A stretch of DNA of 64,000 nucleotides, taken from the sequence record PQ826431.1, one strand, 5' to 3'. The position numbers and the translations under genes are program-made. Shown piece by piece: positions 1 to 64,000 of this stretch. Below the pieces are notes generated by a model that worked only from the letters and a program-made list of their open reading frames with translations, made no database searches and had not been told where the DNA came from. The DNA is from a phage. Within the stretch, counting starts at the first letter, position 1. Every line of letters begins with the position of its first letter.

Positions 1-30
1 AATAGTTCCCGCTAAAAAGAGAGAAAGACC

Positions 31-384
31 ATGAAAGCACAAAATGCAATTAAAGAGTACATCCTTGCCGCTATCGATTTTAATGATTATGGTATTACAA
101 CCGAAAAAGAGAAGATCGCGGAATTGATGCGCCGTTTTAATTCCGAATACTGGTACCCTGATAATCAAAAACGGTACGATCATAGTATTATTAAAGCAAT
201 AGCATCATGGTTACAAGGTTTGCCATCAAATATTAATATCGCTTTCGAGTATTGGGAAGTAGATCGGTTGTTAACATCCTGGGGATACATTAAAGAGAAT
301 AGCAGCGATGATAAAATCCAACGAGAAAGGGAAAATTATTGGCTTTATATTGCAGGCGTGATCCTTGCTTGCTCTTATGAATGA
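31..384 (+). CDS. hypothetical protein (117 aa)
   Basis: ORF track; preceded by conserved hairpin fragment (1-13) and purine-rich RBS; no domain recognised. Confidence 0.55.
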   Translation: MKAQNAIKEYILAAIDFNDYGITTEKEKIAELMRRFNSEYWYPDNQKRYDHSIIKAIASWLQGLPSNINIAFEYWEVDRLLTSWGYIKENSSDDKIQRERENYWLYIAGVILACSYE

Positions 385-390
385 TAAACC

Positions 391-444
391 TTGACAATTT
401 TACAAAACAGTTTAAATTAACAATATAGCGGCAATGGTGCCGCT
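391..444 (+). promoter_or_regulatory. promoter (-35 TTGACA) plus conserved 5' stem-loop AGCGGCA-ATGG-TGCCGCT
   Basis: TTGACA at 391-396; hairpin ~427-444 immediately upstream of RBS of 464 ORF. Confidence 0.45.
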
Positions 445-463
445 CATATGAAGAGGAAACAAA

Positions 464-610
464 ATGAATACATCTAATCGCGCAGAAAAAATTCAATCTT
501 CCAAGATCCGCAAGGCCTGGAACGAGGAAGTGATCCGCAAAGGTGACAAGCGTAATAAAACAAAGCGCGGGAAGAGTGACAAATATAATTGGATGGATTT
601 AGAGGATTAA
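464..610 (+). CDS. small highly basic protein (48 aa)
   Basis: ATG with RBS GAAGAGGAAA; not in ORF track (<60 aa); followed by terminator. Confidence 0.4.
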   Translation: MNTSNRAEKIQSSKIRKAWNEEVIRKGDKRNKTKRGKSDKYNWMDLED

Positions 611-618
611 CATAACAA

Positions 619-644
619 GGGCGCATCAAGCGCCCTTTCTTTTT
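619..644 (+). terminator. intrinsic terminator GGGCGCA-tcaa-GCGCCC + T-run (copy 1 of 3)
   Basis: GC hairpin followed by TTTCTTTTT. Confidence 0.7.
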
Positions 645-665
645 ACATGTAGAGGATAAACAAAA

Positions 666-851
666 ATGACTTTAAACGAGCTTAAAACAGCCTACAACGC
701 AACATTAAAAATAGCCGTGCGTTACCGTGACGAGTACGGTTTTATCGCGCAGGGCGTGATCCTGGGCTTTTCTGACGATGGTTTGATCTATGTTGATGCA
801 CATCATAACAAGGTAAAACCTGAAAACGTCATTAGCATAAAATATCTTTAA
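666..851 (+). CDS. hypothetical protein (61 aa)
   Basis: ORF track; RBS GAGGATAAAC upstream. Confidence 0.5.
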   Translation: MTLNELKTAYNATLKIAVRYRDEYGFIAQGVILGFSDDGLIYVDAHHNKVKPENVISIKYL

Positions 852-857
852 AAGTGG

Positions 858-914
858 TTGACACCATAACCGGACCTGTTAAACTGTATTACATCAGGCG
901 GGGAATAGTTCCCC
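858..914 (+). promoter_or_regulatory. promoter (-35 TTGACA) plus 5' stem-loop GGGGAA-TAG-TTCCCC
   Basis: TTGACA 858-863, TGTATTAC box, hairpin ~900-914. Confidence 0.45.
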
Positions 915-936
915 ACCATACAAAAAGGTAAATATT

Positions 937-1143
937 ATGATCACCGCAAAACAAGAGAAAATCATTATCGACGTTGCAGCCGTTGCCGCTATTGCTATTA
1001 TTGGATCTTATTATGATACCCGTTTCCCGTCGGCTATGCATGAGGTCGCCGCCGTTGCATCAGTTGGCGTACTGTTTTACGTTGGTAAACGCTATTTATC
1101 ACCAATGATTAACAAGCTGACACCGTGGAAAAATAAAGGTTGA
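937..1143 (+). CDS. small membrane protein (68 aa)
   Basis: ORF track; hydrophobic stretch; RBS AAAAAGGTAAA. Confidence 0.5.
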   Translation: MITAKQEKIIIDVAAVAAIAIIGSYYDTRFPSAMHEVAAVASVGVLFYVGKRYLSPMINKLTPWKNKG

Positions 1144-1198
1144 CCCTGTTTTACATTGTGTTATAGTTATCGTGTAGGGCGGCAATGGTGCCGCGCCC
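1140..1198 (+). promoter_or_regulatory. promoter (TTGACC-16-TATAGT) plus 5' stem-loop GGGCGGCA-ATGG-TGCCGCGCCC
   Basis: -35/-10 spacing 16; hairpin 1177-1198. Confidence 0.5.
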
Positions 1199-1214
1199 CT
1201 TTGAGGATGCAATC

Positions 1215-1499
1215 ATGAGTAAAGCTAACACCGTGCTAATGTTTTCCCTGATTAATGATCTCGCTTACTTGTCCAACATGACGCAGGAGGGTAACACATT
1301 AACGGCAACATTCACCAATAAGCTTGACCGAGTGATCATCATCTCACTGAAAACAGTTAGTAAAGGCTTTTACTCGTTAGCTTATCATTGGATCACCGAT
1401 ACCGATGAGACAAGCCAGGACTATAGCGCCCCTTTCCCTGAATCAATGGCACGGGAGATCATCGCCGCCGTTGTAAATGATGGTTTGTTTACTGAATAA
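1215..1499 (+). CDS. hypothetical protein (94 aa)
   Basis: ORF track 1185-1499 trimmed to internal ATG with RBS GAGGATG; track start lies inside hairpin. Confidence 0.55.
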   Translation: MSKANTVLMFSLINDLAYLSNMTQEGNTLTATFTNKLDRVIIISLKTVSKGFYSLAYHWITDTDETSQDYSAPFPESMAREIIAAVVNDGLFTE

Positions 1500-1517
1500 A
1501 ATAATTTAGAAAAAGGC

Positions 1518-1574
1518 TTGCAATCATTTTGAGATAGTGTATATTTAATTCATAGGGCGGCGGGAATAGTTCCC
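1518..1574 (+). promoter_or_regulatory. promoter-like (-35 TTGCAA) plus 5' stem-loop GGGAA-TAG-TTCCC
   Basis: same module architecture as 858-914. Confidence 0.4.
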
Positions 1575-1597
1575 AAAGCAAACGAGAGGATTACACG

Positions 1598-1717
1598 ATG
1601 AGCAAGTACACAGTAGAATACACGGTAGAAAATCCGGCAGTATCCGAAGGTAAAAAGATGACATTTGCCATCAGTATAATCGCTTTCGTTGTCACTATCT
1701 TATCAATCATGTTATAA
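1598..1717 (+). CDS. small membrane peptide (39 aa)
   Basis: ATG after RBS GAGAGGATTAC; hydrophobic C-terminus; not in track. Confidence 0.35.
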   Translation: MSKYTVEYTVENPAVSEGKKMTFAISIIAFVVTILSIML

Positions 1718-1727
1718 GGTGCACACC

Positions 1728-1889
1728 ATGAAAACAACAGACATTATCAAAGAGATCGCCCTTGCCGCTGGCGTTGAAGTCGAGGAAGTGATCGCGCTCA
1801 ATCTTACAGAAAACGATCTGCGCAACTATGAAGCGGAAAGCGTGAAAGCAAGCGGCGCGGTCCTGGTATATGATCCGGCTAACAAGTAA
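1728..1889 (+). CDS. hypothetical protein (53 aa)
   Basis: track ORF 1689-1889 trimmed to ATG with RBS AAGGTG. Confidence 0.45.
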   Translation: MKTTDIIKEIALAAGVEVEEVIALNLTENDLRNYEAESVKASGAVLVYDPANK

Positions 1890-1898
1890 GGGGATAAC

Positions 1899-2009
1899 AT
1901 GAATCCGAAAGATATGCAAGCATGGAAAGGGTACGACGATCTAAGCGCCTTGCGCAATAAGTCAAGCCGTAACCTTAGACGGTTGGAAGCAAAGAAAAAG
2001 AAAAAATAG
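1899..2009 (+). CDS. small basic protein (36 aa)
   Basis: ATG with RBS AAGGGGATAAC; not in track. Confidence 0.3.
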   Translation: MNPKDMQAWKGYDDLSALRNKSSRNLRRLEAKKKKK

Positions 2010-2010
2010 T

Positions 2011-2066
2011 TTGACAAGTCCGCCTAGTCTGATAATATGTATCTTGTAGGGCGGCAATGGTGCCGC
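2011..2066 (+). promoter_or_regulatory. promoter (TTGACA-16-TAATAT) plus 5' stem-loop GGCGGCA-ATGG-TGCCGC
   Basis: sequence motifs. Confidence 0.5.
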
Positions 2067-2087
2067 TCACAAGAAGAGAGAAAAATC

Positions 2088-2372
2088 ATGAAAATCACAA
2101 AAAGCCTAACTAATTATGCAGCACGTCGCGGATTATGTTTAACCGTTGAAAACTTAGGGAAAGAAGACTTTTTGTGTTTTTGGGAGCTTGAAAATGATTG
2201 CGAGTGGATGTTTTCTTATTCTATCTGCGAAGATCAAAACGGTTGTTTGTTAACCTGGCGCGGTAATATCTATTTACCGGAAGAAATTAAAGAAGAGTTA
2301 CCAGGTACGATCATGACAGAGAGACAGCTTAAGGAAATGATTAATTTTGTAGGGCAAAACATTAAAAAATAA
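2088..2372 (+). CDS. hypothetical protein (94 aa)
   Basis: track ORF trimmed to ATG after RBS AAGAAGAGAGAAAAA. Confidence 0.55.
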   Translation: MKITKSLTNYAARRGLCLTVENLGKEDFLCFWELENDCEWMFSYSICEDQNGCLLTWRGNIYLPEEIKEELPGTIMTERQLKEMINFVGQNIKK

Positions 2373-2373
2373 T

Positions 2374-2437
2374 TTGACAGCACGCAAACAACGTAGTAAA
2401 GTTTATTACATAGAGCGGCGGAATGGTCCAGCCGCTC
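2374..2437 (+). promoter_or_regulatory. promoter (-35 TTGACA) plus 5' stem-loop GAGCGGCGGA-ATGG-TCCAGCCGCTC
   Basis: sequence motifs. Confidence 0.45.
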
Positions 2438-2458
2438 ACAACAGAAGAGAAACAAATC

Positions 2459-2629
2459 ATGATCCCGACTATGTTTTATGTATCGCGCAAAGGTCACAAT
2501 ATTTTTTGGTCTGAAGATTTAAATGAAGCTATGACGTTTGCCCGTGATCGTGTTGCTATCGGTGGCGTTAATATCACCGTGACCGATGAAAACGGCATTG
2601 AATACTATAACGGCGATGATGAAGAGTAA
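2459..2629 (+). CDS. hypothetical protein (56 aa)
   Basis: track ORF trimmed to ATG after RBS AGAAGAGAAAC. Confidence 0.5.
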   Translation: MIPTMFYVSRKGHNIFWSEDLNEAMTFARDRVAIGGVNITVTDENGIEYYNGDDEE

Positions 2630-2673
2630 TCAACAAGGCGGGATTAATCCCGCCTATATTAAAGGGCAATATA

Positions 2674-2811
2674 ATGAAAACTTTCAACGCAACAGCCTCG
2701 ACAATTGGTTATATTATTACAGTACAAGCCGTTGACCTGGTAGCGGCAGCAAACAAGATTAAAAAAATGATCCCAACAGGCAGCGAATTTTCCGTTTGGG
2801 AAGTAAAATAA
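2674..2811 (+). CDS. hypothetical protein (45 aa)
   Basis: ATG downstream of hairpin GGCGGGA-TTA-TCCCGCC; not in track. Confidence 0.35.
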   Translation: MKTFNATASTIGYIITVQAVDLVAAANKIKKMIPTGSEFSVWEVK

Positions 2812-2814
2812 AGC

Positions 2815-2876
2815 TTGACAATAATTTGTTATCTAGTAAAGTGTATTACGTAGGGCGGGGCAATGGTGCAACGCCC
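2815..2876 (+). promoter_or_regulatory. promoter (-35 TTGACA, TGTATTAC box) plus 5' stem-loop with ATGG loop
   Basis: sequence motifs. Confidence 0.45.
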
Positions 2877-2894
2877 ATTAATGAGGGTAGAATC

Positions 2895-2999
2895 ATGTTA
2901 GAGAAAATTTTCACGGTTGCAGTGGTTGGCCTGGCGTTATCGGTTGGAGTAGTTGCAACTATGGCTAATATGATCCTATCTTCCCACGGTATCGGTTAA
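2895..2999 (+). CDS. small membrane peptide (34 aa)
   Basis: track ORF trimmed to ATG after RBS GAGGGTAGAATC; hydrophobic. Confidence 0.35.
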   Translation: MLEKIFTVAVVGLALSVGVVATMANMILSSHGIG

Positions 3000-3009
3000 G
3001 GTGAAACAA

Positions 3010-3225
3010 ATGATCACGAACAAAACAGGCAAAACGGAATTTTTACGCGGCTTACAAGTTGGTAAGCCTGAGATCTGGCATTGCACGAAGTCCGCGCATA
3101 ATGAAATGAAAGATTTTACCGCTACTTTACAACGTGTTAAAATATCTATCACACAGAAAAAAGCCTTGTTAGTAGTAGAAAACGAGATCCCGCAAACTAT
3201 TATTATTGTCGAGCGTACAGCATGA
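3010..3225 (+). CDS. hypothetical protein (71 aa)
   Basis: ORF track; ATG after RBS AAGGTGA. Confidence 0.5.
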   Translation: MITNKTGKTEFLRGLQVGKPEIWHCTKSAHNEMKDFTATLQRVKISITQKKALLVVENEIPQTIIIVERTA

Positions 3226-3608
3226 AAACAGAAATCATTATTGAAATCATCAACGGCTATAAAGAAGCCTTTATTTTTGCTGAATCAGCAAGGGATCATG
3301 AAGGTAATTTTATTGAATACTTAGACTATTATGATTTTTCTCCTGGTGCGGATGAACGGATCGCCCAGGATGTAACAGCCTTTATTAATGCTAATCTTGC
3401 CGCTATCTCTGAGGCAATGAGCGACGGCGCAACAGCCATCCAGATCGGGAGTGATTTACATTTTACCCGTAACGGTCACGGCATAGGCTTTTGGAATCGC
3501 CCTGAAATATACACCACTAACACGGCAAACCGCTTAACCAGTGCCGCCGAGGTCATGCCGGACGTGTCGGCTTACATTGGGGAAGATAATTTGATTTATA
3601 TAGAATAA
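3222..3608 (+). CDS. hypothetical protein (128 aa)
   Basis: ORF track; start overlaps upstream stop (coupling). Confidence 0.55.
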   Translation: MKTEIIIEIINGYKEAFIFAESARDHEGNFIEYLDYYDFSPGADERIAQDVTAFINANLAAISEAMSDGATAIQIGSDLHFTRNGHGIGFWNRPEIYTTNTANRLTSAAEVMPDVSAYIGEDNLIYIE

Positions 3609-3614
3609 AAAGTA

Positions 3615-3673
3615 TTGACACCGATCCCCAATATGTTACTATTTACCACGTGGGCGGGAAATGGTTTCCCGCC
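3615..3673 (+). promoter_or_regulatory. promoter (-35 TTGACA) plus 5' stem-loop GGCGGGAAA-TGG-TTTCCCGCC
   Basis: sequence motifs. Confidence 0.45.
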
Positions 3674-3696
3674 AGGTAATCAAAAAGGTAAATACT

Positions 3697-4086
3697 ATGC
3701 GCAACCTGGTTTCTGTTTCTAACGTTGAAAAATTCCAATCTTTACAGGGTATCATTAACAACGTAGCGCCTTTTTTAGTCAATGGCTTGATTGCAAAGAT
3801 GAAGAATAAGCATCATGCGGCATGGTCTGCTTACTGCTTTGATAATGATGAAAAAGCGGCTGAAATGATGTTAAATATGCTGTTAGACAGTGTAGAATCA
3901 TCTTTACCGGAAAACATCGCAGAAGAGATCACCTATCGTTATAATATGGCGATCACTTACCAGGAAGTGGCACAGTTCAACATGATGGATGATGACGAAC
4001 AACAGGATCAAGAAATGTTTTGGGAGTATGCAGATCGTCAATCGGCTTTTGATGAAAAGTTAGCGATGTATTATAACGAATATTAA
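3697..4086 (+). CDS. hypothetical protein (129 aa), acidic C-terminus
   Basis: track ORF trimmed to ATG after RBS AAAAAGGTAAATACT. Confidence 0.6.
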   Translation: MRNLVSVSNVEKFQSLQGIINNVAPFLVNGLIAKMKNKHHAAWSAYCFDNDEKAAEMMLNMLLDSVESSLPENIAEEITYRYNMAITYQEVAQFNMMDDDEQQDQEMFWEYADRQSAFDEKLAMYYNEY

Positions 4087-4102
4087 TACACGGTAGAAGA
4101 AA

Positions 4103-4126
4103 GGGGCGCACTAAGCGCCCTTTTTT
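4103..4126 (+). terminator. intrinsic terminator GGGGCGCA-ctaa-GCGCCC + T6 (copy 2 of 3)
   Basis: hairpin plus T-run. Confidence 0.75.
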
Positions 4127-4473
4127 GTATTCTTTTTTCACGATGGAAACAACACGTAAAGAATAGGCGTAAAGGTGGCGTAAAACCATCTAAAACCGAC
4201 TGTAACCGCTTAAACAAGGTAGGGATGATTAATCACCTTACCAGGATGAAAAAGCCGTTATAAAGCTATCTAGAGCGTTTAAAGCACATAGGAAATAATT
4301 TGCTTTTTATCTTGCCTTTTATTCTGCTTTTGATTATTATTATGGAACGGGCGGCACCTGGGGGACAGGGGAAGATAATCACCGGAAGATCCCGCTATAT
4401 ATCGATAGCTAATACCTATCAAACAACAAAACATCAAAGAGATAAACTATCAAATCTTTACAATCCTACATAT

Positions 4474-4502
4474 TGACCGATAAATCACAACAGTTTAATA
4501 TT
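4474..4502 (+). promoter_or_regulatory. promoter (TTGACC-17-TAATAT)
   Basis: consensus-like -35/-10 upstream of 4550 ORF. Confidence 0.45.
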
Positions 4503-4549
4503 GTTTTTAGAGGTTAGAATATTCCCCAAACGAAAACAGGAAAAAGAAA

Positions 4550-4786
4550 ATGAAAGAAGTCATGATCCTCAAAAAATCACCTATTTTACGTGGTGGCTTT
4601 ATCGCTTACTCTGATGATCTGTTAATTGCAACAGTTGCAAAAATACTAAAATCAGAAGATGACAGTAAAAACGGCGTTTATCGTATCTGTTTCACCCGTG
4701 GAAAATTACAAGGTAAGATCGCTTATGCTTTTGATTTACAAGATGTAAACGATAAAATATGCGCTGTTATTGATTATGCAAAATAG
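4550..4786 (+). CDS. hypothetical protein (78 aa)
   Basis: ORF track; RBS AACAGGAAAAAG. Confidence 0.55.
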   Translation: MKEVMILKKSPILRGGFIAYSDDLLIATVAKILKSEDDSKNGVYRICFTRGKLQGKIAYAFDLQDVNDKICAVIDYAK

Positions 4787-4798
4787 TTAATTTTCTTA

Positions 4799-4827
4799 TT
4801 GACACCGGATCACGCTTGCATTATTAT
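4799..4827 (+). promoter_or_regulatory. promoter (TTGACA-17-TATTAT)
   Basis: good consensus; followed by degenerate TAGGGC box. Confidence 0.5.
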
Positions 4828-4873
4828 TTATCACGTAGGGCAAATCATTTTAAACGGTAAACGAGGAATCACC

Positions 4874-5257
4874 ATGAGCAATATCATCAACCTGGCAGCG
4901 ACTGTAAACGGTAAAGACTTTAACGGCGCTGTAGACCGTGATCCTATGTGGTGCTTATCAGTGTTTAAAGGCGACCTGGTTGAAGTTAGAACAACCGAAG
5001 GATATAGCGATGATTATAAATGTGAGGTCCATTTGCATAACTGGTACACGGGTAAAACTTATGCGCTGAATCACGCGTTTATCGGAAAAATCGAATATCG
5101 TGAGATGATCGACGAAGAAACGGGGCAAGATTTTAGCGAAAACGTTTATATCCGTTCAGAAACATTGGCCGAACGTTTGATCGAGAAAATGAAAGCAAAA
5201 AATAAAATTAACTTATCTCATTGGATTGATATAACAAACGATCCAGCTTATCAATAA
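4874..5257 (+). CDS. hypothetical protein (127 aa)
   Basis: track ORF trimmed to ATG after RBS AAACGAGGAATCACC. Confidence 0.6.
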   Translation: MSNIINLAATVNGKDFNGAVDRDPMWCLSVFKGDLVEVRTTEGYSDDYKCEVHLHNWYTGKTYALNHAFIGKIEYREMIDEETGQDFSENVYIRSETLAERLIEKMKAKNKINLSHWIDITNDPAYQ

Positions 5258-5273
5258 ATAACATTTCATACCA

Positions 5274-5299
5274 GGGCGCACCAAGCGCCCTTTCTTTTT
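5274..5299 (+). terminator. intrinsic terminator GGGCGCA-ccaa-GCGCCC + T-run (copy 3 of 3)
   Basis: hairpin plus TTTCTTTTT. Confidence 0.75.
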
Positions 5300-6780
5300 G
5301 CCCGAACAATGTTGATAGCTTCCGCCTATGAAAAACCGACACAGAACAAAACTGAATAAATCACGGTATCGAGCTAATCAACCAGCAAACGAATAACCAT
5401 ACACCCCAGGGCAACAGGCTGTTAGAGAGCTATTTAGAGCGGTTAAAATCGATCAACAACCAACAACAAACCATCAAAAACACGCTTTTCTTTCCTTTCC
5501 AGTGCAATGATAACCATTATCATCTACCCATGATTATCTATGCAATATAAGCGCATAACTATAATGTTGATAATAGTTCGCAACAACTAACCAACCAACA
5601 ACCTAAAACAATAAGCAAACTAATCATAATCAAAGGAATAATAGAAAGATGATTGATAACGACAAACAATCAAACCATGATGAATACTAAGCAAGATAAC
5701 GATAACACGACAAAACAACCAACTAACGAACAATAACAAACGAAACCATTAAAATAATAACTATTGCCATAATAGTGACTGAATGAAATCATTCCCAGGA
5801 TCATCATTAGCACGCTATGCCGGACACATAGCGAGCTAATAATAAGCCAACTACACCCCAACAATCATAACCATCGGTGATGGTTATTTCTTGTTACTGC
5901 GTAGCTTGCAATAATTGCAAGCGTAATGACGCTTACACTTATTGCGCTGGCTTATTATTAGCATTATATGTAATTACCAAGATCATAACATTAGCGCAAT
6001 AACAATAATCATTGTAATAATTACAGTATGAGATCATTAGCATGGCAATAATTATTGGGGGCAATGGGAGGATGATTATCATCATTCCGATACATTGCAC
6101 ACTATGCACATAATAGAATAAAAGTCAATACTTTTGGGGGCGAAATGTTACCGCCACAGGCGGGAATGTTGAGCATCTTCTCTTAAACGTAAATAAAATC
6201 AGAAAATTCTTGATTTATTCTGGTTTTTATGTTAATAAACGTTTAAATAATAATCATTCTCATATAAATAATAGTCTGCTTGTCATGAGCGGGATTAGTT
6301 GACATTGTTCCGTCATATGATGAAGTTGCCAAACCATTGATAAATAAGTGTTTGTGTGATTTATAATCAAGTGGCCCACCTTGTCGCTACGTTGGCATAA
6401 GCCTTGCATAAGTCATTGAATACGAATGATAATTATTCTCATTCGCATGATATTTGGGAATTGTCGCTGCGTGGACCTGACGGCCCGAAAATTCGCGTTA
6501 AGCACTTCTTACGTATGCGCCATGATTTTTGCCATATCCTATTGATTCTATTAGATATTCTTGCCATGATTGCCATGAAACAGGGTGTCCCGAAATAATC
6601 TCTCCCCGTAGATATTTTGGGTTACTTTTTATACAAGAGTGGGGTGTCAAAAATAATCGGTATATATGGGATAATTGATAGGAATCCCCTATGATAATTC
6701 GATTGTAATTCCCTAAGATTGATCGTATGATGTTGGTGATTGATGATTGCCATGAAAGATGGCTAACGATGAGAGGAGAT
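5300..6780. other. long non-coding region: G-poor A/C-rich tract with CAA/AAC repeats (5300-5880) then AT-rich palindromes (5880-6400)
   Basis: no RBS-supported ORF; strong strand compositional skew; palindrome GCTTGCAATAATTGCAAGC near 5903. Confidence 0.6.
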
Positions 6781-6784
6781 TATC

Positions 6785-7129
6785 ATGCAAGAGAGTAAAA
6801 ATGTTCCGTTGAGTAGCTTACGTCTAATGAAGTTTTACAAAGCTTGGCTTGCTGGTGAGGTAGAAGGTCACACAACGAGTGGTTTGTGCATATGTTTGAT
6901 TAAGTATGTAGAGGGAACATACCCTGATGAACTGTTACCTCGTCTACAACAGGAGATGAAATCACAGTTTATTAGTGCAGGATTGGATTACAATTTCCCG
7001 TTTAATGAAGGTGGTTATGAGGAATACACCTTCGAACATAAAAAACATATTTGCCATAAAAACAAACATCGTATACAATGGGTGCTAGATAGAATTCAGG
7101 ATTACGAAGGAGAGAAAAATGACAAATAA
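6785..7129 (+). CDS. paralog family member 1 (GLCxCL / WVKDR motifs), 114 aa
   Basis: ORF track; RBS GAGAGGAGATTATC; shares FYKAW, TSGLC, GLDYNFPFN, QWV-DRI motifs with six other ORFs. Confidence 0.65.
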   Translation: MQESKNVPLSSLRLMKFYKAWLAGEVEGHTTSGLCICLIKYVEGTYPDELLPRLQQEMKSQFISAGLDYNFPFNEGGYEEYTFEHKKHICHKNKHRIQWVLDRIQDYEGEKNDK

Positions 7130-7487
7130 TATTCCGTTGAGTAGTGCAGCATTGCTTCGCTTCTATAAAGCATGGATTGCCAACTATCCTGCAATGAATC
7201 GCACAACGAGTGGCTTATGTGGTTGTCTGGTAGATTATGTAGATGATTTTGTTGGTGAGACAACTAGAGAAGAAGATAGAAGATGGCGGGATAGTTTGTT
7301 AGACCGTTTGAAATATGAAATGAGGAAACAATTTACATGTGCAGGGTTGGACTACAATCTTCCGTTCAATGCAGATTGCATGGATTACCTTTCAGAGTGT
7401 ATAAACTTGGCGTGTCATACCAACACGTTACGTCTTCAATGGGTGAAAGATCGCATTGAAGATGCAAATAATGCTTGCATTGAATAA
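7119..7487 (+). CDS. paralog family member 2, 122 aa
   Basis: ORF track; motifs FYKAW, TSGLCGCL, GLDYNLPFN, LQWVKDRI. Confidence 0.65.
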   Translation: MTNNIPLSSAALLRFYKAWIANYPAMNRTTSGLCGCLVDYVDDFVGETTREEDRRWRDSLLDRLKYEMRKQFTCAGLDYNLPFNADCMDYLSECINLACHTNTLRLQWVKDRIEDANNACIE

Positions 7488-7546
7488 AAATGTCTGTATG
7501 ATAGTTTGCATACCGCGCATAACAGATAGCCAATGAGGAGATTGAA

Positions 7547-7813
7547 ATGTCAAATATGAAAAATACCTTTTACTCTGAAATTTGTGATCGATACGAAGCC
7601 ATTCTTCTTCAAGTAGAAGATCCAGATCAAGGTAAAACAGGTGCAAATCATTTGTTGTGGATGCTCAGTGAACTGCAAGATGATAGCAACCAAATGTCAG
7701 AAACCAAACGTCACCGTTGGTTGGGCTACATTCAGGGCGTAATGGTTATGAAAAATCTCATTAACGTTGAAGATGAACGTAATGCCACCCGCCCTATTTT
7801 TAAAGGAGCGTAA
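7547..7813 (+). CDS. hypothetical protein (88 aa)
   Basis: ORF track; RBS GAGGAGATTGAA. Confidence 0.55.
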   Translation: MSNMKNTFYSEICDRYEAILLQVEDPDQGKTGANHLLWMLSELQDDSNQMSETKRHRWLGYIQGVMVMKNLINVEDERNATRPIFKGA

Positions 7814-7814
7814 C

Positions 7815-8015
7815 ATGAAAATTCGTATTGAGAATGATGGTGGTTATAAAGGATTGGCACATGCAGAATTTCCACTTGTGTTGGAAGCTACAGTGGAATA
7901 CAGTGGGCTTGCTCATGTGCGATTCTCGAAGATGATGGAAGTGCAGGAGTGGTTTTGGGACGAGATAGATGCACGAGAAGGGGGAAGATTATGTTTTCTT
8001 TCCTCACGAATATGA
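7815..8015 (+). CDS. hypothetical protein (66 aa)
   Basis: track ORF trimmed to ATG after RBS AAAGGAGCG. Confidence 0.5.
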   Translation: MKIRIENDGGYKGLAHAEFPLVLEATVEYSGLAHVRFSKMMEVQEWFWDEIDAREGGRLCFLSSRI

Positions 8016-8040
8016 AATTGTCTATTAAAGGTTGTGTGCA

Positions 8041-8280
8041 ATGATCACACCACAACAGAACGAAGCAGCAATGGATCTTCTTGATAGTTTGTATTTCGAT
8101 AATTGGTACTCCGAATGTGAATGGATGAATATGCAAACTCTGAAAGAGAAAACAGAAGCGTTGATTACAGTAGATCAATTTCTTGCAGAGACGGAAAGAA
8201 TGAACTATGATATGGCATCTCGCGCACGACGCGTTTCCATTTTCAATAAAATGTTAGCATTATGGGGAGGTAGAAAATGA
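8041..8280 (+). CDS. hypothetical protein (79 aa)
   Basis: ORF track (TTG 8032) trimmed to first ATG. Confidence 0.5.
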   Translation: MITPQQNEAAMDLLDSLYFDNWYSECEWMNMQTLKEKTEALITVDQFLAETERMNYDMASRARRVSIFNKMLALWGGRK

Positions 8281-8738
8281 GACAATTCACTATACTGGCA
8301 GCTTATGTGCAATGTGTTCACGATTATGTTAGTGCTCATACAGGTTTGCTGGAAGTTACCAGTAAAATTGAAGGTAATATGGGTACTGTCTGTGTGCAAC
8401 ATACTTTATCCAATGTGCCGTTTAAAGTGTTCACTGTTGTAGCTGCCGATTACAATCGTGTAGATGTGCGTTTCTTGGATCATAATTTTCGTAACGCACT
8501 AGATAATATCGAAGATTATCTTCCCGTGAAACCTTTGTCATTTCCACCGAGTCGTGCAAATAATGTAGTGACAAACCTTAATGAAAGGAATGTGGCTATG
8601 CACAAAAAAGTCCGTCAACTGAAAACGCTGATGGAAATGCAAGAAGAGATTGAAAAAGAACTGAAAGAAGATTTTGGTATGCTTACAAAAGACGCTTTGA
8701 AATGGTATGATGAACTAGGAGGAGAAAGTTATGAATAA
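8277..8738 (+). CDS. hypothetical protein (153 aa)
   Basis: ORF track; RBS GGGAGGTAGAAA; overlaps upstream stop. Confidence 0.6.
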   Translation: MRQFTILAAYVQCVHDYVSAHTGLLEVTSKIEGNMGTVCVQHTLSNVPFKVFTVVAADYNRVDVRFLDHNFRNALDNIEDYLPVKPLSFPPSRANNVVTNLNERNVAMHKKVRQLKTLMEMQEEIEKELKEDFGMLTKDALKWYDELGGESYE

Positions 8739-8925
8739 AGGAACTACTGTATATTTAGTAACAAAGAATACCCCAGGCTGGAGCCAATGCAGCACTGTCC
8801 CTTACAAGATCTGTGCAACATTAGAACTAGCACAACGTGCAGAAGAAGAAGTGGATGCTATGCGATACAGCTACGGTGAAATCATTCCTTTTACTCTTGA
8901 ACAAGAAGGAGCACATCGTGTTTAA
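8731..8925 (+). CDS. hypothetical protein (64 aa)
   Basis: ORF track; RBS GGAGGAGAAAG. Confidence 0.5.
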   Translation: MNKGTTVYLVTKNTPGWSQCSTVPYKICATLELAQRAEEEVDAMRYSYGEIIPFTLEQEGAHRV

Positions 8926-9373
8926 AGTAGGGTTTACTTATAAATTCAAAAGCGTTGCTGACCAAGGAGCTATGGCAACACAGGACAAAGCAAATATTGC
9001 TGTTTGCCAAGCAATTGGAAACGAAGTTTTCAAAGTTATGAATACAGATGATAAGTATGGTCATGTTCTTGAGTTTTATATCAATGGTACCCTCTATACA
9101 GCAGGTGTTACCCCAGGGTTTAATTCGTATACTTATTTGATTGATAACGAAGAATTTAAATATTTTGAAGAAGCAAAGGAGGAAACAATGGGTAAAGCAG
9201 AACCACAATGGCATGTTGTGATCGTAGGATCAGAGTGTGTAGATGTTTGTTCTAGTTTTGAAAAAGCTTCTGAAGTCGCTACAAAAGCTAAGAAGGATTA
9301 TCCGTCGAAGACGGTTGAGATTTACGCTCGTGTTGCAGTAGCAAACGCCACAATCACTATTGATAAGGAGTAA
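8918..9373 (+). CDS. hypothetical protein (151 aa); C-terminal domain paralogous to 9379-9834
   Basis: GTG start 6 nt after AAGAAGGAG; track ORF 8837-9373 starts upstream without RBS. Confidence 0.5.
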   Translation: MFKVGFTYKFKSVADQGAMATQDKANIAVCQAIGNEVFKVMNTDDKYGHVLEFYINGTLYTAGVTPGFNSYTYLIDNEEFKYFEEAKEETMGKAEPQWHVVIVGSECVDVCSSFEKASEVATKAKKDYPSKTVEIYARVAVANATITIDKE

Positions 9374-9378
9374 AGCCA

Positions 9379-9834
9379 ATGTTCAAAGAAGGTCATGTCT
9401 ACCGTTTCCAGGATGAAGATTATATGCAATTATATTCTACCTTTGATAACAGTATGGCTGCTATCATTGGAGAGAATTTTTTCGAGGTGTTGAGCACTGA
9501 TGCAAATGGTAATATCTTGTCAATTGTTGTGATAGGGAGAGACGGTATTATCACTGCTAGTGATGGGGATCGTTACATAATCAATTCTGCTCATATAGAT
9601 TATTTTGTTGACGGTGGTATTCGTGGTGGTCGTGGAAAACCCCAAGAAGAACCTGTTGATACAACAAAAGAAGAGTGGTATGTTGTAATGACTGATGACA
9701 CCTGTATTTCTGGATTTGAAAGTTATGAAGAAGCTTTGAAAGAAGCAGCAGAGCATAAAATGGCTAATCCTACAGAAGAGGTTGAAGTTTATAAACGTTT
9801 GGTTGTTGCTACCATCGGCGTATCTTTTGTTTAA
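9379..9834 (+). CDS. hypothetical protein (151 aa)
   Basis: ORF track; RBS AAGGAG; C-terminus W-x-VV...VE-Y-R similar to preceding gene. Confidence 0.6.
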   Translation: MFKEGHVYRFQDEDYMQLYSTFDNSMAAIIGENFFEVLSTDANGNILSIVVIGRDGIITASDGDRYIINSAHIDYFVDGGIRGGRGKPQEEPVDTTKEEWYVVMTDDTCISGFESYEEALKEAAEHKMANPTEEVEVYKRLVVATIGVSFV

Positions 9835-9846
9835 AAGGGGAATGTT

Positions 9847-10284
9847 ATGTTTAAAGTTAATGCTGTTTACTGTTTCAAAAGTAAAGCTGCATGTGAAGCT
9901 TTCTCTATGATCTCTGATGAAAATTTCAAAATGGCAGCTTTGATTGAAGGGTCTTGTTTCCGCGTCGAAGATGTTAGTGAATCAGGGTCTGTTTGCTCAT
10001 TGACTTTATTGGACAGCGGGGATATTATTGAAGCTGGACAGTATCCGTTCAGGAGTTGGGAGATATTGTTAGCTCGCGGAGAGCGTAACTTTTTTATGTG
10101 CGTGTCTGCGGGGGAAATTGTGAAAGAAACTAAGGATGTTTCTGTTTACAATTCTGAATTTATAAGTTATAGTGAGTATCAACATCTGGAAGGCATTGTT
10201 GGTCACTTGTTATCTCTGATTGACATTGAATGTGACTTGCCTGAATCATTGAAAGAAGAGTTGAAAGCATTAGATCTGCTGTAA
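9847..10284 (+). CDS. hypothetical protein (145 aa)
   Basis: ORF track; RBS AAAGGGGAATG. Confidence 0.6.
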   Translation: MFKVNAVYCFKSKAACEAFSMISDENFKMAALIEGSCFRVEDVSESGSVCSLTLLDSGDIIEAGQYPFRSWEILLARGERNFFMCVSAGEIVKETKDVSVYNSEFISYSEYQHLEGIVGHLLSLIDIECDLPESLKEELKALDLL

Positions 10285-10311
10285 TGTTTCACACAACGAA
10301 AGGAGAATAAG

Positions 10312-10611
10312 ATGAATCTGACTGAACAGTTACGCCGTATTGCAAAAGAAGCTTCCTTCAACTTCCCTGTTGAAGAAGTGATCGAGACATGTTTCGCTGA
10401 AGCACGAGCGGGAAACTCTTCAAGAAATTTCACGCCATCTGATTTTGGTTTGGATAATTCTCCTACTCATCCAGGGGAAATCTACAATCAGGTGAAGTGG
10501 ATGGATGAAGCAGTAGCAATTCTTCGTGAGCGTGGGCTTATTGTTTATAAAGAAATGGATCTGAACGGAGCATATGAGTGGATCACTATTGATTGGTCCG
10601 AGGTGAAATGA
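10312..10611 (+). CDS. hypothetical protein (99 aa)
   Basis: ORF track; RBS AAAGGAGAATAAG. Confidence 0.6.
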   Translation: MNLTEQLRRIAKEASFNFPVEEVIETCFAEARAGNSSRNFTPSDFGLDNSPTHPGEIYNQVKWMDEAVAILRERGLIVYKEMDLNGAYEWITIDWSEVK

Positions 10612-10844
10612 TGAAAGGTAACAAGATGAAAGTTAATCAAGTGCCGAGCGCATACACTTTGTGGCTTGCGCGAGCATTACACCAGACGATCAAAAACCCT
10701 AAGAAGCCAATGAAGAGTGGGAAGAAGTTTATGTCTAAGGGCAAAACAACCTTTGGCTTCACTCGTATGTCTGTTAAGATGAAAAGGCTGGGGTACAAGC
10801 CAAACTACGCTCGTTACCCTTCTGAATACAACTGGTTTGACTAA
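10608..10844 (+). CDS. small highly basic protein (78 aa)
   Basis: ATG overlapping upstream stop, RBS GAGGTG; K/R-rich. Confidence 0.55.
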   Translation: MMKGNKMKVNQVPSAYTLWLARALHQTIKNPKKPMKSGKKFMSKGKTTFGFTRMSVKMKRLGYKPNYARYPSEYNWFD

Positions 10845-10857
10845 AAAGGAGAAAGCA

Positions 10858-11331
10858 ATGGCAGGTTTGAAACTGGAGATGTTGACAAAGCAAGAATTTG
10901 TTCCCGAACACGGTGAAACTTACATTGCTTTCTTGATTAGTGATTTTTATGGGGATTTAGAGTATGTTGAACTGGAGTGTGAGTTTCACTACCAAATGAT
11001 CGACGCAGAAACTGGTTATTGTCTGGGTACGTCTGCGGTGTATAATGGTGATAATGGCATTCCTTTTCATACCCCAATGAGGTACGAAGCGAAAAACCGA
11101 TTCAAACTTCTCACAGAAGAAGAAAAAGAGACATATAAATATCACGAAGAGGAGGATCAACGCTTCTGGTGGGAGAAAACTTGGTTCCTGTCTGATCGCC
11201 GTAATCTTCAGATTCACCCAGAAGAACTGGATGAAATGTCTATTGGCATTATGAAGAAGAAAGACTTCATGTTCCAGGTGAGAGAAGCTAATAAGTTCCG
11301 TATTGCAATTAAAGAGGAGAACAAAACATGA
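10858..11331 (+). CDS. hypothetical protein (157 aa)
   Basis: track ORF trimmed to ATG after RBS AAAAAGGAGAAAGCA. Confidence 0.6.
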   Translation: MAGLKLEMLTKQEFVPEHGETYIAFLISDFYGDLEYVELECEFHYQMIDAETGYCLGTSAVYNGDNGIPFHTPMRYEAKNRFKLLTEEEKETYKYHEEEDQRFWWEKTWFLSDRRNLQIHPEELDEMSIGIMKKKDFMFQVREANKFRIAIKEENKT

Positions 11332-11612
11332 AAACATCTATTCGCGTAAAACATGATCCAAACAGCAGTTACCCATACGCGGATGTTGAACGTCATGAAG
11401 GAGACTATTACACCATAAAACGTAAAGTCCCAACTGATACAGGGTTTAACTTTGATGTTATTGCGCTGGATGATCAAGGTGTTGATAATCTGGTGAATGC
11501 ATTACTCGCATTGAAGGAAGTGCGATATGAAAATCAGACTAAAGGTAAAGTGGCTTTCGATTCTTGTGATCGTTTAGCCGAAGAGATTGCCGAATGGCGT
11601 GACACTAACTAA
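11328..11612 (+). CDS. hypothetical protein (94 aa)
   Basis: ORF track; RBS AAAGAGGAGAAC. Confidence 0.6.
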   Translation: MKTSIRVKHDPNSSYPYADVERHEGDYYTIKRKVPTDTGFNFDVIALDDQGVDNLVNALLALKEVRYENQTKGKVAFDSCDRLAEEIAEWRDTN

Positions 11613-11627
11613 AACAGGAGAAAGATT

Positions 11628-11804
11628 ATGGCTACTTTTCAACAATTGAAAGATGTTTCACGTTTAGTAAGAAAAATCCGAGAAGCAGACGCTGCTGTGC
11701 GGAATGCATTAACGCCAGCAGAGCGTGAAGATCTTGAAGAGGAGGTGAAAACAGCCGAGAATGCTTTTGCTGTGTATCTTTCAACACTGTATACAGGAGG
11801 TTAA
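11628..11804 (+). CDS. hypothetical protein (58 aa)
   Basis: ATG after RBS CAGGAGAAAG; fills gap; not in track. Confidence 0.45.
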   Translation: MATFQQLKDVSRLVRKIREADAAVRNALTPAEREDLEEEVKTAENAFAVYLSTLYTGG

Positions 11805-12119
11805 ATGTCAGAAGAACTTAAAGAATTTTATCAGGCATATCATAACTGGCTATTAGCTGGTGCTCCAGATAATAATCCTTTCTGGCATGATAAAGGATTA
11901 TGTAGTTGCCTCTACCTTTGGACTGGTGGTTACGATGATCTAAATTATGAAATGCAAATGCAATTTCGAGAAGCAGGGTTGTCTGAAGAATACCCGTTTG
12001 ATGACGGAGACTGGTTTAAATATGATTTTGCACAAAGAAACGGGCTATTGCATTTGAATGCTGCCCGTATAAAATGGGTAAAAGATCATGCTACACAGGA
12101 GGATGTGCAATGCCAATAG
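11805..12119 (+). CDS. paralog family member 3, 104 aa
   Basis: ORF track; motifs FYQAYHNWL, GLCSCL, EEYPFDDG, IKWVKDH. Confidence 0.65.
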   Translation: MSEELKEFYQAYHNWLLAGAPDNNPFWHDKGLCSCLYLWTGGYDDLNYEMQMQFREAGLSEEYPFDDGDWFKYDFAQRNGLLHLNAARIKWVKDHATQEDVQCQ

Positions 12120-12310
12120 TGTTTAGTTTCTTGATAATTGTTATGGTTGTTCTTTTCGCGGCATGGCTTTGGGATTTTGACCCAGGAGCAGCGCAGCAAA
12201 GAGCTACAGACTGGAAAGAACAATGTATTGTGCTCAAACATGAACGAAATGCGGAGAAATTTCTTGACCTAGAGTGTGATCGCCTTGTAAGATACAAGCA
12301 AGATAAATAA
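12110..12310 (+). CDS. small membrane protein (66 aa)
   Basis: track ORF trimmed to ATG after RBS CAGGAGGATG; one predicted TM helix. Confidence 0.5.
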   Translation: MPIVFSFLIIVMVVLFAAWLWDFDPGAAQQRATDWKEQCIVLKHERNAEKFLDLECDRLVRYKQDK

Positions 12311-12324
12311 CCTTGAGGTGCAAA

Positions 12325-12513
12325 ATGGTAATTGAGATTAAACTTGAATATGCTGGGGCTGTTGCTCTGATCGCACAAATGCTTGGAGCAAAGATTGAAG
12401 AAGTGTATATCAATGCCTGGAGCGTAGAGATTGATGTTCCTATGGACAACATTGCTAATCGCTTGCTGGTGGCAGAGTGTGAACGCACCAACATAATCTA
12501 CAAAGGAGCATAA
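12325..12513 (+). CDS. hypothetical protein (62 aa)
   Basis: ATG after RBS GAGGTG. Confidence 0.5.
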   Translation: MVIEIKLEYAGAVALIAQMLGAKIEEVYINAWSVEIDVPMDNIANRLLVAECERTNIIYKGA

Positions 12514-12514
12514 T

Positions 12515-12736
12515 ATGAAAATTAGAGTTTGCGATGTATTGGGTTATGTTGGTTTTGAGAATGTTCAGATTCCTTTTGTTGTTGAAGCACATCTTGTTAG
12601 CGATGATATGACAACATTCTTTGTTACGATAGAAGAAATGTCCAAAGTTGAGGGATGGGAGTGGTTTGAAGAAGATGTTTGGGAAGGTTGTGATTACGTA
12701 TTTTTCTCTGATGAAGTGAATGTTCTTTCGGAGTAG
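12515..12736 (+). CDS. hypothetical acidic protein (73 aa)
   Basis: ORF track; RBS AAAGGAGCATAAT. Confidence 0.55.
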   Translation: MKIRVCDVLGYVGFENVQIPFVVEAHLVSDDMTTFFVTIEEMSKVEGWEWFEEDVWEGCDYVFFSDEVNVLSE

Positions 12737-12738
12737 GT

Positions 12739-12945
12739 ATGTCTTGTTTTACAAAAGCAGTGTCCATATGTAAGAAACAGTATGAAAGTGATTACGGAAT
12801 ATTTAATATTCCAGTGGATCATACGGAGTATTGTTCATGTGGTGGCAGGATGAAGAAAACAGTGATTTATGCGGATAGTGGAGACGAACTTGTTCCGGTT
12901 ATGGTTTGCAAAGCTTGTCATTCTGTTAAAACATTAAAAGCGTAA
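12739..12945 (+). CDS. small zinc-ribbon-like protein (68 aa)
   Basis: ORF track; Cys pairs CSCGG and CKAC. Confidence 0.55.
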   Translation: MSCFTKAVSICKKQYESDYGIFNIPVDHTEYCSCGGRMKKTVIYADSGDELVPVMVCKACHSVKTLKA

Positions 12946-13040
12946 GGAGTCGGGACACCCGACGATTGGAGCTAAAAATTTTGCGTACAACCCTTTCCGC
13001 CCAACAGGGGCGCGTCGGGTAAATAAAGAGGAGAGTTTAT

Positions 13041-13439
13041 ATGAAAAAGATCATTGTAGGTTTATTGTTACTCATTGCATCACTTGGAACAGCAAATGCG
13101 TCTCAAGTTTATGAGTGTGTGTCAGAGGTGGTTGTTAAAAATCTGAAAGGTGAAGTTATTTCTGGTCCTAAGAAAATGGCTTCTGTTGTCATTAACAAAG
13201 ATAACTCCTTTATCCTTAAAAATTCAGGTGGTGCTTTGATGAGTGGCATTCTGCAATACACAGGAGAAAAAAGTAAAGATGGTAGTGCTATGTACGGTTC
13301 ACAACAGTTTATTGGCACTACTGAAGTAGTAATGATGCGCACAGAGTATCGAGACACTTTGGCTTGGTTTGCATTTCTAAAAAATGATAAAACAATAACG
13401 AATGTTCTTACTCTAGAAGCTGATTGTACGCAACGATAA
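13041..13439 (+). CDS. secreted/periplasmic protein with N-terminal signal peptide (132 aa)
   Basis: ORF track; MKKIIVGLLLLIASLGTANA signal-like N-terminus; RBS AAAGAGGAGAG. Confidence 0.6.
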   Translation: MKKIIVGLLLLIASLGTANASQVYECVSEVVVKNLKGEVISGPKKMASVVINKDNSFILKNSGGALMSGILQYTGEKSKDGSAMYGSQQFIGTTEVVMMRTEYRDTLAWFAFLKNDKTITNVLTLEADCTQR

Positions 13440-13448
13440 GGGGGATTT

Positions 13449-13895
13449 ATGACTAAAATGAGACATTACGCTGTAAACTGCAACGATGCTTGGCGTTTGT
13501 GTCCTGATGATCCGACAGAAGGCACATTTGTAAGATATGAGGATTATAAAGAGTTATCGGATGCTGTGATCGCATTGTTAACTGATATCCGTTCACGTTA
13601 TCCAGGACAAGATTTCACTTGCCCTCACATCAAACTTCTTGCTTGTCTGGTAGAAGGTGAGAAAGAAGTGGAAGATGGCTTCAAGCGTGTAGAGTATCAA
13701 GGTGAAACTTTAGATGTTCCTGAATTTGTTAATTATATTGCAACAGACTCGGATGGTGATCGTTATGGTTACAGCCATAAGCCAGAGATTCCTGATTGGA
13801 TTCCCGCTTGGCGTATTTCCGTTAGTACCGGAGACTATATCTTCCTTGGCGTAGGTAGTAGTAAGGATTGGCGTTTCTCTTTGACAGAGGTTTAA
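13449..13895 (+). CDS. hypothetical protein (148 aa)
   Basis: ORF track; RBS AAGGGGGATTT. Confidence 0.6.
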   Translation: MTKMRHYAVNCNDAWRLCPDDPTEGTFVRYEDYKELSDAVIALLTDIRSRYPGQDFTCPHIKLLACLVEGEKEVEDGFKRVEYQGETLDVPEFVNYIATDSDGDRYGYSHKPEIPDWIPAWRISVSTGDYIFLGVGSSKDWRFSLTEV

Positions 13896-13899
13896 TAAT

Positions 13900-14163
13900 A
13901 TGAAAGAGACATTGCCAGCAGCATACCGTTTGAATGATGAACGTATTTGGGAGTGGACCGACGTTTCTTGTTTTTACCCTGAAATAGTTCAATATTGGCG
14001 AGCAAAAGGGTGTGTTGTAGTTATCAACCCTTGTGGACCAGTAGATGAAGATTGTTTGTATCTCAATGGAAAGTGGCACAGTTATTGTCGCTGGCCTTTT
14101 GAGTGGATGTGTAAAGAAGATCTCCCAGAGGGTTGGGAGTATCCGAAAGCAAATAGGAGATAA
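13900..14163 (+). CDS. hypothetical protein (87 aa)
   Basis: ORF track. Confidence 0.55.
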   Translation: MKETLPAAYRLNDERIWEWTDVSCFYPEIVQYWRAKGCVVVINPCGPVDEDCLYLNGKWHSYCRWPFEWMCKEDLPEGWEYPKANRR

Positions 14164-14164
14164 T

Positions 14165-14527
14165 ATGTCTAAAGATTTTGTTGAAGTGTTTGTCAAAGAC
14201 GAAGAAACTGGTTTAGGCACAGGTTTCATTTGCGAAGAAACTTTTAAGCGTGAACAAGAAAAAGCTATTCTTATGCACCGTTATGATCATGCATTAGAAC
14301 AATGGAAAAATGCAGAACAAAAATGCAAAAACCTTTACGCAGAAAATAGAAAACTACAAGATCAAATGGAGTTGTTAGCTATCAGTTTACGATCTCTCAT
14401 TTTGGCTGTAGAAGATGGTTTTAAAAATCCAGATGGTTTTCCTGTGAGCGATATTGAACATGATTTGTATCTTGCTCGTGGTGCTTACTTTTATGTTAAA
14501 CAGAAGCCTGTAGAAGGAGAGAAATGA
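14165..14527 (+). CDS. coiled-coil protein (120 aa)
   Basis: track ORF trimmed to ATG after RBS AATAGGAGATAAT. Confidence 0.55.
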   Translation: MSKDFVEVFVKDEETGLGTGFICEETFKREQEKAILMHRYDHALEQWKNAEQKCKNLYAENRKLQDQMELLAISLRSLILAVEDGFKNPDGFPVSDIEHDLYLARGAYFYVKQKPVEGEK

Positions 14528-14724
14528 TGGAAGAAAAACTGGAACGTATTATCGAGTTAGCCATGTCTATTGGCTACGACGATTGTTTTCTCCAAACTAT
14601 TGGAGAAACACAGGACGATTACGACTCTTGGGTGAAAGAGTTGGAAGAACTCAAAACTTCCTTGATTGCTGACTTTGCTGAAGCAGAGGATAAAGCAGAT
14701 CGTTACAACTATCTGTGTCGATAA
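14524..14724 (+). CDS. hypothetical acidic protein (66 aa)
   Basis: ORF track; RBS GAAGGAGAG. Confidence 0.55.
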   Translation: MMEEKLERIIELAMSIGYDDCFLQTIGETQDDYDSWVKELEELKTSLIADFAEAEDKADRYNYLCR

Positions 14725-14727
14725 GCC

Positions 14728-14756
14728 TTGACATTTATTTTATGTATGGTATACAT
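14728..14756 (+). promoter_or_regulatory. internal promoter (TTGACA-17-ATACAT)
   Basis: -35 consensus; intergenic. Confidence 0.4.
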
Positions 14757-14786
14757 ACATTATCAACGTGAGAAAGGTGGTGTAAT

Positions 14787-15059
14787 ATGAATAAAGATCG
14801 GTTTCTTTCTTTAGTCGCGGAAGCGCCTTTTGATGTTCTTGGGGTGAGATTATGGAAAGACAGAAACTATGGGTTAGATGTTCAAACATATTCTCTTTGG
14901 TTGGTTGGGGAGCACAGCTTAGATGAAAGCTTGTGCATGGGTAGGGATTCTCGTTCCCTTTGTTTAAAGTTTAGAAGCTTAGAACGCGCAAACAAAGAGC
15001 AAGAAAAACTAACGAGGTGGCTAAATGAAAACAAGCGCAGGGTTGATGGAGTTTTATAA
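14787..15059 (+). CDS. hypothetical protein (90 aa)
   Basis: ORF track; RBS GAAAGGTGG. Confidence 0.55.
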   Translation: MNKDRFLSLVAEAPFDVLGVRLWKDRNYGLDVQTYSLWLVGEHSLDESLCMGRDSRSLCLKFRSLERANKEQEKLTRWLNENKRRVDGVL

Positions 15060-15351
15060 AATTTATCTAGCATGGATTGATGTTGGTGCTCCTGAAGGTG
15101 AACCTTTTCGGCGAGATTGCGGTTTGTGTGCCAACTTGTTCGATTATGTGCACGCAGATGGCTACAATCTCCTTATAACAACCTTGTCAGACGAAATGCA
15201 CTCACAGTTTTACTACAAAGGGTTGAGTCAAGAACTCCCTTTCAATGAGAACTACGATGCATATGTCTTAGAATCAGATGCAGAGGTATGTCACCTGAAC
15301 GTGGACAGGATTAATTGGGTAAGAGATCGTATTGCAGAGGAGGATGAATAA
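15025..15351 (+). CDS. paralog family member 4, 108 aa
   Basis: ORF track; motifs FYKIYLAWI, GLCANL, ELPFNEN, INWVRDRI. Confidence 0.65.
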   Translation: MKTSAGLMEFYKIYLAWIDVGAPEGEPFRRDCGLCANLFDYVHADGYNLLITTLSDEMHSQFYYKGLSQELPFNENYDAYVLESDAEVCHLNVDRINWVRDRIAEEDE

Positions 15352-15578
15352 TGTCGGATTATAACTGGTATGAACTTGAGGCCGTTTGTCAGTTTTACGA
15401 CTCAATAGTTCTGCGTGATCCAATCTGTCAAGAATTAAGTCGCCGTGCAAGTGCATTGGCAATCAATGTTAAAGTGCACGATTGGAACGCAGATCTGGAA
15501 AAAGAATTGGAATTCCTTTTGGAAACAACCCGTGTCTTCCATAAAGTGTTCCCTGAATGGTTTGAGATGGAGGAATAA
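15351..15578 (+). CDS. hypothetical protein (75 aa)
   Basis: ORF track; RBS GAGGAGG; ATG overlaps upstream stop. Confidence 0.55.
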   Translation: MSDYNWYELEAVCQFYDSIVLRDPICQELSRRASALAINVKVHDWNADLEKELEFLLETTRVFHKVFPEWFEMEE

Positions 15579-15580
15579 GC

Positions 15581-15793
15581 ATGTGGATTGTCCGTCTTAA
15601 GTATGATGGCAAGTTTCCGTGGGAGAAAGATGTTTGTGCCTGTGATTCAGCAGCACATGCCAAAGCAGCGGGTCAGGCAGTAGTTGACATGTATAACAAC
15701 ACCCCTTTTGATCCAGAAATGGCAGGTGTTACAATGAGCATGTTCACTTACTATTCTTTTGAGGTTTACTATCACGAAGGAGAGTGGAAATGA
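15581..15793 (+). CDS. hypothetical protein (70 aa)
   Basis: ORF track; RBS GGAGGAATAAGC. Confidence 0.55.
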   Translation: MWIVRLKYDGKFPWEKDVCACDSAAHAKAAGQAVVDMYNNTPFDPEMAGVTMSMFTYYSFEVYYHEGEWK

Positions 15794-16110
15794 GCGAAGA
15801 ACTATTAACATTTTACCGCACGTATTTGGCATGGTTGGAAGCTGGTGCTCCTGAAGGTGAACCGTTCACCCGTTGCACAGGTTTGTGCACGAACCTCTAT
15901 GATTTTTACGACATAGGAGAAAGCGAACGATACGAACCTGTACTGGATGAAATGCATGAGCAGTTCTACCTCAAAGGTTTGGTTATGGTGTTGCCTTTCA
16001 ACAGTAATTTTGGAAAGTACACCTTAGAAGCGGAAAAAAGCCGTTGTCATTTGAATGTGGATCGTGTGAACTGGGTAAAAGAACGTGTAGCAGAAGAAAT
16101 AATTGGTTGA
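15790..16110 (+). CDS. paralog family member 5, 106 aa
   Basis: motifs FYRTYLAWL, GLCTNL, VLPFNSN, VNWVKERV. Confidence 0.65.
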   Translation: MSEELLTFYRTYLAWLEAGAPEGEPFTRCTGLCTNLYDFYDIGESERYEPVLDEMHEQFYLKGLVMVLPFNSNFGKYTLEAEKSRCHLNVDRVNWVKERVAEEIIG

Positions 16111-16135
16111 CAGAAGGATCTGTCTTTGTCATAAT
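16107..16135 (+). promoter_or_regulatory. promoter (TTGACA-17-CATAAT)
   Basis: good -35/-10 consensus upstream of 16165 ORF. Confidence 0.5.
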
Positions 16136-16164
16136 CATCTCATCGAAACAGAGAGGAGAAAATC

Positions 16165-16578
16165 ATGAAAAAGTTTATTTGCACCCGTTCCACTAACAGT
16201 GATATCCTTGTAGGTAAGGTTATCAAAGGAGACCTCTTCCATGCAAACGGTAAGAAATATATTCTGCTGAAAGATTCTTTCAACGGGGAATATCCGCGCT
16301 GCACTTTCTTCAATTACAACACTCCATTTGCTTTAGAAGGAGATTCTTGGGACTGGGCTGAACTCAATCCTTGTTGTGAGGAAGAAGAATCTATGTTCTT
16401 AGGTTTAAACGTTTACCGTGTAGATTACACCATGTGCGGAGCGGAACATTCTGTTCGCGTAGAAGCCGAATCCAAACTACAAGCACCTTTCAAGGCAGGA
16501 TTGACTTTGGGTCATTGTTTGGCAAACATTGAAGATGTTGTGATCCAAAGGGTTGTTTTAGAGAAAGAGGCTATTTGA
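16165..16578 (+). CDS. hypothetical protein (137 aa)
   Basis: ORF track; RBS AGAGAGGAGAAAATC. Confidence 0.6.
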   Translation: MKKFICTRSTNSDILVGKVIKGDLFHANGKKYILLKDSFNGEYPRCTFFNYNTPFALEGDSWDWAELNPCCEEEESMFLGLNVYRVDYTMCGAEHSVRVEAESKLQAPFKAGLTLGHCLANIEDVVIQRVVLEKEAI

Positions 16579-16631
16579 CAGAAGACGGTACAATATTTAA
16601 AATATAAAGATTAACCACAAAGGAGATAGAT

Positions 16632-16931
16632 ATGCAAGTTGAAGACCTGATCCACATTCTGAATAAAGCTAAAGAGAAGGGTGCTATCAAAGACTGGAAA
16701 CGTGAAACAAGTGAAGATTTATCTTATTGTTGCCGAGAGTTTTACATCGAAGGTATTGCTGACGATCATTATACTATCGAATGGTATATCAACTTAATGA
16801 CTCTTAAGCACGGTTCGTTTGAGGTTTGGTTTGATGACATTGATGTAAATGGTTTTCATCCTGGCTATAAAATCGCTATGCAGTTATCTTATCGTAGAGA
16901 AGTTGTAGCACATTTGGGTTTACATAACTAA
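16632..16931 (+). CDS. hypothetical protein (99 aa)
   Basis: ORF track; RBS AAAGGAGATAGAT. Confidence 0.6.
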   Translation: MQVEDLIHILNKAKEKGAIKDWKRETSEDLSYCCREFYIEGIADDHYTIEWYINLMTLKHGSFEVWFDDIDVNGFHPGYKIAMQLSYRREVVAHLGLHN

Positions 16932-16941
16932 GGAGAAAAGA

Positions 16942-17265
16942 ATGCAAGCAGTTGTTAACGAAGCTATTATGAACTTATCCTTCTTGTTAGCTGGTTTAGG
17001 AGGTGTTCTCATAGGCTTGGCTCTTATCTGGTGTATTCGTCGATTAATCGGGTACCGACAAAAAGGTGTTTCATGTTTTGTATCTTACAATTTTACAACT
17101 GCTTACAGTAATGAGGTTGGATCTGGCAATGCTCAAGCATTTTTACCAACATATCCTCCTACGGTGGAAGATATTCGAAACTTGGAAGTAGAACTTATGG
17201 GACTAGGTGATAACTATACATCTCTCGTTATTCAAAATATTTTTCGACTAAAACAGGAGTCGTGA
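16942..17265 (+). CDS. membrane protein (107 aa)
   Basis: ORF track; one TM helix; RBS AAGGAGAAAAGA. Confidence 0.55.
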   Translation: MQAVVNEAIMNLSFLLAGLGGVLIGLALIWCIRRLIGYRQKGVSCFVSYNFTTAYSNEVGSGNAQAFLPTYPPTVEDIRNLEVELMGLGDNYTSLVIQNIFRLKQES

Positions 17266-17478
17266 ATGAAGGCACATTACCCTCATCCCTTTGATCCTAA
17301 AAACAAAGCCGTAATTCTTCGTCAGTGGCAACGGGTTTGTCGTACTAAATGTCCAATCAATAGCCCACACAATGTAGACAAGGACTATCTTGGGACATTT
17401 GTTGAATACACTTACATAGACAAAAACAAGCGTAAACAACATGTCGAGGAATACTGCTTAAGAGTAGAATGGCTGTAA
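17266..17478 (+). CDS. hypothetical protein (70 aa)
   Basis: ORF track; RBS CAGGAGTCG. Confidence 0.5.
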   Translation: MKAHYPHPFDPKNKAVILRQWQRVCRTKCPINSPHNVDKDYLGTFVEYTYIDKNKRKQHVEEYCLRVEWL

Positions 17479-17490
17479 ATAATAAATACC

Positions 17491-17519
17491 TTGACAAGTG
17501 TTTATTCGTTTTGTAAAGT
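17491..17519 (+). promoter_or_regulatory. promoter (TTGACA-17-TAAAGT)
   Basis: upstream of recombinase gene. Confidence 0.45.
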
Positions 17520-17548
17520 GAGAATACAGTAATAGTTTAGGAGTGGTT

Positions 17549-18220
17549 ATGAAAAAGTTTGTTGTTTACAGTCGTCTTTCTAAACAGAAAAAAGGTGAGG
17601 CACAATATGGTATGGAGAGCCAAGAGAACGATATCCGTTACTTCTTAGACTCTGTGCCTGATGCTGAAGTTATTGGTCAATTTTCTGAATACTATTCGGG
17701 TAAGGGCGATTGGAAGCAACGTAAGGAACTGGTCAAAGCGGTTGAAATGTGTAAAGCTACCGGAGCAACTTTATTGGTAGCTAAAGTTGATCGCTTGGGT
17801 CGTAACAACGCCTCCGTAGCAACTCTTCTGGAGATGATCGATGTTAAGATAGCCATCATGCCAGACGCAGATAAAATGGTTATACAGCTTCTGTCTGTTC
17901 TGGCTGAACAAGAAGTTAGAGGTATTGCTGATCGTATTAAAAAGGGTCTTGCTGTAGCAAAAAGTAAAGGTGTTTTATTAGGCAGTGCTAATCCTAAAAC
18001 TGCCGCTGCACGTAGAAAAGGAAAAATGGAATACAATTCTGTTAAAGCAGACGCTTTTGCAGAGACATTCCGTGAACGCTTGGAGATCCTTAGAGATTTA
18101 AATACACCTTACAAAACTATTGCTGAAAAATTCAATAGTAAGAAAATAGCAACAGCACGTGGTGGTAAATGGGATGCTAAAACTGTTTCTCGTTTGTGTG
18201 CCAGACTGAACATTAAATAG
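17549..18220 (+). CDS. small serine recombinase (resolvase/invertase family), 223 aa
   Basis: N-terminal Y-S-R-L-S catalytic serine motif, LVAKVDRLGRN motif, GIADRIKKGLAVAKSKG, C-terminal HTH; RBS AGGAG. Confidence 0.7.
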   Translation: MKKFVVYSRLSKQKKGEAQYGMESQENDIRYFLDSVPDAEVIGQFSEYYSGKGDWKQRKELVKAVEMCKATGATLLVAKVDRLGRNNASVATLLEMIDVKIAIMPDADKMVIQLLSVLAEQEVRGIADRIKKGLAVAKSKGVLLGSANPKTAAARRKGKMEYNSVKADAFAETFRERLEILRDLNTPYKTIAEKFNSKKIATARGGKWDAKTVSRLCARLNIK

Positions 18221-18228
18221 GAGAGGAT

Positions 18229-18651
18229 ATGAAACAAGAAAATGAATCTGTAGATCACTTAATCATGCTGTCAGCCCTTTTTGCCGGATGGGACGTATTT
18301 TTTGAAAATTTGTTCAATTCTGCTACAGATGGTTCCGATTTTATGCGCCAGTTTAAACGACGAACTGTTGAGGACTATACCTTCTATTCAGGTCTGATTG
18401 AAAAAGGTTACGAAGATACAAATACAACACTCACCATTAAAGTTTTAGATGTGATGTTTAGTGTTATAGATGCTATCGACGAAAGTCTTCCGATCCTAGA
18501 CAATTGTAATACGAAAGCCTATGTTTACAAAATAGCTTGTGCTTATGTGTCTGCAAACAGTTGTCTTCTTTCCACCCAGATTGCCGTGAACAATCTTGCC
18601 AACTTGTTTGATGAAGGAGAAACTTTTTATGACAATCGATTTGAAGTGTAA
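18229..18651 (+). CDS. hypothetical protein (140 aa)
   Basis: ORF track; RBS TAGGAGAGG. Confidence 0.6.
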   Translation: MKQENESVDHLIMLSALFAGWDVFFENLFNSATDGSDFMRQFKRRTVEDYTFYSGLIEKGYEDTNTTLTIKVLDVMFSVIDAIDESLPILDNCNTKAYVYKIACAYVSANSCLLSTQIAVNNLANLFDEGETFYDNRFEV

Positions 18652-18994
18652 GAGGATTCTTTTAGATTTCTATAATAATTGGTTAGAACACCTCCGTCTC
18701 TTTCCAAGAGAAAGTGGTTACGCTGATGTTGGCTTATGCCGAGGTCTGCGTATGTATATAAGTGATGAATTTCGGGCAGAGCATTCTTTAGCATATTCTG
18801 TTTATGGTATGCAATTAGCCAGTTTTGAAAACGCTGGCTTAGATACAACTTTCCCATTTAACACAGCAAAATCTTTTGAGCAAGAGTGTAAGGAAAAACG
18901 TTGTATGTTTAATGAAAAACGTGTACAGTGGGTTAAGGATCGAGTTAAACAACTGGAACAAGAGTTGGATTTCTTCTATGATGAGGCAGAATAA
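18629..18994 (+). CDS. paralog family member 6, 121 aa
   Basis: track ORF trimmed to ATG after RBS AAGGAG; motifs FYNNWLEHL, GLCRGL, TFPFN, VQWVKDRV. Confidence 0.65.
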   Translation: MTIDLKCKRILLDFYNNWLEHLRLFPRESGYADVGLCRGLRMYISDEFRAEHSLAYSVYGMQLASFENAGLDTTFPFNTAKSFEQECKEKRCMFNEKRVQWVKDRVKQLEQELDFFYDEAE

Positions 18995-19266
18995 TGGATA
19001 GACAAACCTTAAAAACAATGGCAGATGCTACTAATTCCCCGTACTTTGAAAAAGTAAGTAAGTTGGTAGCTCAAGCCGCAGAGGAAGGATATTATAACAT
19101 AAACATCCACAACCCAAGTCTTATACTAGAAATGCCAAATGATAAGAAGATACAAGAAAGTATCTGCGAAGGTATTGTTAGTTACTGGCGCGAGCGTGGG
19201 TGTGGTGCAAACATGGCTTTAGACAGTGCAAACATTGTAAGATATATAAATATTTCTTGGGGGTGA
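18994..19266 (+). CDS. hypothetical protein (90 aa)
   Basis: ORF track. Confidence 0.55.
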   Translation: MDRQTLKTMADATNSPYFEKVSKLVAQAAEEGYYNINIHNPSLILEMPNDKKIQESICEGIVSYWRERGCGANMALDSANIVRYINISWG

Positions 19267-19270
19267 TTTT

Positions 19271-19882
19271 ATGATTCAATGCACTCATATCCAAATTACT
19301 TGGAGAGATGAACTTTACCATTTGGGACAATTTACTGTAGGGGAAACATACCCTATCATTAAACATAATCCTAACATCGCAAACTTTGACAGGATGGTTC
19401 TTGTTGAGGACGATCTAGGTCAAACTTATTCTTTAGATCTAAAATATCCGTTTTCTTACGGCTACGATTGGATCGTTACTTTTGAAGACGCGGAGGAAAA
19501 TAAAACAATGAACGAAAAAAATTCTTGGTATTATCGTTGTGAACTGCCGCCAGTAGGTGAAAAGGTTATCTTTGTTCCTGATTTGGAAAGATATTCTTGG
19601 GACAGTTCTTATTCTGTTCCTAAAGAAGGAACAGAAGTTGAAGTTATTGCACATCGCACAACTTCGCATGGTAACGATGTAGCAGTTGTTTTCTGGGATG
19701 ATGAAGGCGCTGCTTGTGCAGGTGGCTTTGTTGCAGGTAATTTTGAACCCCTGCCAGATCCTTTGAAGGAGGCAATTTTAGGCGTAGCTTCTTTTGGACT
19801 CTCTTACACATCTGCACAAGAGATCGTAGAAGGTATTTTAAACGGTACCGTTCCAAACGAAATTTTTAAACAGATTAAATAA
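19271..19882 (+). CDS. hypothetical protein (203 aa)
   Basis: ORF track; RBS GGGGGTGATTTT. Confidence 0.6.
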   Translation: MIQCTHIQITWRDELYHLGQFTVGETYPIIKHNPNIANFDRMVLVEDDLGQTYSLDLKYPFSYGYDWIVTFEDAEENKTMNEKNSWYYRCELPPVGEKVIFVPDLERYSWDSSYSVPKEGTEVEVIAHRTTSHGNDVAVVFWDDEGAACAGGFVAGNFEPLPDPLKEAILGVASFGLSYTSAQEIVEGILNGTVPNEIFKQIK

Positions 19883-19887
19883 TAGTT

Positions 19888-19915
19888 GCACCCCGTTCTG
19901 CGGGGTGTTATTGTA
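19888..19915 (+). terminator. weak terminator-like hairpin GCACCCCG-ttct-CGGGGTG + T-rich
   Basis: hairpin plus TTATTG. Confidence 0.35.
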
Positions 19916-19933
19916 TATGTAAAGGAGGCGCTA

Positions 19934-20272
19934 ATGTATTACACTGAAGACTACATACTGTATAACTTTTTTAAAAGCTGGTTGAAATGGGCTGAACAAG
20001 CTCCTGTCGGAGATTGTGTTTTTCCTTGGGATTCTCGTCAAGGTTTGTGTCGTTGTTTGGAAGATTGGCTTATAACCACAAACTACAATTCAGAAACTAA
20101 GAAATCTACATCAAATCGATTAAAAATGTTGTTTGAAGAAGATGGTTTAGATCCAATTTATCCTTTCGGTGAGGAAAGTTTCCACAATGGTCTTTTCCTT
20201 GGCACTCAACATTATGATAAAGATCGTGTAGATTGGGTAAAAGAAAAGGTAGCACAGTATGAATGGGGTTAA
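19934..20272 (+). CDS. paralog family member 7, 112 aa
   Basis: track ORF trimmed to ATG after RBS AAAGGAGG; motifs FKSWLKWA, GLCRCL, IYPFGEES, VDWVKEKV. Confidence 0.65.
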   Translation: MYYTEDYILYNFFKSWLKWAEQAPVGDCVFPWDSRQGLCRCLEDWLITTNYNSETKKSTSNRLKMLFEEDGLDPIYPFGEESFHNGLFLGTQHYDKDRVDWVKEKVAQYEWG

Positions 20273-20462
20273 GAATTATCACCGCTGGTTAGAAAGCTAT
20301 CTTAAGAAATGTGAACTTGGTGTTCCAGGTTATACTTACGACACGGACGAGATCCTTGATGAAATGGAAGTTTGGTTTAAAGAGCCTCGTGAACTATTGG
20401 AAAACATTCTAATGGCTTGGGATGGTACGGCACAAAGCATTGAAGGAGGTAGAAATGAGTAA
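20259..20462 (+). CDS. hypothetical protein (67 aa)
   Basis: ORF track. Confidence 0.5.
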   Translation: MNGVKNYHRWLESYLKKCELGVPGYTYDTDEILDEMEVWFKEPRELLENILMAWDGTAQSIEGGRNE

Positions 20463-20589
20463 GAAATTGTTTAATATTCGTGAGAACCGTGATGGATCGT
20501 TCTCTGTAGTCAATGAGTTTAACGTTTCGGTTGGGACTTTTATTACTAAACGTCAAGCAGAACAAGTAAGAGATACTTTAAACAAGTAA
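20455..20589 (+). CDS. hypothetical protein (44 aa)
   Basis: ATG after RBS GAAGGAGGTAGAA; not in track. Confidence 0.4.
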   Translation: MSKKLFNIRENRDGSFSVVNEFNVSVGTFITKRQAEQVRDTLNK

Positions 20590-20606
20590 ATTTTTAAGGG
20601 GGACTT

Positions 20607-21026
20607 ATGTTAGGTAAGATCAAAGCCTTTTTCAAACGTATTATCGAAGGAAGTCCAACAGAAGGTGCATTAGGAAGATCCCTAACAGGAGAACCACTTG
20701 CCATAATTTCTATCAGTCGGCATGGTGGATATTCCATTCGACAAACACCTTTAGGTATAAAAGGTAGTATGCTTTCTTGGACAATATCTCAAGTTGGTGA
20801 TAACAGGCTTGCAGCTATAGCGTTACTTCGTGGGGAGTATGACTACTGTTTATCAGCATCTTCTAAAAAGCACCTCATAGAGCACATTAGAGACAGAGTA
20901 GAAAGAGAAGGCGGATACTTCTTCGAAACTAAGAGAAACGAACAAGGAACTCTTGACTTCACTAAGGTTTACTGGGACAATCATACTCGTCAAACTGTTG
21001 AACAACTTCTGGAGGAAAGATGTTAA
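20607..21026 (+). CDS. hypothetical protein (139 aa)
   Basis: ORF track; RBS AAGGGGGACTT. Confidence 0.6.
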   Translation: MLGKIKAFFKRIIEGSPTEGALGRSLTGEPLAIISISRHGGYSIRQTPLGIKGSMLSWTISQVGDNRLAAIALLRGEYDYCLSASSKKHLIEHIRDRVEREGGYFFETKRNEQGTLDFTKVYWDNHTRQTVEQLLEERC

Positions 21027-21229
21027 AAGCTTTTGCTGTATACTCTACTGTAGGATTCTTTTATTGGATTATAGTTGTTGTTGGATGTTGGTTGGGTTCT
21101 TCTGTTGTGATGGGAGAATGGTTAACATACAATGTATTTGAATGGGATGTAGTTTGTAGATCATTACTTGTTATATGGACTGCTATTGTTTGTTGGATAA
21201 CTGTTAGTCTAACATTAGATCTATATTGA
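21020..21229 (+). CDS. small membrane protein (69 aa)
   Basis: ORF track; two hydrophobic helices. Confidence 0.5.
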   Translation: MLKAFAVYSTVGFFYWIIVVVGCWLGSSVVMGEWLTYNVFEWDVVCRSLLVIWTAIVCWITVSLTLDLY

Positions 21230-21522
21230 TTAATAGATGGTAGATAGATGATCATAGTTTATCTACCTTCACTTACGTTTCATACCTCACTATCGTGAGT
21301 AACATGAAACATTATTATATAGAAATCTACTACTCGCTATCGCTCGTAAACATATGTTTAGGGTACCATATTTTTTTGAAAAAGTCAATGCTGATTCACC
21401 TATCAATTATCTGTTTAAGATAAGTCTTACCTATCAATCTAAGTCTTAACTAGTATTGCACCTATAGTAAGACTATTCCTATAGTTATTAACCCTCTTCT
21501 TCTGTAGAATGTAATTAGATCC
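21230..21522. repeat. intergenic region with short repeated motifs (CCTATCAAT, AAGTCTTA, CCTATAGT) and inverted repeat GGTAGATA...TATCTACC
   Basis: no ORF; repeated words visible by eye. Confidence 0.4.
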
Positions 21523-21551
21523 TTGACAAACTCACAAAACTTGTGTTACAT
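21523..21551 (+). promoter_or_regulatory. promoter (TTGACA-17-TTACAT)
   Basis: -35 consensus upstream of 21590 ORF. Confidence 0.45.
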
Positions 21552-21589
21552 TGTGTCTCACAGGTGAATAATACCGAACAGGAGGAAGA

Positions 21590-21805
21590 ATGAGTTCCAA
21601 TTTTCTATACAAAGCAAAAGATTCACGAGATGGAGAGAACCATTGGTGGTTGATCACAGAAGATGGTGTTATCATCCTACCGTGGGACGGAGAGACGAAA
21701 GTTCAAATATTAGAGAAAGTAAAAGGTGTTAGTTTTAATGTTAGTCATGACATAACAACTTTCAAAGCTTTTGCTATGAATCCTAATCTTGTTGCTGAAT
21801 GGTAA
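21590..21805 (+). CDS. hypothetical protein (71 aa)
   Basis: ORF track; RBS AACAGGAGGAAGA. Confidence 0.55.
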   Translation: MSSNFLYKAKDSRDGENHWWLITEDGVIILPWDGETKVQILEKVKGVSFNVSHDITTFKAFAMNPNLVAEW

Positions 21806-21818
21806 TCCAGGAGAAAAT

Positions 21819-22037
21819 ATGACTAAAATGTATGCAGCCGTTGATAAGCTGGATGGGTCTGATTCTGTTTTTATTTTGAATAAAATGGGTGTCTTAGTTT
21901 ATGCCCGAACTTCTCAAAACATAGAACACCAAGTGGAAGCAGCACAAATTTTAGAGCAAATAACCCCTCCATACCTATACTCAAATGTTGAGCGTTTTAA
22001 CGATGCACTTGGTTTGACGTTAATAGCAGAATGGTAA
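21819..22037 (+). CDS. hypothetical protein (72 aa)
   Basis: track ORF trimmed to ATG after RBS CCAGGAGAAAAT; C-terminus ...IAEW resembles preceding gene ...VAEW. Confidence 0.55.
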   Translation: MTKMYAAVDKLDGSDSVFILNKMGVLVYARTSQNIEHQVEAAQILEQITPPYLYSNVERFNDALGLTLIAEW

Positions 22038-22039
22038 TA

Positions 22040-22237
22040 ATGGCGAAAATGTTGGAAATTGATAATGTTGTAACAATCACTACGTCCATACCTTGTCATC
22101 CTATGCCTTGCCCTTATTGTGGTGGTGCAGGATATGTTATGGCGGATGTAGGTCAAATTTACGAGTGTAACCCGTGCAAAACCACAGGCTATATCGAAAT
22201 AGAATCAGAGGAGAAACACTATGAGCCAAAACGCTAA
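22040..22237 (+). CDS. small zinc-ribbon protein (65 aa)
   Basis: CPYCGG and CNPCKTTG Cys pairs; start uncertain. Confidence 0.5.
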   Translation: MAKMLEIDNVVTITTSIPCHPMPCPYCGGAGYVMADVGQIYECNPCKTTGYIEIESEEKHYEPKR

Positions 22238-22670
22238 AGAAAAAGAAGTAATCACGGTAATCCGTCAGATGGAAGGTGCAGAAAACAATGCTTTTGTTAC
22301 TAAGATTCTTCTTAATATCTTTGAAGATATTATTTTAAACAATCCTGGTCATAAAGATTATCAGTATGATGTTATGATGGGTGCTTTGCTTGAGATTAAC
22401 AAAAACACTTTTGCTGAATATGAGCAACACATGCTTTTACCAGAGGAAGATCAGGATTATTTGTTATCTGGTGCTTTAAGTGCACAAGAAAATTTCTACC
22501 ACGTTCTTAATATGGCTTATGCAGATGAACTTGCTGTTTCCCTTGAAGAGCGTATTCAAATGGTTCGTGATGTGATGAATGAACAAATCCAAGAAGTTGA
22601 AGATTTGGTGGCAGAACCTTTAGCAGAAATTCGTGCAGCTATTGAAAAACAAAAAGGAACTCAATCATGA
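22221..22670 (+). CDS. hypothetical protein (149 aa)
   Basis: ORF track; RBS CAGAGGAGAAAC. Confidence 0.6.
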   Translation: MSQNAKEKEVITVIRQMEGAENNAFVTKILLNIFEDIILNNPGHKDYQYDVMMGALLEINKNTFAEYEQHMLLPEEDQDYLLSGALSAQENFYHVLNMAYADELAVSLEERIQMVRDVMNEQIQEVEDLVAEPLAEIRAAIEKQKGTQS

Positions 22671-22834
22671 TGCAAGTAGGTGATGTGGTTTGCCTTAAAG
22701 GTGCAAACAAACAAATGACAGTAATAGAAAGTTATGGTGAATCTTGTAAAGTAACTTGGTTCGATGAAAACGGGGAATTGCAACACGCCATATTCGATCA
22801 AAAAGCTTTGAGGAAGGTTGAAGAAAAAGAATGA
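22667..22834 (+). CDS. small beta-barrel protein (55 aa), DUF2158-like pattern
   Basis: GDVVxLKG...MTV...C.V.WFD pattern; not in track. Confidence 0.4.
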   Translation: MMQVGDVVCLKGANKQMTVIESYGESCKVTWFDENGELQHAIFDQKALRKVEEKE

Positions 22835-23094
22835 GCCATCCGTCAATATTTTTCTGTTTTGTAGATCTTGAAAACGAGTCTTTAATCGTTGATAGTGAGG
22901 GTTACTTCACTTATTGGGAATCCGAGCACGAAACTATAAGTGTAGTGAAAGAAATTATGCAAACCAATCCAAACCTACCAGCGCATAAGTACGGTATTGC
23001 AAAAGTGTTTGTTACTAAAACAGAGTACACAAAAGAGCGAAGCACTTTGTACCATAATATTGAAGTGATTCACTATTTCAAAGATGTTATTTAG
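22831..23094 (+). CDS. hypothetical protein (87 aa)
   Basis: ORF track. Confidence 0.55.
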   Translation: MSHPSIFFCFVDLENESLIVDSEGYFTYWESEHETISVVKEIMQTNPNLPAHKYGIAKVFVTKTEYTKERSTLYHNIEVIHYFKDVI

Positions 23095-23102
23095 GAGGTT
23101 AT

Positions 23103-23711
23103 ATGGAAGAGAAGATTTGGGATGGTAAAGATCCTTTAGAAGTTGGACACGTAGTGCGTGTCAAAAAATCTACTACAGGTCCTGGTTTTTCTGGTTTGTA
23201 TCATATACCAGAAGAAGGTCAGCACGTTACAATTTTGGCTCGTGACAAACAAAACGGAGCAACGCCTGTGTGGATTGTTCGTTGGTATGACAAAGATCTT
23301 AACATTTGCTTGTCACCTATTATGGCGCATTTGCTGGAAGCACCTTGCTCTGAAGAAGCTCTAATTTTTGTTTCGGCTTTTCAGAAAGCCACAGGTTTAA
23401 CATTAGATGCAAAAGATGTGCAAAAAGCATTTGACATTATTCAGGAAGACAACGATACTACATCTAACGACGAACTGGTTGAAGTTACAATCTTATCTTC
23501 AGCAGATATCCGAGAGATTGATAATTGTGATTTTCCAATCACATTTAAAATGTCGCAGAAAGACATGCAGTCATCTGGAAGTTGTTTTGGTATACCTCGT
23601 TGGTTTTTTGATTCTATCAAAAATTCTACTACAGAGGGATCAGACTATGATCAAGATGACGTGCTTTGGTTCTTAAAAAACCGAGAGATTGTTCTCTCAC
23701 CACTTAAATAA
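23103..23711 (+). CDS. hypothetical protein (202 aa)
   Basis: ORF track; RBS TTAGGAGGTTAT. Confidence 0.6.
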   Translation: MEEKIWDGKDPLEVGHVVRVKKSTTGPGFSGLYHIPEEGQHVTILARDKQNGATPVWIVRWYDKDLNICLSPIMAHLLEAPCSEEALIFVSAFQKATGLTLDAKDVQKAFDIIQEDNDTTSNDELVEVTILSSADIREIDNCDFPITFKMSQKDMQSSGSCFGIPRWFFDSIKNSTTEGSDYDQDDVLWFLKNREIVLSPLK

Positions 23712-23720
23712 GGAGAAATA

Positions 23721-23822
23721 ATGGTTTCATTTATCGTAGGTGTAGTTGTAGGCTATCTTATTAACAAATATCAAGACGTTATCACGGCAAAAGTAAAAGA
23801 CATTTTAGACTCATCTAAATAA
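23721..23822 (+). CDS. small membrane peptide (33 aa)
   Basis: ATG after RBS TAAGGAGAAATA; hydrophobic; not in track. Confidence 0.3.
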   Translation: MVSFIVGVVVGYLINKYQDVITAKVKDILDSSK

Positions 23823-23874
23823 TCTATCAAAGCTGCATCTTCAATAGGTGCAGCCTTTTAAAAGGAGATATGGC

Positions 23875-24048
23875 ATGACTAAACGCACTGATTTTAAATG
23901 TATGCATTGTGGGAAATCTTTTGGGGATCATCAAGCTCGCACATTCAACTGTCCACGTAAAGGTCGCGGAAATTTTAAAGGTTTTAATCCCGCACATGTT
24001 TATTCTCCAGATTACGATAAGCCAGAAGAAGAAAAATTTGTTATTTAA
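23875..24048 (+). CDS. small zinc-binding protein (57 aa)
   Basis: track ORF trimmed to ATG after RBS AAAAGGAGATATGGC; CMHCGK and CPRKG motifs. Confidence 0.45.
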   Translation: MTKRTDFKCMHCGKSFGDHQARTFNCPRKGRGNFKGFNPAHVYSPDYDKPEEEKFVI

Positions 24049-24060
24049 TAAGGAGGTCAT

Positions 24061-24342
24061 ATGGAACTCGTTCAAGAATTGTATAATGCTTTAGGAGCAA
24101 AAGGAAAAGATTGGCCCGAACATGCGCTTATTGCTATAAGAGACTCCGATGGTGAGATTAAGTTTTCAAGCGTAAGTAAAGAGCACATCGTAGAAACAAA
24201 ACTGGGTATTTACATGCGTGGAACTTATTGCTTATTCAACACCAGAATGGTAGAAGCCCCTGTTATCGAGGATGGAACAAAAGATTGCCCCACAATCGTA
24301 ACAAAATCTGAATATGAGAAGTTTTTCTACGCTAAGGCTTGA
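24061..24342 (+). CDS. hypothetical protein (93 aa)
   Basis: ORF track; RBS AATAAGGAGGTCAT. Confidence 0.6.
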   Translation: MELVQELYNALGAKGKDWPEHALIAIRDSDGEIKFSSVSKEHIVETKLGIYMRGTYCLFNTRMVEAPVIEDGTKDCPTIVTKSEYEKFFYAKA

Positions 24343-24387
24343 CACAGAAACAATACTATAGGATAGTGATCCTATCGTAGCAATAGA

Positions 24388-24409
24388 ACCCGCTTCGGCG
24401 GGTTTTTTC
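24388..24409 (+). terminator. intrinsic terminator ACCCGC-ttcg-GCGGGT + T6
   Basis: hairpin plus TTTTTT. Confidence 0.6.
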
Positions 24410-24433
24410 ATATCTGTAGCAATAGGAGGTCGT

Positions 24434-24664
24434 GTGTTAAATAAAATCGAAGAAGGTTGTATGGCATTTTTGGTAGATAACCCGTTTCCCTTTATGGTTA
24501 AGGTCCATGTAGGAGAGTATTTAGGTTATGACGAATGGGATTGTAGTATCAATAGTGAAATGCACCACTACCAACCAACAATACTTAAGACGGATCAAAT
24601 AGCGCGTATTACAGTAGAGGATGAATTGATCATTGAGTTATACGAGAGAGCACTACACAAGTAA
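24434..24664 (+). CDS. hypothetical protein (76 aa)
   Basis: ORF track; GTG start after RBS TAGGAGGTCGT. Confidence 0.5.
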   Translation: MLNKIEEGCMAFLVDNPFPFMVKVHVGEYLGYDEWDCSINSEMHHYQPTILKTDQIARITVEDELIIELYERALHK

Positions 24665-24708
24665 GCTAGAACCCACCTAAATCGAACAGAGACGCTCTAA
24701 AATAGAAA

Positions 24709-24737
24709 AGGCACCCACTTGGGTGCCTTTGTTTTAT
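24709..24737. terminator. bidirectional terminator at convergence of plus and minus gene blocks
   Basis: hairpin GGCACCCA-ctt-GGGTGCC flanked by A-run and T-run. Confidence 0.65.
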
Positions 24738-25006
24738 TCTTCGTTAGATTGCGTCTCAGACGCGTTAAATTCGGTTTCAGTACAACTTGCTAGGTAACTT
24801 ATATTTTGCATCACTACAACTACAGGTGTTTGAAGTTTATTTTCTAGCCCCGCAGCCACTTGAGCCAAGGCATTATCAATATTTGATTTTCTAACGCCTG
24901 TTCCATGTCCTGTTGCCAAGTAAAGATTACCTTCCCCTTTTTGCGTAGCATTGGCAAAGTAGTAAACGTAATGTGCAAGGTAGTAATCACGGATTTCTTC
25001 AGTCAT
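24734..25006 (-). CDS. hypothetical protein (90 aa)
   Basis: ORF track; RBS AGGAGAATAAA. Confidence 0.55.
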   Translation of the reverse strand: MTEEIRDYYLAHYVYYFANATQKGEGNLYLATGHGTGVRKSNIDNALAQVAAGLENKLQTPVVVVMQNISYLASCTETEFNASETQSNEE

Positions 25007-25049
25007 TTTATTCTCCTAATAAGAAAGGGGCCGAAGCCCCTTGAGTGGT

Positions 25050-25865
25050 TTATTTGTTTAAGTGGTCTTCGACCATTTTAATGAAACCTTCATTGCTGAA
25101 GGCTGTTGCAGCTTTTTCTCGGTAAACAAAAACTCCACGATCTTCATAGAGAAGTGTTTCTTCGTAATTAACTCCAGGGTTAACTACAACCATTTTTGTA
25201 CCCATACTAAGTGCAGGAAATAATTCCCAATTAAAATTGATAACTTGGTTTGAACATCCTACTACTACAACCAAATCTTGCATGGTCAAAGTATCGAACA
25301 AGTGAGCCATATCTGCATACAAAGGTGCAGCCTCACCAAAAAATACAACATTAGGCTTCACCCAGTTATAATCATCTATGTTTATACTATTGTAACCAAT
25401 ATCTACCAGTGTTTTGTAATCTCCAGGATGCATACGGTAAACTACTTCAGGAAGATATCCGTGTACGTGAATAACAGAATCTCTGTCTACACCTGCTCGC
25501 TCTAGTAGATCATCAACGTTTGTTGTCAAGTTTACTATTTGGTTAGGATATTCCTTAAACCACTTTGCTATTTGAATATGTGCAGCATTAGGTTGTACAT
25601 CTTTAAGCTCAACACGTCTTTTGTTATAAAATTCGTGTGTTTTGGCATACAAATCCATACCGTTCTCGTCTACACCACCGACCACTGGAAGATCTGGAGA
25701 TGTTCTAACACGATAACCTGCTTGGAAAGCTCCAATATCGCAGACCTCTTCTAAATCATATTCTTCCCATAAAGCACGACCACTATCTGTGTCTGTTCTA
25801 AATGTTCGAATCCCACTGTCTGCACTTAAACCTGCACCGCTTACAAAAATCACTCGTCTTGGCAT
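25050..25865 (-). CDS. Sir2-family (sirtuin-like) NAD-binding protein, 271 aa
   Basis: N-terminal FVSGAGLSADSGIRTFR (sirtuin GAG-S-x-x-SGI-P-x-FR-like motif), IHVHG motif; no Zn-ribbon cysteines seen. Confidence 0.65.
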   Translation of the reverse strand: MPRRVIFVSGAGLSADSGIRTFRTDTDSGRALWEEYDLEEVCDIGAFQAGYRVRTSPDLPVVGGVDENGMDLYAKTHEFYNKRRVELKDVQPNAAHIQIAKWFKEYPNQIVNLTTNVDDLLERAGVDRDSVIHVHGYLPEVVYRMHPGDYKTLVDIGYNSINIDDYNWVKPNVVFFGEAAPLYADMAHLFDTLTMQDLVVVVGCSNQVINFNWELFPALSMGTKMVVVNPGVNYEETLLYEDRGVFVYREKAATAFSNEGFIKMVEDHLNK

Positions 25866-26335
25866 TCTTCCTCCTCAAATGGATCATAAGAATTGTACTC
25901 GTAAGTATCATCTTCTGAAAATTCTACTTCGAAATAAATATCAAACTCTGCAAACAGACGTAGGATGTTAGACATGCTGTAATAATTATCGTAGGCAGAT
26001 TCAGCTTCATAGTAAACATAAAGCAAATGGTTAGCCTTATCATCTTCCAAATATTTCCCGTCTGCATACGCATAGTCTGCATATGCTTTACCTGCATCTT
26101 CCACAAGAGAACGATCAAGCAGAGTAGGAAATGGTTTCTCTTTTTCTTTTAGTTTGCTCACTAACCAATGTGCAATATCATTCCATTCTGCATCCATACC
26201 ACTAAAGCAACTTGCTTCTTCTCCAAAAGAAGCTTCTCCTAAATCGCCACTAATACGAACAACATTAGATGAATTATAGCCACACGTTTCACAATCAGAG
26301 TAACTATTATGCACATTGACATTTACTTGAAACAT
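25850..26335 (-). CDS. hypothetical acidic protein (161 aa)
   Basis: ORF track; D/E/Y-rich. Confidence 0.55.
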   Translation of the reverse strand: MFQVNVNVHNSYSDCETCGYNSSNVVRISGDLGEASFGEEASCFSGMDAEWNDIAHWLVSKLKEKEKPFPTLLDRSLVEDAGKAYADYAYADGKYLEDDKANHLLYVYYEAESAYDNYYSMSNILRLFAEFDIYFEVEFSEDDTYEYNSYDPFEEEECQDE

Positions 26336-26393
26336 ATTCCCTCCTATAAAAGAAAAGCCCCCTGAAACAGGAGGCTTTGTTCAGATATTGGCA

Positions 26394-27047
26394 CTATACC
26401 AGACTTTCAAGGTATTTGTCAAGGGCTTCTTGATCACCTTGACAAACATAGCAACGGAAGTCTTGAGCCGAAGGTTGTTTATTTTCATCCCAATCCCAAT
26501 AAACATTACCTTTATAACGCGAGCCAGGGAACTCAAAAGAGGCTGTATGTGTAATGTATCCTGGGCCACCAGTGAAATCACAGAATGAGAATTGAGGGTA
26601 TGCCGCCTTTACTGCCTCAATAAACCAAGCTTTACGATCTAAAGCTTCATTGATGCTATACGCATGTCTCTCCATTTCTTCCCACGTTTTCCAGACACTT
26701 CTCTCATCAGGAGAAAAGACAAGCCATTCTGGAAGGTATAGAGTGTCATAGTAATCATCATATTCGATCTCGGAGGCGCACGAAGCTGACTCCTCCAGTT
26801 TTGAGTAATCAAAAGCAGAATATACCCACCAACCATCTTCCAGTAACGCTTTGATAGGGACGAAGCCTTTATCAGCATATTGATCGAATTGTTTGACACG
26901 GTGGCTTGTGCAGTCTTCAAACTCACATTCTAAACGATATGCACCTTTTCGACGAGCCTCAAGACCGTGTGTACTGAAAATAACAACACTTCCTTCACCA
27001 TCATTACGATCTACTTGATAAGCAACCACTGGTTTTGAATTTGACAT
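26394..27047 (-). CDS. hypothetical protein (217 aa)
   Basis: ORF track. Confidence 0.55.
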   Translation of the reverse strand: MSNSKPVVAYQVDRNDGEGSVVIFSTHGLEARRKGAYRLECEFEDCTSHRVKQFDQYADKGFVPIKALLEDGWWVYSAFDYSKLEESASCASEIEYDDYYDTLYLPEWLVFSPDERSVWKTWEEMERHAYSINEALDRKAWFIEAVKAAYPQFSFCDFTGGPGYITHTASFEFPGSRYKGNVYWDWDENKQPSAQDFRCYVCQGDQEALDKYLESLV

Positions 27048-27730
27048 TATTTCTCCTTATCTAGAAGATTGTTAGACAAAAACACTGCACGAGCAAAACC
27101 ACGTGCGGTTAGTGATCTAAGTTGTTTTGTTTTTGCACTAGCTCCACCTAAGCTTTTCCAACCCCAGAAGCAGCCTATATGATCTACTGGTTTCTTCACT
27201 GGTTGAACAAAACCATTGCCGTGCCAAATACAAGTTTTCTTTGTATACCCATCACGGGTAGGCATTTTAGGATGAAAACTTCCTTCCTCTTCAAACAAAT
27301 ACCCACCATACTCATAAGGATCAAAGTAAAAATCAGGTTTACGCCATAAGGTTGAAAGTTTACCTACTGGGTTTTCAATCATCCAAGGAACATTATATTT
27401 GTTACCCAAAGCTTCCACTACACGAATATTAGCTAAAGCTTCATCTAATTCCTCTGTGCTACGTTCGTGTTTGCTACCACTACCTGCTAACATAGTGCAG
27501 GGTGGAAATCCAAAAATAATATCGGGTTTAGGTATCCCATGATCTTCAGGGTTGAATGTAGAATCTATCCAGGCATTCACATAAGTTATGTTTGGGTGCT
27601 CCATCCTAACCTCGTATTTACCGTGATCCCCTTCATCAGCGTTTACACAAAAACACTTGTGACCTGCTTCGGCATAACGTAACACCATGATCCCAGATCC
27701 GTCAAACATAGACAAAACTGTTTTACTCAT
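27047..27730 (-). CDS. C5-cytosine methyltransferase-fold protein, short (227 aa), Pro-Cys-Thr in place of Pro-Cys-Gln
   Basis: motif I-like FDGSG, motif IV-like DIIFGFPPCTMLAGSG, motif VI-like ENPVGKL; track ORF trimmed to ATG after RBS GGAGGGG. Confidence 0.5.
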   Translation of the reverse strand: MSKTVLSMFDGSGIMVLRYAEAGHKCFCVNADEGDHGKYEVRMEHPNITYVNAWIDSTFNPEDHGIPKPDIIFGFPPCTMLAGSGSKHERSTEELDEALANIRVVEALGNKYNVPWMIENPVGKLSTLWRKPDFYFDPYEYGGYLFEEEGSFHPKMPTRDGYTKKTCIWHGNGFVQPVKKPVDHIGCFWGWKSLGGASAKTKQLRSLTARGFARAVFLSNNLLDKEK

Positions 27731-28118
27731 TACCCCTCCATTCAAGACAAGCCATAACTTTACGCCAATCACTTTCTGTAAGAAAAATCTCGTTTGCTTT
27801 CTTCCACAAATCTAAATCGTGAAGGGTTGGAATACGATATGTTAGTTCACAGAATCTATGCTCTTCTTCTGTAATATAACCAAAATGCAGAGCCACATCG
27901 TGAAACCAACACCAACCATGCATCTCTCGAACAACATGGTCATGCTGAGACATTGTTTTATGCCGTAAACCTAACCAACAAGGAACAGATACTTTAGTAG
28001 TCTTTAATCTGTGATCAACAGTATTAGAGTATTCAATAATAGCTGTCAGTTTCAATCGTGCTTTTTCTAAATCCTCATGCGTCACTTTGAAATAACTTTC
28101 TGAAAGATATCCACACAT
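27723..28118 (-). CDS. hypothetical protein (131 aa)
   Basis: track ORF trimmed to ATG after RBS GAAGGAGG. Confidence 0.5.
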   Translation of the reverse strand: MCGYLSESYFKVTHEDLEKARLKLTAIIEYSNTVDHRLKTTKVSVPCWLGLRHKTMSQHDHVVREMHGWCWFHDVALHFGYITEEEHRFCELTYRIPTLHDLDLWKKANEIFLTESDWRKVMACLEWRGNE

Positions 28119-28119
28119 A

Positions 28120-29061
28120 TTAATAACCTCCTTCAAAAGGCTTTACTACATGTTGATTAGCTTTAAAACGTTCAACATAGTCGTTTTCGCCCATGTTTTC
28201 ATATAGCTTAGTAACAACATAAAAGTTTTCCCAAGCATATTCCCTAAACCAACCACTAGTGATGGATGTGCAGACTTTAGATAAAGCCATTATAAAACTT
28301 TGCTTAGGGGTTGGACCTCCGATCTCTCCACCGAAAGGAATTTGTGAACGTTCCAAAGCCAAAACACACGCTTCTTCATAAACACCTAACAGGCGCACAT
28401 GTTTTGGTTGAGCAAAAAACTTTTCTTTGCTGGTCATAACTTCACTTCCATCTTTCATATAAGATTTATATGCCGGAGCATCCATTACCGCGATTGCTTC
28501 ATGGATAGAATCATGATCATAAACATACGGAACCTCATCACCTTTAAAAAAGTCTTTACTTTTTACGTTTAAGTTCGGATGAGAGTAAGTGTATGTTTCT
28601 TTCTCACGCAACTCATAAATACTCTTAAGATTTTCTGGGATCTTTGCGCCCAGTGACCGCATGAAATGAATATCTTTCATAGTTTTAAAGAAGTGAGGAC
28701 TATCCTTTTTAAAACGATGACTCATTTTAAGAAGGTAGAGCACATCTAAAGGAGCAACAACATGTCCAGCGTAAGTTCGACGAACATCATCAGAATCTTC
28801 ACAATAACTAATCAAAGCTTCTGTGCTATCTCCTTGAGAAGCAATATCGTATTCCAAATGTGCACCAGCTATCATTTTGACATGGCCTTTGTTTCCTTTA
28901 CGTTCTACAAGTTCAACAAACTCCTCTTGAGAGAACATTTTTGATAATTCTTCCCACTCTTGTTCTGTACACAGGTAATCTAAATCTACACAAGGGCGAT
29001 ACAAGTCTTTTCCCATGTCCATAGCATGAATTTGCAATGCACGGCTACCAATTAACACCAT
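28120..29061 (-). CDS. hypothetical protein (313 aa); possible nucleotidyltransferase-like N-terminus
   Basis: ORF track; N-terminal LIGSRAL...DLD pattern only weakly resembles NTase GS...D-x-D motif. Confidence 0.5.
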   Translation of the reverse strand: MVLIGSRALQIHAMDMGKDLYRPCVDLDYLCTEQEWEELSKMFSQEEFVELVERKGNKGHVKMIAGAHLEYDIASQGDSTEALISYCEDSDDVRRTYAGHVVAPLDVLYLLKMSHRFKKDSPHFFKTMKDIHFMRSLGAKIPENLKSIYELREKETYTYSHPNLNVKSKDFFKGDEVPYVYDHDSIHEAIAVMDAPAYKSYMKDGSEVMTSKEKFFAQPKHVRLLGVYEEACVLALERSQIPFGGEIGGPTPKQSFIMALSKVCTSITSGWFREYAWENFYVVTKLYENMGENDYVERFKANQHVVKPFEGGY

Positions 29062-29091
29062 AATATTTCTCCTCTATTGGTTGATAGGTTA

Positions 29092-29120
29092 AGTTTATCA
29101 AGCTTCCAGATTCCTGTCAA
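29092..29120 (-). promoter_or_regulatory. promoter on minus strand (TTGACA-17-TAAACT)
   Basis: reverse-complement reading; upstream of 28120-29061 gene. Confidence 0.5.
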
Positions 29121-29141
29121 TAAAAAACCCGCCGAAGCGGG
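29121..29141 (-). terminator. intrinsic terminator (CCCGC-UUCG-GCGGG + U6) on minus strand
   Basis: UUCG tetraloop hairpin followed by U-run in minus-strand RNA; abuts promoter. Confidence 0.6.
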
Positions 29142-29151
29142 TTATTATTTA

Positions 29152-29424
29152 CTAACACATTGAGGAAGAAGAGATCCAAACACCTCTTGTGGTTAAACCA
29201 TTTTCATCCAACTCTACACCATAATCTTCACAAATGAAATCAATATAGTGATCTGCGGCTGGCGTTCCTGTAGGGTAATAAGTTTCTCCGTTACCGTAGT
29301 CACCTATCCAAGCTTGTTCCTGAAACTGTTCACAAAGTTCTTCAATCTCCTTACGGAACTTTCTTTGTGCTTGTTCCATCTCTTTAACTTTCTTTTTTAT
29401 CAGCAGTTCGCCTTCAGACTCCAC
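29152..29424 (-). CDS. small acidic protein (90 aa) with C-terminal GVW-x-SSS-x-C tail
   Basis: ORF track (GTG start); tail shared with 29434 and 29939 ORFs. Confidence 0.5.
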   Translation of the reverse strand: MESEGELLIKKKVKEMEQAQRKFRKEIEELCEQFQEQAWIGDYGNGETYYPTGTPAADHYIDFICEDYGVELDENGLTTRGVWISSSSMC

Positions 29425-29433
29425 AATCTCTCC

Positions 29434-29652
29434 TTAACAGCTACTACTGTGCCAAACGCCTTGAGAATTAACGACGAAACCATCATCACCTTCACCATAA
29501 CAAGAAGAGGATTGCCAATCTTCAAAACAGATTGCGTCATTTTCTAAACTAAGACCAAAACCAGCATCTTCAGCTTCTTTTGTAAGTTCGTCCACTAAAG
29601 CCATAATAGCTTGGGCTTTTTCAGTTAATTCTTCAACATTACGATCACTCAT
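29434..29652 (-). CDS. small acidic protein (72 aa) with C-terminal GVWHSSSC tail
   Basis: track ORF trimmed to ATG after RBS AGAGGAGAAATACTA. Confidence 0.5.
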   Translation of the reverse strand: MSDRNVEELTEKAQAIMALVDELTKEAEDAGFGLSLENDAICFEDWQSSSCYGEGDDGFVVNSQGVWHSSSC

Positions 29653-29927
29653 TAGTATTTCTCCTCTGGTTGGAAAACTGAACGACAAGCCCACATACTA
29701 GCTTCTTTTAAATGTTTAATAGCACAACGGATTTGATCAATACGTTCGTATGCAAGATCTAATTCTTTTTCTGTGCCGTCAAAAGACCCATGATCTGCTT
29801 CACAATACTCTTCCTCTAAAGCTTTGAAGATTAAACCTAAACGCTCTTCTGCATCTTTAATAGCGTTAACCTTGCCAATCTTATCGTCAGTATGCGCCTT
29901 ATAACCTTTGATATCTTCGATTCCCAC
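29652..29927 (-). CDS. hypothetical protein (about 91 aa)
   Basis: track ORF 29652-29966 (TTG, no RBS) trimmed to GTG after AGGAGG; start uncertain. Confidence 0.4.
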   Translation of the reverse strand: MGIEDIKGYKAHTDDKIGKVNAIKDAEERLGLIFKALEEEYCEADHGSFDGTEKELDLAYERIDQIRCAIKHLKEASMWACRSVFQPEEKY

Positions 29928-29938
29928 TTTACCTCCTA

Positions 29939-30136
29939 TTAACAACTTAAAGAAGATGGATGCCAATTTGTTCCAGTATTCTCATTTTCATCTTCTGGAT
30001 CATAATAGCCACCCATCCCATATTCAGGGGAGAAACGGAAACCTTTACCAGTCTCATCTGCTAACTGCTCTGCTTCCGCTAAAGCCTCATAAGCTGCTTT
30101 TACGGCTTCTTCTACTGTTTTAAACTTGGTCGTCAT
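29939..30136 (-). CDS. small acidic protein (65 aa) with C-terminal NWHPSSLSC tail
   Basis: ORF track. Confidence 0.5.
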   Translation of the reverse strand: MTTKFKTVEEAVKAAYEALAEAEQLADETGKGFRFSPEYGMGGYYDPEDENENTGTNWHPSSLSC

Positions 30137-30410
30137 AAAATTTCTCCTCTCCTAAAGACATGTTGACATGAAATGCACGATATGTAAATTCGTTGTCCGT
30201 TGTGTTTGAATAAAACTCAAATTGAACAACACCGTCTTGAGAAGACAGATACATGCCAATTTGAACTGTCCCTTCTGGTACCAGGTAAGCATACTCTGGA
30301 CGTAGTGTTACATTGTAAAAATAAAGTTCCCCAACACCCATTTCATCCCAAGCTTCCCAAGCGGTAACGAAGTTACTTTCAAAACTTGTTACTGATCCGA
30401 ACTCTGCCAT
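30120..30410 (-). CDS. hypothetical protein (96 aa)
   Basis: ORF track. Confidence 0.5.
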   Translation of the reverse strand: MAEFGSVTSFESNFVTAWEAWDEMGVGELYFYNVTLRPEYAYLVPEGTVQIGMYLSSQDGVVQFEFYSNTTDNEFTYRAFHVNMSLGEEKFYDDQV

Positions 30411-30901
30411 AAAACCTCCTCAATCTTGTAGTTTGACTCCATCTCCAACACATTTCCACGAACGTCTCTCCGAAGAAAGGCATAAGCTTTATTAGGTATT
30501 GTAGACTCATATTTAACCATATCTGGCACAGCAAAAGATACTACTACTCCTGCTGGGCTTCTGTCAAGAGCCTTATTAATATTTCTAAGAATATCGTTAG
30601 CCAAGATTTCTGCCAATTCTCCAAGAACAGTTTCGGTTATATCTTTATATCCCATTAAGTATTTGTTGATATCTTTCATCTCTGTATTGTTCAGAGTATA
30701 ATCCAAAGGATAGAAATTCAAAGCGGAGTCACTTTTATGTGTCCACATGAAATGCACCCGATCCGAGCAGAATCGTAACCCTCTTTGAAGAATATCTTCT
30801 ACAACAGGCAGAATTTCTTTTGTCACATCATTAACCATGTTGTAATCTAAGATTTCTGCCAAGTTTGTTCTTTGTTCACCACGTTTACGTTTAGGAATCA
30901 C
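30389..30901 (-). CDS. hypothetical protein (170 aa)
   Basis: ORF track. Confidence 0.55.
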   Translation of the reverse strand: MIPKRKRGEQRTNLAEILDYNMVNDVTKEILPVVEDILQRGLRFCSDRVHFMWTHKSDSALNFYPLDYTLNNTEMKDINKYLMGYKDITETVLGELAEILANDILRNINKALDRSPAGVVVSFAVPDMVKYESTIPNKAYAFLRRDVRGNVLEMESNYKIEEVLWQSSDQ

Positions 30902-31472
30902 TTGTTATTGCCCTCATTACCAAAGGTCGTAGAAAATCGTAAATCTCTTGTTTTGTTTTCCCACGAATGTTTAAACAAGGAACATTATTGGCTTTAGCTA
31001 TCTTCCAAGCCGTAGCTGTTCCACCTTTTGCATCTCCATGTTTATCAGTATTAGCACAAGCCAACAAGAAACATGATGGAGCAGGATTCTCCAAATCTCT
31101 ACCTAACACTTGATGCACATTACGTTGGTGCAATTTTCTAGCACCCTGCTTAAGCTTTTCATAGACTGGGTGAACATCTTTGATCCATTGCACAGAGATA
31201 GCATAGTTCATTGTATCTGGTTTTGCAAGAACAATAACATCCCCTGGAATCTGATTACCTTTGAAATTTTCCCAAGGAACATAAATCTCCTTGTTAGTAG
31301 GATTTTCAGACTCTTGGACACCTGTTTCAAAAGCAGAATCACTACCCTCTGCCTTCCCAGACCTTAATTTAAACCCAAGGTTTGAAAGCCATTTCCCTAT
31401 GCCTACCATCAAAGCCCACTCTTCTTCGGATATGTCTCTACTTCCAACTCCCGTATAGAACAGTTCTGCCAT
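30891..31472 (-). CDS. hypothetical protein (193 aa); weak DprA/SLOG-like Rossmann pattern
   Basis: VGSR...SGKAEGSDSAFETGV resembles DprA/SLOG nucleotide-binding motif; track ORF trimmed to ATG after RBS GAGGTG. Confidence 0.45.
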   Translation of the reverse strand: MAELFYTGVGSRDISEEEWALMVGIGKWLSNLGFKLRSGKAEGSDSAFETGVQESENPTNKEIYVPWENFKGNQIPGDVIVLAKPDTMNYAISVQWIKDVHPVYEKLKQGARKLHQRNVHQVLGRDLENPAPSCFLLACANTDKHGDAKGGTATAWKIAKANNVPCLNIRGKTKQEIYDFLRPLVMRAITSDS

Positions 31473-31479
31473 AATCACC

Positions 31480-31788
31480 TCAACAAGTAATTTCAAAAGG
31501 TGTATACGGTTCCGTATTTCTCATGATCCAAGGACTGCTAGGATTGCTCGGATCATAAGGACCAAAAGGTTTTATGGTCGGTTGTGTTTCTTTCTTCTGA
31601 ATCTCTTCAAAAATACGACGAAGTTCAGAATATTCTTGATCCACCATAAGATTCGGTGCATCTGATTCTACAGCTTGCAGGTTATCTTCCTTAAGAACAA
31701 TCTCACGAACAAGATTAACATCTTCTGTTTCTAAGATAACTTCTTTACGGATATTACCTACACTTTGAATAATTGTAATCTTATACAT
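31480..31788 (-). CDS. hypothetical protein (102 aa)
   Basis: ORF track. Confidence 0.55.
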   Translation of the reverse strand: MYKITIIQSVGNIRKEVILETEDVNLVREIVLKEDNLQAVESDAPNLMVDQEYSELRRIFEEIQKKETQPTIKPFGPYDPSNPSSPWIMRNTEPYTPFEITC

Positions 31789-32531
31789 TAATCCTCCTCA
31801 AGAGTTGAATAAAATTGAAGACCACCGTCCATATCGAAATAAGCAAATGTTAAGTTATTATTGAACACAGATCCAGTATCCATATAAACACGATTCGCAT
31901 TGATAATAGGTGTTTTTACATAAGAGTGTCCATGAAACACATAATCCACACCCATCACAACAGGAAGTTTCATTCCCTCTTTAGCACAGTCTACCATATC
32001 TCTGTCCCACATAAGTGCTTCAGCAAAACGGTTTTCCTGTGTTTTTGTCATCTTCGAAATGTATTCTGGAATATCTGTTACAGGGAGATATTCCAAAGAA
32101 GATGGATACCCACCATGAATAAACGCAAGTTTCATGCCTCTGTAGTTAACAATGAGAACAACAGGTAAATCTTCTGTCATCATTGCTAAGGCTGTAGCTC
32201 CTTCTTCACCACATTCTTCAAAGACCGTATATCCTCCATTTTGATACCAACACTCGTAGTAGCTACGATCTCCTTCCAGCATACCTTTAATCATCATGTC
32301 TTCATGATTGCCACGAATAGCGTAGCGATTGTGTTTACGAGTAAATTCTAAAACACAACGAAAGTTTTGCTTTCCACGGTCAGTAAGATCTCCTAGAGAT
32401 ACAACCACATCTGTATCTCGGATACCTAACTTTGCCTTTCCTTTTTCATACAAATTATAACAACCGTGTAGATCTCCAATTATAAAAAGATCTTGATCGC
32501 TTTTAACAGTAATTTCTCTGTGTATGATCAC
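31788..32531 (-). CDS. Ser/Thr protein phosphatase (calcineurin-like metallophosphoesterase), 247 aa
   Basis: GDLHG, GDLTDRG and GNHE motifs. Confidence 0.85.
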   Translation of the reverse strand: MIIHREITVKSDQDLFIIGDLHGCYNLYEKGKAKLGIRDTDVVVSLGDLTDRGKQNFRCVLEFTRKHNRYAIRGNHEDMMIKGMLEGDRSYYECWYQNGGYTVFEECGEEGATALAMMTEDLPVVLIVNYRGMKLAFIHGGYPSSLEYLPVTDIPEYISKMTKTQENRFAEALMWDRDMVDCAKEGMKLPVVMGVDYVFHGHSYVKTPIINANRVYMDTGSVFNNNLTFAYFDMDGGLQFYSTLEED

Positions 32532-32857
32532 TTATCCTCCTCAAAATCTAAGAAAATAAAAATATTCACCTTTCCTTCAATCTCTTGTTCTAAAACAAGA
32601 TCGGCAAATTCTGCATAAGCTTTCTCTTCAACTTTTTCAATATGTTCTGCGGCATCTTTAAAAGGCGTATCCCCATCCACCTTTACTAATAAGAAAAGAG
32701 ATCGCATTTCGACGTTTTTACTGTTACGAGGAAGGAAATCTACAGCTTCAACAATTCTCCAACCCAAATAGCCAGGGGTTTTATGAATCTCCCCTAAATA
32801 CTTTTCTAAGATTTTACGACCCTCGTCGATAAGGGCTTGTTCTGTAGTAATTTCCAT
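32528..32857 (-). CDS. hypothetical protein (109 aa)
   Basis: ORF track. Confidence 0.55.
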   Translation of the reverse strand: MEITTEQALIDEGRKILEKYLGEIHKTPGYLGWRIVEAVDFLPRNSKNVEMRSLFLLVKVDGDTPFKDAAEHIEKVEEKAYAEFADLVLEQEIEGKVNIFIFLDFEEDK

Positions 32858-32867
32858 TCCTTCCTCC

Positions 32868-33458
32868 TCAAATTATTAACGAAACCGCATGACTAAATCT
32901 TGGTTCAGATATAACCTCTGCTACAGTCACATATGTATCGTGCAGCCAAAAAGATTCTACTCTACAAACACAAATACCGTTGATAATGAAATCTACACAG
33001 GCTTTATTATTTTCGCACACTTGTTGACTATAAACAACCCCTAAAGAGTCATAAAGTGATCTCACTGTTGCTACCATTTCATCTGTTTCGTCTTCCTGTG
33101 AAACAAAGAAAACGAATACAGACAAGTTATTAGCGAAAGTATTGCTATTCTCTACTTCAACCGACTTACAAGGTAAAAAGGAGTAATATTTACCGTTAGG
33201 TATCAATTTCGCCTCAACCTGGTTAAGTATGCTTTGAGATGGTTTTGTTACATAAAAAAGATTTTCTGTTGGGTTTTCAACATTGCTCCTTACTATGCAA
33301 CGAGTGGGGTTCGAAGGATCAAAAACATGATCGAAATCGACACACACAGGTAAGTTAACAACTTTAAACTTTTTGCTAAGAATGCTTACTGCTGTAAAAA
33401 TCAAACCAGCATTTATTTTGCCAGTGAAAGTTGAACGCATAACTACTCCTCGGATCAT
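32868..33458 (-). CDS. hypothetical protein (196 aa)
   Basis: ORF track. Confidence 0.55.
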   Translation of the reverse strand: MIRGVVMRSTFTGKINAGLIFTAVSILSKKFKVVNLPVCVDFDHVFDPSNPTRCIVRSNVENPTENLFYVTKPSQSILNQVEAKLIPNGKYYSFLPCKSVEVENSNTFANNLSVFVFFVSQEDETDEMVATVRSLYDSLGVVYSQQVCENNKACVDFIINGICVCRVESFWLHDTYVTVAEVISEPRFSHAVSLII

Positions 33459-33649
33459 TCTACCAAAGAGAATTCCGCCTCTTCCAGGTAGATTACAGAC
33501 CTTGTTGCATGATATTTAACGCTCCAGAAATTACCTTCGCGCCGTAAAAGTATCTCATTCACATCAAGATTGCTTAGAAAAACCATATAACTTAAAGCTT
33601 GTTGACGCGTTGAGAATTGTTTCTCTAAAAGTTCTTCTCCGCTCTGCAT
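33455..33649 (-). CDS. hypothetical protein (64 aa)
   Basis: ORF track; RBS AGGAGGG after hairpin. Confidence 0.5.
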   Translation of the reverse strand: MQSGEELLEKQFSTRQQALSYMVFLSNLDVNEILLRREGNFWSVKYHATRSVIYLEEAEFSLVE

Positions 33650-33694
33650 AATCCCTCCTTAAAATACTCCCTCCGAAAAGGGAGTATAAGTATA

Positions 33695-33898
33695 TCACGT
33701 AGTTGTTATGTTGTCTTCTTGGATACTAGAATCCACTTCTGCAAACATATCTTCTGCACTGTAATTATTTCCAGTCCAGCGTGATAAAAGGATAGCACCA
33801 ATCTCTTTTGCATGAGATTCGGACTCTGCATAAACGTTAGTCCCAGTGTCACCTTTTTTCTTTTCATGTGCATAAATGCAGTAATAATTGTAAGCCAT
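33695..33898 (-). CDS. hypothetical protein (67 aa)
   Basis: ORF track. Confidence 0.5.
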   Translation of the reverse strand: MAYNYYCIYAHEKKKGDTGTNVYAESESHAKEIGAILLSRWTGNNYSAEDMFAEVDSSIQEDNITTT

Positions 33899-34134
33899 TA
33901 ATCTTCCCAGTCATTGCCCTCGGTAGAGTGAACTAAAGCTCGCACGATACCACCGTAATCTACTGCCTGATTTGCAGCATGTTCGGCATAAACTTCAATG
34001 GCTTTTTTGAAGAAAAGAGCAGTAGCTGCTTCAATATTATCCATTTCGCCATCTACGTCAGTAGAAAGTGAAAGGTTGAGGCTTTCATCTACTTCATCAA
34101 AATCAATAGCCACTGTCATAATTAGTTTACCCAT
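33898..34134 (-). CDS. hypothetical acidic protein (78 aa)
   Basis: ORF track. Confidence 0.5.
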   Translation of the reverse strand: MGKLIMTVAIDFDEVDESLNLSLSTDVDGEMDNIEAATALFFKKAIEVYAEHAANQAVDYGGIVRALVHSTEGNDWED

Positions 34135-34146
34135 AGTTCACACTCC

Positions 34147-34656
34147 TTAAACAAAATAAAATGGTTGAGAGAGGCCCAAACGATTCTTTGGGTCGTATAC
34201 ATACCAAGCGTATGCTGTCTTATCTGTTCCACCTGCAACAAACGAAGGCCGTTCTGAAAGGACTATAAGGTTTGTTGGTGGATTCTTTTGATGGAACTCT
34301 CGTCGTTTCTTTGACTCCAAGAAGCCCAACCGAAGAAGATAAATACAAACATCCGCCTCTTTTAAGCTCTTTTCCAAGAACTCCATTGCTAACTTAAATG
34401 GAGGATTTGTGATTATAATGTCGGGACGATTTTCCCATTCATGACTAAAATAATCTTTACCTTCTTCAAGTTCGCAATATTCTGAACCTTCAGGAAAATG
34501 GCGATAAATCGCTTCAGCTTCACCTCTGCAAGGTTCTGCAAAAACCCAACCTTCTTCCTTTAGATTTTTGAAATCTATAACACTAAACAAACTATTGATT
34601 GCTTTTTGCGGTGTCGGATAATAATCGCTCGTTGGGCGATCATAATCTAATGCCAT
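34147..34656 (-). CDS. putative N6-adenine (amino-)methyltransferase-like protein, 169 aa
   Basis: catalytic-type IIITNPPF (N/D-PP-F/Y) motif and N-terminal YYPTP motif. Confidence 0.5.
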   Translation of the reverse strand: MALDYDRPTSDYYPTPQKAINSLFSVIDFKNLKEEGWVFAEPCRGEAEAIYRHFPEGSEYCELEEGKDYFSHEWENRPDIIITNPPFKLAMEFLEKSLKEADVCIYLLRLGFLESKKRREFHQKNPPTNLIVLSERPSFVAGGTDKTAYAWYVYDPKNRLGLSQPFYFV

Positions 34657-35074
34657 CTAAAATCTCCTCTTTTGTAATATTATCCAACTCTTTAAAGGAT
34701 GAAATCTCGTTTAATAATCCTATTTGATCAGCTTCTAGAGGATAAGTGTTTTTATCTGTTTTTCTAGACAGAATATCTTCAACAAACTTATCAATAGCCA
34801 AAGAAGAATCATAAAATTTTAAAAGTTGGTAATCCATAGGAGATATTTTGTCATCTCTTAGAAATATTTCTAACATGTTTTCAGGAGTATCATGGTTTAG
34901 TTTATGTTCACCAAAAATATTAACTTCATAAACATCTTTGCCAAACCAACGTTTCTTCTTTTCAACAGTATAGGTTTTTGCCACCAGACCATCTAAACAG
35001 TTTCTTGCCCTCTTACATGTTTGACGGTAAGAGTGGATAGCGCCTTCAACAAACTTAGCAGGAACTTGTAACAT
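34640..35074 (-). CDS. hypothetical protein (144 aa)
   Basis: track ORF trimmed to ATG after hairpin and RBS TAGGAGATTAATA. Confidence 0.5.
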   Translation of the reverse strand: MLQVPAKFVEGAIHSYRQTCKRARNCLDGLVAKTYTVEKKKRWFGKDVYEVNIFGEHKLNHDTPENMLEIFLRDDKISPMDYQLLKFYDSSLAIDKFVEDILSRKTDKNTYPLEADQIGLLNEISSFKELDNITKEEILDGIRL

Positions 35075-35120
35075 TATTAATCTCCTATGTTTAAGAAATG
35101 CCCCCGAAGGGGGCAGTTTG

Positions 35121-35813
35121 TTAAATAGCGGTTCCTTCGAAATCCGCCACATTTACGAGATTAATATTTTCAGATTTAGAAGTCAAGTTGTTTTCTGCAA
35201 CAGATTTTTCTTCAGTATCCGCCTCGTTACCTGCCACGTTACGAGGTTCTTCTTCACCGTAGGGATTACCGAATTTCAAAAGATTGATCAATTCTTCTTT
35301 GGAGAAGTTTTCTAAATCATCATCTGTTAATTCAATAATCTCGTCTTGTTCTTCAATAAATGTTTCACCACCAGAAAAAGCATCTCGCTTTTTAGCTACT
35401 TCCATAGCCTGTTCTGGTGTTGCTCCTGCATCAAGAGCAGCTAAAGCAAAGTCTGACCCGCTTCCTACCGCATAATATTCTTCATCAATCGGATATGCAC
35501 GTGTTGGGTTGTTACCTTCGTGCAGGAAAATACGTCCATCTGGATGAACAACAAGTGCAATAAACTCTTCATCTTCTTTATCTGGATCAGAGTGAATCAT
35601 CAAACCAGGGACAGCATCACGTGCTGCTTCGCACTGTAGATTTTGTTCAAACCATTGAAAGAAAGAAAGCACGGAGGTCAGACGACCAGCACCGCCTACA
35701 AGGTAATCTCCAATTTTTCGGACCTTTTTGAAATTAATAGAATCTACACGTCCACCAAAAGTTACCTTACCGTCACTCAAAATCTTATTTTTGGTCGCAA
35801 TAATTGTCGTCAC
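35121..35813 (-). CDS. HslV-like (proteasome beta-type, N-terminal Thr) peptidase with acidic C-terminal extension, 230 aa
   Basis: MTTIIATKN N-terminus, GGRV, LVGGAGR, AVGSGSDFALAAL resemble HslV/ClpQ. Confidence 0.55.
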   Translation of the reverse strand: MTTIIATKNKILSDGKVTFGGRVDSINFKKVRKIGDYLVGGAGRLTSVLSFFQWFEQNLQCEAARDAVPGLMIHSDPDKEDEEFIALVVHPDGRIFLHEGNNPTRAYPIDEEYYAVGSGSDFALAALDAGATPEQAMEVAKKRDAFSGGETFIEEQDEIIELTDDDLENFSKEELINLLKFGNPYGEEEPRNVAGNEADTEEKSVAENNLTSKSENINLVNVADFEGTAI

Positions 35814-36316
35814 TATTCTTCCTCCTCTGTTAATGTTTTAAGAACCGCTTTCCCGCCATTCACATATTTGCAGATGTATTCTATCGCACGTAGTGTCTCT
35901 TTGTCAACAAAAATTTGATCAGACGTTGCGAGCGGGTTATTAAGAAGATCACTGCAATCACGAACAAGCAGTGCTTTCTTATTAAACAAATTACTTAAGA
36001 ACAGTAACTTCGCCTCTTCTTCTGTTATGTGCAGAAGGCTAGGATCGGAGCCAGCTATTCCTATTATACAATCAAACAAGCTTTCTTTACTATCAGAAAG
36101 TTCTTGAAAATGGTTTAAAAGCCAATCTTCTCCTAGACACCAACATTTAAACATTTCCAGTTTATCTCGGAGGGTCATATTCTCTAAAGTAAGAGCAATC
36201 TCTTTTTCAATATGGTTTACACAAATTTGACGAAATTCGTTAGGTTTTACGAGTCCCGTTTGATAGCACTCATCTATACCGCTTCTTCCGATAGCTATTG
36301 TTGCTACACCCATCAA
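35813..36316 (-). CDS. hypothetical protein (167 aa)
   Basis: ORF track. Confidence 0.55.
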   Translation of the reverse strand: MMGVATIAIGRSGIDECYQTGLVKPNEFRQICVNHIEKEIALTLENMTLRDKLEMFKCWCLGEDWLLNHFQELSDSKESLFDCIIGIAGSDPSLLHITEEEAKLLFLSNLFNKKALLVRDCSDLLNNPLATSDQIFVDKETLRAIEYICKYVNGGKAVLKTLTEEEE

Positions 36317-36348
36317 TCCTCCTTATAAATGGCTTCCCTGCCACATTA

Positions 36349-37107
36349 TTAAATAAACACTTCAGTAATCAGTTTAGACAAACGTCCACGTTTATTATCG
36401 TCCGTTGTCAGTTCAACATATCCAATAAAATCTACAATTGGCTCACGAACACCCTCTTCATTCTCTGGATATAAAAGTTCCAAAATTTGATGCAGACCAT
36501 TGCTACGTTTTTTAATTGCATATGTCTGGCGAACATCGCCTAATACAATAACATGCGTATTAATACCTGCACGTTCAATAAGAAGTTTAAGTGTTTCTGT
36601 TGACATAAGTTGTGCTTCGTCAATAATGACGATTGTATTATCCAGGGTAGCCCCCAACAAATAGTTAGGAATATTCAATTCGATCTTACCTGATCCAATA
36701 TCGTTTTCCAATTTGTTGGCTGTCATGAATTGCTGGAAAATACGTTTTGTAGATTCATAGTGTGCTGCTAGTTTATCTGTTTTATCCCCAGACAAGAAAC
36801 CAATCTGGTCATCTCCGACTTCAGTAGGGTTCTTGATAAAAAGTAGTTTACGGAAGTCTCCTGAACGAAGCATCTGCAAAGCTTTCCATAAAGCAACAGA
36901 GGTTTTACCAGTCCCTGCCGGAGCATTTACAACAGTCAGATCATTCCAAATCATGCTTTGAACAATCTTATTTTGGTCCCCTTCAGGCATAAATTCATCT
37001 AAACGGTAATCGTCATTACCTACCGCTTTTGCTGCATAACGGCTTTCAATCTTTGCTGAATTAGCCAGTTTCTGCCGTTGTGTTTTAGCTGCGGTTTTAT
37101 TTCCCAT
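36349..37107 (-). CDS. phoH: PhoH-like ATPase
   Basis: Walker A APAGTGKTSVAL, IIDEAQL and GDVRQ motifs; track ORF trimmed to ATG after RBS AAAAGGAGTG. Confidence 0.85.
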   Translation of the reverse strand: MGNKTAAKTQRQKLANSAKIESRYAAKAVGNDDYRLDEFMPEGDQNKIVQSMIWNDLTVVNAPAGTGKTSVALWKALQMLRSGDFRKLLFIKNPTEVGDDQIGFLSGDKTDKLAAHYESTKRIFQQFMTANKLENDIGSGKIELNIPNYLLGATLDNTIVIIDEAQLMSTETLKLLIERAGINTHVIVLGDVRQTYAIKKRSNGLHQILELLYPENEEGVREPIVDFIGYVELTTDDNKRGRLSKLITEVFI

Positions 37108-37126
37108 AGTAGCACTCCTTTTAGAA

Positions 37127-37140
37127 GGGGCCGAAGCCCC
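37127..37140 (-). promoter_or_regulatory. intergenic UUCG-tetraloop hairpin GGGGC-UUCG-GCCCC (copy; also at 25027 and 41413)
   Basis: identical 14-nt hairpin at three minus-strand junctions, each followed by RBS. Confidence 0.5.
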
Positions 37141-37144
37141 TTTA

Positions 37145-37645
37145 TTAGTTGTAAGCATCTAAAGTTCCAGAAGTCAGAACTTTAATTACTCGTTCAGCAC
37201 GGTTTGGCGTCTGGCTATACCATCGGCTTTTACGCATGTTTTTACCTGCTTGAGTATAATATGCATTGCTGATTAAAGTCAAGCTATTTTGAAACCCTTC
37301 AGCACCTTTTAACCCCAACTGGAAAACCATGTTGATTATTCCCAATTTACGAGTATCACTAACCTTATCATAGATTGGTGATAAGATAGTACTGTTTTTT
37401 ATGTCTCTCTTCACTTTTGCAACATCGTCAGCAAAGATTTGACGGGCTTCTTTTTCTGTGATAACTCCATTAGTCTTACGACCAAGAAGATTATCTAAGA
37501 TTTGAATAGCCTTTGCTTTATCTTTTATTTTAGTCAGAAGGTGTCCTATGCCGACTGTCCAATAACCAAGATGGTCTTGATAAACAGTAAGCTTCAGTCC
37601 TTCATCGACTCGTAGCATATCAAACTCATCTACTACTTTAGCCAT
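37145..37645 (-). CDS. T4-type lysozyme (endolysin, GH24), 166 aa
   Basis: near-colinear similarity to T4 lysozyme: EFDMLRVDEGLKL..YQD..GYWTVGIGHLL, catalytic E/D/T positions conserved. Confidence 0.9.
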   Translation of the reverse strand: MAKVVDEFDMLRVDEGLKLTVYQDHLGYWTVGIGHLLTKIKDKAKAIQILDNLLGRKTNGVITEKEARQIFADDVAKVKRDIKNSTILSPIYDKVSDTRKLGIINMVFQLGLKGAEGFQNSLTLISNAYYTQAGKNMRKSRWYSQTPNRAERVIKVLTSGTLDAYN

Positions 37646-37652
37646 TTACTTC

Positions 37653-37802
37653 CTATTCGTCGTCTCCTACTCCGTGATCCAACTCGTTAAACAACAAATG
37701 TTCTGGAGAAGTTTCACGTTTTGGTTTCGTTTTCTTTATGTTGGACTTCAGCTCATTTGCCAAAGCACGAGAAAAGATCTTACGTTTCTGTTTACTTTTC
37801 AT
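37653..37802 (-). CDS. small basic protein (49 aa)
   Basis: ATG after RBS GGAGTAACAATT; not in track. Confidence 0.35.
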   Translation of the reverse strand: MKSKQKRKIFSRALANELKSNIKKTKPKRETSPEHLLFNELDHGVGDDE

Positions 37803-37807
37803 AATTG

Positions 37808-38068
37808 TTACTCCGCAATTTGAGCCATGAGATCACGCAGTTCGGTAAAACCGCCTACGTATGTTACCTCCCCGTTCACTTCAGACAGAATTTGTGGAAA
37901 TGTGCGTGGAGGAACTCCGGTAAGATCAACAACTGTTTTAGTCATTGATTCTAAATCATAGTCTTGATCAAGACTTAAATATTCAAACTGTTTATTGCGC
38001 ATGGTTAATAGTTGTTTTGACATTTCGCAAAATTGACAGTTAGGTTTACCAAAAATTACAAATTCCAT
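37808..38068 (-). CDS. glutaredoxin-like protein (NrdC/NrdH-type), 86 aa
   Basis: thioredoxin-fold CxxC (KPNCQFC) and TFPQI...GG motif. Confidence 0.75.
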   Translation of the reverse strand: MEFVIFGKPNCQFCEMSKQLLTMRNKQFEYLSLDQDYDLESMTKTVVDLTGVPPRTFPQILSEVNGEVTYVGGFTELRDLMAQIAE

Positions 38069-38910
38069 TACCTCTCCTTATTAAGTAATACTGCTAAAGA
38101 CTGTTCAATACCTTTATTTAAATCTGATTTTGTAAGATAGTGACTGGTTACTAGTTGTGACTTCACCGGACGTGCTGCTGGAGCATTATAGGTTGAAGCT
38201 GATACCGCCGATATCTTAACAGGTTCTGGCATCTGTGTCAAGATCTTTTCCGCAAACTCCGCCCAAGAAATAAAATGGCTTCCTGCAAAATGGTAAGTCT
38301 TAACAGACCTTGACCAACCTGTTTTTAATACTTCAAAAATAGCTTCTGCTAAATCTGGAGCATATGTTGGACAAGAGAACTGATCAGCAACAACAATAAA
38401 ATCACGTTGTCCATCATTATAGCGAGACAACATGGTTTTTAGAAAGTTATTTCCAAATTCGCTATATACCGAGGCTGTTCGAATAATATATGCATTTGGG
38501 TTAACTCCTCGCACCATTTTTTCACCAAGTTCTTTCGTATACCCATAATTGTTTATTGGGTTAGGTGTAGTATCTTCAAAAATAGGATGAGAATAATTAA
38601 AAATATAATCTGTAGAAATATGCACAAAATCAATTTTAAGTTTGCTGCACACTGCCGCAATATTTGCAGGTCCATACGCATTAACAGCCAAAGCAGTAGC
38701 AAAATCATGTTCTGCTTTATCTACAGCCGTATAAGCGGCGCAATTAATAACACCATCTACATAATCTTCAACAATAGCGTTTCGCACAGCTTCAAAATTT
38801 GTAATATCTACACGTTCTTTAGGATAAATTAAAGATACATTTGAAGGAACCACTTTACGTAAAGCTTGTCCCAGTTGTCCATTACCGCCCAATACCAGAT
38901 ATGTTAGCAT
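38068..38910 (-). CDS. rmlD: dTDP-4-dehydrorhamnose reductase
   Basis: GGNGQLG, INCAAYTAVDKAE, HISTDYIF, YGYTKELGEK (YxxxK), RTASVY..GNNFLKTML closely match RmlD. Confidence 0.85.
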   Translation of the reverse strand: MLTYLVLGGNGQLGQALRKVVPSNVSLIYPKERVDITNFEAVRNAIVEDYVDGVINCAAYTAVDKAEHDFATALAVNAYGPANIAAVCSKLKIDFVHISTDYIFNYSHPIFEDTTPNPINNYGYTKELGEKMVRGVNPNAYIIRTASVYSEFGNNFLKTMLSRYNDGQRDFIVVADQFSCPTYAPDLAEAIFEVLKTGWSRSVKTYHFAGSHFISWAEFAEKILTQMPEPVKISAVSASTYNAPAARPVKSQLVTSHYLTKSDLNKGIEQSLAVLLNKER

Positions 38911-39470
38911 ACACCCTCGCTACGTAACTGTTGAAAAGATTTAGCCATTGCATCTTTTGTTGATAGGATAGGTTTAAAACCTTCGTCAAAAATCATATCG
39001 AAGCCCCAATCGATCCCTATGTCAGGATCATCCCAACGTAAACTTTGTTCACTAGAAGGGTCGTATGGAGTTGTGCATTTGTATTCAAAGATCGCATCCA
39101 TACTCAAAACTATAAAACCATGTGCCAAACCAGGAGGAAGCCAAAACTGCGTATGGTGTCGTGCACGAAGAACAACACCGTCCCAAGCACCGTAAGTTGG
39201 ACTGTCTTTACGTAAGTCTACAGCGAAATCCAATACTTCCCCACTTACACAACGAACAAGCTTACCTTGCGGATTATTTGTTTGAAAGTGCATTCCTCGC
39301 AAAACACCGAAGTTTGATTTAGACATATTATCTTGAACGAAAGTTTGTTTACCAATAATATCTTCGTATTTTTGTTCATTGTATGTTTCTAAAAAGAAAC
39401 CACGATCATCTTTATAAACGTCTGGTTTGATAATTACCGCACCTTCAATTTTTGTTTTTTCTACTTTCAT
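38904..39470 (-). CDS. rmlC: dTDP-4-dehydrorhamnose 3,5-epimerase
   Basis: DDRGFFLETY, FVQDN-SKS-FGVLRGMHFQ match RmlC cupin signature. Confidence 0.85.
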   Translation of the reverse strand: MKVEKTKIEGAVIIKPDVYKDDRGFFLETYNEQKYEDIIGKQTFVQDNMSKSNFGVLRGMHFQTNNPQGKLVRCVSGEVLDFAVDLRKDSPTYGAWDGVVLRARHHTQFWLPPGLAHGFIVLSMDAIFEYKCTTPYDPSSEQSLRWDDPDIGIDWGFDMIFDEGFKPILSTKDAMAKSFQQLRSEGVC

Positions 39471-39479
39471 TTTCTCTCC

Positions 39480-39806
39480 TTACCAGACATGTTGAGAAAT
39501 AATAGTTTCCGTTTTAATGTTATATTTTTCAAGTAGCTCTGCATAGGCTTCTTTTGCATTCTCATTCAATTGCTCAAGATCTACAGCTATGCTTCCTTCT
39601 CCACCTTCTAAATCAAGGCCATATATGCAATAAGACTCATCTGCATCGTAGAAAGGAGAGATGCGGCTTAAGTCAAGACCTTCTTGTAAGAACCAATTAA
39701 AATCTCCATCAAATTCTTCTTCAATTCTAGGATCTTCTCCTACAGCCTCTTCCCACTTATTAAAAGGTGCACCCTGTAACATACGCCATTCGATATCAAT
39801 ACCCAT
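39480..39806 (-). CDS. hypothetical acidic protein (108 aa)
   Basis: ORF track. Confidence 0.55.
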   Translation of the reverse strand: MGIDIEWRMLQGAPFNKWEEAVGEDPRIEEEFDGDFNWFLQEGLDLSRISPFYDADESYCIYGLDLEGGEGSIAVDLEQLNENAKEAYAELLEKYNIKTETIISQHVW

Positions 39807-39960
39807 TTTTCATCTCCTCCTCTTCTTGAGCAGCTTTAATAATTGCTTCATAAATATCGTAAGCAATGCCTCCACAACATCTAGCTTCGAAAGCTATTGC
39901 TTCTGCAATGTGATCTGTTAATTCTCGTGGAATACGGACATACTCTTTTTCATTCTCCAT
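39796..39960 (-). CDS. hypothetical protein (54 aa)
   Basis: track ORF trimmed to ATG after RBS GAGGTGGAAG. Confidence 0.4.
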   Translation of the reverse strand: MENEKEYVRIPRELTDHIAEAIAFEARCCGGIAYDIYEAIIKAAQEEEEMKNGY

Positions 39961-40096
39961 CTTCCACCTCTTCTTTTTCAAAGACTACTACTCGTCCCTC
40001 ACCATGACAATTCAGGCAAGGAAATGTTACCATAATTTCCACTTCCATCTGTCCAGTCCCACCGCACACAGGACAAAAAATAAGTTTTTCAGCCAT
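39956..40096 (-). CDS. small zinc-ribbon protein (46 aa)
   Basis: CPVCGG and CLNCHG Cys pairs; not in track. Confidence 0.4.
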
Positions 40097-40305
40097 TATT
40101 CCTCCTTAATTATTTCAAACTTGGCAACACCATTTACAATAATATGACCACAAGACATAACTCCTAGCCAAGGATCGCCGTTTTTCTTCAGGCGTTTACC
40201 GAATACATCACAAAAACCATTCTTCATTTCGGAGGCTTCATAAGAAGCCCCTTTGTCAAAAACGTCTTTGAATGTGTCGATTATACCAACACATCTCAAA
40301 ATCAT
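40096..40305 (-). CDS. hypothetical protein (69 aa)
   Basis: ORF track. Confidence 0.5.
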   Translation of the reverse strand: MILRCVGIIDTFKDVFDKGASYEASEMKNGFCDVFGKRLKKNGDPWLGVMSCGHIIVNGVAKFEIIKEE

Positions 40306-41390
40306 TAGAAGTCAAGCTCCTCATCATCAGAGAGATCTTTGTTAGCTGAATTCAATTTGTAGTTAGTTAACTGAATCTCTTGGGCTGCTGACTGAATCAA
40401 ATCAGGATTCAACCATTTTTCCATCCAAGCTAAAGGACTATGTTTAGGTGCTTTAAACTTAGCTTTCATTTTCAATCGACGATAAATAGGAGCAGCATTG
40501 AAATAAACCCACTGTTTAGACAATTCGGCGTTAAGACCTACAATAAAACGACCTTCACTAAACAGGTAGTCACACCACTGTTCCTCTTGTTCAACAACAG
40601 TGTCGAGGATCAAAGTCAACTCTTCAATATTGTCTTCGTAAATTTTACGCCAAATTGGGTCATGCATCAATGCATCAATTACAGCATAATCCATCTTAAC
40701 ATGCAAGATTTCATCTAGCATAATTTTCTGGATCAGTTTACAAGCCCCAACAAACAGTTGTTGTTCTGCCATAGCAAAAGTAGCAGAGAAGGAAGATATA
40801 AACTGAATACCTTCTAATCCAATCAGGGCTACCATCCCTTTAAGAATCAGCAGTCGAAGTTCATCGTTAGCTTCAATCAATCCTAGAGCATACTTATGAC
40901 CAGCTTCTTCCAACTGACCCATGATATCAGCAATGATACCCATACGATTGAAAATTTTATCATTAATCATAATCTGATTGATGACTTCAATTGGATCTGG
41001 AGTACATTGACGGATTATTTCAGAATACGTTAACGCATGGAGAACTTCCATTTCACTCTGCTTCATCATCATAGCACAGGCTTCATTGTTACTCAAGAAT
41101 GGAGAGAACAAAGTGATGATTGATTTTGCAAGAGAATCATTTTCCCATTGGAACGATAAGTTTTTAATCATAACATCATAGTTGTTTTTAGAACAAGCTA
41201 CGAAATCTTTACGTGTCTGATCCAGATTAACTTCGTTTTCATCCCAATCTTGTGCTTTTTGAAGTTTGTAGAGTTTGTGCATTTCTGGATAAGTTACGTT
41301 AACAGAATCAAAGATCCCTAATTGCTCCCCCAAAAATACTGGATATTTTCCTGTTTTGTAAACTTCATTGTGTAAATTAATTGCTGCCAT
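40305..41390 (-). CDS. nrdB: ribonucleotide reductase class Ia beta subunit
   Basis: di-iron ExxH motifs (MEVLHA, DEILHV), size and adjacency to nrdA. Confidence 0.85.
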   Translation of the reverse strand: MAAINLHNEVYKTGKYPVFLGEQLGIFDSVNVTYPEMHKLYKLQKAQDWDENEVNLDQTRKDFVACSKNNYDVMIKNLSFQWENDSLAKSIITLFSPFLSNNEACAMMMKQSEMEVLHALTYSEIIRQCTPDPIEVINQIMINDKIFNRMGIIADIMGQLEEAGHKYALGLIEANDELRLLILKGMVALIGLEGIQFISSFSATFAMAEQQLFVGACKLIQKIMLDEILHVKMDYAVIDALMHDPIWRKIYEDNIEELTLILDTVVEQEEQWCDYLFSEGRFIVGLNAELSKQWVYFNAAPIYRRLKMKAKFKAPKHSPLAWMEKWLNPDLIQSAAQEIQLTNYKLNSANKDLSDDEELDF

Positions 41391-41407
41391 TTAAAATTCT
41401 CCTCAAT

Positions 41408-41426
41408 AAAAAGGGGCCGAAGCCCC
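41408..41426 (-). terminator. UUCG-tetraloop hairpin + U5 (attenuator-like) immediately upstream of nrdB RBS
   Basis: GGGGC-UUCG-GCCCC followed by UUUUUAUUGAGGAGAA in minus-strand RNA. Confidence 0.55.
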
Positions 41427-41433
41427 TTTATAT

Positions 41434-42087
41434 TTAGCCTCGAAATACTGTTTTTGTTTCCGCCAGGTGCCAATAGAAATCCGCCTTGTTTACAAGAGTG
41501 TTGTACACCTCTGGATAAAAATGTTCTTCCTCTTTGTAACGATCCGCTGTTTCCCTGATTGACTTAGCTTTATCTTTTAGCCAAGCGAAGTGTGCCTCTT
41601 CCTCTGTAGCGAAGTAACCTAAATGCTTTCCTTTGTGTCCAGATGATTTAGAAGAAATCTTACCATCGGATTTTCTTACAGTTACCCCTAAAAGGGATTT
41701 TCTTTCCGTCCTTTTTGAGTAACTTAACAGAGTATTCACATATGCTGGAACAAACCTACAATACGCTGGACAATAGACCGTATTACCTTCAAGTACAAGG
41801 TCTTTGTCCAGAACAAAGTTTGCTACAAAGTTTTCTTGATACCACATGTCGAAGTTTGAAAACATAAACCACTCGTCACAAACCGTCACACCTGTATACC
41901 CAGGTCTTGCTTGTTCCATTTTATAGGCTCTTTCGAACATGTTTTTCCAAGCTTTGTAAGACGGGTCTGGCTTCCCGTCTACAAATAATCGTCTTTCTAC
42001 ATCAACTACTAAGGGGATTTCTCCCCTTTCGGTAGTAACGGTCACTGCACGTTTACCTTTGAGCATTTGACCTCCTACATGCTGCAA
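41434..42087 (-). CDS. homing endonuclease-like protein (degenerate HNH-type N-domain + AP2-like DNA-binding domain) between nrdA and nrdB
   Basis: YKAW..M..RAY...GVTVCDEW..F.NFDMW pattern shared with 52446 ORF; C-terminal GYFATEEEAHFAW AP2-like motif. Confidence 0.5.
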   Translation of the reverse strand: MQHVGGQMLKGKRAVTVTTERGEIPLVVDVERRLFVDGKPDPSYKAWKNMFERAYKMEQARPGYTGVTVCDEWFMFSNFDMWYQENFVANFVLDKDLVLEGNTVYCPAYCRFVPAYVNTLLSYSKRTERKSLLGVTVRKSDGKISSKSSGHKGKHLGYFATEEEAHFAWLKDKAKSIRETADRYKEEEHFYPEVYNTLVNKADFYWHLAETKTVFRG

Positions 42088-44321
42088 CCCTCACATCCAG
42101 ACTCTTTCAGGTTATCTTCTTGTGCTAAAGAATCTGCTGATTTTGTTCTACTATTAAGGTAATACAATGACTTACCACCCAGTCTAGCAAAGTTCAAAAT
42201 AAATTTCATCTCTTCTTTAACTGATAAACGTCCCCCTACCAATTTAGAATAATCTAACCAAGAATCACAAGAAATTCCTTGGTCCGTAAACTTGGTAAAG
42301 ATACCATACATTTCTGCAAGATCTTTAGCCGGAGTATCCCAGGCAGATTGGTAGAACATTTTCAGTTTTTCATAGTCTGGAACAATAAATAATACACTGC
42401 CTTTCTGACTTTGTTTATACATAATGGTATCACGAACAGGATACAGAGAGTTAGTAGTATTGCTTACCAAACTGCTGGACTCATTAGGTGCAATAGCAGC
42501 CAAGACACTGTTACGGATACCACCTTGTTCAATGATTTCAGCACGTAAGCCTTCCCAGTCCATTTTAAGATCAAAATTACCGATACTATCTACTGTTTTA
42601 GCATAAGTGTCAATTGGTAGCCAACCTTGAGGCCATTTGGTCTTATCGATCCACTCCGCATTACCTTTTTCCTTAGCCAGACGCAGAGAGGCTTTTGCCA
42701 ACCAAAAGTAATGACGTTCTGCAAGTTCATGCATTAATTTTTTAGCATAAGCATCTGAATAATTTACAAAATTACTTGCCAAGTAATGCGCTAAGTTTGT
42801 AATGCCTACACCAATAGATCTACGTGCTTTAGCAGTTATTTCGTTATGTTTAAATGGATAATCCATTGTTTCAATAACGTTGTCAATTGTCAATACAGTG
42901 TAGTATGCAACATCTTCATATTCTTCAGGTAATACACGACCAGCAACAATAGAAGATAAGAAACATAAAGCCAATTCTTGATCTTCTGTATTCTCACCAG
43001 TAAAGAGATCCGGCATACTGTGGAAAGCTTTAGTTGGTAAGAAGATCTCTTGACACAGGTTTGATTGATACACCGTATCCAGGAAAGGTGTATGGTTGTT
43101 AACGTTGTCAGCAAAGAACATGTAAATACGTCCTGTTTCTGCACGTTGAACAATAATCTCTGTCAGAAGATCACGAGCCTTAACAAATTTTTTCTTAATG
43201 CGACGACGGCTTACTTTGTCATAAACTGCATCAAACTCTTCTTCACTTTTATACAAAGCTTCATAAAGTTCAGGAGCATCATCACAACTAACTAACATCC
43301 AATCTTCGTTTTTTGCTGCTCGACGCAAGAACGAACGGTTAACAACAATAGAATAATCCAGTTTGTCTACTCGTTTATCTATAGGTGTTGTTGGATTCTT
43401 CAGTCGAATCAGATCGTCGAAGTCTGGTTCAAGTATGGTAAAGGTAACTGTAGCACTACCTCCACGGCTTGCTTGCTTCGAAGCTCCAACACTATCTTCC
43501 ATCCATTTCAGATACGGAAGAAGACCACCATGAATAATACGATTATTCTTAACACCTTGACCTGTGGCACGAGTTTGAAGATTAACACCAATACCTGCGT
43601 TATTCAACGTATACTCATGAGCTAAGTAATTAGCAATGGCTAAAGATTCTGCCGTATCGTCTGCACGGAATAAACAACAAGACGCACTTCCTTTGATTGG
43701 AGTTCGTAGAGTTGTCAGATACGGCGATGGCAGATTAATCTTAAGATCGCTAACATAAGTATAAAGTTTTTTAATATCTTCTATACGGCGTTCTTTTGGT
43801 TGGATCTCCATAACCTTCATTGCGATACCAATGAAAAGAAACTGTGGAGACTCATGCACCACATCGTTTACTGCATCTCGAATAAGATATTTATCTACCA
43901 TCTGACGTAAAACAGAATAACCATAAGTTAGATTTTTATTATGCTTTACAATCTTACCGATTTCTTTGATCTCTTCATCAGTATAATCCATTTTAGCCCA
44001 ATGTCCACGTTCTACCATATCATGATAAAAGGTATTCAGTGAAGGGATACTGTGGTATCCCCCATGAGCCTGTTTGTAAATCATACCCAGAAGAAGTCTT
44101 CCTGCCATATCACTGTAAGCTTGTGTTTTCTTGTCAATACACGCTGCAATCATTGCTTTATGCAGATCACGTGTAGACACACCGTCATAACACCGCTTCA
44201 CAGCTTCTAATTCAATTTCAGACCAGTTTAGTTTACCTGCTGCAAATTCAGACCACTTGCGAAGTTTTTCTGGATTAAACTCCTCTGTCTTACCGTTAGA
44301 TTTAGTTACAAAACGAATCAA
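42075..44321 (-). CDS. nrdA: ribonucleotide reductase class Ia alpha subunit
   Basis: 748 aa; ATP-cone N-terminus, catalytic-core motifs (NLCQEI, PNESSS), C-terminal CEGCSM tail analogous to T4/E. coli NrdA. Confidence 0.9.
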   Translation of the reverse strand: MIRFVTKSNGKTEEFNPEKLRKWSEFAAGKLNWSEIELEAVKRCYDGVSTRDLHKAMIAACIDKKTQAYSDMAGRLLLGMIYKQAHGGYHSIPSLNTFYHDMVERGHWAKMDYTDEEIKEIGKIVKHNKNLTYGYSVLRQMVDKYLIRDAVNDVVHESPQFLFIGIAMKVMEIQPKERRIEDIKKLYTYVSDLKINLPSPYLTTLRTPIKGSASCCLFRADDTAESLAIANYLAHEYTLNNAGIGVNLQTRATGQGVKNNRIIHGGLLPYLKWMEDSVGASKQASRGGSATVTFTILEPDFDDLIRLKNPTTPIDKRVDKLDYSIVVNRSFLRRAAKNEDWMLVSCDDAPELYEALYKSEEEFDAVYDKVSRRRIKKKFVKARDLLTEIIVQRAETGRIYMFFADNVNNHTPFLDTVYQSNLCQEIFLPTKAFHSMPDLFTGENTEDQELALCFLSSIVAGRVLPEEYEDVAYYTVLTIDNVIETMDYPFKHNEITAKARRSIGVGITNLAHYLASNFVNYSDAYAKKLMHELAERHYFWLAKASLRLAKEKGNAEWIDKTKWPQGWLPIDTYAKTVDSIGNFDLKMDWEGLRAEIIEQGGIRNSVLAAIAPNESSSLVSNTTNSLYPVRDTIMYKQSQKGSVLFIVPDYEKLKMFYQSAWDTPAKDLAEMYGIFTKFTDQGISCDSWLDYSKLVGGRLSVKEEMKFILNFARLGGKSLYYLNSRTKSADSLAQEDNLKESGCEGCSM

Positions 44322-44337
44322 CTTCTCCTCCCTATTA

Positions 44338-44592
44338 TTAATGCATATTCAAAACATCTACATCATAACCGAACTTCATTTCATTAAAAAGTCCATTAGC
44401 ATATAGAAAACCTTCAAAATGAGTTATGTCATCAAACCCTTTTGCTTTTGCTCGACGGTCTGCTTCTTGTCTTTTAGGAGATAAACGTTTTGAAGTGTCT
44501 AGAATTACAGTTACATTACAACCAACAGTTTCATCAAAATAGACTTCGATTTCACAGCCTTCATATTTATTATCAGTCATTGTCCCTCTCAT
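44338..44592 (-). CDS. hypothetical protein (84 aa)
   Basis: ORF track. Confidence 0.5.
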   Translation of the reverse strand: MRGTMTDNKYEGCEIEVYFDETVGCNVTVILDTSKRLSPKRQEADRRAKAKGFDDITHFEGFLYANGLFNEMKFGYDVDVLNMH

Positions 44593-44999
44593 TGATTAGT
44601 ATCATCTGCTTTCGCAGGATCATAAGAGTTACCGAAATCATCCATCTTAATATGTGACGCACCCCAACCTGTAAATTCTTCATCACCAAAATGAAAAATA
44701 TCATTTTCTTGATAGATTCGTTTAAAACCACAATTAGGTGAAACAGGGAAAGTGAAAAGCGTTGTATTTGCAAACACTACTCGCTTATCGTTATTGCTTC
44801 GGATATTCACATTACGCTCAACAGAATAGTGTGAATCTTCAGCCATACCCAGCATTACAAGCGACGCTCTAATAACAGCATTTTGTTTCTCGTGTGGGAT
44901 ATTACCATTGTGTTTATTTGATTCTAGTTTCCAGATAGGGGTAGACATTACAGTAGACATGCTTACGGTAGCCCAAGTTGTAGTATTTACTAATGACAT
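44589..44999 (-). CDS. hypothetical protein (136 aa)
   Basis: track ORF trimmed to ATG after RBS AAGGAGAAAAT. Confidence 0.5.
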   Translation of the reverse strand: MSLVNTTTWATVSMSTVMSTPIWKLESNKHNGNIPHEKQNAVIRASLVMLGMAEDSHYSVERNVNIRSNNDKRVVFANTTLFTFPVSPNCGFKRIYQENDIFHFGDEEFTGWGASHIKMDDFGNSYDPAKADDTNQ

Positions 45000-45053
45000 A
45001 TTTTCTCCTTCATTTTGAATGGGAGGACTCACCTCCTCCCAGTATTGTGCTAT

Positions 45054-45081
45054 ATTATACTAAAACTAATACTAAAGTCAA
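45054..45081 (-). promoter_or_regulatory. strong promoter on minus strand (TTGACT-16-TATAAT)
   Basis: near-consensus -35/-10 in reverse complement. Confidence 0.6.
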
Positions 45082-45097
45082 TAACTATTTAAACAGA

Positions 45098-46096
45098 TCA
45101 CCATTTAGTATGATTTGTTAAAAGTTGACGATGTTGAATCCAGCCTTTGAAATTGCCAGACCAAAACTTACCATTACGATCTACATGGGTAATGCCTGGC
45201 TCCCAAGAGTTAAAATCCCAAGGAGCATTGATAAACAAATCTTCAAAACAGTTCTCTCCATATTGTTCGTATGTTTCTTGCATTGGAGTGGCTTGATGTT
45301 CAAACGGAGAAGCATGAACCTTGCGCCCAGTCAGCAAACGACCATAGATATCTAAAGCTTTATCTTTAGTTGCATTCAAACGACGATAGCTAACCTGTGC
45401 ACAACACGAAGCTGAAATAGCTTTGGCTTCTTCCAAAGTAAGCACAACAACTTCTCCAGATTCATCTTGAACGTAGTATCCACCAAAAACAAAATGATCG
45501 TCACCTTCTGTGCCAATAGTATCATAGAAATGGTCTACATAAGGTGTGTGCCATTGCCCTGGTTTCAGCACTTCTGGTGTAGATCCTTCATACTCTTTGT
45601 GCATCTCTTTAGCCAAAGCTTCGATAGTAGGATCGGCTTCTTTGTCATCACGCAGCCACCAGAAATTTTCATATTCTGTTGCTGTCAGAACTGTTTTAAT
45701 TCGTTGGAAAGGTTCCAGAAGACGGTTTGCAACTTGTTTGTGGTACCCTGCCAAAGAGAATTCTTCTGCAAAACGTGCTGCACTAAGCGCGGCAAGATCC
45801 CACCACTCTTGAGCAGTATAACCTGCATCAATAAGAGCGTCATGATCAACACCTTTATCCTGCATACCAGGTTGGTTAGCCCCAAAACGATAAGGACGAG
45901 CAGGTTGATTTCGCACCATTTCAATCAGTGTTTTAACAGGTATAGCACGGCTAGAAGCAGCATTACGACTGAACAGGCGGTGAGTCATCAATTCTGAATG
46001 AATAATACGTGGATATTCTAGTTCAAAAGTTACAATCTCTTTTCCGTCTTCAGTGATGGAATGCGCAATAATACTAGCCGAAATCTGTTTTGTCAT
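45098..46096 (-). CDS. thyX: flavin-dependent thymidylate synthase-like protein
   Basis: ThyX signature variant THR-x3-S-x4-SSR (LMTHRLFSRNAASSRAIP); 332 aa. Confidence 0.65.
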   Translation of the reverse strand: MTKQISASIIAHSITEDGKEIVTFELEYPRIIHSELMTHRLFSRNAASSRAIPVKTLIEMVRNQPARPYRFGANQPGMQDKGVDHDALIDAGYTAQEWWDLAALSAARFAEEFSLAGYHKQVANRLLEPFQRIKTVLTATEYENFWWLRDDKEADPTIEALAKEMHKEYEGSTPEVLKPGQWHTPYVDHFYDTIGTEGDDHFVFGGYYVQDESGEVVVLTLEEAKAISASCCAQVSYRRLNATKDKALDIYGRLLTGRKVHASPFEHQATPMQETYEQYGENCFEDLFINAPWDFNSWEPGITHVDRNGKFWSGNFKGWIQHRQLLTNHTKW

Positions 46097-46112
46097 TTTT
46101 TCTCCTTAGTTT

Positions 46113-46715
46113 TTAAAAATTGTTCAAAGTGTTAAAAACATCCAAACATGTTAGCCACTGATCTTCTAAACCTGTGATCACAACATTTGGTTTTTTCTTT
46201 AGTTCTTCTAGATGGTTATCTTTATAAGGCGTATTAAAATATATTTTAACCACTTCATCTGGAAAATATAGTAGGTTATCAGCCCTGTCATCTATTGCTA
46301 TATCACAAGGCAATAAGTATTTTTCTTTCGTAGCAAAAAAGCCGTTGCCAGATCCTTTGCTAAAATCAATCGTATCTAATGTTCTTAAAACATGCTTATG
46401 TTTAGAACTTAAGTGACCACCTTTTGTCACACTTGCGATCAAAAGATTGCTACCTTTCCTTGAAACATACTTTAAGAAATCTGGCATACCTGGAACAAAA
46501 CCCATTGTATCATAGAGATGAGGATTATCCAGAAATCCGTAAGGATCTATATTGAACTCCTCCCTGAAACCAGGAAAGTAGTTGGTAAGATCATAGTCTG
46601 CATTTTTTGTGAATGTGTCTATCTTAACACCAAGTCCACTAATCTTATTCAACCATTCTAACCAAGCAACATCTAATGGAGCCACAACTAAATCCCAATC
46701 ACATACTATCTGCAT
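46113..46715 (-). CDS. HAD-superfamily phosphatase, 5'(3')-deoxyribonucleotidase-like, 200 aa
   Basis: N-terminal CDWDLV (DxD motif I) and IAIDDRADN (motif IV). Confidence 0.5.
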   Translation of the reverse strand: MQIVCDWDLVVAPLDVAWLEWLNKISGLGVKIDTFTKNADYDLTNYFPGFREEFNIDPYGFLDNPHLYDTMGFVPGMPDFLKYVSRKGSNLLIASVTKGGHLSSKHKHVLRTLDTIDFSKGSGNGFFATKEKYLLPCDIAIDDRADNLLYFPDEVVKIYFNTPYKDNHLEELKKKPNVVITGLEDQWLTCLDVFNTLNNF

Positions 46716-46736
46716 AAAACCTCCTCTCTCTCTTTT

Positions 46737-46764
46737 AGTATAGTTATCTTATACTAACTTTCAA
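46737..46764 (-). promoter_or_regulatory. promoter on minus strand (TTGAAA-16-TATACT)
   Basis: reverse-complement reading; upstream of 46715 start. Confidence 0.45.
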
Positions 46765-47329
46765 TTTCCTGCAATAGGATTTTGACTATTTGTTTGCGGC
46801 GTTTTGCTACTGTGCTTTCAGGTTCTATTTTACGCTTCTTCAGCCATGCCTTATCTTTCTTAGCTCTACACAAAGCTATCGCTTCTTTTTCAGCTTTTGC
46901 TTCTTCAAAAGATATGCCTTGCTTGTCTGCATAAGCAAGAATAGAGTTGCACAATTTACAAACCATTCGCAAATCTTCTTCTTTCACATAGATCAAACGG
47001 AAAACAAAAAGAGGAATATCATCAAAACATTGAAGTTGTTTTGCTGCGTGAATATGATCCACTTGGAAGTCTTTCATTCCTCCCCTATGTCCACATATTT
47101 CGCACTCACAATTCCAAACTTGTTTTGGTTTTCCAGTTTTCTTGTCTATCATTACATTGCCGTCTTTATCTACTCGATCAACTTTAAAACGCCTTGCATT
47201 GATAACCTTAATTTTATTAGGGTGTCTCATCCATGCTTTTCTAAAACATCCCCTAAGATAAGTATAAAATTCAGCTTGTGTTTTCCAGGGTGTTCCTTCA
47301 CCCCACATTATTTTTGGTTCACCTGCCAA
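46754..47329 (-). CDS. HNH endonuclease, 191 aa
   Basis: CECEICGH...DFQVDHIHA...LCKLCN (CxxC-HNH-CxxC); start uncertain. Confidence 0.6.
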   Translation of the reverse strand: MAGEPKIMWGEGTPWKTQAEFYTYLRGCFRKAWMRHPNKIKVINARRFKVDRVDKDGNVMIDKKTGKPKQVWNCECEICGHRGGMKDFQVDHIHAAKQLQCFDDIPLFVFRLIYVKEEDLRMVCKLCNSILAYADKQGISFEEAKAEKEAIALCRAKKDKAWLKKRKIEPESTVAKRRKQIVKILLQEIES

Positions 47330-47375
47330 TATTGCTCACCTTTTTAGCTGTATATTCCCCTGGTGGGATATTGTG

Positions 47376-47408
47376 TTTAAAAAACAAAAGGCGGTCTAAC
47401 CCCGCCTT
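47376..47408 (-). terminator. intrinsic terminator on minus strand
   Basis: hairpin GGCGG..CCGCC followed by UUUUGUUUUUU in minus-strand RNA. Confidence 0.6.
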
Positions 47409-47496
47409 GCACATTGTTTCTGGAATAGTCAAAGTTAGTAAAAGTTTATCACCTTTTCGGTTGAATATTTTATAAACTTCTCCTGCTCCATATTGT

Positions 47497-47898
47497 TTAG
47501 TATTGCTCGCCACTAATACGTTCCTTAAGTTGTTTAATAGCTTCAACTGCATCTACATAAGAAGAGTTATACATGTGTTTCAGTGCCACTCGGATTAAAG
47601 GATCTTTTGTGAAGAAATCAATAAGAAGCATAGCTTGATCATGTTTAGCTGCATTTGTCATAGATGGATAATTTTCACGAACCATATACGTGTTATTTTC
47701 CATAAGGGTTCTTTCTAGTTCAATACAATGAATAGCTTTATCTAGGTTAATCTGACGTTCACCTTTGATACGTGTTGCGTATTTTGCCAATTTGCAAAAA
47801 CAAGGTGTGCCACCAACCAAATAAGCTAGTTCAATAGGTTGCATTGCCATTTTTGTGTAGTGATCACCGTCAACCTGATTATCAAAAGCATTAGACAT
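47497..47898 (-). CDS. DUF3310-like phage protein, 133 aa
   Basis: VDGDHYTK..MQPIE...KYATRIKG pattern typical of DUF3310. Confidence 0.6.
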   Translation of the reverse strand: MSNAFDNQVDGDHYTKMAMQPIELAYLVGGTPCFCKLAKYATRIKGERQINLDKAIHCIELERTLMENNTYMVRENYPSMTNAAKHDQAMLLIDFFTKDPLIRVALKHMYNSSYVDAVEAIKQLKERISGEQY

Positions 47899-48118
47899 AA
47901 TTTTCCTCCTGAATTCCTACTGCGCCGTCTTCTGGGTAGTCTGTATAATAAGCTACCCTACCTTGATAGATAACATCACCATCGCTATTGTAGATTGCTG
48001 TATCTTCTTGAATTGTTATTTCAACGTCAAGTAAATCTGGGTCTTTCTCGATGGTATAGTTCAAACCTAACATTTCAAACAGTTCGAAAATTTCGTTACC
48101 TGTTAATGTAATGCTCAT
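47891..48118 (-). CDS. hypothetical protein (75 aa)
   Basis: track ORF trimmed to ATG after RBS AAAGGAGGAAAT. Confidence 0.5.
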   Translation of the reverse strand: MSITLTGNEIFELFEMLGLNYTIEKDPDLLDVEITIQEDTAIYNSDGDVIYQGRVAYYTDYPEDGAVGIQEENYV

Positions 48119-48145
48119 ATTTCCTCCTTTTATTGTGGTTAGCAG

Positions 48146-48174
48146 AGTATACACTAATATAAAATTTTTGTCAA
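48146..48174 (-). promoter_or_regulatory. promoter on minus strand (TTGACA-17-TATACT)
   Basis: near-consensus in reverse complement. Confidence 0.6.
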
Positions 48175-48175
48175 T

Positions 48176-48198
48176 AAAAAAGGGAGCAATAAGCTCCC
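48176..48198 (-). terminator. intrinsic terminator on minus strand abutting promoter
   Basis: hairpin GGGAGC..GCTCCC + U-run. Confidence 0.6.
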
Positions 48199-48204
48199 TG
48201 ATTA

Positions 48205-49164
48205 TTAGATTCCAATAATAGTTGCTGCTCGTTTATCCTTGGATCTGGTGTTTGCTCTACTACGTGACAAACCTCCACAAGATTCACAACGAATGATATC
48301 GAAAGAACTTACCGCAGTGTGGTATTGTTTACCAGTAACAACGTGAACGTGATCACTGCCACAACGAGAACAACGGACCTTCTCATCTGGGTAATAAGCG
48401 GATAAGTTAGGATGCTGTGGAATCCACGGAAGGATTTTCATATACAAATCACGGAGTGAAACAACATCACCATCATTGTAAATCTGCATACGTTCAAAAG
48501 CATCACGATCACCTTCACAACATGCTTTCCATAAAGGGAACCCCTCGTTATCCAGTTTTTCACTTTCTGTTTCGAAATATGCTCCCATTTCTTTAAGGGA
48601 GTTGGAAGGAAGTGCAAATTGTTTCTTAGCTGCCTTCAATGTATCAACGACTACATAATTAGAAGGAGGAGCCATATCGTGATATGCAAATCGTTGGTTA
48701 ATGTATGCACGGTCAAACTTATACCCGTTGTGTGCCACAACTACATCTGCCTCGTTCAGAAGGTTCCAAAGATCTTGGCAAAGCTCCCAATCATCTGTAT
48801 GATCAATATCAAAAAGAGGATAAGAAGACAAGTTCTTACCTTCCACTTCACCTGTATACAAATCAGCAGAAGAGTAAGATAACAAATAACCCCTACGAAT
48901 TACTTGATCTGGAGAAATGAAGGCTTTGAATCGACGGAAAGTATATGCAATCTCTGGTGCAGTTTCAACATCAATAATTTTAATAACTGGTTGTTTCTTT
49001 TTAACTGGCTCTTGTCTACTTGCTCCGAATCGTGCAAGGAAATCGTTCACTGTGCTTTTTCTTGTTGGACTACCTAAAACAATTGCTGCAATATTGCGAG
49101 AAGACATACCCTCTGCACTCATACTAAGGATATCTGCTTTCTGCTCTTCTGTTAATCTGCTCAC
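48205..49164 (-). CDS. DnaQ-like DEDD 3'-5' exonuclease with N-terminal HTH and C-terminal zinc ribbon, 319 aa
   Basis: Exo I IIDVETAP, Exo II VVAHNGYKFD, Exo III YNDGD; CSRCG/CESCGG. Confidence 0.6.
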   Translation of the reverse strand: MSRLTEEQKADILSMSAEGMSSRNIAAIVLGSPTRKSTVNDFLARFGASRQEPVKKKQPVIKIIDVETAPEIAYTFRRFKAFISPDQVIRRGYLLSYSSADLYTGEVEGKNLSSYPLFDIDHTDDWELCQDLWNLLNEADVVVAHNGYKFDRAYINQRFAYHDMAPPSNYVVVDTLKAAKKQFALPSNSLKEMGAYFETESEKLDNEGFPLWKACCEGDRDAFERMQIYNDGDVVSLRDLYMKILPWIPQHPNLSAYYPDEKVRCSRCGSDHVHVVTGKQYHTAVSSFDIIRCESCGGLSRSRANTRSKDKRAATIIGI

Positions 49165-50279
49165 TCTGCCTCCTGTTGCGAGATGTATGACTGAAGCATA
49201 CTCTCAAATGTTGTATCGTCATTATCCCAGCGTTTCATGTATACCAACTGGAAAATTGTTTCTATCCATTCATCTGTTGTCATATGGACTTCTTCTCCAT
49301 CCCAAGAAGTAAAATTAACACCATCTGGGAACCATGAGTAGTAAGTATCTTTAACTGTTTGGAAAAGTTCTGCTTGAGTTTTACAAGCTGAAAGAAGATT
49401 AAAACAAGTAATATCTCCGAACTTAATATCAAAATCTTGATAAGGTCGGATACTATCTGTTTTATCTCCCATTAGCATCTGGTATGCTAACCAGTAACTG
49501 CCCCAACCTTTAACTTCTTTCTTTTTACCTTTATCTACGATCCATATATCGCCAATAGACTCGTCAATAAGAATTATATCTGGATTTTTAAATACTCCAT
49601 CCTCTTTGTAGAAATTAAAAAGGATACTAGGAGTATGTAAACTATCTTTATCTATAGATACTACGATATAAGAAAATTTACCCGTCCTTTTATAATCTTT
49701 ATAACCTTGGAAACCATACTTCTCTAACTCATCATCAGCTTCTATTACAGTAACAACATCACCATTGTGGAACTCCACAAGATAATCTTTGGTTTCTGAA
49801 AGCTGAAGTGGTTTGATATCTAATCGTTCAGATTTATATTCTACAGGCATTTTGAAGGCGTGTCTGAAAGTTTTTCCTACGCCAATAACTCCGCAATATT
49901 TTTCTAAACGTAGATGTTTTAGAATACCTAAGACTTTTGTTTTAGCTGCTTGGAAGGTGTGTCCGATATCTTCTGGCGGGTATTGCTTATCAATGATTTC
50001 GAACTCTTCCTTTGTGAAGGGACGTTTGTTTTTGGAGGCTCTTTCTGCATTTGTATCTCCTAGCCAACCTCCAATTTTAGTCTTACTTTTACCCCAAAAC
50101 TCTGTCTTATTTTTAAATTCCTTTTGAGCACCTGAAGGGATGTGCTTCGCAATGATTGTTCTTTTCTCTAATGCAGACGCTGCTTGGAAAGCGATCTGAT
50201 CATAATCAATTGCAGCTATTGTTTCTTCGTTGACATATAAATGAAGATCTTCAGGTTTAATTAAAATATAACCGCTAAT
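49161..50279 (-). CDS. rnh: T4 RNase H-like 5'-3' exonuclease / flap endonuclease; start codon unresolved
   Basis: IAAIDYDQIAFQAAS and GDKTDSIRPY resemble T4 RNase H; conserved N-terminus lies in open frame upstream of first ATG (49850) with no ATG/GTG/TTG; 5' end placed at candidate ATT. Confidence 0.6.
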   Translation of the reverse strand: MSGYILIKPEDLHLYVNEETIAAIDYDQIAFQAASALEKRTIIAKHIPSGAQKEFKNKTEFWGKSKTKIGGWLGDTNAERASKNKRPFTKEEFEIIDKQYPPEDIGHTFQAAKTKVLGILKHLRLEKYCGVIGVGKTFRHAFKMPVEYKSERLDIKPLQLSETKDYLVEFHNGDVVTVIEADDELEKYGFQGYKDYKRTGKFSYIVVSIDKDSLHTPSILFNFYKEDGVFKNPDIILIDESIGDIWIVDKGKKKEVKGWGSYWLAYQMLMGDKTDSIRPYQDFDIKFGDITCFNLLSACKTQAELFQTVKDTYYSWFPDGVNFTSWDGEEVHMTTDEWIETIFQLVYMKRWDNDDTTFESMLQSYISQQEAE

Positions 50280-50291
50280 ATTTCCCCCTAA

Positions 50292-50501
50292 TTATTCATC
50301 GTCATCCTCTGTTGAGAATGTTTTAGTATACGGACATTGACGACTTTTCGGGATTGCTATAACTTCATCTTGGTTAGCGTTAGAATAGTAGCAATATTTT
50401 GTATTGCCATTAACTTCAGAATCAGACAAGATTAAAGTAATTTGACCTGCTGCTACTGTGAAACTAAAAGCTAAAAGAACGACTGTCAGAATCTTTTTCA
50501 T
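50292..50501 (-). CDS. small secreted protein with signal peptide (69 aa)
   Basis: ORF track; MKKILTVVLLAFSFTVAAG signal-like; RBS AGGAGG. Confidence 0.55.
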   Translation of the reverse strand: MKKILTVVLLAFSFTVAAGQITLILSDSEVNGNTKYCYYSNANQDEVIAIPKSRQCPYTKTFSTEDDDE

Positions 50502-50539
50502 AACGCCTCCTAAAAGCCTACCTCATTAAGTAGGTAGGC

Positions 50540-50568
50540 ATAATATCATAACTAATCCCGCAAGTCAA
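50540..50568 (-). promoter_or_regulatory. promoter on minus strand (TTGACT-17-TATTAT) followed by 5' hairpin
   Basis: reverse-complement reading; hairpin GCCTACCT..AGGTAGGC between -10 and RBS. Confidence 0.5.
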
Positions 50569-50572
50569 GAAC

Positions 50573-51451
50573 TTATTTAAGGATTGTTGCTTTGGTTAAA
50601 TCTTCCATCAGACCTCGAATCTCATTGAAGCACAGAAGGACCGAAGCTTCAATACTACCTTCTTCGTCTGCAAAATATTTCGGAAAACGTAGTTTAGAAA
50701 GTTTAAACTCTTTATCCACTACAAAATCTACAACACCATCATATTCAAGACCGATTGCAACAACATTTTTACCATCTTCTTTTAGTTCGACAGCTTTAGA
50801 CTCATATAAGGATTCTTTACTCCAAACAACAACGCCCTCGCTATCCTCCATTTTGATATAATTTCCGAGAGTAATACGATCTGCTTCGTGATTCTCCAGC
50901 AATTCACCAAAACCTTTTACAATAGCTTCTTCATGCACACTAAAACCTACTGAAGGGAAAGTCCCCAGAACGGAACGGAGGAAAGAAGTAATCTCTTCTG
51001 CAACCTTTTTACTTCCATTAAGAACATAAAGAAGATTCGTAGTTTTATCCAAGACAACATAGTTAAAGAAATCTTCAGGTTCTGTTTCAGGCAATAGTGC
51101 AAATTCAATATCTTCCTTCATTGCTTTGACTACTTCTTTATCGACATAAAACTCTTTACCTTCGCTCTCCATGTCCTGACGCATTTCTTCTAGACGTTCA
51201 TTCAGAATACGTTTAACTTTCTTTTTATCTACCTTCTTCACAGATTGACCTACATTAAGTAGTTCAAGATCTGAGAACTCTTTTACAAATTTAGAGTCAT
51301 CTTCGAAACGAACAAGACCGATAGTGTGTGACTGGGAGCCTTCTGCTGTTACAAATTCCAGAGGAATATCTGTAATGCTGTTAAGGGATGCTACAGAAGC
51401 ATCGTCACCAACAACCATAGGCAGAGCGGATTTAAAAGATTTTACAAACAT
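50573..51451 (-). CDS. RdgC-like recombination-associated protein, 292 aa
   Basis: LRSVLGTFPSVGFS and LNGSKKVAEE resemble RdgC; size matches. Confidence 0.45.
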   Translation of the reverse strand: MFVKSFKSALPMVVGDDASVASLNSITDIPLEFVTAEGSQSHTIGLVRFEDDSKFVKEFSDLELLNVGQSVKKVDKKKVKRILNERLEEMRQDMESEGKEFYVDKEVVKAMKEDIEFALLPETEPEDFFNYVVLDKTTNLLYVLNGSKKVAEEITSFLRSVLGTFPSVGFSVHEEAIVKGFGELLENHEADRITLGNYIKMEDSEGVVVWSKESLYESKAVELKEDGKNVVAIGLEYDGVVDFVVDKEFKLSKLRFPKYFADEEGSIEASVLLCFNEIRGLMEDLTKATILK

Positions 51452-51507
51452 GTTTCCTCCTATTTAATACATCTCACATTACCGCCCGTAAAGGGCGGCT
51501 TACAACA

Positions 51508-52233
51508 TTACTTGTTAATAATACCTGCGATATTAGGTTTAATGAAACCTGACCACTTCATGATCTTACCTTTATCATCAAAGAACACATACACTTTCTG
51601 TTTTTCATTATAAACGGCATGAACACCAGTGTATGCCCCTTCTGGACGATTGGCATTTCGTTCTTCAATTGAAGCGCATTCTTGTGCAATGGCTGAATCG
51701 ATATCTGAAGTTTTCCAAGTTTTCAGCAACTGTTGTTTAGTTGGATACTTGGAATCATTACTTTTCAATACCTCTTTAATAACTTTCTTTTCTGGATATT
51801 TTGAACGGATTAGAGTGTCACGAGACATACGCATGATACCAGCAGCCATTAGTGCCATTTGAACTGGCTCTGTAAATGTTTGTTCCAAAGCATCAAAATC
51901 AGTATACACAGTTGGAGTAAAAACATCGCCTACAGCATAGTCCAAGAAATTCATCGTATGTTCTTCACCAAAGAACATGTAAGTAAGATAACTGGATACT
52001 ACAAAAATATCCGCTGCTGCATCCAAGAGTTCTACATGATCGTTTACTTTCGCGGCTGTTTCATACTCTTTAAGCTCTTCACGAACGAACCCGATTTGGG
52101 ACATAAATAGCTCTTGAGTGAATTCAGGTTGTTCACCACCTCGTGCTTTGGCATTCCAATCAATTACGTGCTTTGCTGCATTTTTGAAAAATTCAGTATC
52201 GAATTTAATATCTTTAAAAAAATTCTCGATCAT
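51508..52233 (-). CDS. MazG-like nucleotide pyrophosphohydrolase-domain protein, 241 aa
   Basis: EExxxYE...ELLDAAADIF resembles MazG EExxE/D motifs. Confidence 0.4.
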   Translation of the reverse strand: MIENFFKDIKFDTEFFKNAAKHVIDWNAKARGGEQPEFTQELFMSQIGFVREELKEYETAAKVNDHVELLDAAADIFVVSSYLTYMFFGEEHTMNFLDYAVGDVFTPTVYTDFDALEQTFTEPVQMALMAAGIMRMSRDTLIRSKYPEKKVIKEVLKSNDSKYPTKQQLLKTWKTSDIDSAIAQECASIEERNANRPEGAYTGVHAVYNEKQKVYVFFDDKGKIMKWSGFIKPNIAGIINK

Positions 52234-52242
52234 TGTTTCTCC

Positions 52243-52434
52243 TTATTTAAAATATTGTTTTGTAAATTCCACCAGATATACAACAACTGCACCCATTTGT
52301 GTACCTGCTGCACCGTAGACAATAATTAGACTAACCTTCTGCCACCATGTTGGGTGAGGGAAAGTTGATGCGCCAATTATACCACAAGCAACAATAGAAA
52401 GGAACACAAGAACCAGAATAACTTCAATGCTCAC
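52243..52434 (-). CDS. small membrane protein (63 aa)
   Basis: ORF track; GTG start after RBS AAGGAGG; two TM helices. Confidence 0.5.
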   Translation of the reverse strand: MSIEVILVLVFLSIVACGIIGASTFPHPTWWQKVSLIIVYGAAGTQMGAVVVYLVEFTKQYFK

Positions 52435-52445
52435 TGCAACCTCCT

Positions 52446-53075
52446 TTATGTTTTAATCTTGCCAAAATACAATACTTCAGCTTCCTGTCTTGCTGATATA
52501 GCATCTTCAATATCAGTAAATGCTCCAAGACGGATATCTTTTCCTTGATAGGATATACGAGCAATCCATCTTTTTTCTTTCTCGCTCCACACAACACCTG
52601 TTTTACCAGAAGTGTTGTTTTTCTGTTTTCGTGTATTGTATGACTGGACAGACCTTGTAGCCCAGCGACAATTTTCTTTACTGTAATCTTTTTCCGAGTC
52701 TATTCTGTCAAGAGATAAACCTTTAGGTCTATCTCCCATATCCTCAAAAAATGCAGAGAATGAATTTCTCCAAGCATCGCAGACCTTAATACCACGACCA
52801 CCGTAGTATTCAAAGTGAGTATTGTTTTTGTTATAGCATCTCCCTAACATAGCTTCCCACGATTTGTATGCTCCTGTTTGTGTTGTTTGCGGTCTACACT
52901 TCGAACAATAAGAACTTTTATTCTTCCTAAGTGTTGCCATAGTTACCGTGCAAATATTACCACAATCACAAGAACAAGTAAAACGTCTTTTGCCATGCTT
53001 GTCCCTTTCAATCTCTTCTAAGACAGTATAACAACCACATTTCTTACCTACAAGGTCTACTCTCTTGGCTCCCAT
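52446..53075 (-). CDS. HNH-AP2 family homing endonuclease-like protein, 209 aa
   Basis: LDRIDSEKDYSKENCRWAT (HNH_3-like) and C-terminal AP2-like WIARISYQGKDIRLGAFTDIEDA. Confidence 0.6.
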   Translation of the reverse strand: MGAKRVDLVGKKCGCYTVLEEIERDKHGKRRFTCSCDCGNICTVTMATLRKNKSSYCSKCRPQTTQTGAYKSWEAMLGRCYNKNNTHFEYYGGRGIKVCDAWRNSFSAFFEDMGDRPKGLSLDRIDSEKDYSKENCRWATRSVQSYNTRKQKNNTSGKTGVVWSEKEKRWIARISYQGKDIRLGAFTDIEDAISARQEAEVLYFGKIKT

Positions 53076-54184
53076 GTTCCCTCCACCATTTCCCGTAAAC
53101 GGACACCTGTTGGTTTAGTAGGTATTCCACCATCAGAAAACTCTTCATACTCAATCTCAACAAATTTACCAATTAACATTTCGGCATTCTCTGCTTTACG
53201 ATAATTGATAGTCTCATGAGCATCTTTACGCATTAAGAATTCGACTACTTTACCATTTTCCATCTCACCTGTCAACACTCCATCGCCATTTTTATCACTT
53301 TTTGAATTTGTTACTTTAACTTCAAGGGTGTGGCGAGGCTTACGTTTAATAACGTCATAAGAACGTTTATCAAATTCGTAAACTCCGTGAGCATTACGAT
53401 ATACTACACCTTCAGCTTTCTCAAGTAAAGCTTTTTCATAGAAAGCATCAAACTGTTCTTGGTTTTCAATATACTCTGTATGAACTACGCAAATAAGCTC
53501 GTCAAGACCATAATCTTCAACTACTGCCTTAAGAGCAGTAAGAACATCAACACGTTTTTCAAACGGTAGATCTGGAACTGGAATATCGTATACGTAATAG
53601 TTCAGCAAAGGTGTATTTGCATTATGCTTCTTCCAGGCACTGTTAATTTGTTGTAGACTAAGGACACCTAACCCAGCAAACACTTCACCATCAAGAGGAT
53701 GACCAACAACTTCACTAATAAAGTTTGGAATACCTTTCCAATGAGGTGGCAGGTTGTACACTTCCCCAGCTTTTGATAAACACTCTCCTTTCATGTTAAT
53801 CATAGAACGTAACCCGTTCAGTTTGTATTGTGCATAACCAGGGAACACAACCCTTTCAGGATAATCTTTATAATCCTGGCATTTCATTGGTGTGGAAGGA
53901 ACATGGTTTTCAGCTTCTTCTTTTGTTTTATAATAGCCATTCTTTAACTGTTTTGTCCATTTGGCAAAAGCTTCAAGTTCAGCTTGTTCTTCTGGTGTTG
54001 TTTCATTGGAACGACCAATGTTTTTTGCTTCTGCTGTATAAGATTTTTCTGTGATTTTTCCACCTACCCTTCCATGAGCTACAGTAACAACTGCACCATC
54101 TGTATACACTGTCCACTGTTTAAGTTTTCCTTTTGAATCTTTACCATACAGCGTTTGATTTGTTTGTTGCATTAGTCCTCCCAC
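53057..54184 (-). CDS. ATP-dependent DNA ligase-like protein, 375 aa
   Basis: nucleotidyltransferase motifs I (KLNGLR, Asn replacing usual Asp), III (DGEVFA), IV (EGVVYR), V (VIKRK). Confidence 0.6.
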   Translation of the reverse strand: MGGLMQQTNQTLYGKDSKGKLKQWTVYTDGAVVTVAHGRVGGKITEKSYTAEAKNIGRSNETTPEEQAELEAFAKWTKQLKNGYYKTKEEAENHVPSTPMKCQDYKDYPERVVFPGYAQYKLNGLRSMINMKGECLSKAGEVYNLPPHWKGIPNFISEVVGHPLDGEVFAGLGVLSLQQINSAWKKHNANTPLLNYYVYDIPVPDLPFEKRVDVLTALKAVVEDYGLDELICVVHTEYIENQEQFDAFYEKALLEKAEGVVYRNAHGVYEFDKRSYDVIKRKPRHTLEVKVTNSKSDKNGDGVLTGEMENGKVVEFLMRKDAHETINYRKAENAEMLIGKFVEIEYEEFSDGGIPTKPTGVRLREMVEGTWEPRE

Positions 54185-54393
54185 TTAAAAACTGAAATTT
54201 TCAATCTGTTACACACTTCATCCAAATCTGCGTCGAGTAACGTTGTAGATGTTGCCAACATATAATCAATGCTTGTGAAACCTTGCCCTTTGGCATAGTC
54301 AAGCATATCTTCATACATATCTTCAAGATCACCGTCATCAAAAGTAGCTAGAAAATCCTCGTCCCCGCTACGAACATAAAATGCAGTACTCAT
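54172..54393 (-). CDS. hypothetical acidic protein (73 aa)
   Basis: ORF track. Confidence 0.5.
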   Translation of the reverse strand: MSTAFYVRSGDEDFLATFDDGDLEDMYEDMLDYAKGQGFTSIDYMLATSTTLLDADLDEVCNRLKISVFKWED

Positions 54394-54578
54394 TCATCTT
54401 CATCCCAAGATTCACAAGCACAACAATCATAGATTTCTATAATACCAGTACGTCCACAAGAAAGGCAAGTGATTTTATCACCGTAGAATACATAATTCTC
54501 GTCTCCGTTGGTATTCACGGAAATCAGATCACTGCCACAGGGACATTCCAACCAAGGCACAATGATATCTTTCTTCAT
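54390..54578 (-). CDS. small zinc-ribbon protein (62 aa)
   Basis: CPCGSD, CLSCG, CCAC. Confidence 0.5.
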   Translation of the reverse strand: MKKDIIVPWLECPCGSDLISVNTNGDENYVFYGDKITCLSCGRTGIIEIYDCCACESWDEDE

Positions 54579-54587
54579 GTTTTCTCC

Positions 54588-54740
54588 TTAACCTTTAGGT
54601 GTGCAGAATCCACGATCAAATACATTCTTACGGATGCCTTCTGCTAAAGCCATCTCACAAGCCCCTTGCGATCCGAATTCTTGTGTATAATCATTACTAC
54701 CATGACTCCAAAGAGCAAACAAAATATAGATTGTTGCCAT
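54588..54740 (-). CDS. hypothetical small protein (50 aa)
   Basis: ATG after RBS AAGGAGG; not in track. Confidence 0.35.
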   Translation of the reverse strand: MATIYILFALWSHGSNDYTQEFGSQGACEMALAEGIRKNVFDRGFCTPKG

Positions 54741-54749
54741 TTTTCCTCC

Positions 54750-55076
54750 TTAAGCATTCAGTTCGCTGTTGAGTTCATATATCTCCTCTTGAAGAGAATA
54801 GATCTCTTCCTCCAAACGGGAGATCTCTTCTTTTAGATATACCATTTCGGATTCTTTCTCTTCTAATTCATTTTCAAATTTTACTTTATTAGCCTCATTT
54901 TCATAATGCAGTTCAGCGTAATCATCACGCATTTGTTCAATAAGATGAATCAGAGACAAGATATAATTGTCTCCCGTTTCATCACACCACTCTTCACCGT
55001 GACGGAGAACGGTAATTCGTCCAGTATCTTCATCTAAAATTGTCTCATATTTACAATCATCTGTATAAATCTGCAT
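54750..55076 (-). CDS. coiled-coil protein (108 aa)
   Basis: ORF track; heptad-rich C-terminus. Confidence 0.55.
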   Translation of the reverse strand: MQIYTDDCKYETILDEDTGRITVLRHGEEWCDETGDNYILSLIHLIEQMRDDYAELHYENEANKVKFENELEEKESEMVYLKEEISRLEEEIYSLQEEIYELNSELNA

Positions 55077-55085
55077 TATTTCTCC

Positions 55086-55490
55086 TTATTGAAGTTTAAG
55101 TGAACCACGAAGACGTTTCTCTTGCTGATCACGGATATATTGTGGAACCTCGTGAATTGAATCATTACCGTGCCTATTTTCAACAACTAAAGAGATAACT
55201 TGATAACCAAACTCTTCAGCAAGAGCTAGATAAGGTTTAAGTTCTTTCTCTGTGGTTGAAGTATTAGAAACAATAATCTTGTTAAGATTAGATGCCATAG
55301 CATCACGAACAATACCCTGACACCATGCGTGTGCTTTACCTACATTTTCTGGCTTCCAATCGTAAACACCACTCTCTGTGTAATGATATTGATCTGCCTC
55401 ACAGATAGGCCAATAACCTTCAGAAATAATTTCTGCTACTGTAGATTTACCAGCACCTGAAACACCACGTAAAATGATAAGTTGTTTCAT
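55086..55490 (-). CDS. P-loop nucleotide kinase (polynucleotide kinase-like), 134 aa
   Basis: Walker A GVSGAGKST; immediately downstream of RNA ligase gene. Confidence 0.6.
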   Translation of the reverse strand: MKQLIILRGVSGAGKSTVAEIISEGYWPICEADQYHYTESGVYDWKPENVGKAHAWCQGIVRDAMASNLNKIIVSNTSTTEKELKPYLALAEEFGYQVISLVVENRHGNDSIHEVPQYIRDQQEKRLRGSLKLQ

Positions 55491-56423
55491 TTATCCTCCA
55501 AAAAAGTTTTCGATTTTTTCACGTCGCTCTTGCTGATTTAAAGCAGCCCATTGAATCTTCGTAAAATTATTTCGAATCCATTCTAACAAAGCGTAATATT
55601 CTTCGTCAACCATTTGTTTGGCATTTTTTGGATTATCCCAAATCAGATCCCACTTTTTATCTCCACCGCGCATAAGAAACTTCTTAGTAAGATAGTGTGG
55701 TGATTTAATTTTTAAAAGTAAGTTGAACGGATAGTTTGTTTCACGAACTACAAACCCTTCGTGTTTACAATGTTTAGACATTTCAACAACATCTGAAAAC
55801 TTAACCATTGGATGAACTTCAGGACGCTTAAATTTGGTGACAGAAGCAATTCCATCAAGAGCACCTTCAGGTAACATAAAACTTGTCCCATCAGGATTTT
55901 GAATTCTGGCACCAATTAAGTATGCACCTGGTTCTTCTTCGACAATATGCGGATCAGAAGGATCACAGATTTCAAAAAGGAAAGTTGCTTTTGCACTCTC
56001 TGTCCATTTGATGAAATGTTCTATGTCATCACACTCTGAAATAATATGATTCTTTGCAATACTTGCAAAATCTGATTCAAGGCTTCCTGTTGTCGATACA
56101 ATAAGTTGACCTTTATATACACCTACAGAGGCCATAAAACCATTTACTTTACGAACCACATCTACAAGTTCATCCGCTGGTAGATCTGTGCCATTCTCAA
56201 AACGATTAAAAATCTTAGTGAAAGGCCAAATAACAACATTGTCATCAGCATCAACAACGATTCCGCGACATTCTAGAAGACGAGAATCAATGCTCCATAA
56301 GTTATCCCAGAAAACTTTGTTCTTATACTTAAGAACAGATAGACCAGAATACTCTCCTTCTTTATATGTTTTCTTATGAACTAAACCTTTTTCAACCAAA
56401 TCGTCGCAATTAAATTTAGCCAC
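55491..56423 (-). CDS. RNA ligase (Rnl-type nucleotidyltransferase), 310 aa
   Basis: motif I RKVNGF (K-x-x-G), motif IV EGFVVRE, motif V LLKIKS. Confidence 0.6.
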   Translation of the reverse strand: MAKFNCDDLVEKGLVHKKTYKEGEYSGLSVLKYKNKVFWDNLWSIDSRLLECRGIVVDADDNVVIWPFTKIFNRFENGTDLPADELVDVVRKVNGFMASVGVYKGQLIVSTTGSLESDFASIAKNHIISECDDIEHFIKWTESAKATFLFEICDPSDPHIVEEEPGAYLIGARIQNPDGTSFMLPEGALDGIASVTKFKRPEVHPMVKFSDVVEMSKHCKHEGFVVRETNYPFNLLLKIKSPHYLTKKFLMRGGDKKWDLIWDNPKNAKQMVDEEYYALLEWIRNNFTKIQWAALNQQERREKIENFFGG

Positions 56424-56424
56424 A

Positions 56425-56976
56425 TTATTCTCCTTTGATTATTTTGTGATGGTCTACAGTCACGATATCTCGTTTACTCATCATAGAAATTATCTCATCA
56501 AAATGCAAGATTTTTCCGTGTGCATCCCAACCCACATCTAACATTTTACCATAAGCTTCATCAGGGAAAGATCCGTGGGAATGCCCGTGTAGCATGATTG
56601 ATCCACGACCTTGTTTATTCCAGGAGGCCATAGGGTAATGGCTTAAGACGAAGAACAGCTTCTGATATTTCACTTCGTCATAATACACCACTTCTCCATA
56701 CTCTGCAAGCACTTCTCGGTGTTTGCTGTAGTCATGGTTCCCAACACAGTAGGTGATATCTCCTTGGAGACGGGAAGCAATTTTACGGGTATCTTCTTCA
56801 GTTCCGAAACAGAAGTCGCCCAAATGCCACATCTTAACACCAGGAGTAGTAGCACATTTGTTCCATGCTTCGATCAAGGCTTCTGTCATGTGGTCCATAT
56901 CTTCCCACGGACGATATTCAGGAGCAAACTCTCGAATACGTTTATGCATAAAATGCAAATCGCTTGTAATAAACAT
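56425..56976 (-). CDS. calcineurin-like metallophosphoesterase, 183 aa
   Basis: DLHFMH, GDF, GNHD, HGHSH motifs. Confidence 0.7.
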   Translation of the reverse strand: MFITSDLHFMHKRIREFAPEYRPWEDMDHMTEALIEAWNKCATTPGVKMWHLGDFCFGTEEDTRKIASRLQGDITYCVGNHDYSKHREVLAEYGEVVYYDEVKYQKLFFVLSHYPMASWNKQGRGSIMLHGHSHGSFPDEAYGKMLDVGWDAHGKILHFDEIISMMSKRDIVTVDHHKIIKGE

Positions 56977-57332
56977 TAGTATAATCCCTCGCTAAATAAT
57001 TCATGGTCGTGACCATTACGCTCATGGTCGATCTGGTCAGCATTTTCCGCGATAATGTAAGCATCCGCACGACTCCACCAATTGTAATACTGATCGATAA
57101 AGCCTTGATTATCTGGTGTGCACAAAGTTTTGTTGATTACACCTGCTTCTTTCAACACGTTTAACTGTGCATATAGTACAGGATTTGCATGTCGAACACA
57201 AGGAATAATTAATTCTTCACCATTATTCAAAATATACTTATTTGCAGCACAGACGATAACACGTTGCGCATAATGCCCCTCACCAATCCAGGTAAGAGGT
57301 TGGTAACAAATGTTGTTTTCAATACCACTCAT
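56976..57332 (-). CDS. hypothetical protein (118 aa)
   Basis: ORF track. Confidence 0.55.
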   Translation of the reverse strand: MSGIENNICYQPLTWIGEGHYAQRVIVCAANKYILNNGEELIIPCVRHANPVLYAQLNVLKEAGVINKTLCTPDNQGFIDQYYNWWSRADAYIIAENADQIDHERNGHDHELFSEGLY

Positions 57333-57338
57333 TGTTTC

Positions 57339-57482
57339 CTAATCCTCCTCTCTTAAGTTATCCTCGAAAAAACTAGTATCTGGAAGTAAAAGATCATTGC
57401 TTGTGTCGGGCCAATCCTCTTCTTCTCTGTAGATAAAGTAACCTTCGTCCTCTTCTTGTTCCGACCAAACCGAATGATGCAT
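57339..57482 (-). CDS. small acidic protein (47 aa)
   Basis: ATG after RBS TAAGGAGAG; not in track. Confidence 0.35.
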   Translation of the reverse strand: MHHSVWSEQEEDEGYFIYREEEDWPDTSNDLLLPDTSFFEDNLREED

Positions 57483-57491
57483 GTTCTCTCC

Positions 57492-57848
57492 TTAGTAGTG
57501 CACACGAATCATTTTAATACCATAACGCTGCATGGATTCTTTTGCAAGCATGAATTTATCCCCAGCGGCGGGATTAGAAGTATGCACGAAAATGGTAGGT
57601 GAACCAAAGCAAGGTTTACCAAACGCCAGAAGTTCTTCCAGATGCAGGAAAACATCATACCCATCTTGGTCTGACTCCATACCCAAATCGTTGTCAAAAT
57701 GCCACTCGTCTACAAAACGATAACCCTTCTGCACCTCATTCATGTAGTGAGAGGCAAGAAGTTCCTGTGATGTTTTAAACCAGATTGCATCTGGACAACC
57801 ATAATCTTTTGGATCACGTAAATCATCAAGCCAAATAATAGTACTCAT
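57492..57848 (-). CDS. hypothetical protein (118 aa)
   Basis: ORF track. Confidence 0.55.
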   Translation of the reverse strand: MSTIIWLDDLRDPKDYGCPDAIWFKTSQELLASHYMNEVQKGYRFVDEWHFDNDLGMESDQDGYDVFLHLEELLAFGKPCFGSPTIFVHTSNPAAGDKFMLAKESMQRYGIKMIRVHY

Positions 57849-57858
57849 ATAACCTCCT

Positions 57859-58329
57859 CTAAGCTGGCATTATTAAAAAAGAACTCTCCACTTCAAAATG
57901 CCAATCGTCAACAAGCCCTGATTCCCAATCCTTCTCTTCATGGAAAGAGCAAATCCAACGGTACATACCTGGCGGTGTATTATCAACATCTTCTGGCAAC
58001 CCGTAATCCAAAGCTGTCAAACCGTTCTCTGTAAAACTAGGATGGAGATTAGGAGCTTTCAATACAGAAACCCTTCCTCCAACATCTACAGCCACAATCC
58101 ACTCTGTCATGTATGGGCTGTCATATTGAGGTTCATCAGAACCTACCTCAACAGCCTCTGTGCGTAAGATGATAATAGCCTGCTCTGTGATTGGGGCTTT
58201 GACAATATACCCGTGATCCTCAAAAAGATCGATAACCTCGAACTCATCGCCGTTTTCGACACCATAACTCTTATTCAAAGAGATAAACTTCGGGTTATCA
58301 TCGTAAGCTTTAGTTACTTTAATTCTCAT
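57859..58329 (-). CDS. hypothetical protein (156 aa)
   Basis: ORF track. Confidence 0.55.
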   Translation of the reverse strand: MRIKVTKAYDDNPKFISLNKSYGVENGDEFEVIDLFEDHGYIVKAPITEQAIIILRTEAVEVGSDEPQYDSPYMTEWIVAVDVGGRVSVLKAPNLHPSFTENGLTALDYGLPEDVDNTPPGMYRWICSFHEEKDWESGLVDDWHFEVESSFLIMPA

Positions 58330-58550
58330 TTTTCCTCCTTCACTTTAACCTCAAATTCTACAGGCTTACCCTCAATGTAAAAACAATGATACTCTGCCTT
58401 ATCATCCTCATCACGAGGCCAAGTTACCAAGGAGTTATAGCAATCTTCTGGTGCTTTGAAGATGGTTTTAGTCTCCACAGTAACATTCCCATTAAGTGTT
58501 GCCAATACCACCCACCCAGTTACAGGGATCATAGTGCCTCCACTTTCCAC
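58326..58550 (-). CDS. hypothetical protein (74 aa)
   Basis: ORF track. Confidence 0.5.
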   Translation of the reverse strand: MESGGTMIPVTGWVVLATLNGNVTVETKTIFKAPEDCYNSLVTWPRDEDDKAEYHCFYIEGKPVEFEVKVKEEK

Positions 58551-58711
58551 GTTTTACCCTTATCAACCAAGGTCTTTGCTACAGCATACTCCTTCCCATT
58601 AACAAGGAAATAATAAACGATAAAAGATTTCCCGATTGTTACTGTCTTAGTAACCTCTACACGTTTAACACCTTGCATGTATTTTGCCTTACCGGAATAG
58701 AGTAAAATCAT
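58529..58711 (-). CDS. hypothetical protein (60 aa)
   Basis: ORF track. Confidence 0.45.
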   Translation of the reverse strand: MILLYSGKAKYMQGVKRVEVTKTVTIGKSFIVYYFLVNGKEYAVAKTLVDKGKTWKVEAL

Positions 58712-58989
58712 TTTGCATTCCTCTTGTTGTTGATAACATCCATAGCAGTATATGGTTTATTAGTGCCATGATACTCCAGAATCATTGGAGAGCCTTCTTG
58801 CACTACTTCAAAGATACCATAAACAGAACTTTCAGCAAATACCATTTGCTTCGTGCCTTCATCGTTTACAACGAGAGAAAACTTCTTGCCTGTCCCGTTG
58901 AGGATCTCGTATTTCTTGCCAGCAGTGAATAATCCAGAGTACCACTCATTATCTGTTGCTTTTACACACTTCAGGAAAGTCTTGATCAT
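58708..58989 (-). CDS. hypothetical protein (93 aa)
   Basis: ORF track. Confidence 0.5.
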   Translation of the reverse strand: MIKTFLKCVKATDNEWYSGLFTAGKKYEILNGTGKKFSLVVNDEGTKQMVFAESSVYGIFEVVQEGSPMILEYHGTNKPYTAMDVINNKRNAK

Positions 58990-59339
58990 TTCTTTTTGCT
59001 CCTCTTTTTAGATTTCTCATACAAACCTAACACAGCCGCTTCTTTTGCACAAGTAGGAACTGAAGTCATCCCTCTTCTTTTTGCTTCTGGTAGTTGCAAA
59101 GTCCATATTCCCCACCAATAAATTTGGTCTGCCGTGAGTGGTTCAGCCATTGGATCTGCCTCCTGCTCCTCAAGACGTTGCAACGCTTCTTCAATCTTCT
59201 CGATTGGTGTGTCAAAGACGAATGCCTCCGTATCAAATTTATCTTTCTTAGGAACTGATTTAGCTACTTTGAGAACCTCGTTTTTCGGTTTCTTAGTAAC
59301 GTTCTTTGGCTTTGATAACTTCTTCGGTGTTTTCGCCAC
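58986..59339 (-). CDS. lysine-rich basic protein (117 aa), possible DNA-binding
   Basis: ORF track; N-terminal K/P-rich histone H1-like tract. Confidence 0.5.
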   Translation of the reverse strand: MAKTPKKLSKPKNVTKKPKNEVLKVAKSVPKKDKFDTEAFVFDTPIEKIEEALQRLEEQEADPMAEPLTADQIYWWGIWTLQLPEAKRRGMTSVPTCAKEAAVLGLYEKSKKRSKKK

Positions 59340-59532
59340 TTACTACCTCCATACGATCTAAAAAGTCATTCACAAATCTCCAGTAACGTTGACCTGTTCT
59401 AAGATCTTCATAGATAACCACAGGATCAAACACTTTAGATATTCCGGCAGGTTTTGGAAATTCCACTACTGTATATAAACCACCTTTTGCTACACAAGAA
59501 TAGGTTACGCCTGTAATTGGATAGTTGCTCAT
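59293..59532 (-). CDS. hypothetical protein (79 aa)
   Basis: ORF track. Confidence 0.5.
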   Translation of the reverse strand: MSNYPITGVTYSCVAKGGLYTVVEFPKPAGISKVFDPVVIYEDLRTGQRYWRFVNDFLDRMEVVSGENTEEVIKAKERY

Positions 59533-59723
59533 TTCTTTACGTACTCCATGATTGGGGTATGGTCGCCAGTAAGCGTAACACGGCTGTAGGACACATCTTG
59601 TGTCTTCAGTGTATCAATCCACTCTAAGAAGTGTTCTTTCGCTTCTGTGTAGTTCTGTGTTCCTTTAACAACGTGTATACCATCTAGAGTTACACGGAAT
59701 ACCATTTGAATAACGTCTTTCAT
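59529..59723 (-). CDS. hypothetical protein (64 aa)
   Basis: ORF track. Confidence 0.5.
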   Translation of the reverse strand: MKDVIQMVFRVTLDGIHVVKGTQNYTEAKEHFLEWIDTLKTQDVSYSRVTLTGDHTPIMEYVKK

Positions 59724-59836
59724 TTCTTACCTCCTTTGTTGTCAAAATAACTTACCAGAACATCGTGAACCACACACATGGCAAAAATCAGAACAATTGT
59801 TGTCAGGACTGGATTCTCACTAATTAGTGCTATCAT
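59720..59836 (-). CDS. small membrane peptide (38 aa)
   Basis: track ORF 59720-59917 trimmed to ATG after RBS GGAGGTGG. Confidence 0.35.
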   Translation of the reverse strand: MIALISENPVLTTIVLIFAMCVVHDVLVSYFDNKGGKK

Positions 59837-60143
59837 CTTTAACCACCTCCAATTGCCTTTCGAGTTTGACTTTGTTTGAGAACTGATAATGACACAACTT
59901 ACATTGCATGTCAACAATCTGATCGTGATTTAACCCTACAATTTTAACTTCCTTTGCACCATCCCACTCCAAATACTCAAAGCCATCCAAATGATTACTC
60001 TTGTCCAACAGGAATGCTATCTGCTGCCATTCAATCTGAATGTCATTTAAATGATATGCTGCACAGAAGATATCTTCATAGTAAAAGACGATCATTGTCA
60101 TTGCTTCGTCCAGCACAACTACCTCTTGTCTTGTAAATCTCAT
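59820..60143 (-). CDS. hypothetical protein (107 aa), first gene of minus-strand block
   Basis: ORF track; RBS TAGGAGGCT. Confidence 0.55.
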   Translation of the reverse strand: MRFTRQEVVVLDEAMTMIVFYYEDIFCAAYHLNDIQIEWQQIAFLLDKSNHLDGFEYLEWDGAKEVKIVGLNHDQIVDMQCKLCHYQFSNKVKLERQLEVVKDDSTN

Positions 60144-60624
60144 TCTAGCCTCCTAAACGCGTCTCTGACGCACTTTTTATATATAAGATGATAAATCACC
60201 TTACCTAGTAAGTAAACTTGCTCTACGAGCCTCTTATGAAGCTTGTGTTATAGGCTATACTATTGCTACCTGTTTAAGCAAGGTTTTTGCACACAGAAAA
60301 TAATTTTTAATAAAACTCTTGACTTTTGTGTTCGAAGTATGCTACCCTGGAAATCTATTAACGAGCGCAGCGAGTTAAGGTTTTAGGTTGTTGATGTAGT
60401 ACTCTGTACTCAAGTACTGTATTCCGTACTAGATTAATAATTATTAAATATTAATAATAAATAATTATTAGATCTAACAAACAGGTACAGTGTATCAGAA
60501 CTGGTACGTACAGATCAACTTCTATCAATTAAAAATAAAATAATAAATTATTATAAATAATACTTGATCTATAGATCAGTATGAAGTACAGTACGGAACA
60601 TCTTAACAAGAATGGAGGTGTGCA
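60144..60624. other. divergent AT-rich intergenic region with nested palindromes; candidate origin / bidirectional control region
   Basis: palindromes TGATCTATAGATCA, TAATAATTATTA tracts, distant inverted repeats GTATTCCGTACT / AGTACGGAAC; no ORF. Confidence 0.5.
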
Positions 60625-60810
60625 ATGATTAGTGAGAATCCGTGCAAATGGCATCATGTGCCTATTAAAGATTGTATGTCTTGTAATCCACGTTCTATTT
60701 ATAACATTGCATCTTATGATGACGACAATGTGTTAGACGATGATGAAGGCTGGGAGGATTTAGATTGGACTGGTTATGAAACCAAAAAGGATAAAATTAT
60801 TCCTAGTTGA
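60625..60810 (+). CDS. hypothetical acidic protein (61 aa)
   Basis: ORF track; RBS GGAGGTG. Confidence 0.5.
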   Translation: MISENPCKWHHVPIKDCMSCNPRSIYNIASYDDDNVLDDDEGWEDLDWTGYETKKDKIIPS

Positions 60811-60847
60811 CTTAAGATATCCTTCGTGCTAAACTAGAAGTGAGGAG

Positions 60848-61099
60848 ATGCCGATCACTCCCCATTTGGGGTTCGAAGGATATATGCAAAATAGCTTTTA
60901 TTTTAGGTGCCGTGCTTGTAATAGGCATTTGACAAACCACTCCAGACGTGATAAAAATGGAGTCATCAAGGAATCAGACCTCTGTTCTATTTGCACAGGT
61001 TTGGCTTTTGATGATAGTCCCGAAAGGGTTTATCAGCATCAATGTATAACAGACGTTCTCGTGTCAAACTTGGTAGAGGACGAACAACTAACAGATTAG
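60848..61099 (+). CDS. zinc-ribbon protein (83 aa), start uncertain
   Basis: CRACNRH and CSICTG; RBS spacing poor at track start. Confidence 0.45.
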   Translation: MPITPHLGFEGYMQNSFYFRCRACNRHLTNHSRRDKNGVIKESDLCSICTGLAFDDSPERVYQHQCITDVLVSNLVEDEQLTD

Positions 61100-61107
61100 G
61101 AGGAACA

Positions 61108-61356
61108 ATGTCTCTATTAGAAAAACACGTGTTTGAAGATGGTAACGGCAATGCAGTTTTTCTTTTCCATCCAGAAAAATACACATCTGAAAACAATGGT
61201 ACAACTTCTATTGTAATCACTAAAGATGTTAAAGTTATTGATTTCTTGGCTCTGATGCGAGAGATGGATCTTGAAATTAATACTTTTAACGCAGAAGCTT
61301 TGGTTGTTGCTCTTCTGGAAAAGAAAGATAGTGAAGAAGTAGCAGAATATGCTTAA
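61108..61356 (+). CDS. hypothetical protein (82 aa)
   Basis: track ORF trimmed to ATG after RBS TAGGAGGAACA. Confidence 0.55.
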   Translation: MSLLEKHVFEDGNGNAVFLFHPEKYTSENNGTTSIVITKDVKVIDFLALMREMDLEINTFNAEALVVALLEKKDSEEVAEYA

Positions 61357-61364
61357 ATAACTAT

Positions 61365-61393
61365 TGACAAACGTATCCTTCATATGTTAGGAT
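61365..61393 (+). promoter_or_regulatory. promoter (TTGACA-17-TAGGAT, ATGT box)
   Basis: same promoter class as 61951, 63038, 63803. Confidence 0.5.
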
Positions 61394-61600
61394 ACGTTCA
61401 TCAAGTGTGGTAACAGGGTCGTTGACTTTTGTTAAGAGGGGCTTGCACTGCGGTAGTGTTAGAGACTACTTCTTCAGAGGTTAGCTACCAAAGAGGAAAA
61501 GGAATAGTCTCGGCTCAAGAACTTTTACGCTGAAAGTTGGGCTTGGTCTTAGAGAATGTAGCGGTTCTCTACAATCGTCAGCGTCTCTGTTACCACATTT
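61394..61600 (+). ncRNA. candidate structured leader / small stable RNA upstream of tRNA cluster
   Basis: no ORF; several local hairpins and long-range complementarity GTGGTAACAG / CTGTTACCAC at its ends. Confidence 0.3.
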
Positions 61601-61602
61601 AT

Positions 61603-61677
61603 GGCCCTGTAGCTCAATGGGAGAGCTGTCGGCTCATAACCGATAGGTAGCTGGATCGAAACCAGCCAGGGCCACCA
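61603..61677 (+). tRNA. tRNA-Met (anticodon CAT; initiator/elongator/Ile2 not resolved), incl. CCA
   Basis: manual cloverleaf: acceptor GGCCCTG/CAGGGCC, D GCTC/GAGC, anticodon loop CTCATAA, T-arm GCTGG-ATCGAAA-CCAGC. Confidence 0.8.
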
Positions 61678-61679
61678 AC

Positions 61680-61754
61680 GTCTTTATGGTGTAATGGATA
61701 GCACAGGAGTCTTCTAAACTCTTAGTCAAGGTTCGATTCCTTGTAAAGACACCA
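61680..61754 (+). tRNA. tRNA-Arg (anticodon TCT), incl. CCA
   Basis: manual cloverleaf: acceptor GTCTTTA/TAAAGAC, anticodon loop CTTCTAA, T-arm CAAGG-TTCGATT-CCTTG. Confidence 0.8.
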
Positions 61755-61950
61755 GAACATTTTAACATGAATTAGCTCAAGTGATTTGAACCCACTACTG
61801 ATCATGGTGGCAGAGAATGAGGCAAGTATGTCAGACATTATAAACAAAGGCCACGGTTATATTAGAAGACATAAATGCTCGAAGAGCACCGTTCGTTGAG
61901 AACGGGGGTTGGTGGAGTCACCATTCATGGTAAAATGTTTTAAAAAACTA

Positions 61951-61979
61951 TTGACAACTAACATTATTTTATGTTAGAT
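61951..61979 (+). promoter_or_regulatory. promoter (TTGACA-17-TTAGAT)
   Basis: consensus -35; upstream of tRNA-Ser. Confidence 0.5.
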
Positions 61980-61988
61980 TATAAGTAT

Positions 61989-62079
61989 GGAAGGGCAAAT
62001 CGACGTGGCGACGAAAACGGTCTTGAAAACCGCCGAGCTTGAAAGAGCCTTGGGAGTTCGACTCTCCCTCCTTCCGCCA
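61989..62079 (+). tRNA. tRNA-Ser (anticodon TGA), type II long variable arm, incl. CCA
   Basis: acceptor GGAAGGG/TCCTTCC, anticodon loop CTTGAAA, variable-arm hairpin GCTT-GAAA-GAGC, T-arm GGGAG-TTCGACT-CTCCC. Confidence 0.7.
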
Positions 62080-62084
62080 GATTA

Positions 62085-62170
62085 GGTAGATTGGTGAAAT
62101 GGTAGCCACAACAGTTTGCTAAACTGTAGTCGGAAACGGCGTGTAGGTTCGAGTCCTACATCTACCGCCA
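62085..62170 (+). tRNA. tRNA-Ser (anticodon GCT), type II, incl. CCA
   Basis: acceptor GGTAGAT/ATCTACC, anticodon stem ACAGT/ACTGT loop TTGCTAA, T-arm GTAGG-TTCGAGT-CCTAC. Confidence 0.75.
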
Positions 62171-62303
62171 AGTTCTTTTTAATATAGCTTACTTTAATAG
62201 AGTAAACTTTCAGCAGATGGCCCCCCCACCATCTTACTGATAACTCATAGTTAGTGGTGTGAACACTGGCTATTTTAAAAAGAATTTTAAATATTAGTAT
62301 TTA

Positions 62304-62391
62304 GGTGAGTTAATTCCGTAGGGGTAGCGGGGCAGACTGTAAATCTGTTATCATTGCGATTCGGGTGGTTCGACTCCATCACTCACCACCA
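62304..62391 (+). tRNA. tRNA-Tyr (anticodon GTA), type II, incl. CCA
   Basis: acceptor GGTGAGT/ACTCACC, anticodon loop CTGTAAA, long variable arm. Confidence 0.7.
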
Positions 62392-62397
62392 AATTAA

Positions 62398-62483
62398 GAT
62401 GAGTTGGCTGAATGGTTTAAGCGGCGGACTGTTAATCCGTGTTCGAAAGAACGATATAGGTTCAAATCCTATACTCATCGCCA
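62398..62483 (+). tRNA. type II (long variable arm) tRNA; manual fold gives anticodon GTT (Asn), identity uncertain
   Basis: acceptor GATGAGT/ACTCATC, 3-bp D stem, anticodon stem GCGGA/TCCGT loop CTGTTAA, variable hairpin GTTC-GAAA-GAAC, T-arm ATAGG-TTCAAAT-CCTAT. Confidence 0.5.
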
Positions 62484-62490
62484 GAATTAT

Positions 62491-62567
62491 GGACTTGTAG
62501 AGTTAAGGTAAACCCCCAGTCGCCAAGAGGCTTCTGGAATTGCAGGTATCGAATCCTGCCGAGTCCC
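62491..62567 (+). tRNA. tRNA-like element with non-canonical anticodon domain (possible pseudo-tRNA)
   Basis: acceptor GGACTTG/CGAGTCC and T-arm-like GCAGG-TATCGAAT-CCTGC present, but no 5-bp/7-nt anticodon arm. Confidence 0.3.
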
Positions 62568-62686
62568 AGAAAAGAAACAGGGTCGCTCCCTGTAAGTCGT
62601 CCAACTGAAGCCCACTGCGGTGTTCCTCCTCCCACAGTTTAACTGTGTTCTGGTCAACATCAAGCATGGTTGAAGGGGCGCAATAT

Positions 62687-62762
62687 GCTTCAATAGCTCA
62701 GTTGGTAGAGCACTTGCCTTGTAAGCATGAGGTCGTAGGTTCGAGTCCTACTTGGAGCACCA
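62687..62762 (+). tRNA. tRNA-Thr (anticodon TGT), incl. CCA
   Basis: D-arm TAGCTCAGTTGGTAGAGCA, anticodon loop CTTGTAA, T-arm GTAGG-TTCGAGT-CCTAC; one T-T mismatch in anticodon stem. Confidence 0.75.
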
Positions 62763-63037
62763 ACACAACATTAAGAGCACTGTGATTGATCGTCGTATCC
62801 TGTGCACAAGGTCTGTTCGAAAGACAGTGTTCTTAGTATTGTGTTGATCACACAAAAAGAGTCACCTGAAACTTGACCGGAGTAGGGTTGGATGGGGTAA
62901 AAGAAGAAGCGGCTCTCCCATCGACAGCAACGAAGAATAATATTTGACTTTGGTTTTGTATTATTTTAAGTTAGCTTACCGAACGTAGGGCTAGTCACCC
63001 AATGGGATACTCGTCACTGTCCCACTCAATAAAACTA

Positions 63038-63068
63038 TTGACAACCAATAGTAAAATGTAGTATAGTA
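63038..63068 (+). promoter_or_regulatory. promoter (TTGACA-17/18-TATAGT)
   Basis: consensus -35; upstream of tRNA-Gly. Confidence 0.5.
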
Positions 63069-63078
63069 AAGAGGTAGG

Positions 63079-63152
63079 GCGTTCTTGGTGTAGCGGTAGC
63101 ATTCCGTCCTTCCAAGTCGGCGGCACGAGTTCGATCCTCGTAGAACGCTCCA
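63079..63152 (+). tRNA. tRNA-Gly (anticodon TCC), incl. CCA
   Basis: acceptor GCGTTCT/AGAACGC, anticodon loop CTTCCAA, T-arm ACGAG-TTCGATC-CTCGT. Confidence 0.75.
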
Positions 63153-63250
63153 AATTATTTAATAAAGGGTTGCCAGAAAACTTTCTCTTTTACTCATGGT
63201 TTTCTCCTTCTCTCACACCTCTTCTGGTTGCCCTTCATTAAATGATTTAT

Positions 63251-63326
63251 TGGTTTGTAGTGTAGTCAGGTAGCACACGACACTTTGACTGTCGTAGGTT
63301 TGGTTCAAATCCAGACAGACCAGCCA
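63251..63326 (+). tRNA. tRNA-Gln (anticodon TTG), incl. CCA
   Basis: acceptor TGGTTTG/CAGACCA, anticodon stem CGACA/TGTCG loop CTTTGAC, T-arm TTTGG-TTCAAAT-CCAGA. Confidence 0.7.
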
Positions 63327-63331
63327 TATAA

Positions 63332-63408
63332 CGGAATTTAGCTCAGTTTGGTAGAGCATACGCTTTGGGAGCGTAGGGTCGCAGGTTCGAATCCTGCAAT
63401 TCCGACCA
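63332..63408 (+). tRNA. tRNA-Pro (anticodon TGG), incl. CCA
   Basis: acceptor CGGAATT/AATTCCG, anticodon stem TACGC/GCGTA loop TTTGGGA, T-arm GCAGG-TTCGAAT-CCTGC. Confidence 0.8.
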
Positions 63409-63414
63409 ATTTAA

Positions 63415-63488
63415 TGTTTCGTAGTTCAATGGTAGAACCCACGACTGATAATCGTGAGACACAAGTTCGATTCTTGTCGAAACAACCA
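63415..63488 (+). tRNA. tRNA-Ile (anticodon GAT), incl. CCA
   Basis: acceptor TGTTTCG/CGAAACA, anticodon stem CACGA/TCGTG loop CTGATAA, T-arm ACAAG-TTCGATT-CTTGT. Confidence 0.75.
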
Positions 63489-63490
63489 AT

Positions 63491-63560
63491 TTCCCGTTAG
63501 ACTTACAGGATAAGAGTTCCACAACTTATTGTGATGCTGGTTCGAATCCAGCACGGGATA
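63491..63560 (+). tRNA. tRNA-like element with degenerate anticodon arm (possible pseudo-tRNA); no encoded CCA
   Basis: canonical T-arm GCTGG-TTCGAAT-CCAGC and acceptor TTCCCGT/ACGGGAT but anticodon region forms CACAA-CTTA-TTGTG hairpin (4-nt loop). Confidence 0.3.
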
Positions 63561-63566
63561 CCTAAT

Positions 63567-63645
63567 AGCGGGATAGAGGAGTCTGGTCGTCCTCGCCAGT
63601 TTCATATGCTGGAGATCATTGGTTCAAATCCAATTCCCGCCTCCA
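63567..63645 (+). tRNA. tRNA-Met (anticodon CAT), second copy, incl. CCA; A1-C72 unpaired
   Basis: acceptor AGCGGGA/TCCCGCC, anticodon stem CCAGT/GCTGG loop TTCATAT, T-arm ATTGG-TTCAAAT-CCAAT. Confidence 0.65.
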
Positions 63646-63760
63646 AATATCGCTTGCCAGCGGTATCTTTGAAGACCTTGCCTGGTTCCTTCTAAGATGG
63701 AGGGGTGCGACTCCTTAACGCACAATTATAATAAAGCATTTCAAATTAACAGTATTTATT

Positions 63761-63785
63761 AGCCTCCTTATTGGAGGCTTTTTGC
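63761..63785 (+). terminator. intrinsic terminator after tRNA cluster
   Basis: hairpin AGCCTCC-ttatt-GGAGGCT + TTTTT. Confidence 0.7.
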
Positions 63786-63802
63786 TATCTATTGAATAAA
63801 AC

Positions 63803-63831
63803 TTGACTTATTATTTTTTATATGTTAAGAT
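63803..63831 (+). promoter_or_regulatory. promoter (TTGACT-17-TAAGAT)
   Basis: same class as tRNA-region promoters. Confidence 0.5.
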
Positions 63832-63852
63832 AAAGTTTAGGAGGATTTTATT

Positions 63853-64000
63853 ATGCCTAAACTAAAACGTGGTCGTGGAAGACCAACAGCCGAAATGCAA
63901 CAGATTTACGCAATGGATGCGGCGCAAGCAAGTGTAAAAGAATTATTTGCAGAGCATTATTTAGAAGCTATGCGGTATATTGTTGAACTTGTTAATGATA
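63853..64000 (+). CDS. AT-hook-containing protein, 5' partial (runs off window)
   Basis: ATG after RBS TAGGAGGATTTT; MPKLKRGRGRPT N-terminus; no stop within window. Confidence 0.5.
   Translation, partial: MPKLKRGRGRPTAEMQQIYAMDAAQASVKELFAEHYLEAMRYIVELVND

Follow-up and report, generated by a model that had tools for sequence, protein, structure and literature searches.

Transfer RNAs with a long variable arm (class II) are listed in the literature as those for Ser, Leu, and Tyr only, plus tRNA-Sec and the allo-tRNAs (PMC7609411, PMC9976931). The allo-tRNAs described by Mukai et al. (2017) combine a long arm with anticodons outside the Ser, Leu, and Tyr sets, and some of them occur in phage tRNA clusters; they are tRNA-Sec-like, have an acceptor/T geometry of 8/4 or 9/3, and are charged with Ser or Ala (PMC5389517). 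In E. coli, serine identity is independent of the anticodon and is set by the long arm, the tertiary shape, and the acceptor stem (in which G1-C72 and G2-C71 are conserved), with C2-G71 acting as an antideterminant for SerRS, and G73 as an antideterminant for both LeuRS and TyrRS (PMC9976931). SerRS accepts class II tRNAs only (PMC7609411), and anticodon variants of tRNA-Ser mistranslate (PMC9976931). Asparagine identity in E. coli consists of the three anticodon bases plus G73, a set that can be transplanted into another tRNA (PMC9976931).

A second group of related systems comprises phage tRNAs that evade host defences. The PARIS nuclease AriB attacks host tRNA-Asn(GUU), cutting it between positions 40 and 41; an AlphaFold 3 model has a second AriB protomer contacting U16-U17 of the D loop, and phage tRNAs contribute to escape from PARIS (PMC12409363). 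The tRNA-Tyr of phage T5 resists retron-Eco7 by means of a distinctive variable loop (PMC13096335). The defence-evading T5 tRNAs (Lys, Thr, and Asn for AriB, Tyr for retron-Eco7) are copies of isoacceptors that defence nucleases destroy, a property shared by the gene that we describe here.

This gene lies in a 64,000-nt stretch of DNA (sequence record PQ826431.1; hereafter, the window) from a phAPEC8-like Escherichia myovirus (Phapecoctavirus, Stephanstirmvirinae). The RNA encoded at 62398-62483 (+) reads GAUGAGU-UG-GCUG-AAUGGUUU-AAGC-G-GCGGA-CUGUUAA-UCCGU-GUUCGAAAGAACGAU-AUAGG-UUCAAAU-CCUAU-ACUCAUC-G-CCA, and its parts, with the source of each assignment, are as follows:

62398..62483, + strand: complete class II tRNA gene with anticodon GUU and encoded CCA (ARAGORN, Rfam, MFE)
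62398..62404, + strand: 5' strand of the acceptor stem, GAUGAGU, giving G1-C72, A2-U71, U3-A70, and onwards (sequence, MFE)
62407..62422, + strand: D arm with a 3-bp stem, GCU/AGC, and the loop AAUGGUUU (sequence, Rfam, MFE)
62424..62440, + strand: anticodon arm, GCGGA-CUGUUAA-UCCGU (sequence compared with asnT)
62431..62433, + strand: anticodon GTT (positions 34-36), reading AAC/AAU (ARAGORN, Rfam)
62441..62455, + strand: variable arm, 15 nt (MFE fold)
62441-62444 with 62449-62452, + strand: variable-arm stem GUUC/GAAC, 4 bp (MFE fold)
62445-62448, + strand: GAAA tetraloop of the variable arm (MFE fold)
62453-62455, + strand: unpaired GAU on the 3' side of the variable arm (MFE fold)
62456..62472, + strand: T arm, AUAGG-UUCAAAU-CCUAU (sequence, Rfam, MFE)
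62473..62483, + strand: 3' strand of the acceptor stem, ACUCAUC, followed by G73 and then CCA (sequence, Rfam)
62480, + strand: discriminator base G73 (sequence, Rfam)
62481-62483, + strand: encoded CCA (sequence, Rfam)

A preliminary description of this locus, based on a manual fold, had proposed a type II tRNA with a GUU anticodon that, if correct, could mis-charge or act as a decoy, while conceding that the fold could be mistaken and that a better-scoring one might carry a standard Leu, Ser, or Tyr anticodon. Three methods instead converge on the proposed structure. ARAGORN calls an 86-nt tRNA-Asn(gtt) at exactly 62398-62483 (+). The Rfam model RF00005 (gathering score, 29) matches the gene over its full length at 62.0 bits (E = 2.3e-12), aligning GUU to positions 34-36 and placing 12 of the variable-region nucleotides in an insertion. 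The ViennaRNA minimum free energy (MFE) structure, calculated with no tRNA model, is the same five-armed cloverleaf (-23.7 kcal/mol), and contains both the 3-bp D stem and the 15-nt variable arm with its GTTC-GAAA-GAAC hairpin. The anticodon arm GCGGA/TCCGT with the loop CTGTTAA is recovered by all three, so that the misfold concern falls away; no alternative fold with a Ser, Leu, or Tyr anticodon was found by any of these methods, all of which give GUU. The folding z-score of the whole 86-nt sequence is modest (-1.71), and the case that this tRNA gene is more than a product of chance rests instead on the covariance-model score and on the covariation seen in nine homologues (below).

The gene has the elements of a canonical cloverleaf, including a 7-bp acceptor stem, a 5-bp T stem, a 7-nt anticodon loop with U33, the conserved G18G19, and the T-loop motif UUCxAxU. 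Its D stem is formed by G10-C25, C11-G24, and U12-A23, with G13 and A22 left unpaired; G9 and G13.A22 are features of a class II core. It is distinguished from the allo-tRNAs by its 7/5 geometry and by an anticodon arm that matches that of the cognate host tRNA. The 86-nt gene is a real, conserved tRNA with a usual annotation and an unusual architecture.

For the 2.5-kb tRNA cluster in which the gene is embedded, 295 phage records give matches, many of them 98-99% identical; the version annotated in the relative "anhysbys" comprises Met, Arg, Ser, Asn, Thr, Gly, Gln, Pro, Ile, and Met tRNAs. Related phages hold a 100% identical gene, for which the deposited annotation is simply tRNA-Asn. Its neighbours are ordinary elongator tRNAs, among them the window's own tRNA-Ser(GCU) at 62085-62170, which is also 86 nt long and has a 4-bp, GAAA-capped arm. 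The gene is the sole phage-encoded tRNA-Asn of the cluster, and no other Asn anticodon arm besides that at 62424-62440 is present in the 64-kb window. Recent capture of a host tRNA can be set aside: a BLAST search of 5,426 E. coli genomes returned no significant whole-gene match to any tRNA, the best hit being a chance 35-nt match in yobD.

Comparison with the host's tRNA-Asn genes reveals where likeness ends. The anticodon arm is that of E. coli asnT/U/V/W base for base from G26 through U43, and GUU and G73 are shared as well. However, asnT is a 76-nt class I tRNA with a 5-nt variable loop, a 4-bp D stem closed by C13-G22, A9, and U1-A72, whereas the window gene is an 86-nt class II tRNA with a 15-nt arm, a 3-bp D stem with G13.A22, G9, and G1-C72, and its acceptor, D, and T body is Ser-like. 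With tRNA-Ser(GCU), conversely, it shares the class II form, G73, G1-C72, C11-G24, the D-loop layout, and general body similarity, but it has GUU with an Asn-type anticodon stem in place of GCU, and lacks both G2-C71 and A3-U70. The arm itself is set differently, beginning right after position 43 and leaving three unpaired nucleotides on its 3' side, whereas a Ser arm has one unpaired nucleotide on each side. A further point of comparison is the 75-nt tRNA-Asn of Kuttervirus (for example, Salmonella phage Maynard), the D arm of which is very similar (GCUAAAUGGUGAAGC vs GCUGAAUGGUUUAAGC), and which shares the identical anticodon arm, G1-C72, G73, and GUU with the window gene, but is of class I with a 5-nt variable loop; this kind of tRNA-Asn body therefore exists both with and without the arm.

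To place the body of the gene irrespective of its anticodon arm and variable region, we removed both from 1,834 parsed tRNAs and compared what remained. Among the 60 nearest neighbours of the window gene, 23 were tRNA-Ser and none was a short tRNA-Asn, with its long-arm homologues also among the closest; in the best match, a phage Ser(GCU), the D arm is nearly the same and the T stem identical. In the controls, short Asn bodies fell nearest to short Asn in 78 of 97 cases, and Ser bodies nearest to Ser in 91 of 100. The suspicion, already voiced in the preliminary description, that the tRNA looks chimeric is thereby borne out: its anticodon arm is that of asnT, and the rest of its body lies nearest to long-arm homologues and to phage tRNA-Ser. 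On these sequence comparisons, the window gene appears as a Ser-type body fitted with the host's Asn anticodon arm, a combination that points to descent from a tRNA-Ser or to recombination with one. A plausible origin would be a tRNA-Ser(GCU), as GCU and GUU are one base apart, with the anticodon stem and the arm remodelled afterwards.

Such an origin raises the possibility that the gene is an ordinary supplementary tRNA-Asn that simply tops up Asn decoding in an AT-rich phage, with the arm persisting as a neutral leftover of tRNA-Ser descent after a GCU-to-GUU shift. The Ser-like body and the single-base anticodon difference fit this reading, as do the composition of the phage (38.6% GC in the window, and AAU as 58% of the Asn codons) and the gene's standing as the only tRNA-Asn that the cluster encodes. 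Asn codons number 46.7 per 1000 in the window, not clearly above the 49.8 per 1000 of a small, atypical E. coli sample. What this reading predicts for the hairpin is decay, and the homologues described below do not bear that out.

A search with the 86-nt sequence returned full-length or arm-spanning homologues of 82-86 nt, all of them called Asn(gtt) by ARAGORN. Long-arm homologues occur in Phapecoctavirus, Justusliebigvirus, Mydovirus, Seunavirus, and Epseptimavirus, as well as in Tequintavirus AKFV33, Novosibvirus, Karamvirus, and the T4-like Klebsiella phage Roth01, and so extend over Stephanstirmvirinae, Vequintavirinae, Demerecviridae, and T4-like phages; the tRNA-Asn of phage SP15 likewise matches the 86-nt query across the variable-arm region. 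Demerecviridae hold both long-arm and class I designs of tRNA-Asn. In an alignment of nine homologues, pairing holds in 99.5% of base-pair cells, and both partners have changed in 16 of the 24 pairs; sliding the partner columns by 1-3 positions as a control reduces pairing to only 31-47%. Six of the seven acceptor pairs have changed on both sides with 100% pairing retained, and the variable-arm helix shows compensation at 4/4 pairs, again with 100% pairing, its stems among the homologues including TTC/GAA, TCC/GGA, TCA/TGA, AAC/GTT, AGC/GCT, and AGT/ACT. The gene is accordingly no one-off oddity, an option that we rejected on finding a conserved family across several phage families.

We then scanned viral contigs with a pattern requiring an Asn anticodon arm at long-arm distance from a T arm. 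Among the matches listed, which cover the first 120 contigs, there are at least 76 unique Asn(GUU) tRNAs of at least 80 nt; these have highly diverse acceptor and D arms, and some come from contigs of jumbo-phage size. A scan for the anticodon arm only, with 120 stretches listed, gave 12 known long-arm loci and 2 further long ones, along with 96 tRNA calls of 72-78 nt, so that in this unbiased sample about 12% of the viral tRNA-Asn genes with this anticodon arm are of class II among the matches listed. Several viral contigs carry a short and a long tRNA-Asn together, and the long-arm class as a whole occurs in phages of very different, unrelated hosts. The same long-arm pattern was run to completion over 185,579 bacterial and archaeal species, with one genome each, and produced 68 matches, about 21 of which are genuine long-arm Asn genes; around half of these belong to arrays that pack 7-36 tRNA genes into 8 kb, as in Micromonospora and Verrucosispora. 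The gene family is common among viruses but scarce in cellular genomes, with a strong bias towards phages and tRNA arrays.

To characterize this class, we compared 90 unique long-arm Asn genes with 110 Ser genes, 103 short Asn genes, and Leu and Tyr genes, all from the same loci. As the covariance model matched tRNAs of every isotype, the alignment of this wide set was not used for covariation, and the arms were instead folded sequence by sequence and compared with shuffles. The features that separate the groups are as follows:

Variable region: 11-19 nt (mode 15) in long-arm Asn; 14-25 nt in Ser; 4-5 nt in short Asn
Arm stem: 3-4 bp in long-arm Asn; 4-7 bp in Ser; none in short Asn
Unpaired nucleotides 5' / 3' of the arm: 0-1 / 3-4 in long-arm Asn; mostly 1 / 1 in Ser
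Discriminator: G73 in 88/90 long-arm Asn; G in 76/110 and U in 25/110 Ser
Pair 1-72: U-A in 58/90 and G-C in 31/90 long-arm Asn; G-C in 101/110 Ser; first base U in 77/103 short Asn
G2-C71: 34/90 long-arm Asn; 103/110 Ser
A3-U70: 12/90 long-arm Asn; 95/110 Ser
Positions 13:22: G.A in 44/90 long-arm Asn; G.A in 31/110 and G.U in 31/110 Ser; C-G in 75/103 short Asn
Position 9: G in 40/90 long-arm Asn; G in 75/110 Ser; A in 85-89/103 short Asn

The arm loop of the long-arm Asn genes has four bases in 70 of the 90 and is GAAA in 40. Against their own shuffles, the arms fold with a median z of -3.9, compared with -3.1 for Ser and -3.4 for Leu, and 43 distinct stem sequences are represented among the 90 genes. 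Taken together, this comparison points to a class II core, rather than to a hairpin merely inserted into a class I tRNA: the long-arm Asn genes have a co-adapted class II core, while their acceptor and arm geometry are unlike those of tRNA-Ser.

The class splits into two subgroups, one with G1 and the other with U1-A72. In the body comparison, the G1 subgroup, to which the window gene belongs, has 16 members that lie closest to Ser and 2 that lie closest to short Asn. In the U1-A72 subgroup, 31 members lie closest to short Asn, although the D arms are nearest to Ser or Tyr; genes of this subgroup combine an Asn-like acceptor and T arm with a class II D arm and a similar long arm, and the presence of the arm in this subgroup as well suggests that it was acquired repeatedly. 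Repeated acquisition is hard to square with an arm left over from tRNA-Ser descent, and the same can be said of the full compensation of the helix across phage families, where a neutral hairpin should decay, of the consistent geometry of the 3-4-bp, GNRA-capped arm kept in 90 diverse genes, and of the retention of both short and long tRNA-Asn on several contigs. We therefore judge the neutral-leftover reading to be distinctly unlikely.

A separate question is which amino acid the tRNA carries. Both known E. coli AsnRS determinants are present in the window gene, namely G34-U35-U36 (62431-62433) and G73 (62480), whereas the class I body, 4-bp D stem, and U1-A72 typical of bacterial tRNA-Asn (none of them a proven determinant) are absent. 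Several SerRS determinants are also present: the long arm, the class II core, G73, G1-C72, and C11-G24, the last of which is a Ser determinant known from the E. coli identity-swap literature. G2-C71 and A3-U70 are missing, with A2-U71 and U3-A70 in their place; for the third pair, either A3-U70 or U3-A70 was counted as Ser-type. Membership in the Leu or Tyr groups is contradicted by G73, given that A73 is invariant among the Leu (94/94) and Tyr (64/64) genes of the loci compared.

This mixture of signals could be read as dual identity, in which SerRS charges the tRNA partly or mainly with Ser, and AAC/AAU codons in infected cells are at times translated as Ser, whether as noise that is tolerated or as mistranslation that is deliberate. 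SerRS might accept the window gene in view of its Ser-like body, closest to tRNA-Ser once the anticodon arm and variable region are removed, and of an arm whose 4-bp, GAAA-capped form is equally short in the phage's own Ser(GCU). The A2-U71 acceptor, too, has a precedent in some phage tRNA-Ser genes (4 of 110), and its presence in a few Ser(GCU) genes of phages is why we no longer count this pair as decisive against serine identity. The T5-like and T4-like homologues go further in carrying G2-C71 itself. G1-C72, C11-G24, G73, and the long arm all speak for recognition of this kind as well; Ser identity does not depend on the anticodon, which SerRS ignores, and anticodon variants of tRNA-Ser mistranslate (PMC9976931).

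Other features weigh against Ser charging. The window gene lacks the two acceptor pairs that nearly all phage Ser genes retain (G2-C71 in 103/110 and A3-U70 in 95/110), and 42 of the 90 class members carry C2-G71, the SerRS antideterminant. Arm geometry departs from the Ser type in the class at large (0-1 unpaired nucleotides on the 5' side and 3-4 on the 3' side, against 1 and 1) and in the window gene, where a 4-bp stem is flanked by none and three. The anticodon arm is held identical to that of host tRNA-Asn. Furthermore, the similar-bodied Kuttervirus gene persists as a tRNA-Asn without the long arm; SerRS needs a class II substrate, so the 75-nt Kuttervirus tRNA cannot be one, which indicates that a body of this sort is charged by the Asn route. 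Errors of the N-to-S type would also strike the phage's own proteins, and yet hundreds of phages keep the gene. Long-arm Cys, Trp, Ile, Lys, His, Thr, and Glu tRNAs at phage loci keep the discriminator of their own isotype, suggesting that the arm is an add-on that leaves identity unchanged. Considering all of this, we regard dual identity as fairly unlikely, and infer that the tRNA is most likely charged with Asn by the host AsnRS, as it carries both GUU and G73 and has an anticodon arm identical to the host's, although some charging with Ser may still occur.

On balance, we lean towards a functional elongator tRNA-Asn in which the arm is a separately selected add-on, and for which the likeliest role of the arm would be to shield the tRNA from tRNA-cutting enzymes. 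Under this account, the host AsnRS would charge the phage tRNA with Asn via GUU and G73, and the product would serve as an elongator decoding AAC/AAU. The long variable arm would be a structural module under its own selection, making the phage tRNA-Asn structurally unlike that of the host while leaving untouched the anticodon bases that AsnRS needs, and enzymes that disable host tRNA-Asn during infection, such as PARIS AriB, would handle the long-arm tRNA poorly. The AriB site lies three nucleotides away from position 44, where the arm branches off in the region of the anticodon stem and D arm; a steric shield is attractive precisely in that the arm adjoins the region spanned by the modelled AriB, with the AsnRS bases unaffected.

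The published escapes of Lys, Thr, and Asn tRNAs consist of substitutions around positions 39-41 and at U16, whereas the window gene has an added arm instead. It keeps the host AriB site exactly (U36AAUC|C41), is the same as the host at 39-41, and retains U16, although its D loop is unlike that of host tRNA-Asn in length and sequence; any protection would therefore be steric. We had considered PARIS rescue by the T5 tRNA-Asn as functional evidence, and dropped it, because the T5 gene is of class I, 78 nt long, and altered in its anticodon stem. The hosts of phages that carry the long-arm class are too diverse for PARIS to be the whole explanation, and a shield would have to act more broadly. 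There is also a potential cost: class II synthetases such as AsnRS reach the tRNA from the variable-loop side, and a long arm could thus hinder AsnRS itself.

The identity of the anticodon arm with the host's, AriB site included, might also be taken to mean that the tRNA is a decoy or sponge, with the host-like arm occupying nucleases or modification enzymes, and the variable arm preventing productive cleavage or use. Overexpressed viral tRNAs have indeed been suggested by the authors of the PARIS study to inhibit AriB by competition (PMC12409363). Set against this, every feature needed for translation is kept (the 7/5 geometry, a canonical T loop, G73, CCA, and a compensated acceptor stem), and the gene is located among ordinary elongator tRNAs, so that we consider a decoy role very improbable and retain the shielded elongator as our working account.

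A broader proposal, which we offer as a tentative possibility, is that class II versions of class I tRNAs are systematic in phages and bacterial mobile arrays, acting either as a general steric shield or, in the Ser-bodied subgroup, as tRNAs of dual Asn/Ser identity that would recode AAY. The isotypes concerned are Asn above all, and also Thr, Lys, Cys, Trp, and Ile(UAU). In its shield form, the arm would block defence tRNases such as PARIS AriB from docking on the face formed by the anticodon stem and D loop, with identity intact.

We found no description of a class II tRNA-Asn or of long-arm phage tRNAs in the literature searched, which lay mostly outside subscription journals and the phage tRNA sequencing of the 1980s. 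The word "variable" is absent from the PARIS paper (PMC12409363), and in a study where the SP15 phage tRNA-Asn served as an expressed control, the structure of that tRNA is not discussed. The long-arm phage tRNA-Asn is thus apparently undescribed, with databases recording only a tRNA-Asn.

A tRNA-Asn with a true class II core, present across phage families, departs from the rule that confines this architecture to Ser, Leu, and Tyr. It touches on two questions, namely how phage tRNAs escape tRNA-cutting immunity, and how identity is settled when SerRS and AsnRS signals occur in the same molecule. The arm is a small hairpin that could be deleted or grafted, and so offers a clean experimental handle on both charging and cleavage. 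Should the arm prove protective, it would be an anti-defence device of a new and portable kind; should the tRNA also be charged with Ser, coliphages that are well studied and used in phage therapy collections would harbour a natural mistranslating tRNA.

The tRNA-Asn gene is flanked by three degenerate tRNA-like genes, all on the plus strand and all missed by ARAGORN at its default settings. These are listed here together with other features in and beside the tRNA cluster.

61989-62079, plus strand: Ser(UGA)-like 90-mer; 37.4 bits with the Rfam tRNA-Sec model, below threshold
62304-62391, plus strand: Tyr(GUA)-like gene whose D arm is poor; 39 bits with Rfam tRNA
62491-62567, plus strand: Leu(CAA)-like 77-mer; skipped by default ARAGORN
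62687-62762, plus strand: tRNA-Thr(UGU); anticodon arm U36-A-A-G39-C-A41
63567-63645, plus strand: second tRNA-Met(CAU), 79 nt; non-standard 1-72 pair (flagged by Rfam), enlarged D loop, U discriminator
63732-63786, plus strand: weak RyhB-like Rfam match; 29.4 bits against a threshold of 55, E = 0.011

The Ser-, Tyr-, and Leu-like genes may be decaying or else non-canonical tRNAs, and the Tyr-like gene is labelled tRNA-Tyr or pseudo-GTA in some deposited records. The second tRNA-Met could be of the Ile-lysidine type or some other atypical tRNA, and the RyhB-like match, which lies directly downstream of the cluster, is probably due to chance.

The neighboring tRNA-Thr(UGU) carries G39, as opposed to U39 in the host motif targeted by the nuclease AriB (U36-A-A-U39-C/A41, cut at the slash). 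Because AriB no longer cleaves E. coli tRNA-Lys once its U39 is replaced by A, the altered position 39 in the phage tRNA-Thr is an escape-type substitution, whereas the window's tRNA-Asn lacks any such substitution.

Long variable hairpins on isotypes that are normally class I occur in phage loci (for example, viral loci L017, L025, L062, L064, L065, L069, L111, and L153) and also in cellular tRNA arrays (L244 and L263). The isotypes concerned are Cys(GCA), Thr(UGU), Trp(CCA), Glu(UUC), His, Lys(UUU) (88-90 nt), and, above all, Ile(UAU) (91-99 nt, in which a CAGAUUA-type loop recurs); the discriminator is in every case the one normally found with that isotype. In the record of Salmonella phage SalP219, an annotated 87-nt tRNA-Lys (L009 4-90) adjoins the long-arm tRNA-Asn and may represent a further case; ARAGORN makes no call at that position.

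At the cellular loci L246, L248, L257, and L299 (Verrucosispora/Micromonospora), L303 (Methyloprofundus), L263, and L298, the long-arm tRNA-Asn genes belong to tightly packed arrays in which 13-36 tRNA genes share 8 kb; the arrays at L263, L298, and L303 also contain a tRNA-Asn of normal length.

Among the Demerecviridae, AKFV33, Epseptimavirus, and Novosibvirus carry a long-arm tRNA-Asn with a host-like anticodon arm, whereas the 78-nt tRNA-Asn(GUU) of phage T5 (locus L309 8953-9030, equivalent to AY543070 33952-34029) belongs to class I, and its anticodon stem (GCAUC-UUGUUAA-GUUGA) has diverged and is mismatched in part. The Demerecviridae are a single phage family with two different tRNA-Asn designs.

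Follow-up and report, generated by a model that had tools for sequence, protein, structure and literature searches.

Two tRNA-like RNAs without a standard anticodon loop in the tRNA cluster of a Phapecoctavirus: a member of a putative tRNA-Leu-derived phage RNA family and a partly eroded-looking atypical tRNA

Phage tRNA clusters matter in the escape from tRNA-cleaving immunity, and the focus has so far been on the tRNAs that decode. Other small stable RNAs are also present in such clusters: species I (rnaC) and species II (rnaD) of T4 and T2 are co-transcribed with the tRNAs. Among non-decoding RNAs, the tRNA-like domain of tmRNA consists of an acceptor stem and a T-arm framing a big non-tRNA insert, and its parent tRNA is read by a synthetase that ignores the anticodon. 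The bacterial Y RNA-like YrlA and the mammalian mascRNA are non-decoding mimics of the upper body of a tRNA, handled by tRNA enzymes.

The window, the whole 64,000-nucleotide stretch of sequence record PQ826431.1 that was analyzed, belongs to a Phapecoctavirus (phAPEC8-like), a phage of E. coli. A preliminary description of its tRNA cluster had noticed two tRNA-like elements in line with functional tRNAs, and this location is correct. Both are on the + strand, the same as the tRNAs, and within tRNA transcription units: tRNA-Asn is followed, after a gap of 7 nt, by element 1, and element 2 lies 2 nt after tRNA-Ile and 6 nt before tRNA-Met. The features are the following (model R1 is the covariance model introduced below):

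61951 to 61980, + strand: promoter-like site 5' of the element 1 unit, TG-extended TTGACA-18-TAGATT (sequence signal)
62491 to 62567, + strand: element 1, a 77-nt anticodon-less tRNA-like RNA of the family with an 8-nt T-loop and a tRNA-Leu-type D-arm (model R1 match, fold)
62491 to 62497, + strand: 5' strand of the element 1 acceptor, GGACUUG, pairing with 62560 to 62566 (fold, R1 alignment)
62498 to 62515, + strand: U8-A9 and class-II-type D-arm of element 1, GAG-UUAAGGUAAA-CCC (R1 alignment)
62516 to 62537, + strand: middle hairpin of element 1, replacing the anticodon and variable arms (fold)
62542 to 62559, + strand: T-arm of element 1, GCAGG-UAUCGAAU-CCUGC, with the 8-nt loop that is the family hallmark (exact 18-mer, U just before)
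62560 to 62567, + strand: 3' strand of the element 1 acceptor, CGAGUCC, plus discriminator C, with no encoded CCA (sequence, fold)
63038 to 63067, + strand: promoter-like site 5' of the element 2 unit, TTGACA-18-TATAGT, 11/12 matches (sequence signal)
63491 to 63560, + strand: element 2, a tRNA-like RNA of 70 nt from a small lineage of its own, its anticodon loop down to 4 nt (fold, homologs)
63502 to 63514, + strand: non-canonical D hairpin of element 2, CUUA-CAGGA-UAAG (RNAalifold consensus)
63520 to 63533, + strand: hairpin of element 2 at the anticodon position, CACAA-CUUA-UUGUG (fold, homologs)
63536 to 63552, + strand: canonical T-arm of element 2, GCUGG-UUCGAAU-CCAGC (sequence, fold, homologs)
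63761 to 63779, + strand: intrinsic-terminator-like hairpin and U-run closing the tRNA cluster (a terminator is annotated there in phage ASO2A)

The fold of element 1 contains the 7-bp acceptor (GGACUUG/CGAGUCC, including one G-U pair) and the T-arm that had been described, and none of 200 shuffled sequences was equally stable (z = -3.6). The D-stem has 3 bp with a single A-C mismatch, and GG is retained in the D-loop. A standard anticodon stem-loop is indeed lacking: its place is taken by an extended, bulged hairpin of 22 nt, CCAG-UC-GCC-AAGA-GGC-UU-CUGG, in which CCAG/CUGG, a 2x2 internal loop and GCC/GGC lead to an AAGA tetraloop (AAUA in the copy of the relative L008). The T-loop is not the ordinary 7-nt loop for which it was first taken. 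With 8 nt, UAUCGAAU is longer than the 7-nt loop of a canonical tRNA, and it is combined with a 7-bp acceptor. This key feature and the tRNA-Leu-type D-arm, which define element 1, had both been overlooked.

A canonical anticodon arm (5-bp stem, 7-nt loop, U33, purine 37) is found in neither element. As anticipated, automated tools do not fold them as ordinary tRNAs: ARAGORN called neither in the cluster, and the Rfam tRNA model RF00005 matched neither at E ≤ 10, with 11 neighbors scoring 39-74 bits. The annotations of the relatives ABPW7, Mt1B1_P17 and ASO2A, the last of which was annotated with tRNAscan, contain neither element. At permissive E-values, no Rfam family covered either element in the source stretch together with 17 loci of the family described below.

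Comparison with related phages, on which the preliminary description had counted, revealed that both elements are kept, with compensatory changes in relatives. Element 1 differs by at most one nucleotide in the five relatives compared, including the divergent L008 and L085. In the same relatives, the allele of the neighboring tRNA-Thr shows 25-33 differences, and the spacers next to element 1 have diverged heavily too. These are per-feature counts of cleanly aligned elements; rearranged segments are unreliable in the MAFFT alignment of the whole cluster that includes L085 and L008. An anticodon-less, tRNA-shaped RNA is nearly unchanged, at least in these five, in a genus of E. coli phages considered as candidates for therapy. 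The earlier suggestion of a pseudo-tRNA does not suit element 1, which is under strong constraint and belongs to an RNA family widespread among phages.

The exact 18-mer of the T-arm was located in 98 contigs of viral origin whose flanking sequences are unrelated. Cellular genomes totaling 596 Gb contain 24 matches, with ~17 estimated by chance; some ten of the 24 also have the D-arm, and these are MAG or prophage contigs. The family plan consists of a 7-bp acceptor, a tRNA-Leu-type D-arm, an insert replacing the anticodon and variable arms, then U48 and a T-arm with an 8-nt loop. The consensus of the D-region is U8 G9 GCG GAAxxUAGA CGC, with A14 and A15 within the tRNA-Leu-type D-arm, and some members have the exact D-arm GGCGGAAUUGGUAGACGC. 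The T-stem hardly varies, in part through ascertainment, as members were collected by exact match, and the variants GUAGG/CCUAC and GUGGG/CCCAC occur. A gapped scan for the D-arm and T-loop added one further true member (L137), next to three chance matches. Sibling copies with the canonical GG D-loop and a 7-nt T-loop likewise lack an anticodon arm. Unannotated members were identified in cyanophage S-CAM9, where the RNA is only 67 nt long with a UUCG mini-hairpin (CUCU-UCGG-AGAG) as its insert, and in Lactobacillus phage SAC12B. Numerous contigs of uncultured viruses share the design, and the gene often stands alone.

When the 7 nt before the D-arm were set against the 7 nt after the T-arm, 59 elements paired 7/7, against 1.45 in the permuted control. 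Alignment A3 shows 100% pairing in the acceptor, with double compensatory changes at all seven pairs and a covariation score of 0.625 vs. 0.147 in shuffles. An origin of the family from attP or integration sites was rejected, as every member has the 5' strand of the acceptor, and this strand covaries. An intron-containing tRNA-Leu was rejected as well: the flanks cannot rebuild an anticodon arm, and no intron model matched.

The model R1 was built from the family without any Phapecoctavirus copy. It matches element 1 over the full length with 43.8 bits (E = 1.5e-9), the best match in 4 kb; the next-best matches, at 22-27 bits, are genuine class-II-shaped tRNAs, and a phage tRNA-Leu reaches 33 bits via its identical D-arm. 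Element 1 also has the exact T-arm 18-mer preceded by the U corresponding to U48, and its 5' part, GGACUUG-UA-GAG-UUAAGGUAAA-CCC, carries a purine at position 9 and the one A-C mismatch in the D-stem. Judged from sequence and predicted fold, element 1 is a genuine representative of a large RNA family that is restricted to phages and apparently descended from tRNA-Leu.

With the bacterial class II tRNA-Leu, the family shares the 7-bp acceptor, U8, G9, the 3-bp D-stem GCG/CGC, G13, A14, A15, A21, U48 and the 5-bp T-stem. It differs in having no anticodon arm or defined variable arm, but an insert of about 20-250 nt in a constant frame. In addition, the T-loop has 8 nt, G18G19 is mostly absent, the discriminator is not a fixed A, and tRNA finders do not call the members. 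The family has no Rfam model and is blank in the GenBank records inspected. Literature searches on phage tRNA-like RNAs, anti-defense decoys and structured-RNA surveys turned up no account of it; the family may already be among the uncharacterized candidate RNAs of such surveys.

The resemblance to the other systems is more limited. By eye, T-even rnaC has, close to the 3' end, a hairpin resembling a T-arm (CCGGG-UUCAAAU-CCCGG), but its T-loop is 7-nt-long and there is no tRNA-Leu D-arm. Blastn against the T-even rnaC and rnaD sequences detected no homology to either element: the rnaD matches span ~62566-62572 to 62654 and overlap element 1 by 2 nt in one record. The rnaD homolog proper is a separate element at 62569-62685, immediately 3' of element 1. 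In comparison, tmRNA is marked by the alanine identity pair G3:U70, by a reading frame for the tag and by pseudoknots, whereas the family has no preference for G3:U70 (the pair is A3:U70 in element 1; it is C3:G70 in element 2), and neither ARAGORN nor the Rfam tmRNA models found a match at either element. The termini of YrlA form a Ro-binding helix and those of the elements an acceptor stem; the Rfam YrlA and mascRNA models matched neither element at E ≤ 10.

Element 2 is of another kind, even if the preliminary description had treated the two as one. Element 1 falls in the R1 family; on the same model, element 2 stays below significance at 10.7 bits (E = 0.2), and its T-arm has a 7-nt loop on a different stem. 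On this evidence, it is evidently not a member of the element 1 family. Its lineage is found in Vequintavirinae, in the 'tRNA-Val' of phiEB49 and in SonariX-like phages. Broad D-arm pattern scans returned nearly only chance matches in coding sequence, the real homologs among them being L008, L010, L189, L210 and L233.

The perfect T-arm attributed to element 2 is present, and the loop at the anticodon position is confirmed as non-standard, with 4 nt (CUUA) on CACAA/UUGUG. The 7-bp acceptor holds for the relatives; the source genome has 6 bp and a terminal U-U mismatch at 1:72, combined with the 7-nt T-loop. The D hairpin sits 2 nt off the canonical D-stem register and is unchanged in 14 of 15 homologs (SonariX has CUUAA-UGG-UUAAG). 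The fold is stable (z = -3.05). The phiEB49 'tRNA-Val(AAC)' and the borderline tRNAs of the SonariX type are direct homologs, 74-80% identical, with the same acceptor, CUUA-NNGGN-UAAG D hairpin and T-arm. They have anticodon loops of 7-9 nt, an encoded CCA and 24.6-33.3 bits on the Rfam tRNA model, whereas element 2 has the 4-nt loop, the U-U at 1:72 and no tRNA-model match. Across the homologs, the loop at the anticodon position measures 9, 7, 5, 4 or 3 nt, and its stem stays paired via A-U/G-U/G-C/C-G changes.

These data bear on the possibility that both elements are decaying pseudo-tRNAs, dead and functionless genes that persist inside an essential transcription unit. For element 2, the pattern is suggestive. 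Its variable columns number 8/71, compared to 1/74 and 4/79 in the flanking tRNAs, in a sample chosen for divergence and with the stems preserved. Lesions limited to single genomes (G18 to A, an insertion in the T-loop, a deletion in the anticodon loop) fit decay as well as function, the element is apparently missing from the divergent relative L085, and the Rfam tRNA score falls in steps along the lineage, from SonariX (33.3 bits) over L189 (26.4) and phiEB49 (24.6) to element 2 (none). Element 2 looks partly eroded. It is probably the point at which erosion is most advanced in a distinct line of atypical tRNAs, and it is under weaker constraint than the flanking tRNAs. However, compensatory changes keep the acceptor, anticodon and T stems of its homologs paired across three phage groups. 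Decay explains element 1 even less well: it hardly changes in any relative examined, and its family, in which the 8-nt T-loop is shared and the acceptor covaries strongly, extends across phages whose hosts are unrelated. As an explanation for both elements, decay is unlikely.

The preferred explanation, held with some confidence but no certainty, is that both are non-decoding tRNA-derived RNAs that are cut out like tRNAs, element 1 as part of a tRNA-mimic family and element 2 as part of an eroded lineage. That they are tRNA-derived and non-decoding, as initially proposed, agrees with their architecture, their family or lineage membership and the absent anticodon loop. They would share transcripts with the phage tRNAs, initiated at the + strand promoters, and be excised by RNase P, followed by 3' trimming and CCA addition, as for the neighboring tRNAs. 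In each element, an acceptor helix (7-bp or 6+1) is stacked on a T-arm, which makes RNase P excision most likely, and co-transcription in line with real tRNAs makes processing by tRNA maturation enzymes plausible. Further hints of an RNase P type are the acceptor/T minihelix itself, the U at -1 and the G at +1, enriched family-wide (37/72 and 49/72 members, respectively); CCA is encoded in 9/72.

Element 1 keeps the tertiary core of tRNA-Leu, with the 22-nt hairpin instead of the anticodon and variable arms and with an acceptor that is free to vary. It would accumulate as a stable tRNA-shaped RNA, the stability being suggested by its shape, and engage a tRNA-binding partner (a processing or modification enzyme, a synthetase or a tRNA-targeting defense factor) while staying out of translation. 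In element 2, the fold is kept and the anticodon loop has collapsed. Because the family conserves the 'upper body' of acceptor, T-arm and D-core, tRNA mimicry seems the most likely mode of action. If the target is a host defense or a tRNA enzyme, an old class of 'mystery' small RNAs from phage tRNA regions, going back to T4 species I and II, would be explained.

A more specific proposal is made only tentatively: the family could be a new phage-wide class of tRNA-Leu-derived, anticodon-less mimics, which either are charged with leucine independently of codons or act as uncleavable competitors for host enzymes or defense nucleases that recognize class II tRNAs. Its features would be an elbow remodeled by the 8-nt T-loop, in company with the loss of G18G19, and tandem sibling forms retaining the full LeuRS identity set. 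Such a class would represent a new category of phage counter-defense or translation-hijacking RNA.

In many family members, the functional part may be the insert and not the scaffold. Taken further, the tRNA frame is a chassis for RNase P excision and nuclease protection, and the insert (an sRNA, an aptamer or a protein-binding hairpin) is what functions. The wide range of insert lengths in a constant frame suits such a payload, as do the insert hairpins kept by compensation in related members, GUGUGG/CCACAC vs. GAGG/CCUC and CGCA-GAAG-UGCG vs. CGCG-GUAG-CGCG; the large inserts of L014 and L018 have compensatory changes of their own. Moreover, 38 of 56 family loci have no tRNA nearby, and the RNA is therefore presumably kept for its own sake. 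Minimal members, like the one of S-CAM9 and element 1 with its 22-nt hairpin, nevertheless leave scant space for a specific payload, and no family insert matched any Rfam family. A payload is hence a doubtful general explanation, about on a par with decay.

It is quite improbable that the elements are cis-acting punctuation, supplying cut sites for RNase P or RNase E/Z or a protective 3' end without any function in trans. Their co-orientation with the flanking genes and tRNAs, the terminator-like U-run that several family members directly precede, and the -1 and +1 preferences suited to RNase P substrates are consistent with such a role. The neighboring tRNAs, 2-7 nt away, supply processing sites of their own, however, and punctuation needs neither a specific 8-nt T-loop nor a tRNA-Leu D-arm kept across phyla.

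Leucylation of tRNA-Leu-derived RNAs is conceivable because LeuRS does not read the anticodon. The elements could then be anticodon-independent leucine acceptors with a tmRNA-like role, amino-acid donors or LeuRS sponges. Leu, Ser and Ala are the only identities in bacteria known to be anticodon-independent, and the family scaffold stems from one of them. Its core of tRNA-Leu identity elements (U8-A14, A15-U48, class-II D-stem) is retained, and the siblings have, besides G18G19 and the 7-nt T-loop, A73 in 4/6 copies. LeuRS can do without the anticodon arm, identity being set by A73 and the tertiary core (PMC2377443). The discriminator of element 1, on the contrary, is C73, a base that reduced leucylation 48-fold in the Aquifex system (PMC2377443), and only 31/72 family members have an A there. 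Furthermore, most members are without G18G19 and the T-loop is altered in all, although T-loop integrity is critical for LeuRS (PMC2377443). Leucine acceptance is thus very improbable for these elements.

Unusual but real decoders, e.g., nonsense or frameshift suppressors whose anticodon loops are aberrant, are close to refuted here by the fold, since neither a 4-nt loop (element 2) nor an extended hairpin closed by an AAGA tetraloop (element 1) can present an anticodon, and loop sequence and length vary even between close relatives, despite the CUUAA contained in the 7-9-nt loops of element 2 relatives (AACUUAAGA in SonariX-like phages, UUAACAA in phiEB49), the tRNA-Val annotation of the phiEB49 copy and a SonariX copy above the Rfam tRNA threshold.

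Clustering of the neighboring genes around the 98 family loci revealed no recurrent partner gene. By eye, the top neighbor clusters resemble a methyltransferase, an intein-containing clamp loader, ThyX, a dCTP deaminase, a RuvC-like protein and a GIY-YIG endonuclease.

The window derives from a Phapecoctavirus genome (phAPEC8-like, Stephanstirmvirinae), and many Phapecoctavirus phages match 61300-64000 at 98-99.5% identity. In the stretch 61603-63645, ARAGORN predicts ten + strand tRNAs; it misses two others, both of class II. The features discussed here are the following:

61364, 61951 and 63038, + strand: promoter-like sites
61755-61940 (z = -4.2), 62171-62285 (z = -4.2), 62763-62844 (z = -3.3) and 63153-63247 (z = -5.7), + strand: spacers with stable folds
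61989-62075 (61989-62079 in a second listing), + strand: tRNA-Ser(TGA), missed by ARAGORN; Rfam match only as tRNA-Sec (37 bits, below threshold)
62304-62388 (62304-62391 in a second listing), + strand: tRNA-Tyr(GTA), missed by ARAGORN; Rfam match of 39 bits
62398-62483, + strand: tRNA-Asn(GTT)
62491-62567, + strand: element 1
62569-62685, + strand: rnaD homolog
62687-62762, + strand: tRNA-Thr(TGT)
63491-63560, + strand: element 2
63567-63645, + strand: last tRNA-Met(CAT)
63761-63779: terminator, end of the tRNA cluster

Element 1 starts 7 nt past tRNA-Asn and element 2 starts 2 nt past tRNA-Ile. Given the positions of the promoter-like sites and the terminator, both lie within tRNA transcription units, in line with functional tRNAs as first described. 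Both derive from tRNAs, cannot decode and have the same orientation as the tRNA genes. Their folds show an acceptor and a T-arm but no standard anticodon arm, in agreement with the preliminary description. The 7-bp acceptor proposed for both is present in element 1 (GGACUUG/CGAGUCC), whose fold (z = -3.6) further has a weak D region, then the extended hairpin CCAG-UC-GCC-AAGA-GGC-UU-CUGG and the T-arm. Element 2 has only 6 bp plus a U-U at 1:72 in this genome, a CACAA-CUUA-UUGUG hairpin and a T-arm (z = -3.05). The T-arms are recognizable, that of element 2 being a perfect GCUGG-UUCGAAU-CCAGC, but the T-loop of element 1 had to be corrected to 8 nt, UAUCGAAU. Automated tools do not take either for an ordinary tRNA: ARAGORN makes no call, and neither reaches E <= 10 on the Rfam tRNA model, on which the real tRNAs of the cluster score 39-74 bits. 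Both are also unannotated in three annotated relatives, one of them annotated with tRNAscan-SE.

Element 1 belongs to a phage-wide RNA family and is under constraint. By blastn, its conservation is limited to Phapecoctavirus. However, the 18-mer of its T-arm, GCAGGTATCGAATCCTGC, has exact matches in 98 IMG/VR contigs, 5-545 kb long and unrelated in their flanks. Scanned in the same way, 596 Gb of bacterial and archaeal genomes yield just 24 matches, for an estimated chance expectation of ~17; about ten of these 24 carry the family D-arm and lie on MAG or prophage contigs. The family is thus all but confined to phages. The 7 nt 3' of the T-arm hairpin are perfectly complemented 43-265 nt upstream in most elements. 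An independent anchor is provided by a conserved motif, U-G-GCGGAA...AGACGC, directly after the 5' acceptor strand: in 59 elements, the heptamer before this D-arm motif is fully complementary (7/7) to the one 3' of the T-arm (permuted control, 1.45). In a 32-sequence alignment, each of the seven acceptor pairs has undergone double changes while pairing stays at 100%, a count that is partly circular, as members were picked for pairing, the D-arm-anchored pairing being the independent test. All four Watson-Crick types occur at acceptor pairs 1-6, G7:C66 is conserved, and the T-stem has compensatory variants (GUAGG/CCUAC, GUGGG/CCCAC). U8, G9, G10-C11-G12, A14 and A15 are near-invariant, and 70 of 72 members have a U immediately 5' of the T-stem. 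Lengths range from 67 to 329 nt, and the discriminator varies (A31/C19/U15/G7). No Rfam model and no description in the searchable literature were found for this family, which appears to be uncurated; tRNA mimics and tRNA-derived stable RNAs are already known as a kind.

A covariance model of the family, R1, was built from 32 members with every Phapecoctavirus copy left out. It matches exactly 62491-62567, as the top hit in 4 kb (43.8 bits, E = 1.5e-9), ahead of two genuine class-II-shaped tRNAs, Ser-GCT (26.7 bits) and the long-arm Asn (21.9 bits). By contrast, element 2, with 10.7 bits (E = 0.2), scores no higher than ordinary tRNAs do. Unannotated members also turn up with R1 in the cultured phages SAC12B of Lactobacillus (120 nt, 37.7 bits) and S-CAM9, a cyanophage (67 nt, 36.9 bits). 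The S-CAM9 member is flanked by tRNA-Leu and tRNA-Thr; it carries the mini-hairpin CUCU-UCGG-AGAG mid-element and the T-loop variant UAUCAAAU. Owing to a D-arm identical to that of the family, a true tRNA-Leu from a Rhizobium phage reaches 33 bits; the family thus derives from class II tRNA-Leu.

Across all viral loci, R1 gives full-length matches in nearly all and reveals tandem sibling copies without the 18-mer. These siblings (99-178 nt) have a canonical tRNA-Leu D-loop with G18G19, a canonical 7-nt T-loop and, in 4/6, A73; the anticodon arm is missing as in the family. Matches with an 8-nt T-loop comprise 56 without the D-loop GG and 16 with it, several of these 16 GG calls falling in stems; for the 7-nt loop, the numbers are 0 and 6. 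The extra T-loop base thus goes together with loss of the GG, and the family may possess a remodelled, self-contained elbow. Element 1 itself retains the GG with its 8-nt loop. In some viral contigs, tandem pairs of such tRNA-Leu-derived anticodon-less RNAs combine one canonical elbow (GG D-loop, 7-nt T-loop, A73) with one 8-nt T-loop. The pairs are listed by viral locus:

L015: 605-739 and 895-1040
L075: 438-541 and 695-831
L102: 1468-1645 and 1808-1918
L099: 997-1090 and 1096-1194

Another viral contig carries a class-II-shaped tRNA with a Leu-type body and the anticodon loop CUGCAAA (GCA, Cys; L067:4243-4325), a body/anticodon chimera like the long-arm Asn of the window.

Five relatives, loci L008 and L085 included, show no more than 1 nt of difference in element 1, while four of them carry another allele of the adjacent tRNA-Thr and the adjoining spacers also differ heavily in L008 and L085. 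This constraint and the phage-wide family do not fit a pseudo-tRNA, one of the readings first proposed; element 2, on the other hand, does look partly eroded. The family RNA is found both in tRNA clusters and alone, 38/56 loci having no tRNA within the locus, and no recurrent partner protein was seen near the family loci, the neighbours being assorted same-strand DNA-metabolism genes. In the family, N-1 is U in 37/72, +1 is G in 49/72 and CCA is encoded in 9/72. Because of the U-1/G+1 bias and the acceptor/T minihelix, both elements would be released by RNase P cleavage and trimming of the 3' end and would receive CCA. The most likely mode of action would be tRNA mimicry via the conserved upper body. 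A scaffold carrying a payload is supported by the long members, whose inserts are structured and covarying, and weakened by the existence of minimal ones. A role as leucine acceptor is attractive for the siblings, since LeuRS requires A73 and the tertiary core and can dispense with the anticodon arm (PMC2377443), but weak for element 1, with its C73 and altered T-loop.

Element 2 is distinct in kind from element 1, a modestly interesting tRNA relic. Its homologs occur in ~75 Phapecoctavirus genomes, four Vequintavirinae (A73, W70, UPEC06, LTH01), SonariX-like phages and phiEB49, where the copy is annotated tRNA-Val AAC. Acceptor and T-arm are kept, as is an offset D hairpin (CUUA-CAGGA-UAAG), with compensatory changes in the acceptor, anticodon and T stems. 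The anticodon loop shrinks from 9 nt in SonariX to 7 in phiEB49, 5 in Vequintavirinae, 4 in the window and 3 in phiWec190, and Rfam tRNA scores fall along the lineage from 33.3 (SonariX) through 26.4 and 24.6 to no match. Among 11 Phapecoctavirus copies, chosen for divergence at element 2, 8/71 columns vary (with a G18-to-A substitution, an insertion in the T-loop and a deletion in a loop among the changes) versus 1/74 for tRNA-Ile and 4/79 for tRNA-Met. Moreover, element 2 is seemingly missing from L085. Taken together, these features suggest that element 2 stands at the eroded end of a lineage of atypical tRNAs and keeps its fold under weaker constraint. Overall, the preliminary observation is confirmed and its interpretation partly supported. 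In the element 2 copy of Escherichia phage ESCO25, an additional A brings the T-loop to 8 nt (GCUGG-AUUCGAAU-CCAGC), perhaps through a sequencing error, perhaps as an independent change of the kind known from the element 1 family.

Several other members of the cluster are unusual. The Tyr(GTA) copy is labelled 'tRNA-Pseudo-GTA' in some GenBank records. The 86-nt tRNA-Asn combines a class-II-type D-arm with a long variable arm, unusual for tRNA-Asn, raising the question of which synthetase charges it. The last tRNA-Met (79 nt, non-standard 1:72 pair, long D-loop) is labelled 'tRNA-Pseudo-CAT' in phAPEC8 and Mt1B1_P17; its T-stem changes in a compensatory manner among relatives (UUGG/CCAA to UCGG/CCGA). 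The four stable-fold spacers, each closed by a long terminal helix and without an Rfam match, are further small-RNA candidates. The rnaD homolog resembles the T-even stable RNA (species II RNA) with ~80% identity to T2/T4-type phages and a compensatory change in its first hairpin (CAGGG/CCCUG versus CCGG/CCGG). It represents a ~113-nt insertion compared with most relatives, found in only seven Phapecoctavirus-type records (e.g., ABPW7, 536P1). The adjoining tRNA-Thr differs at 25-33 of 76 positions from that of four of five Phapecoctavirus relatives, a divergence suggesting that an rnaD-plus-Thr cassette was swapped in through recombination.
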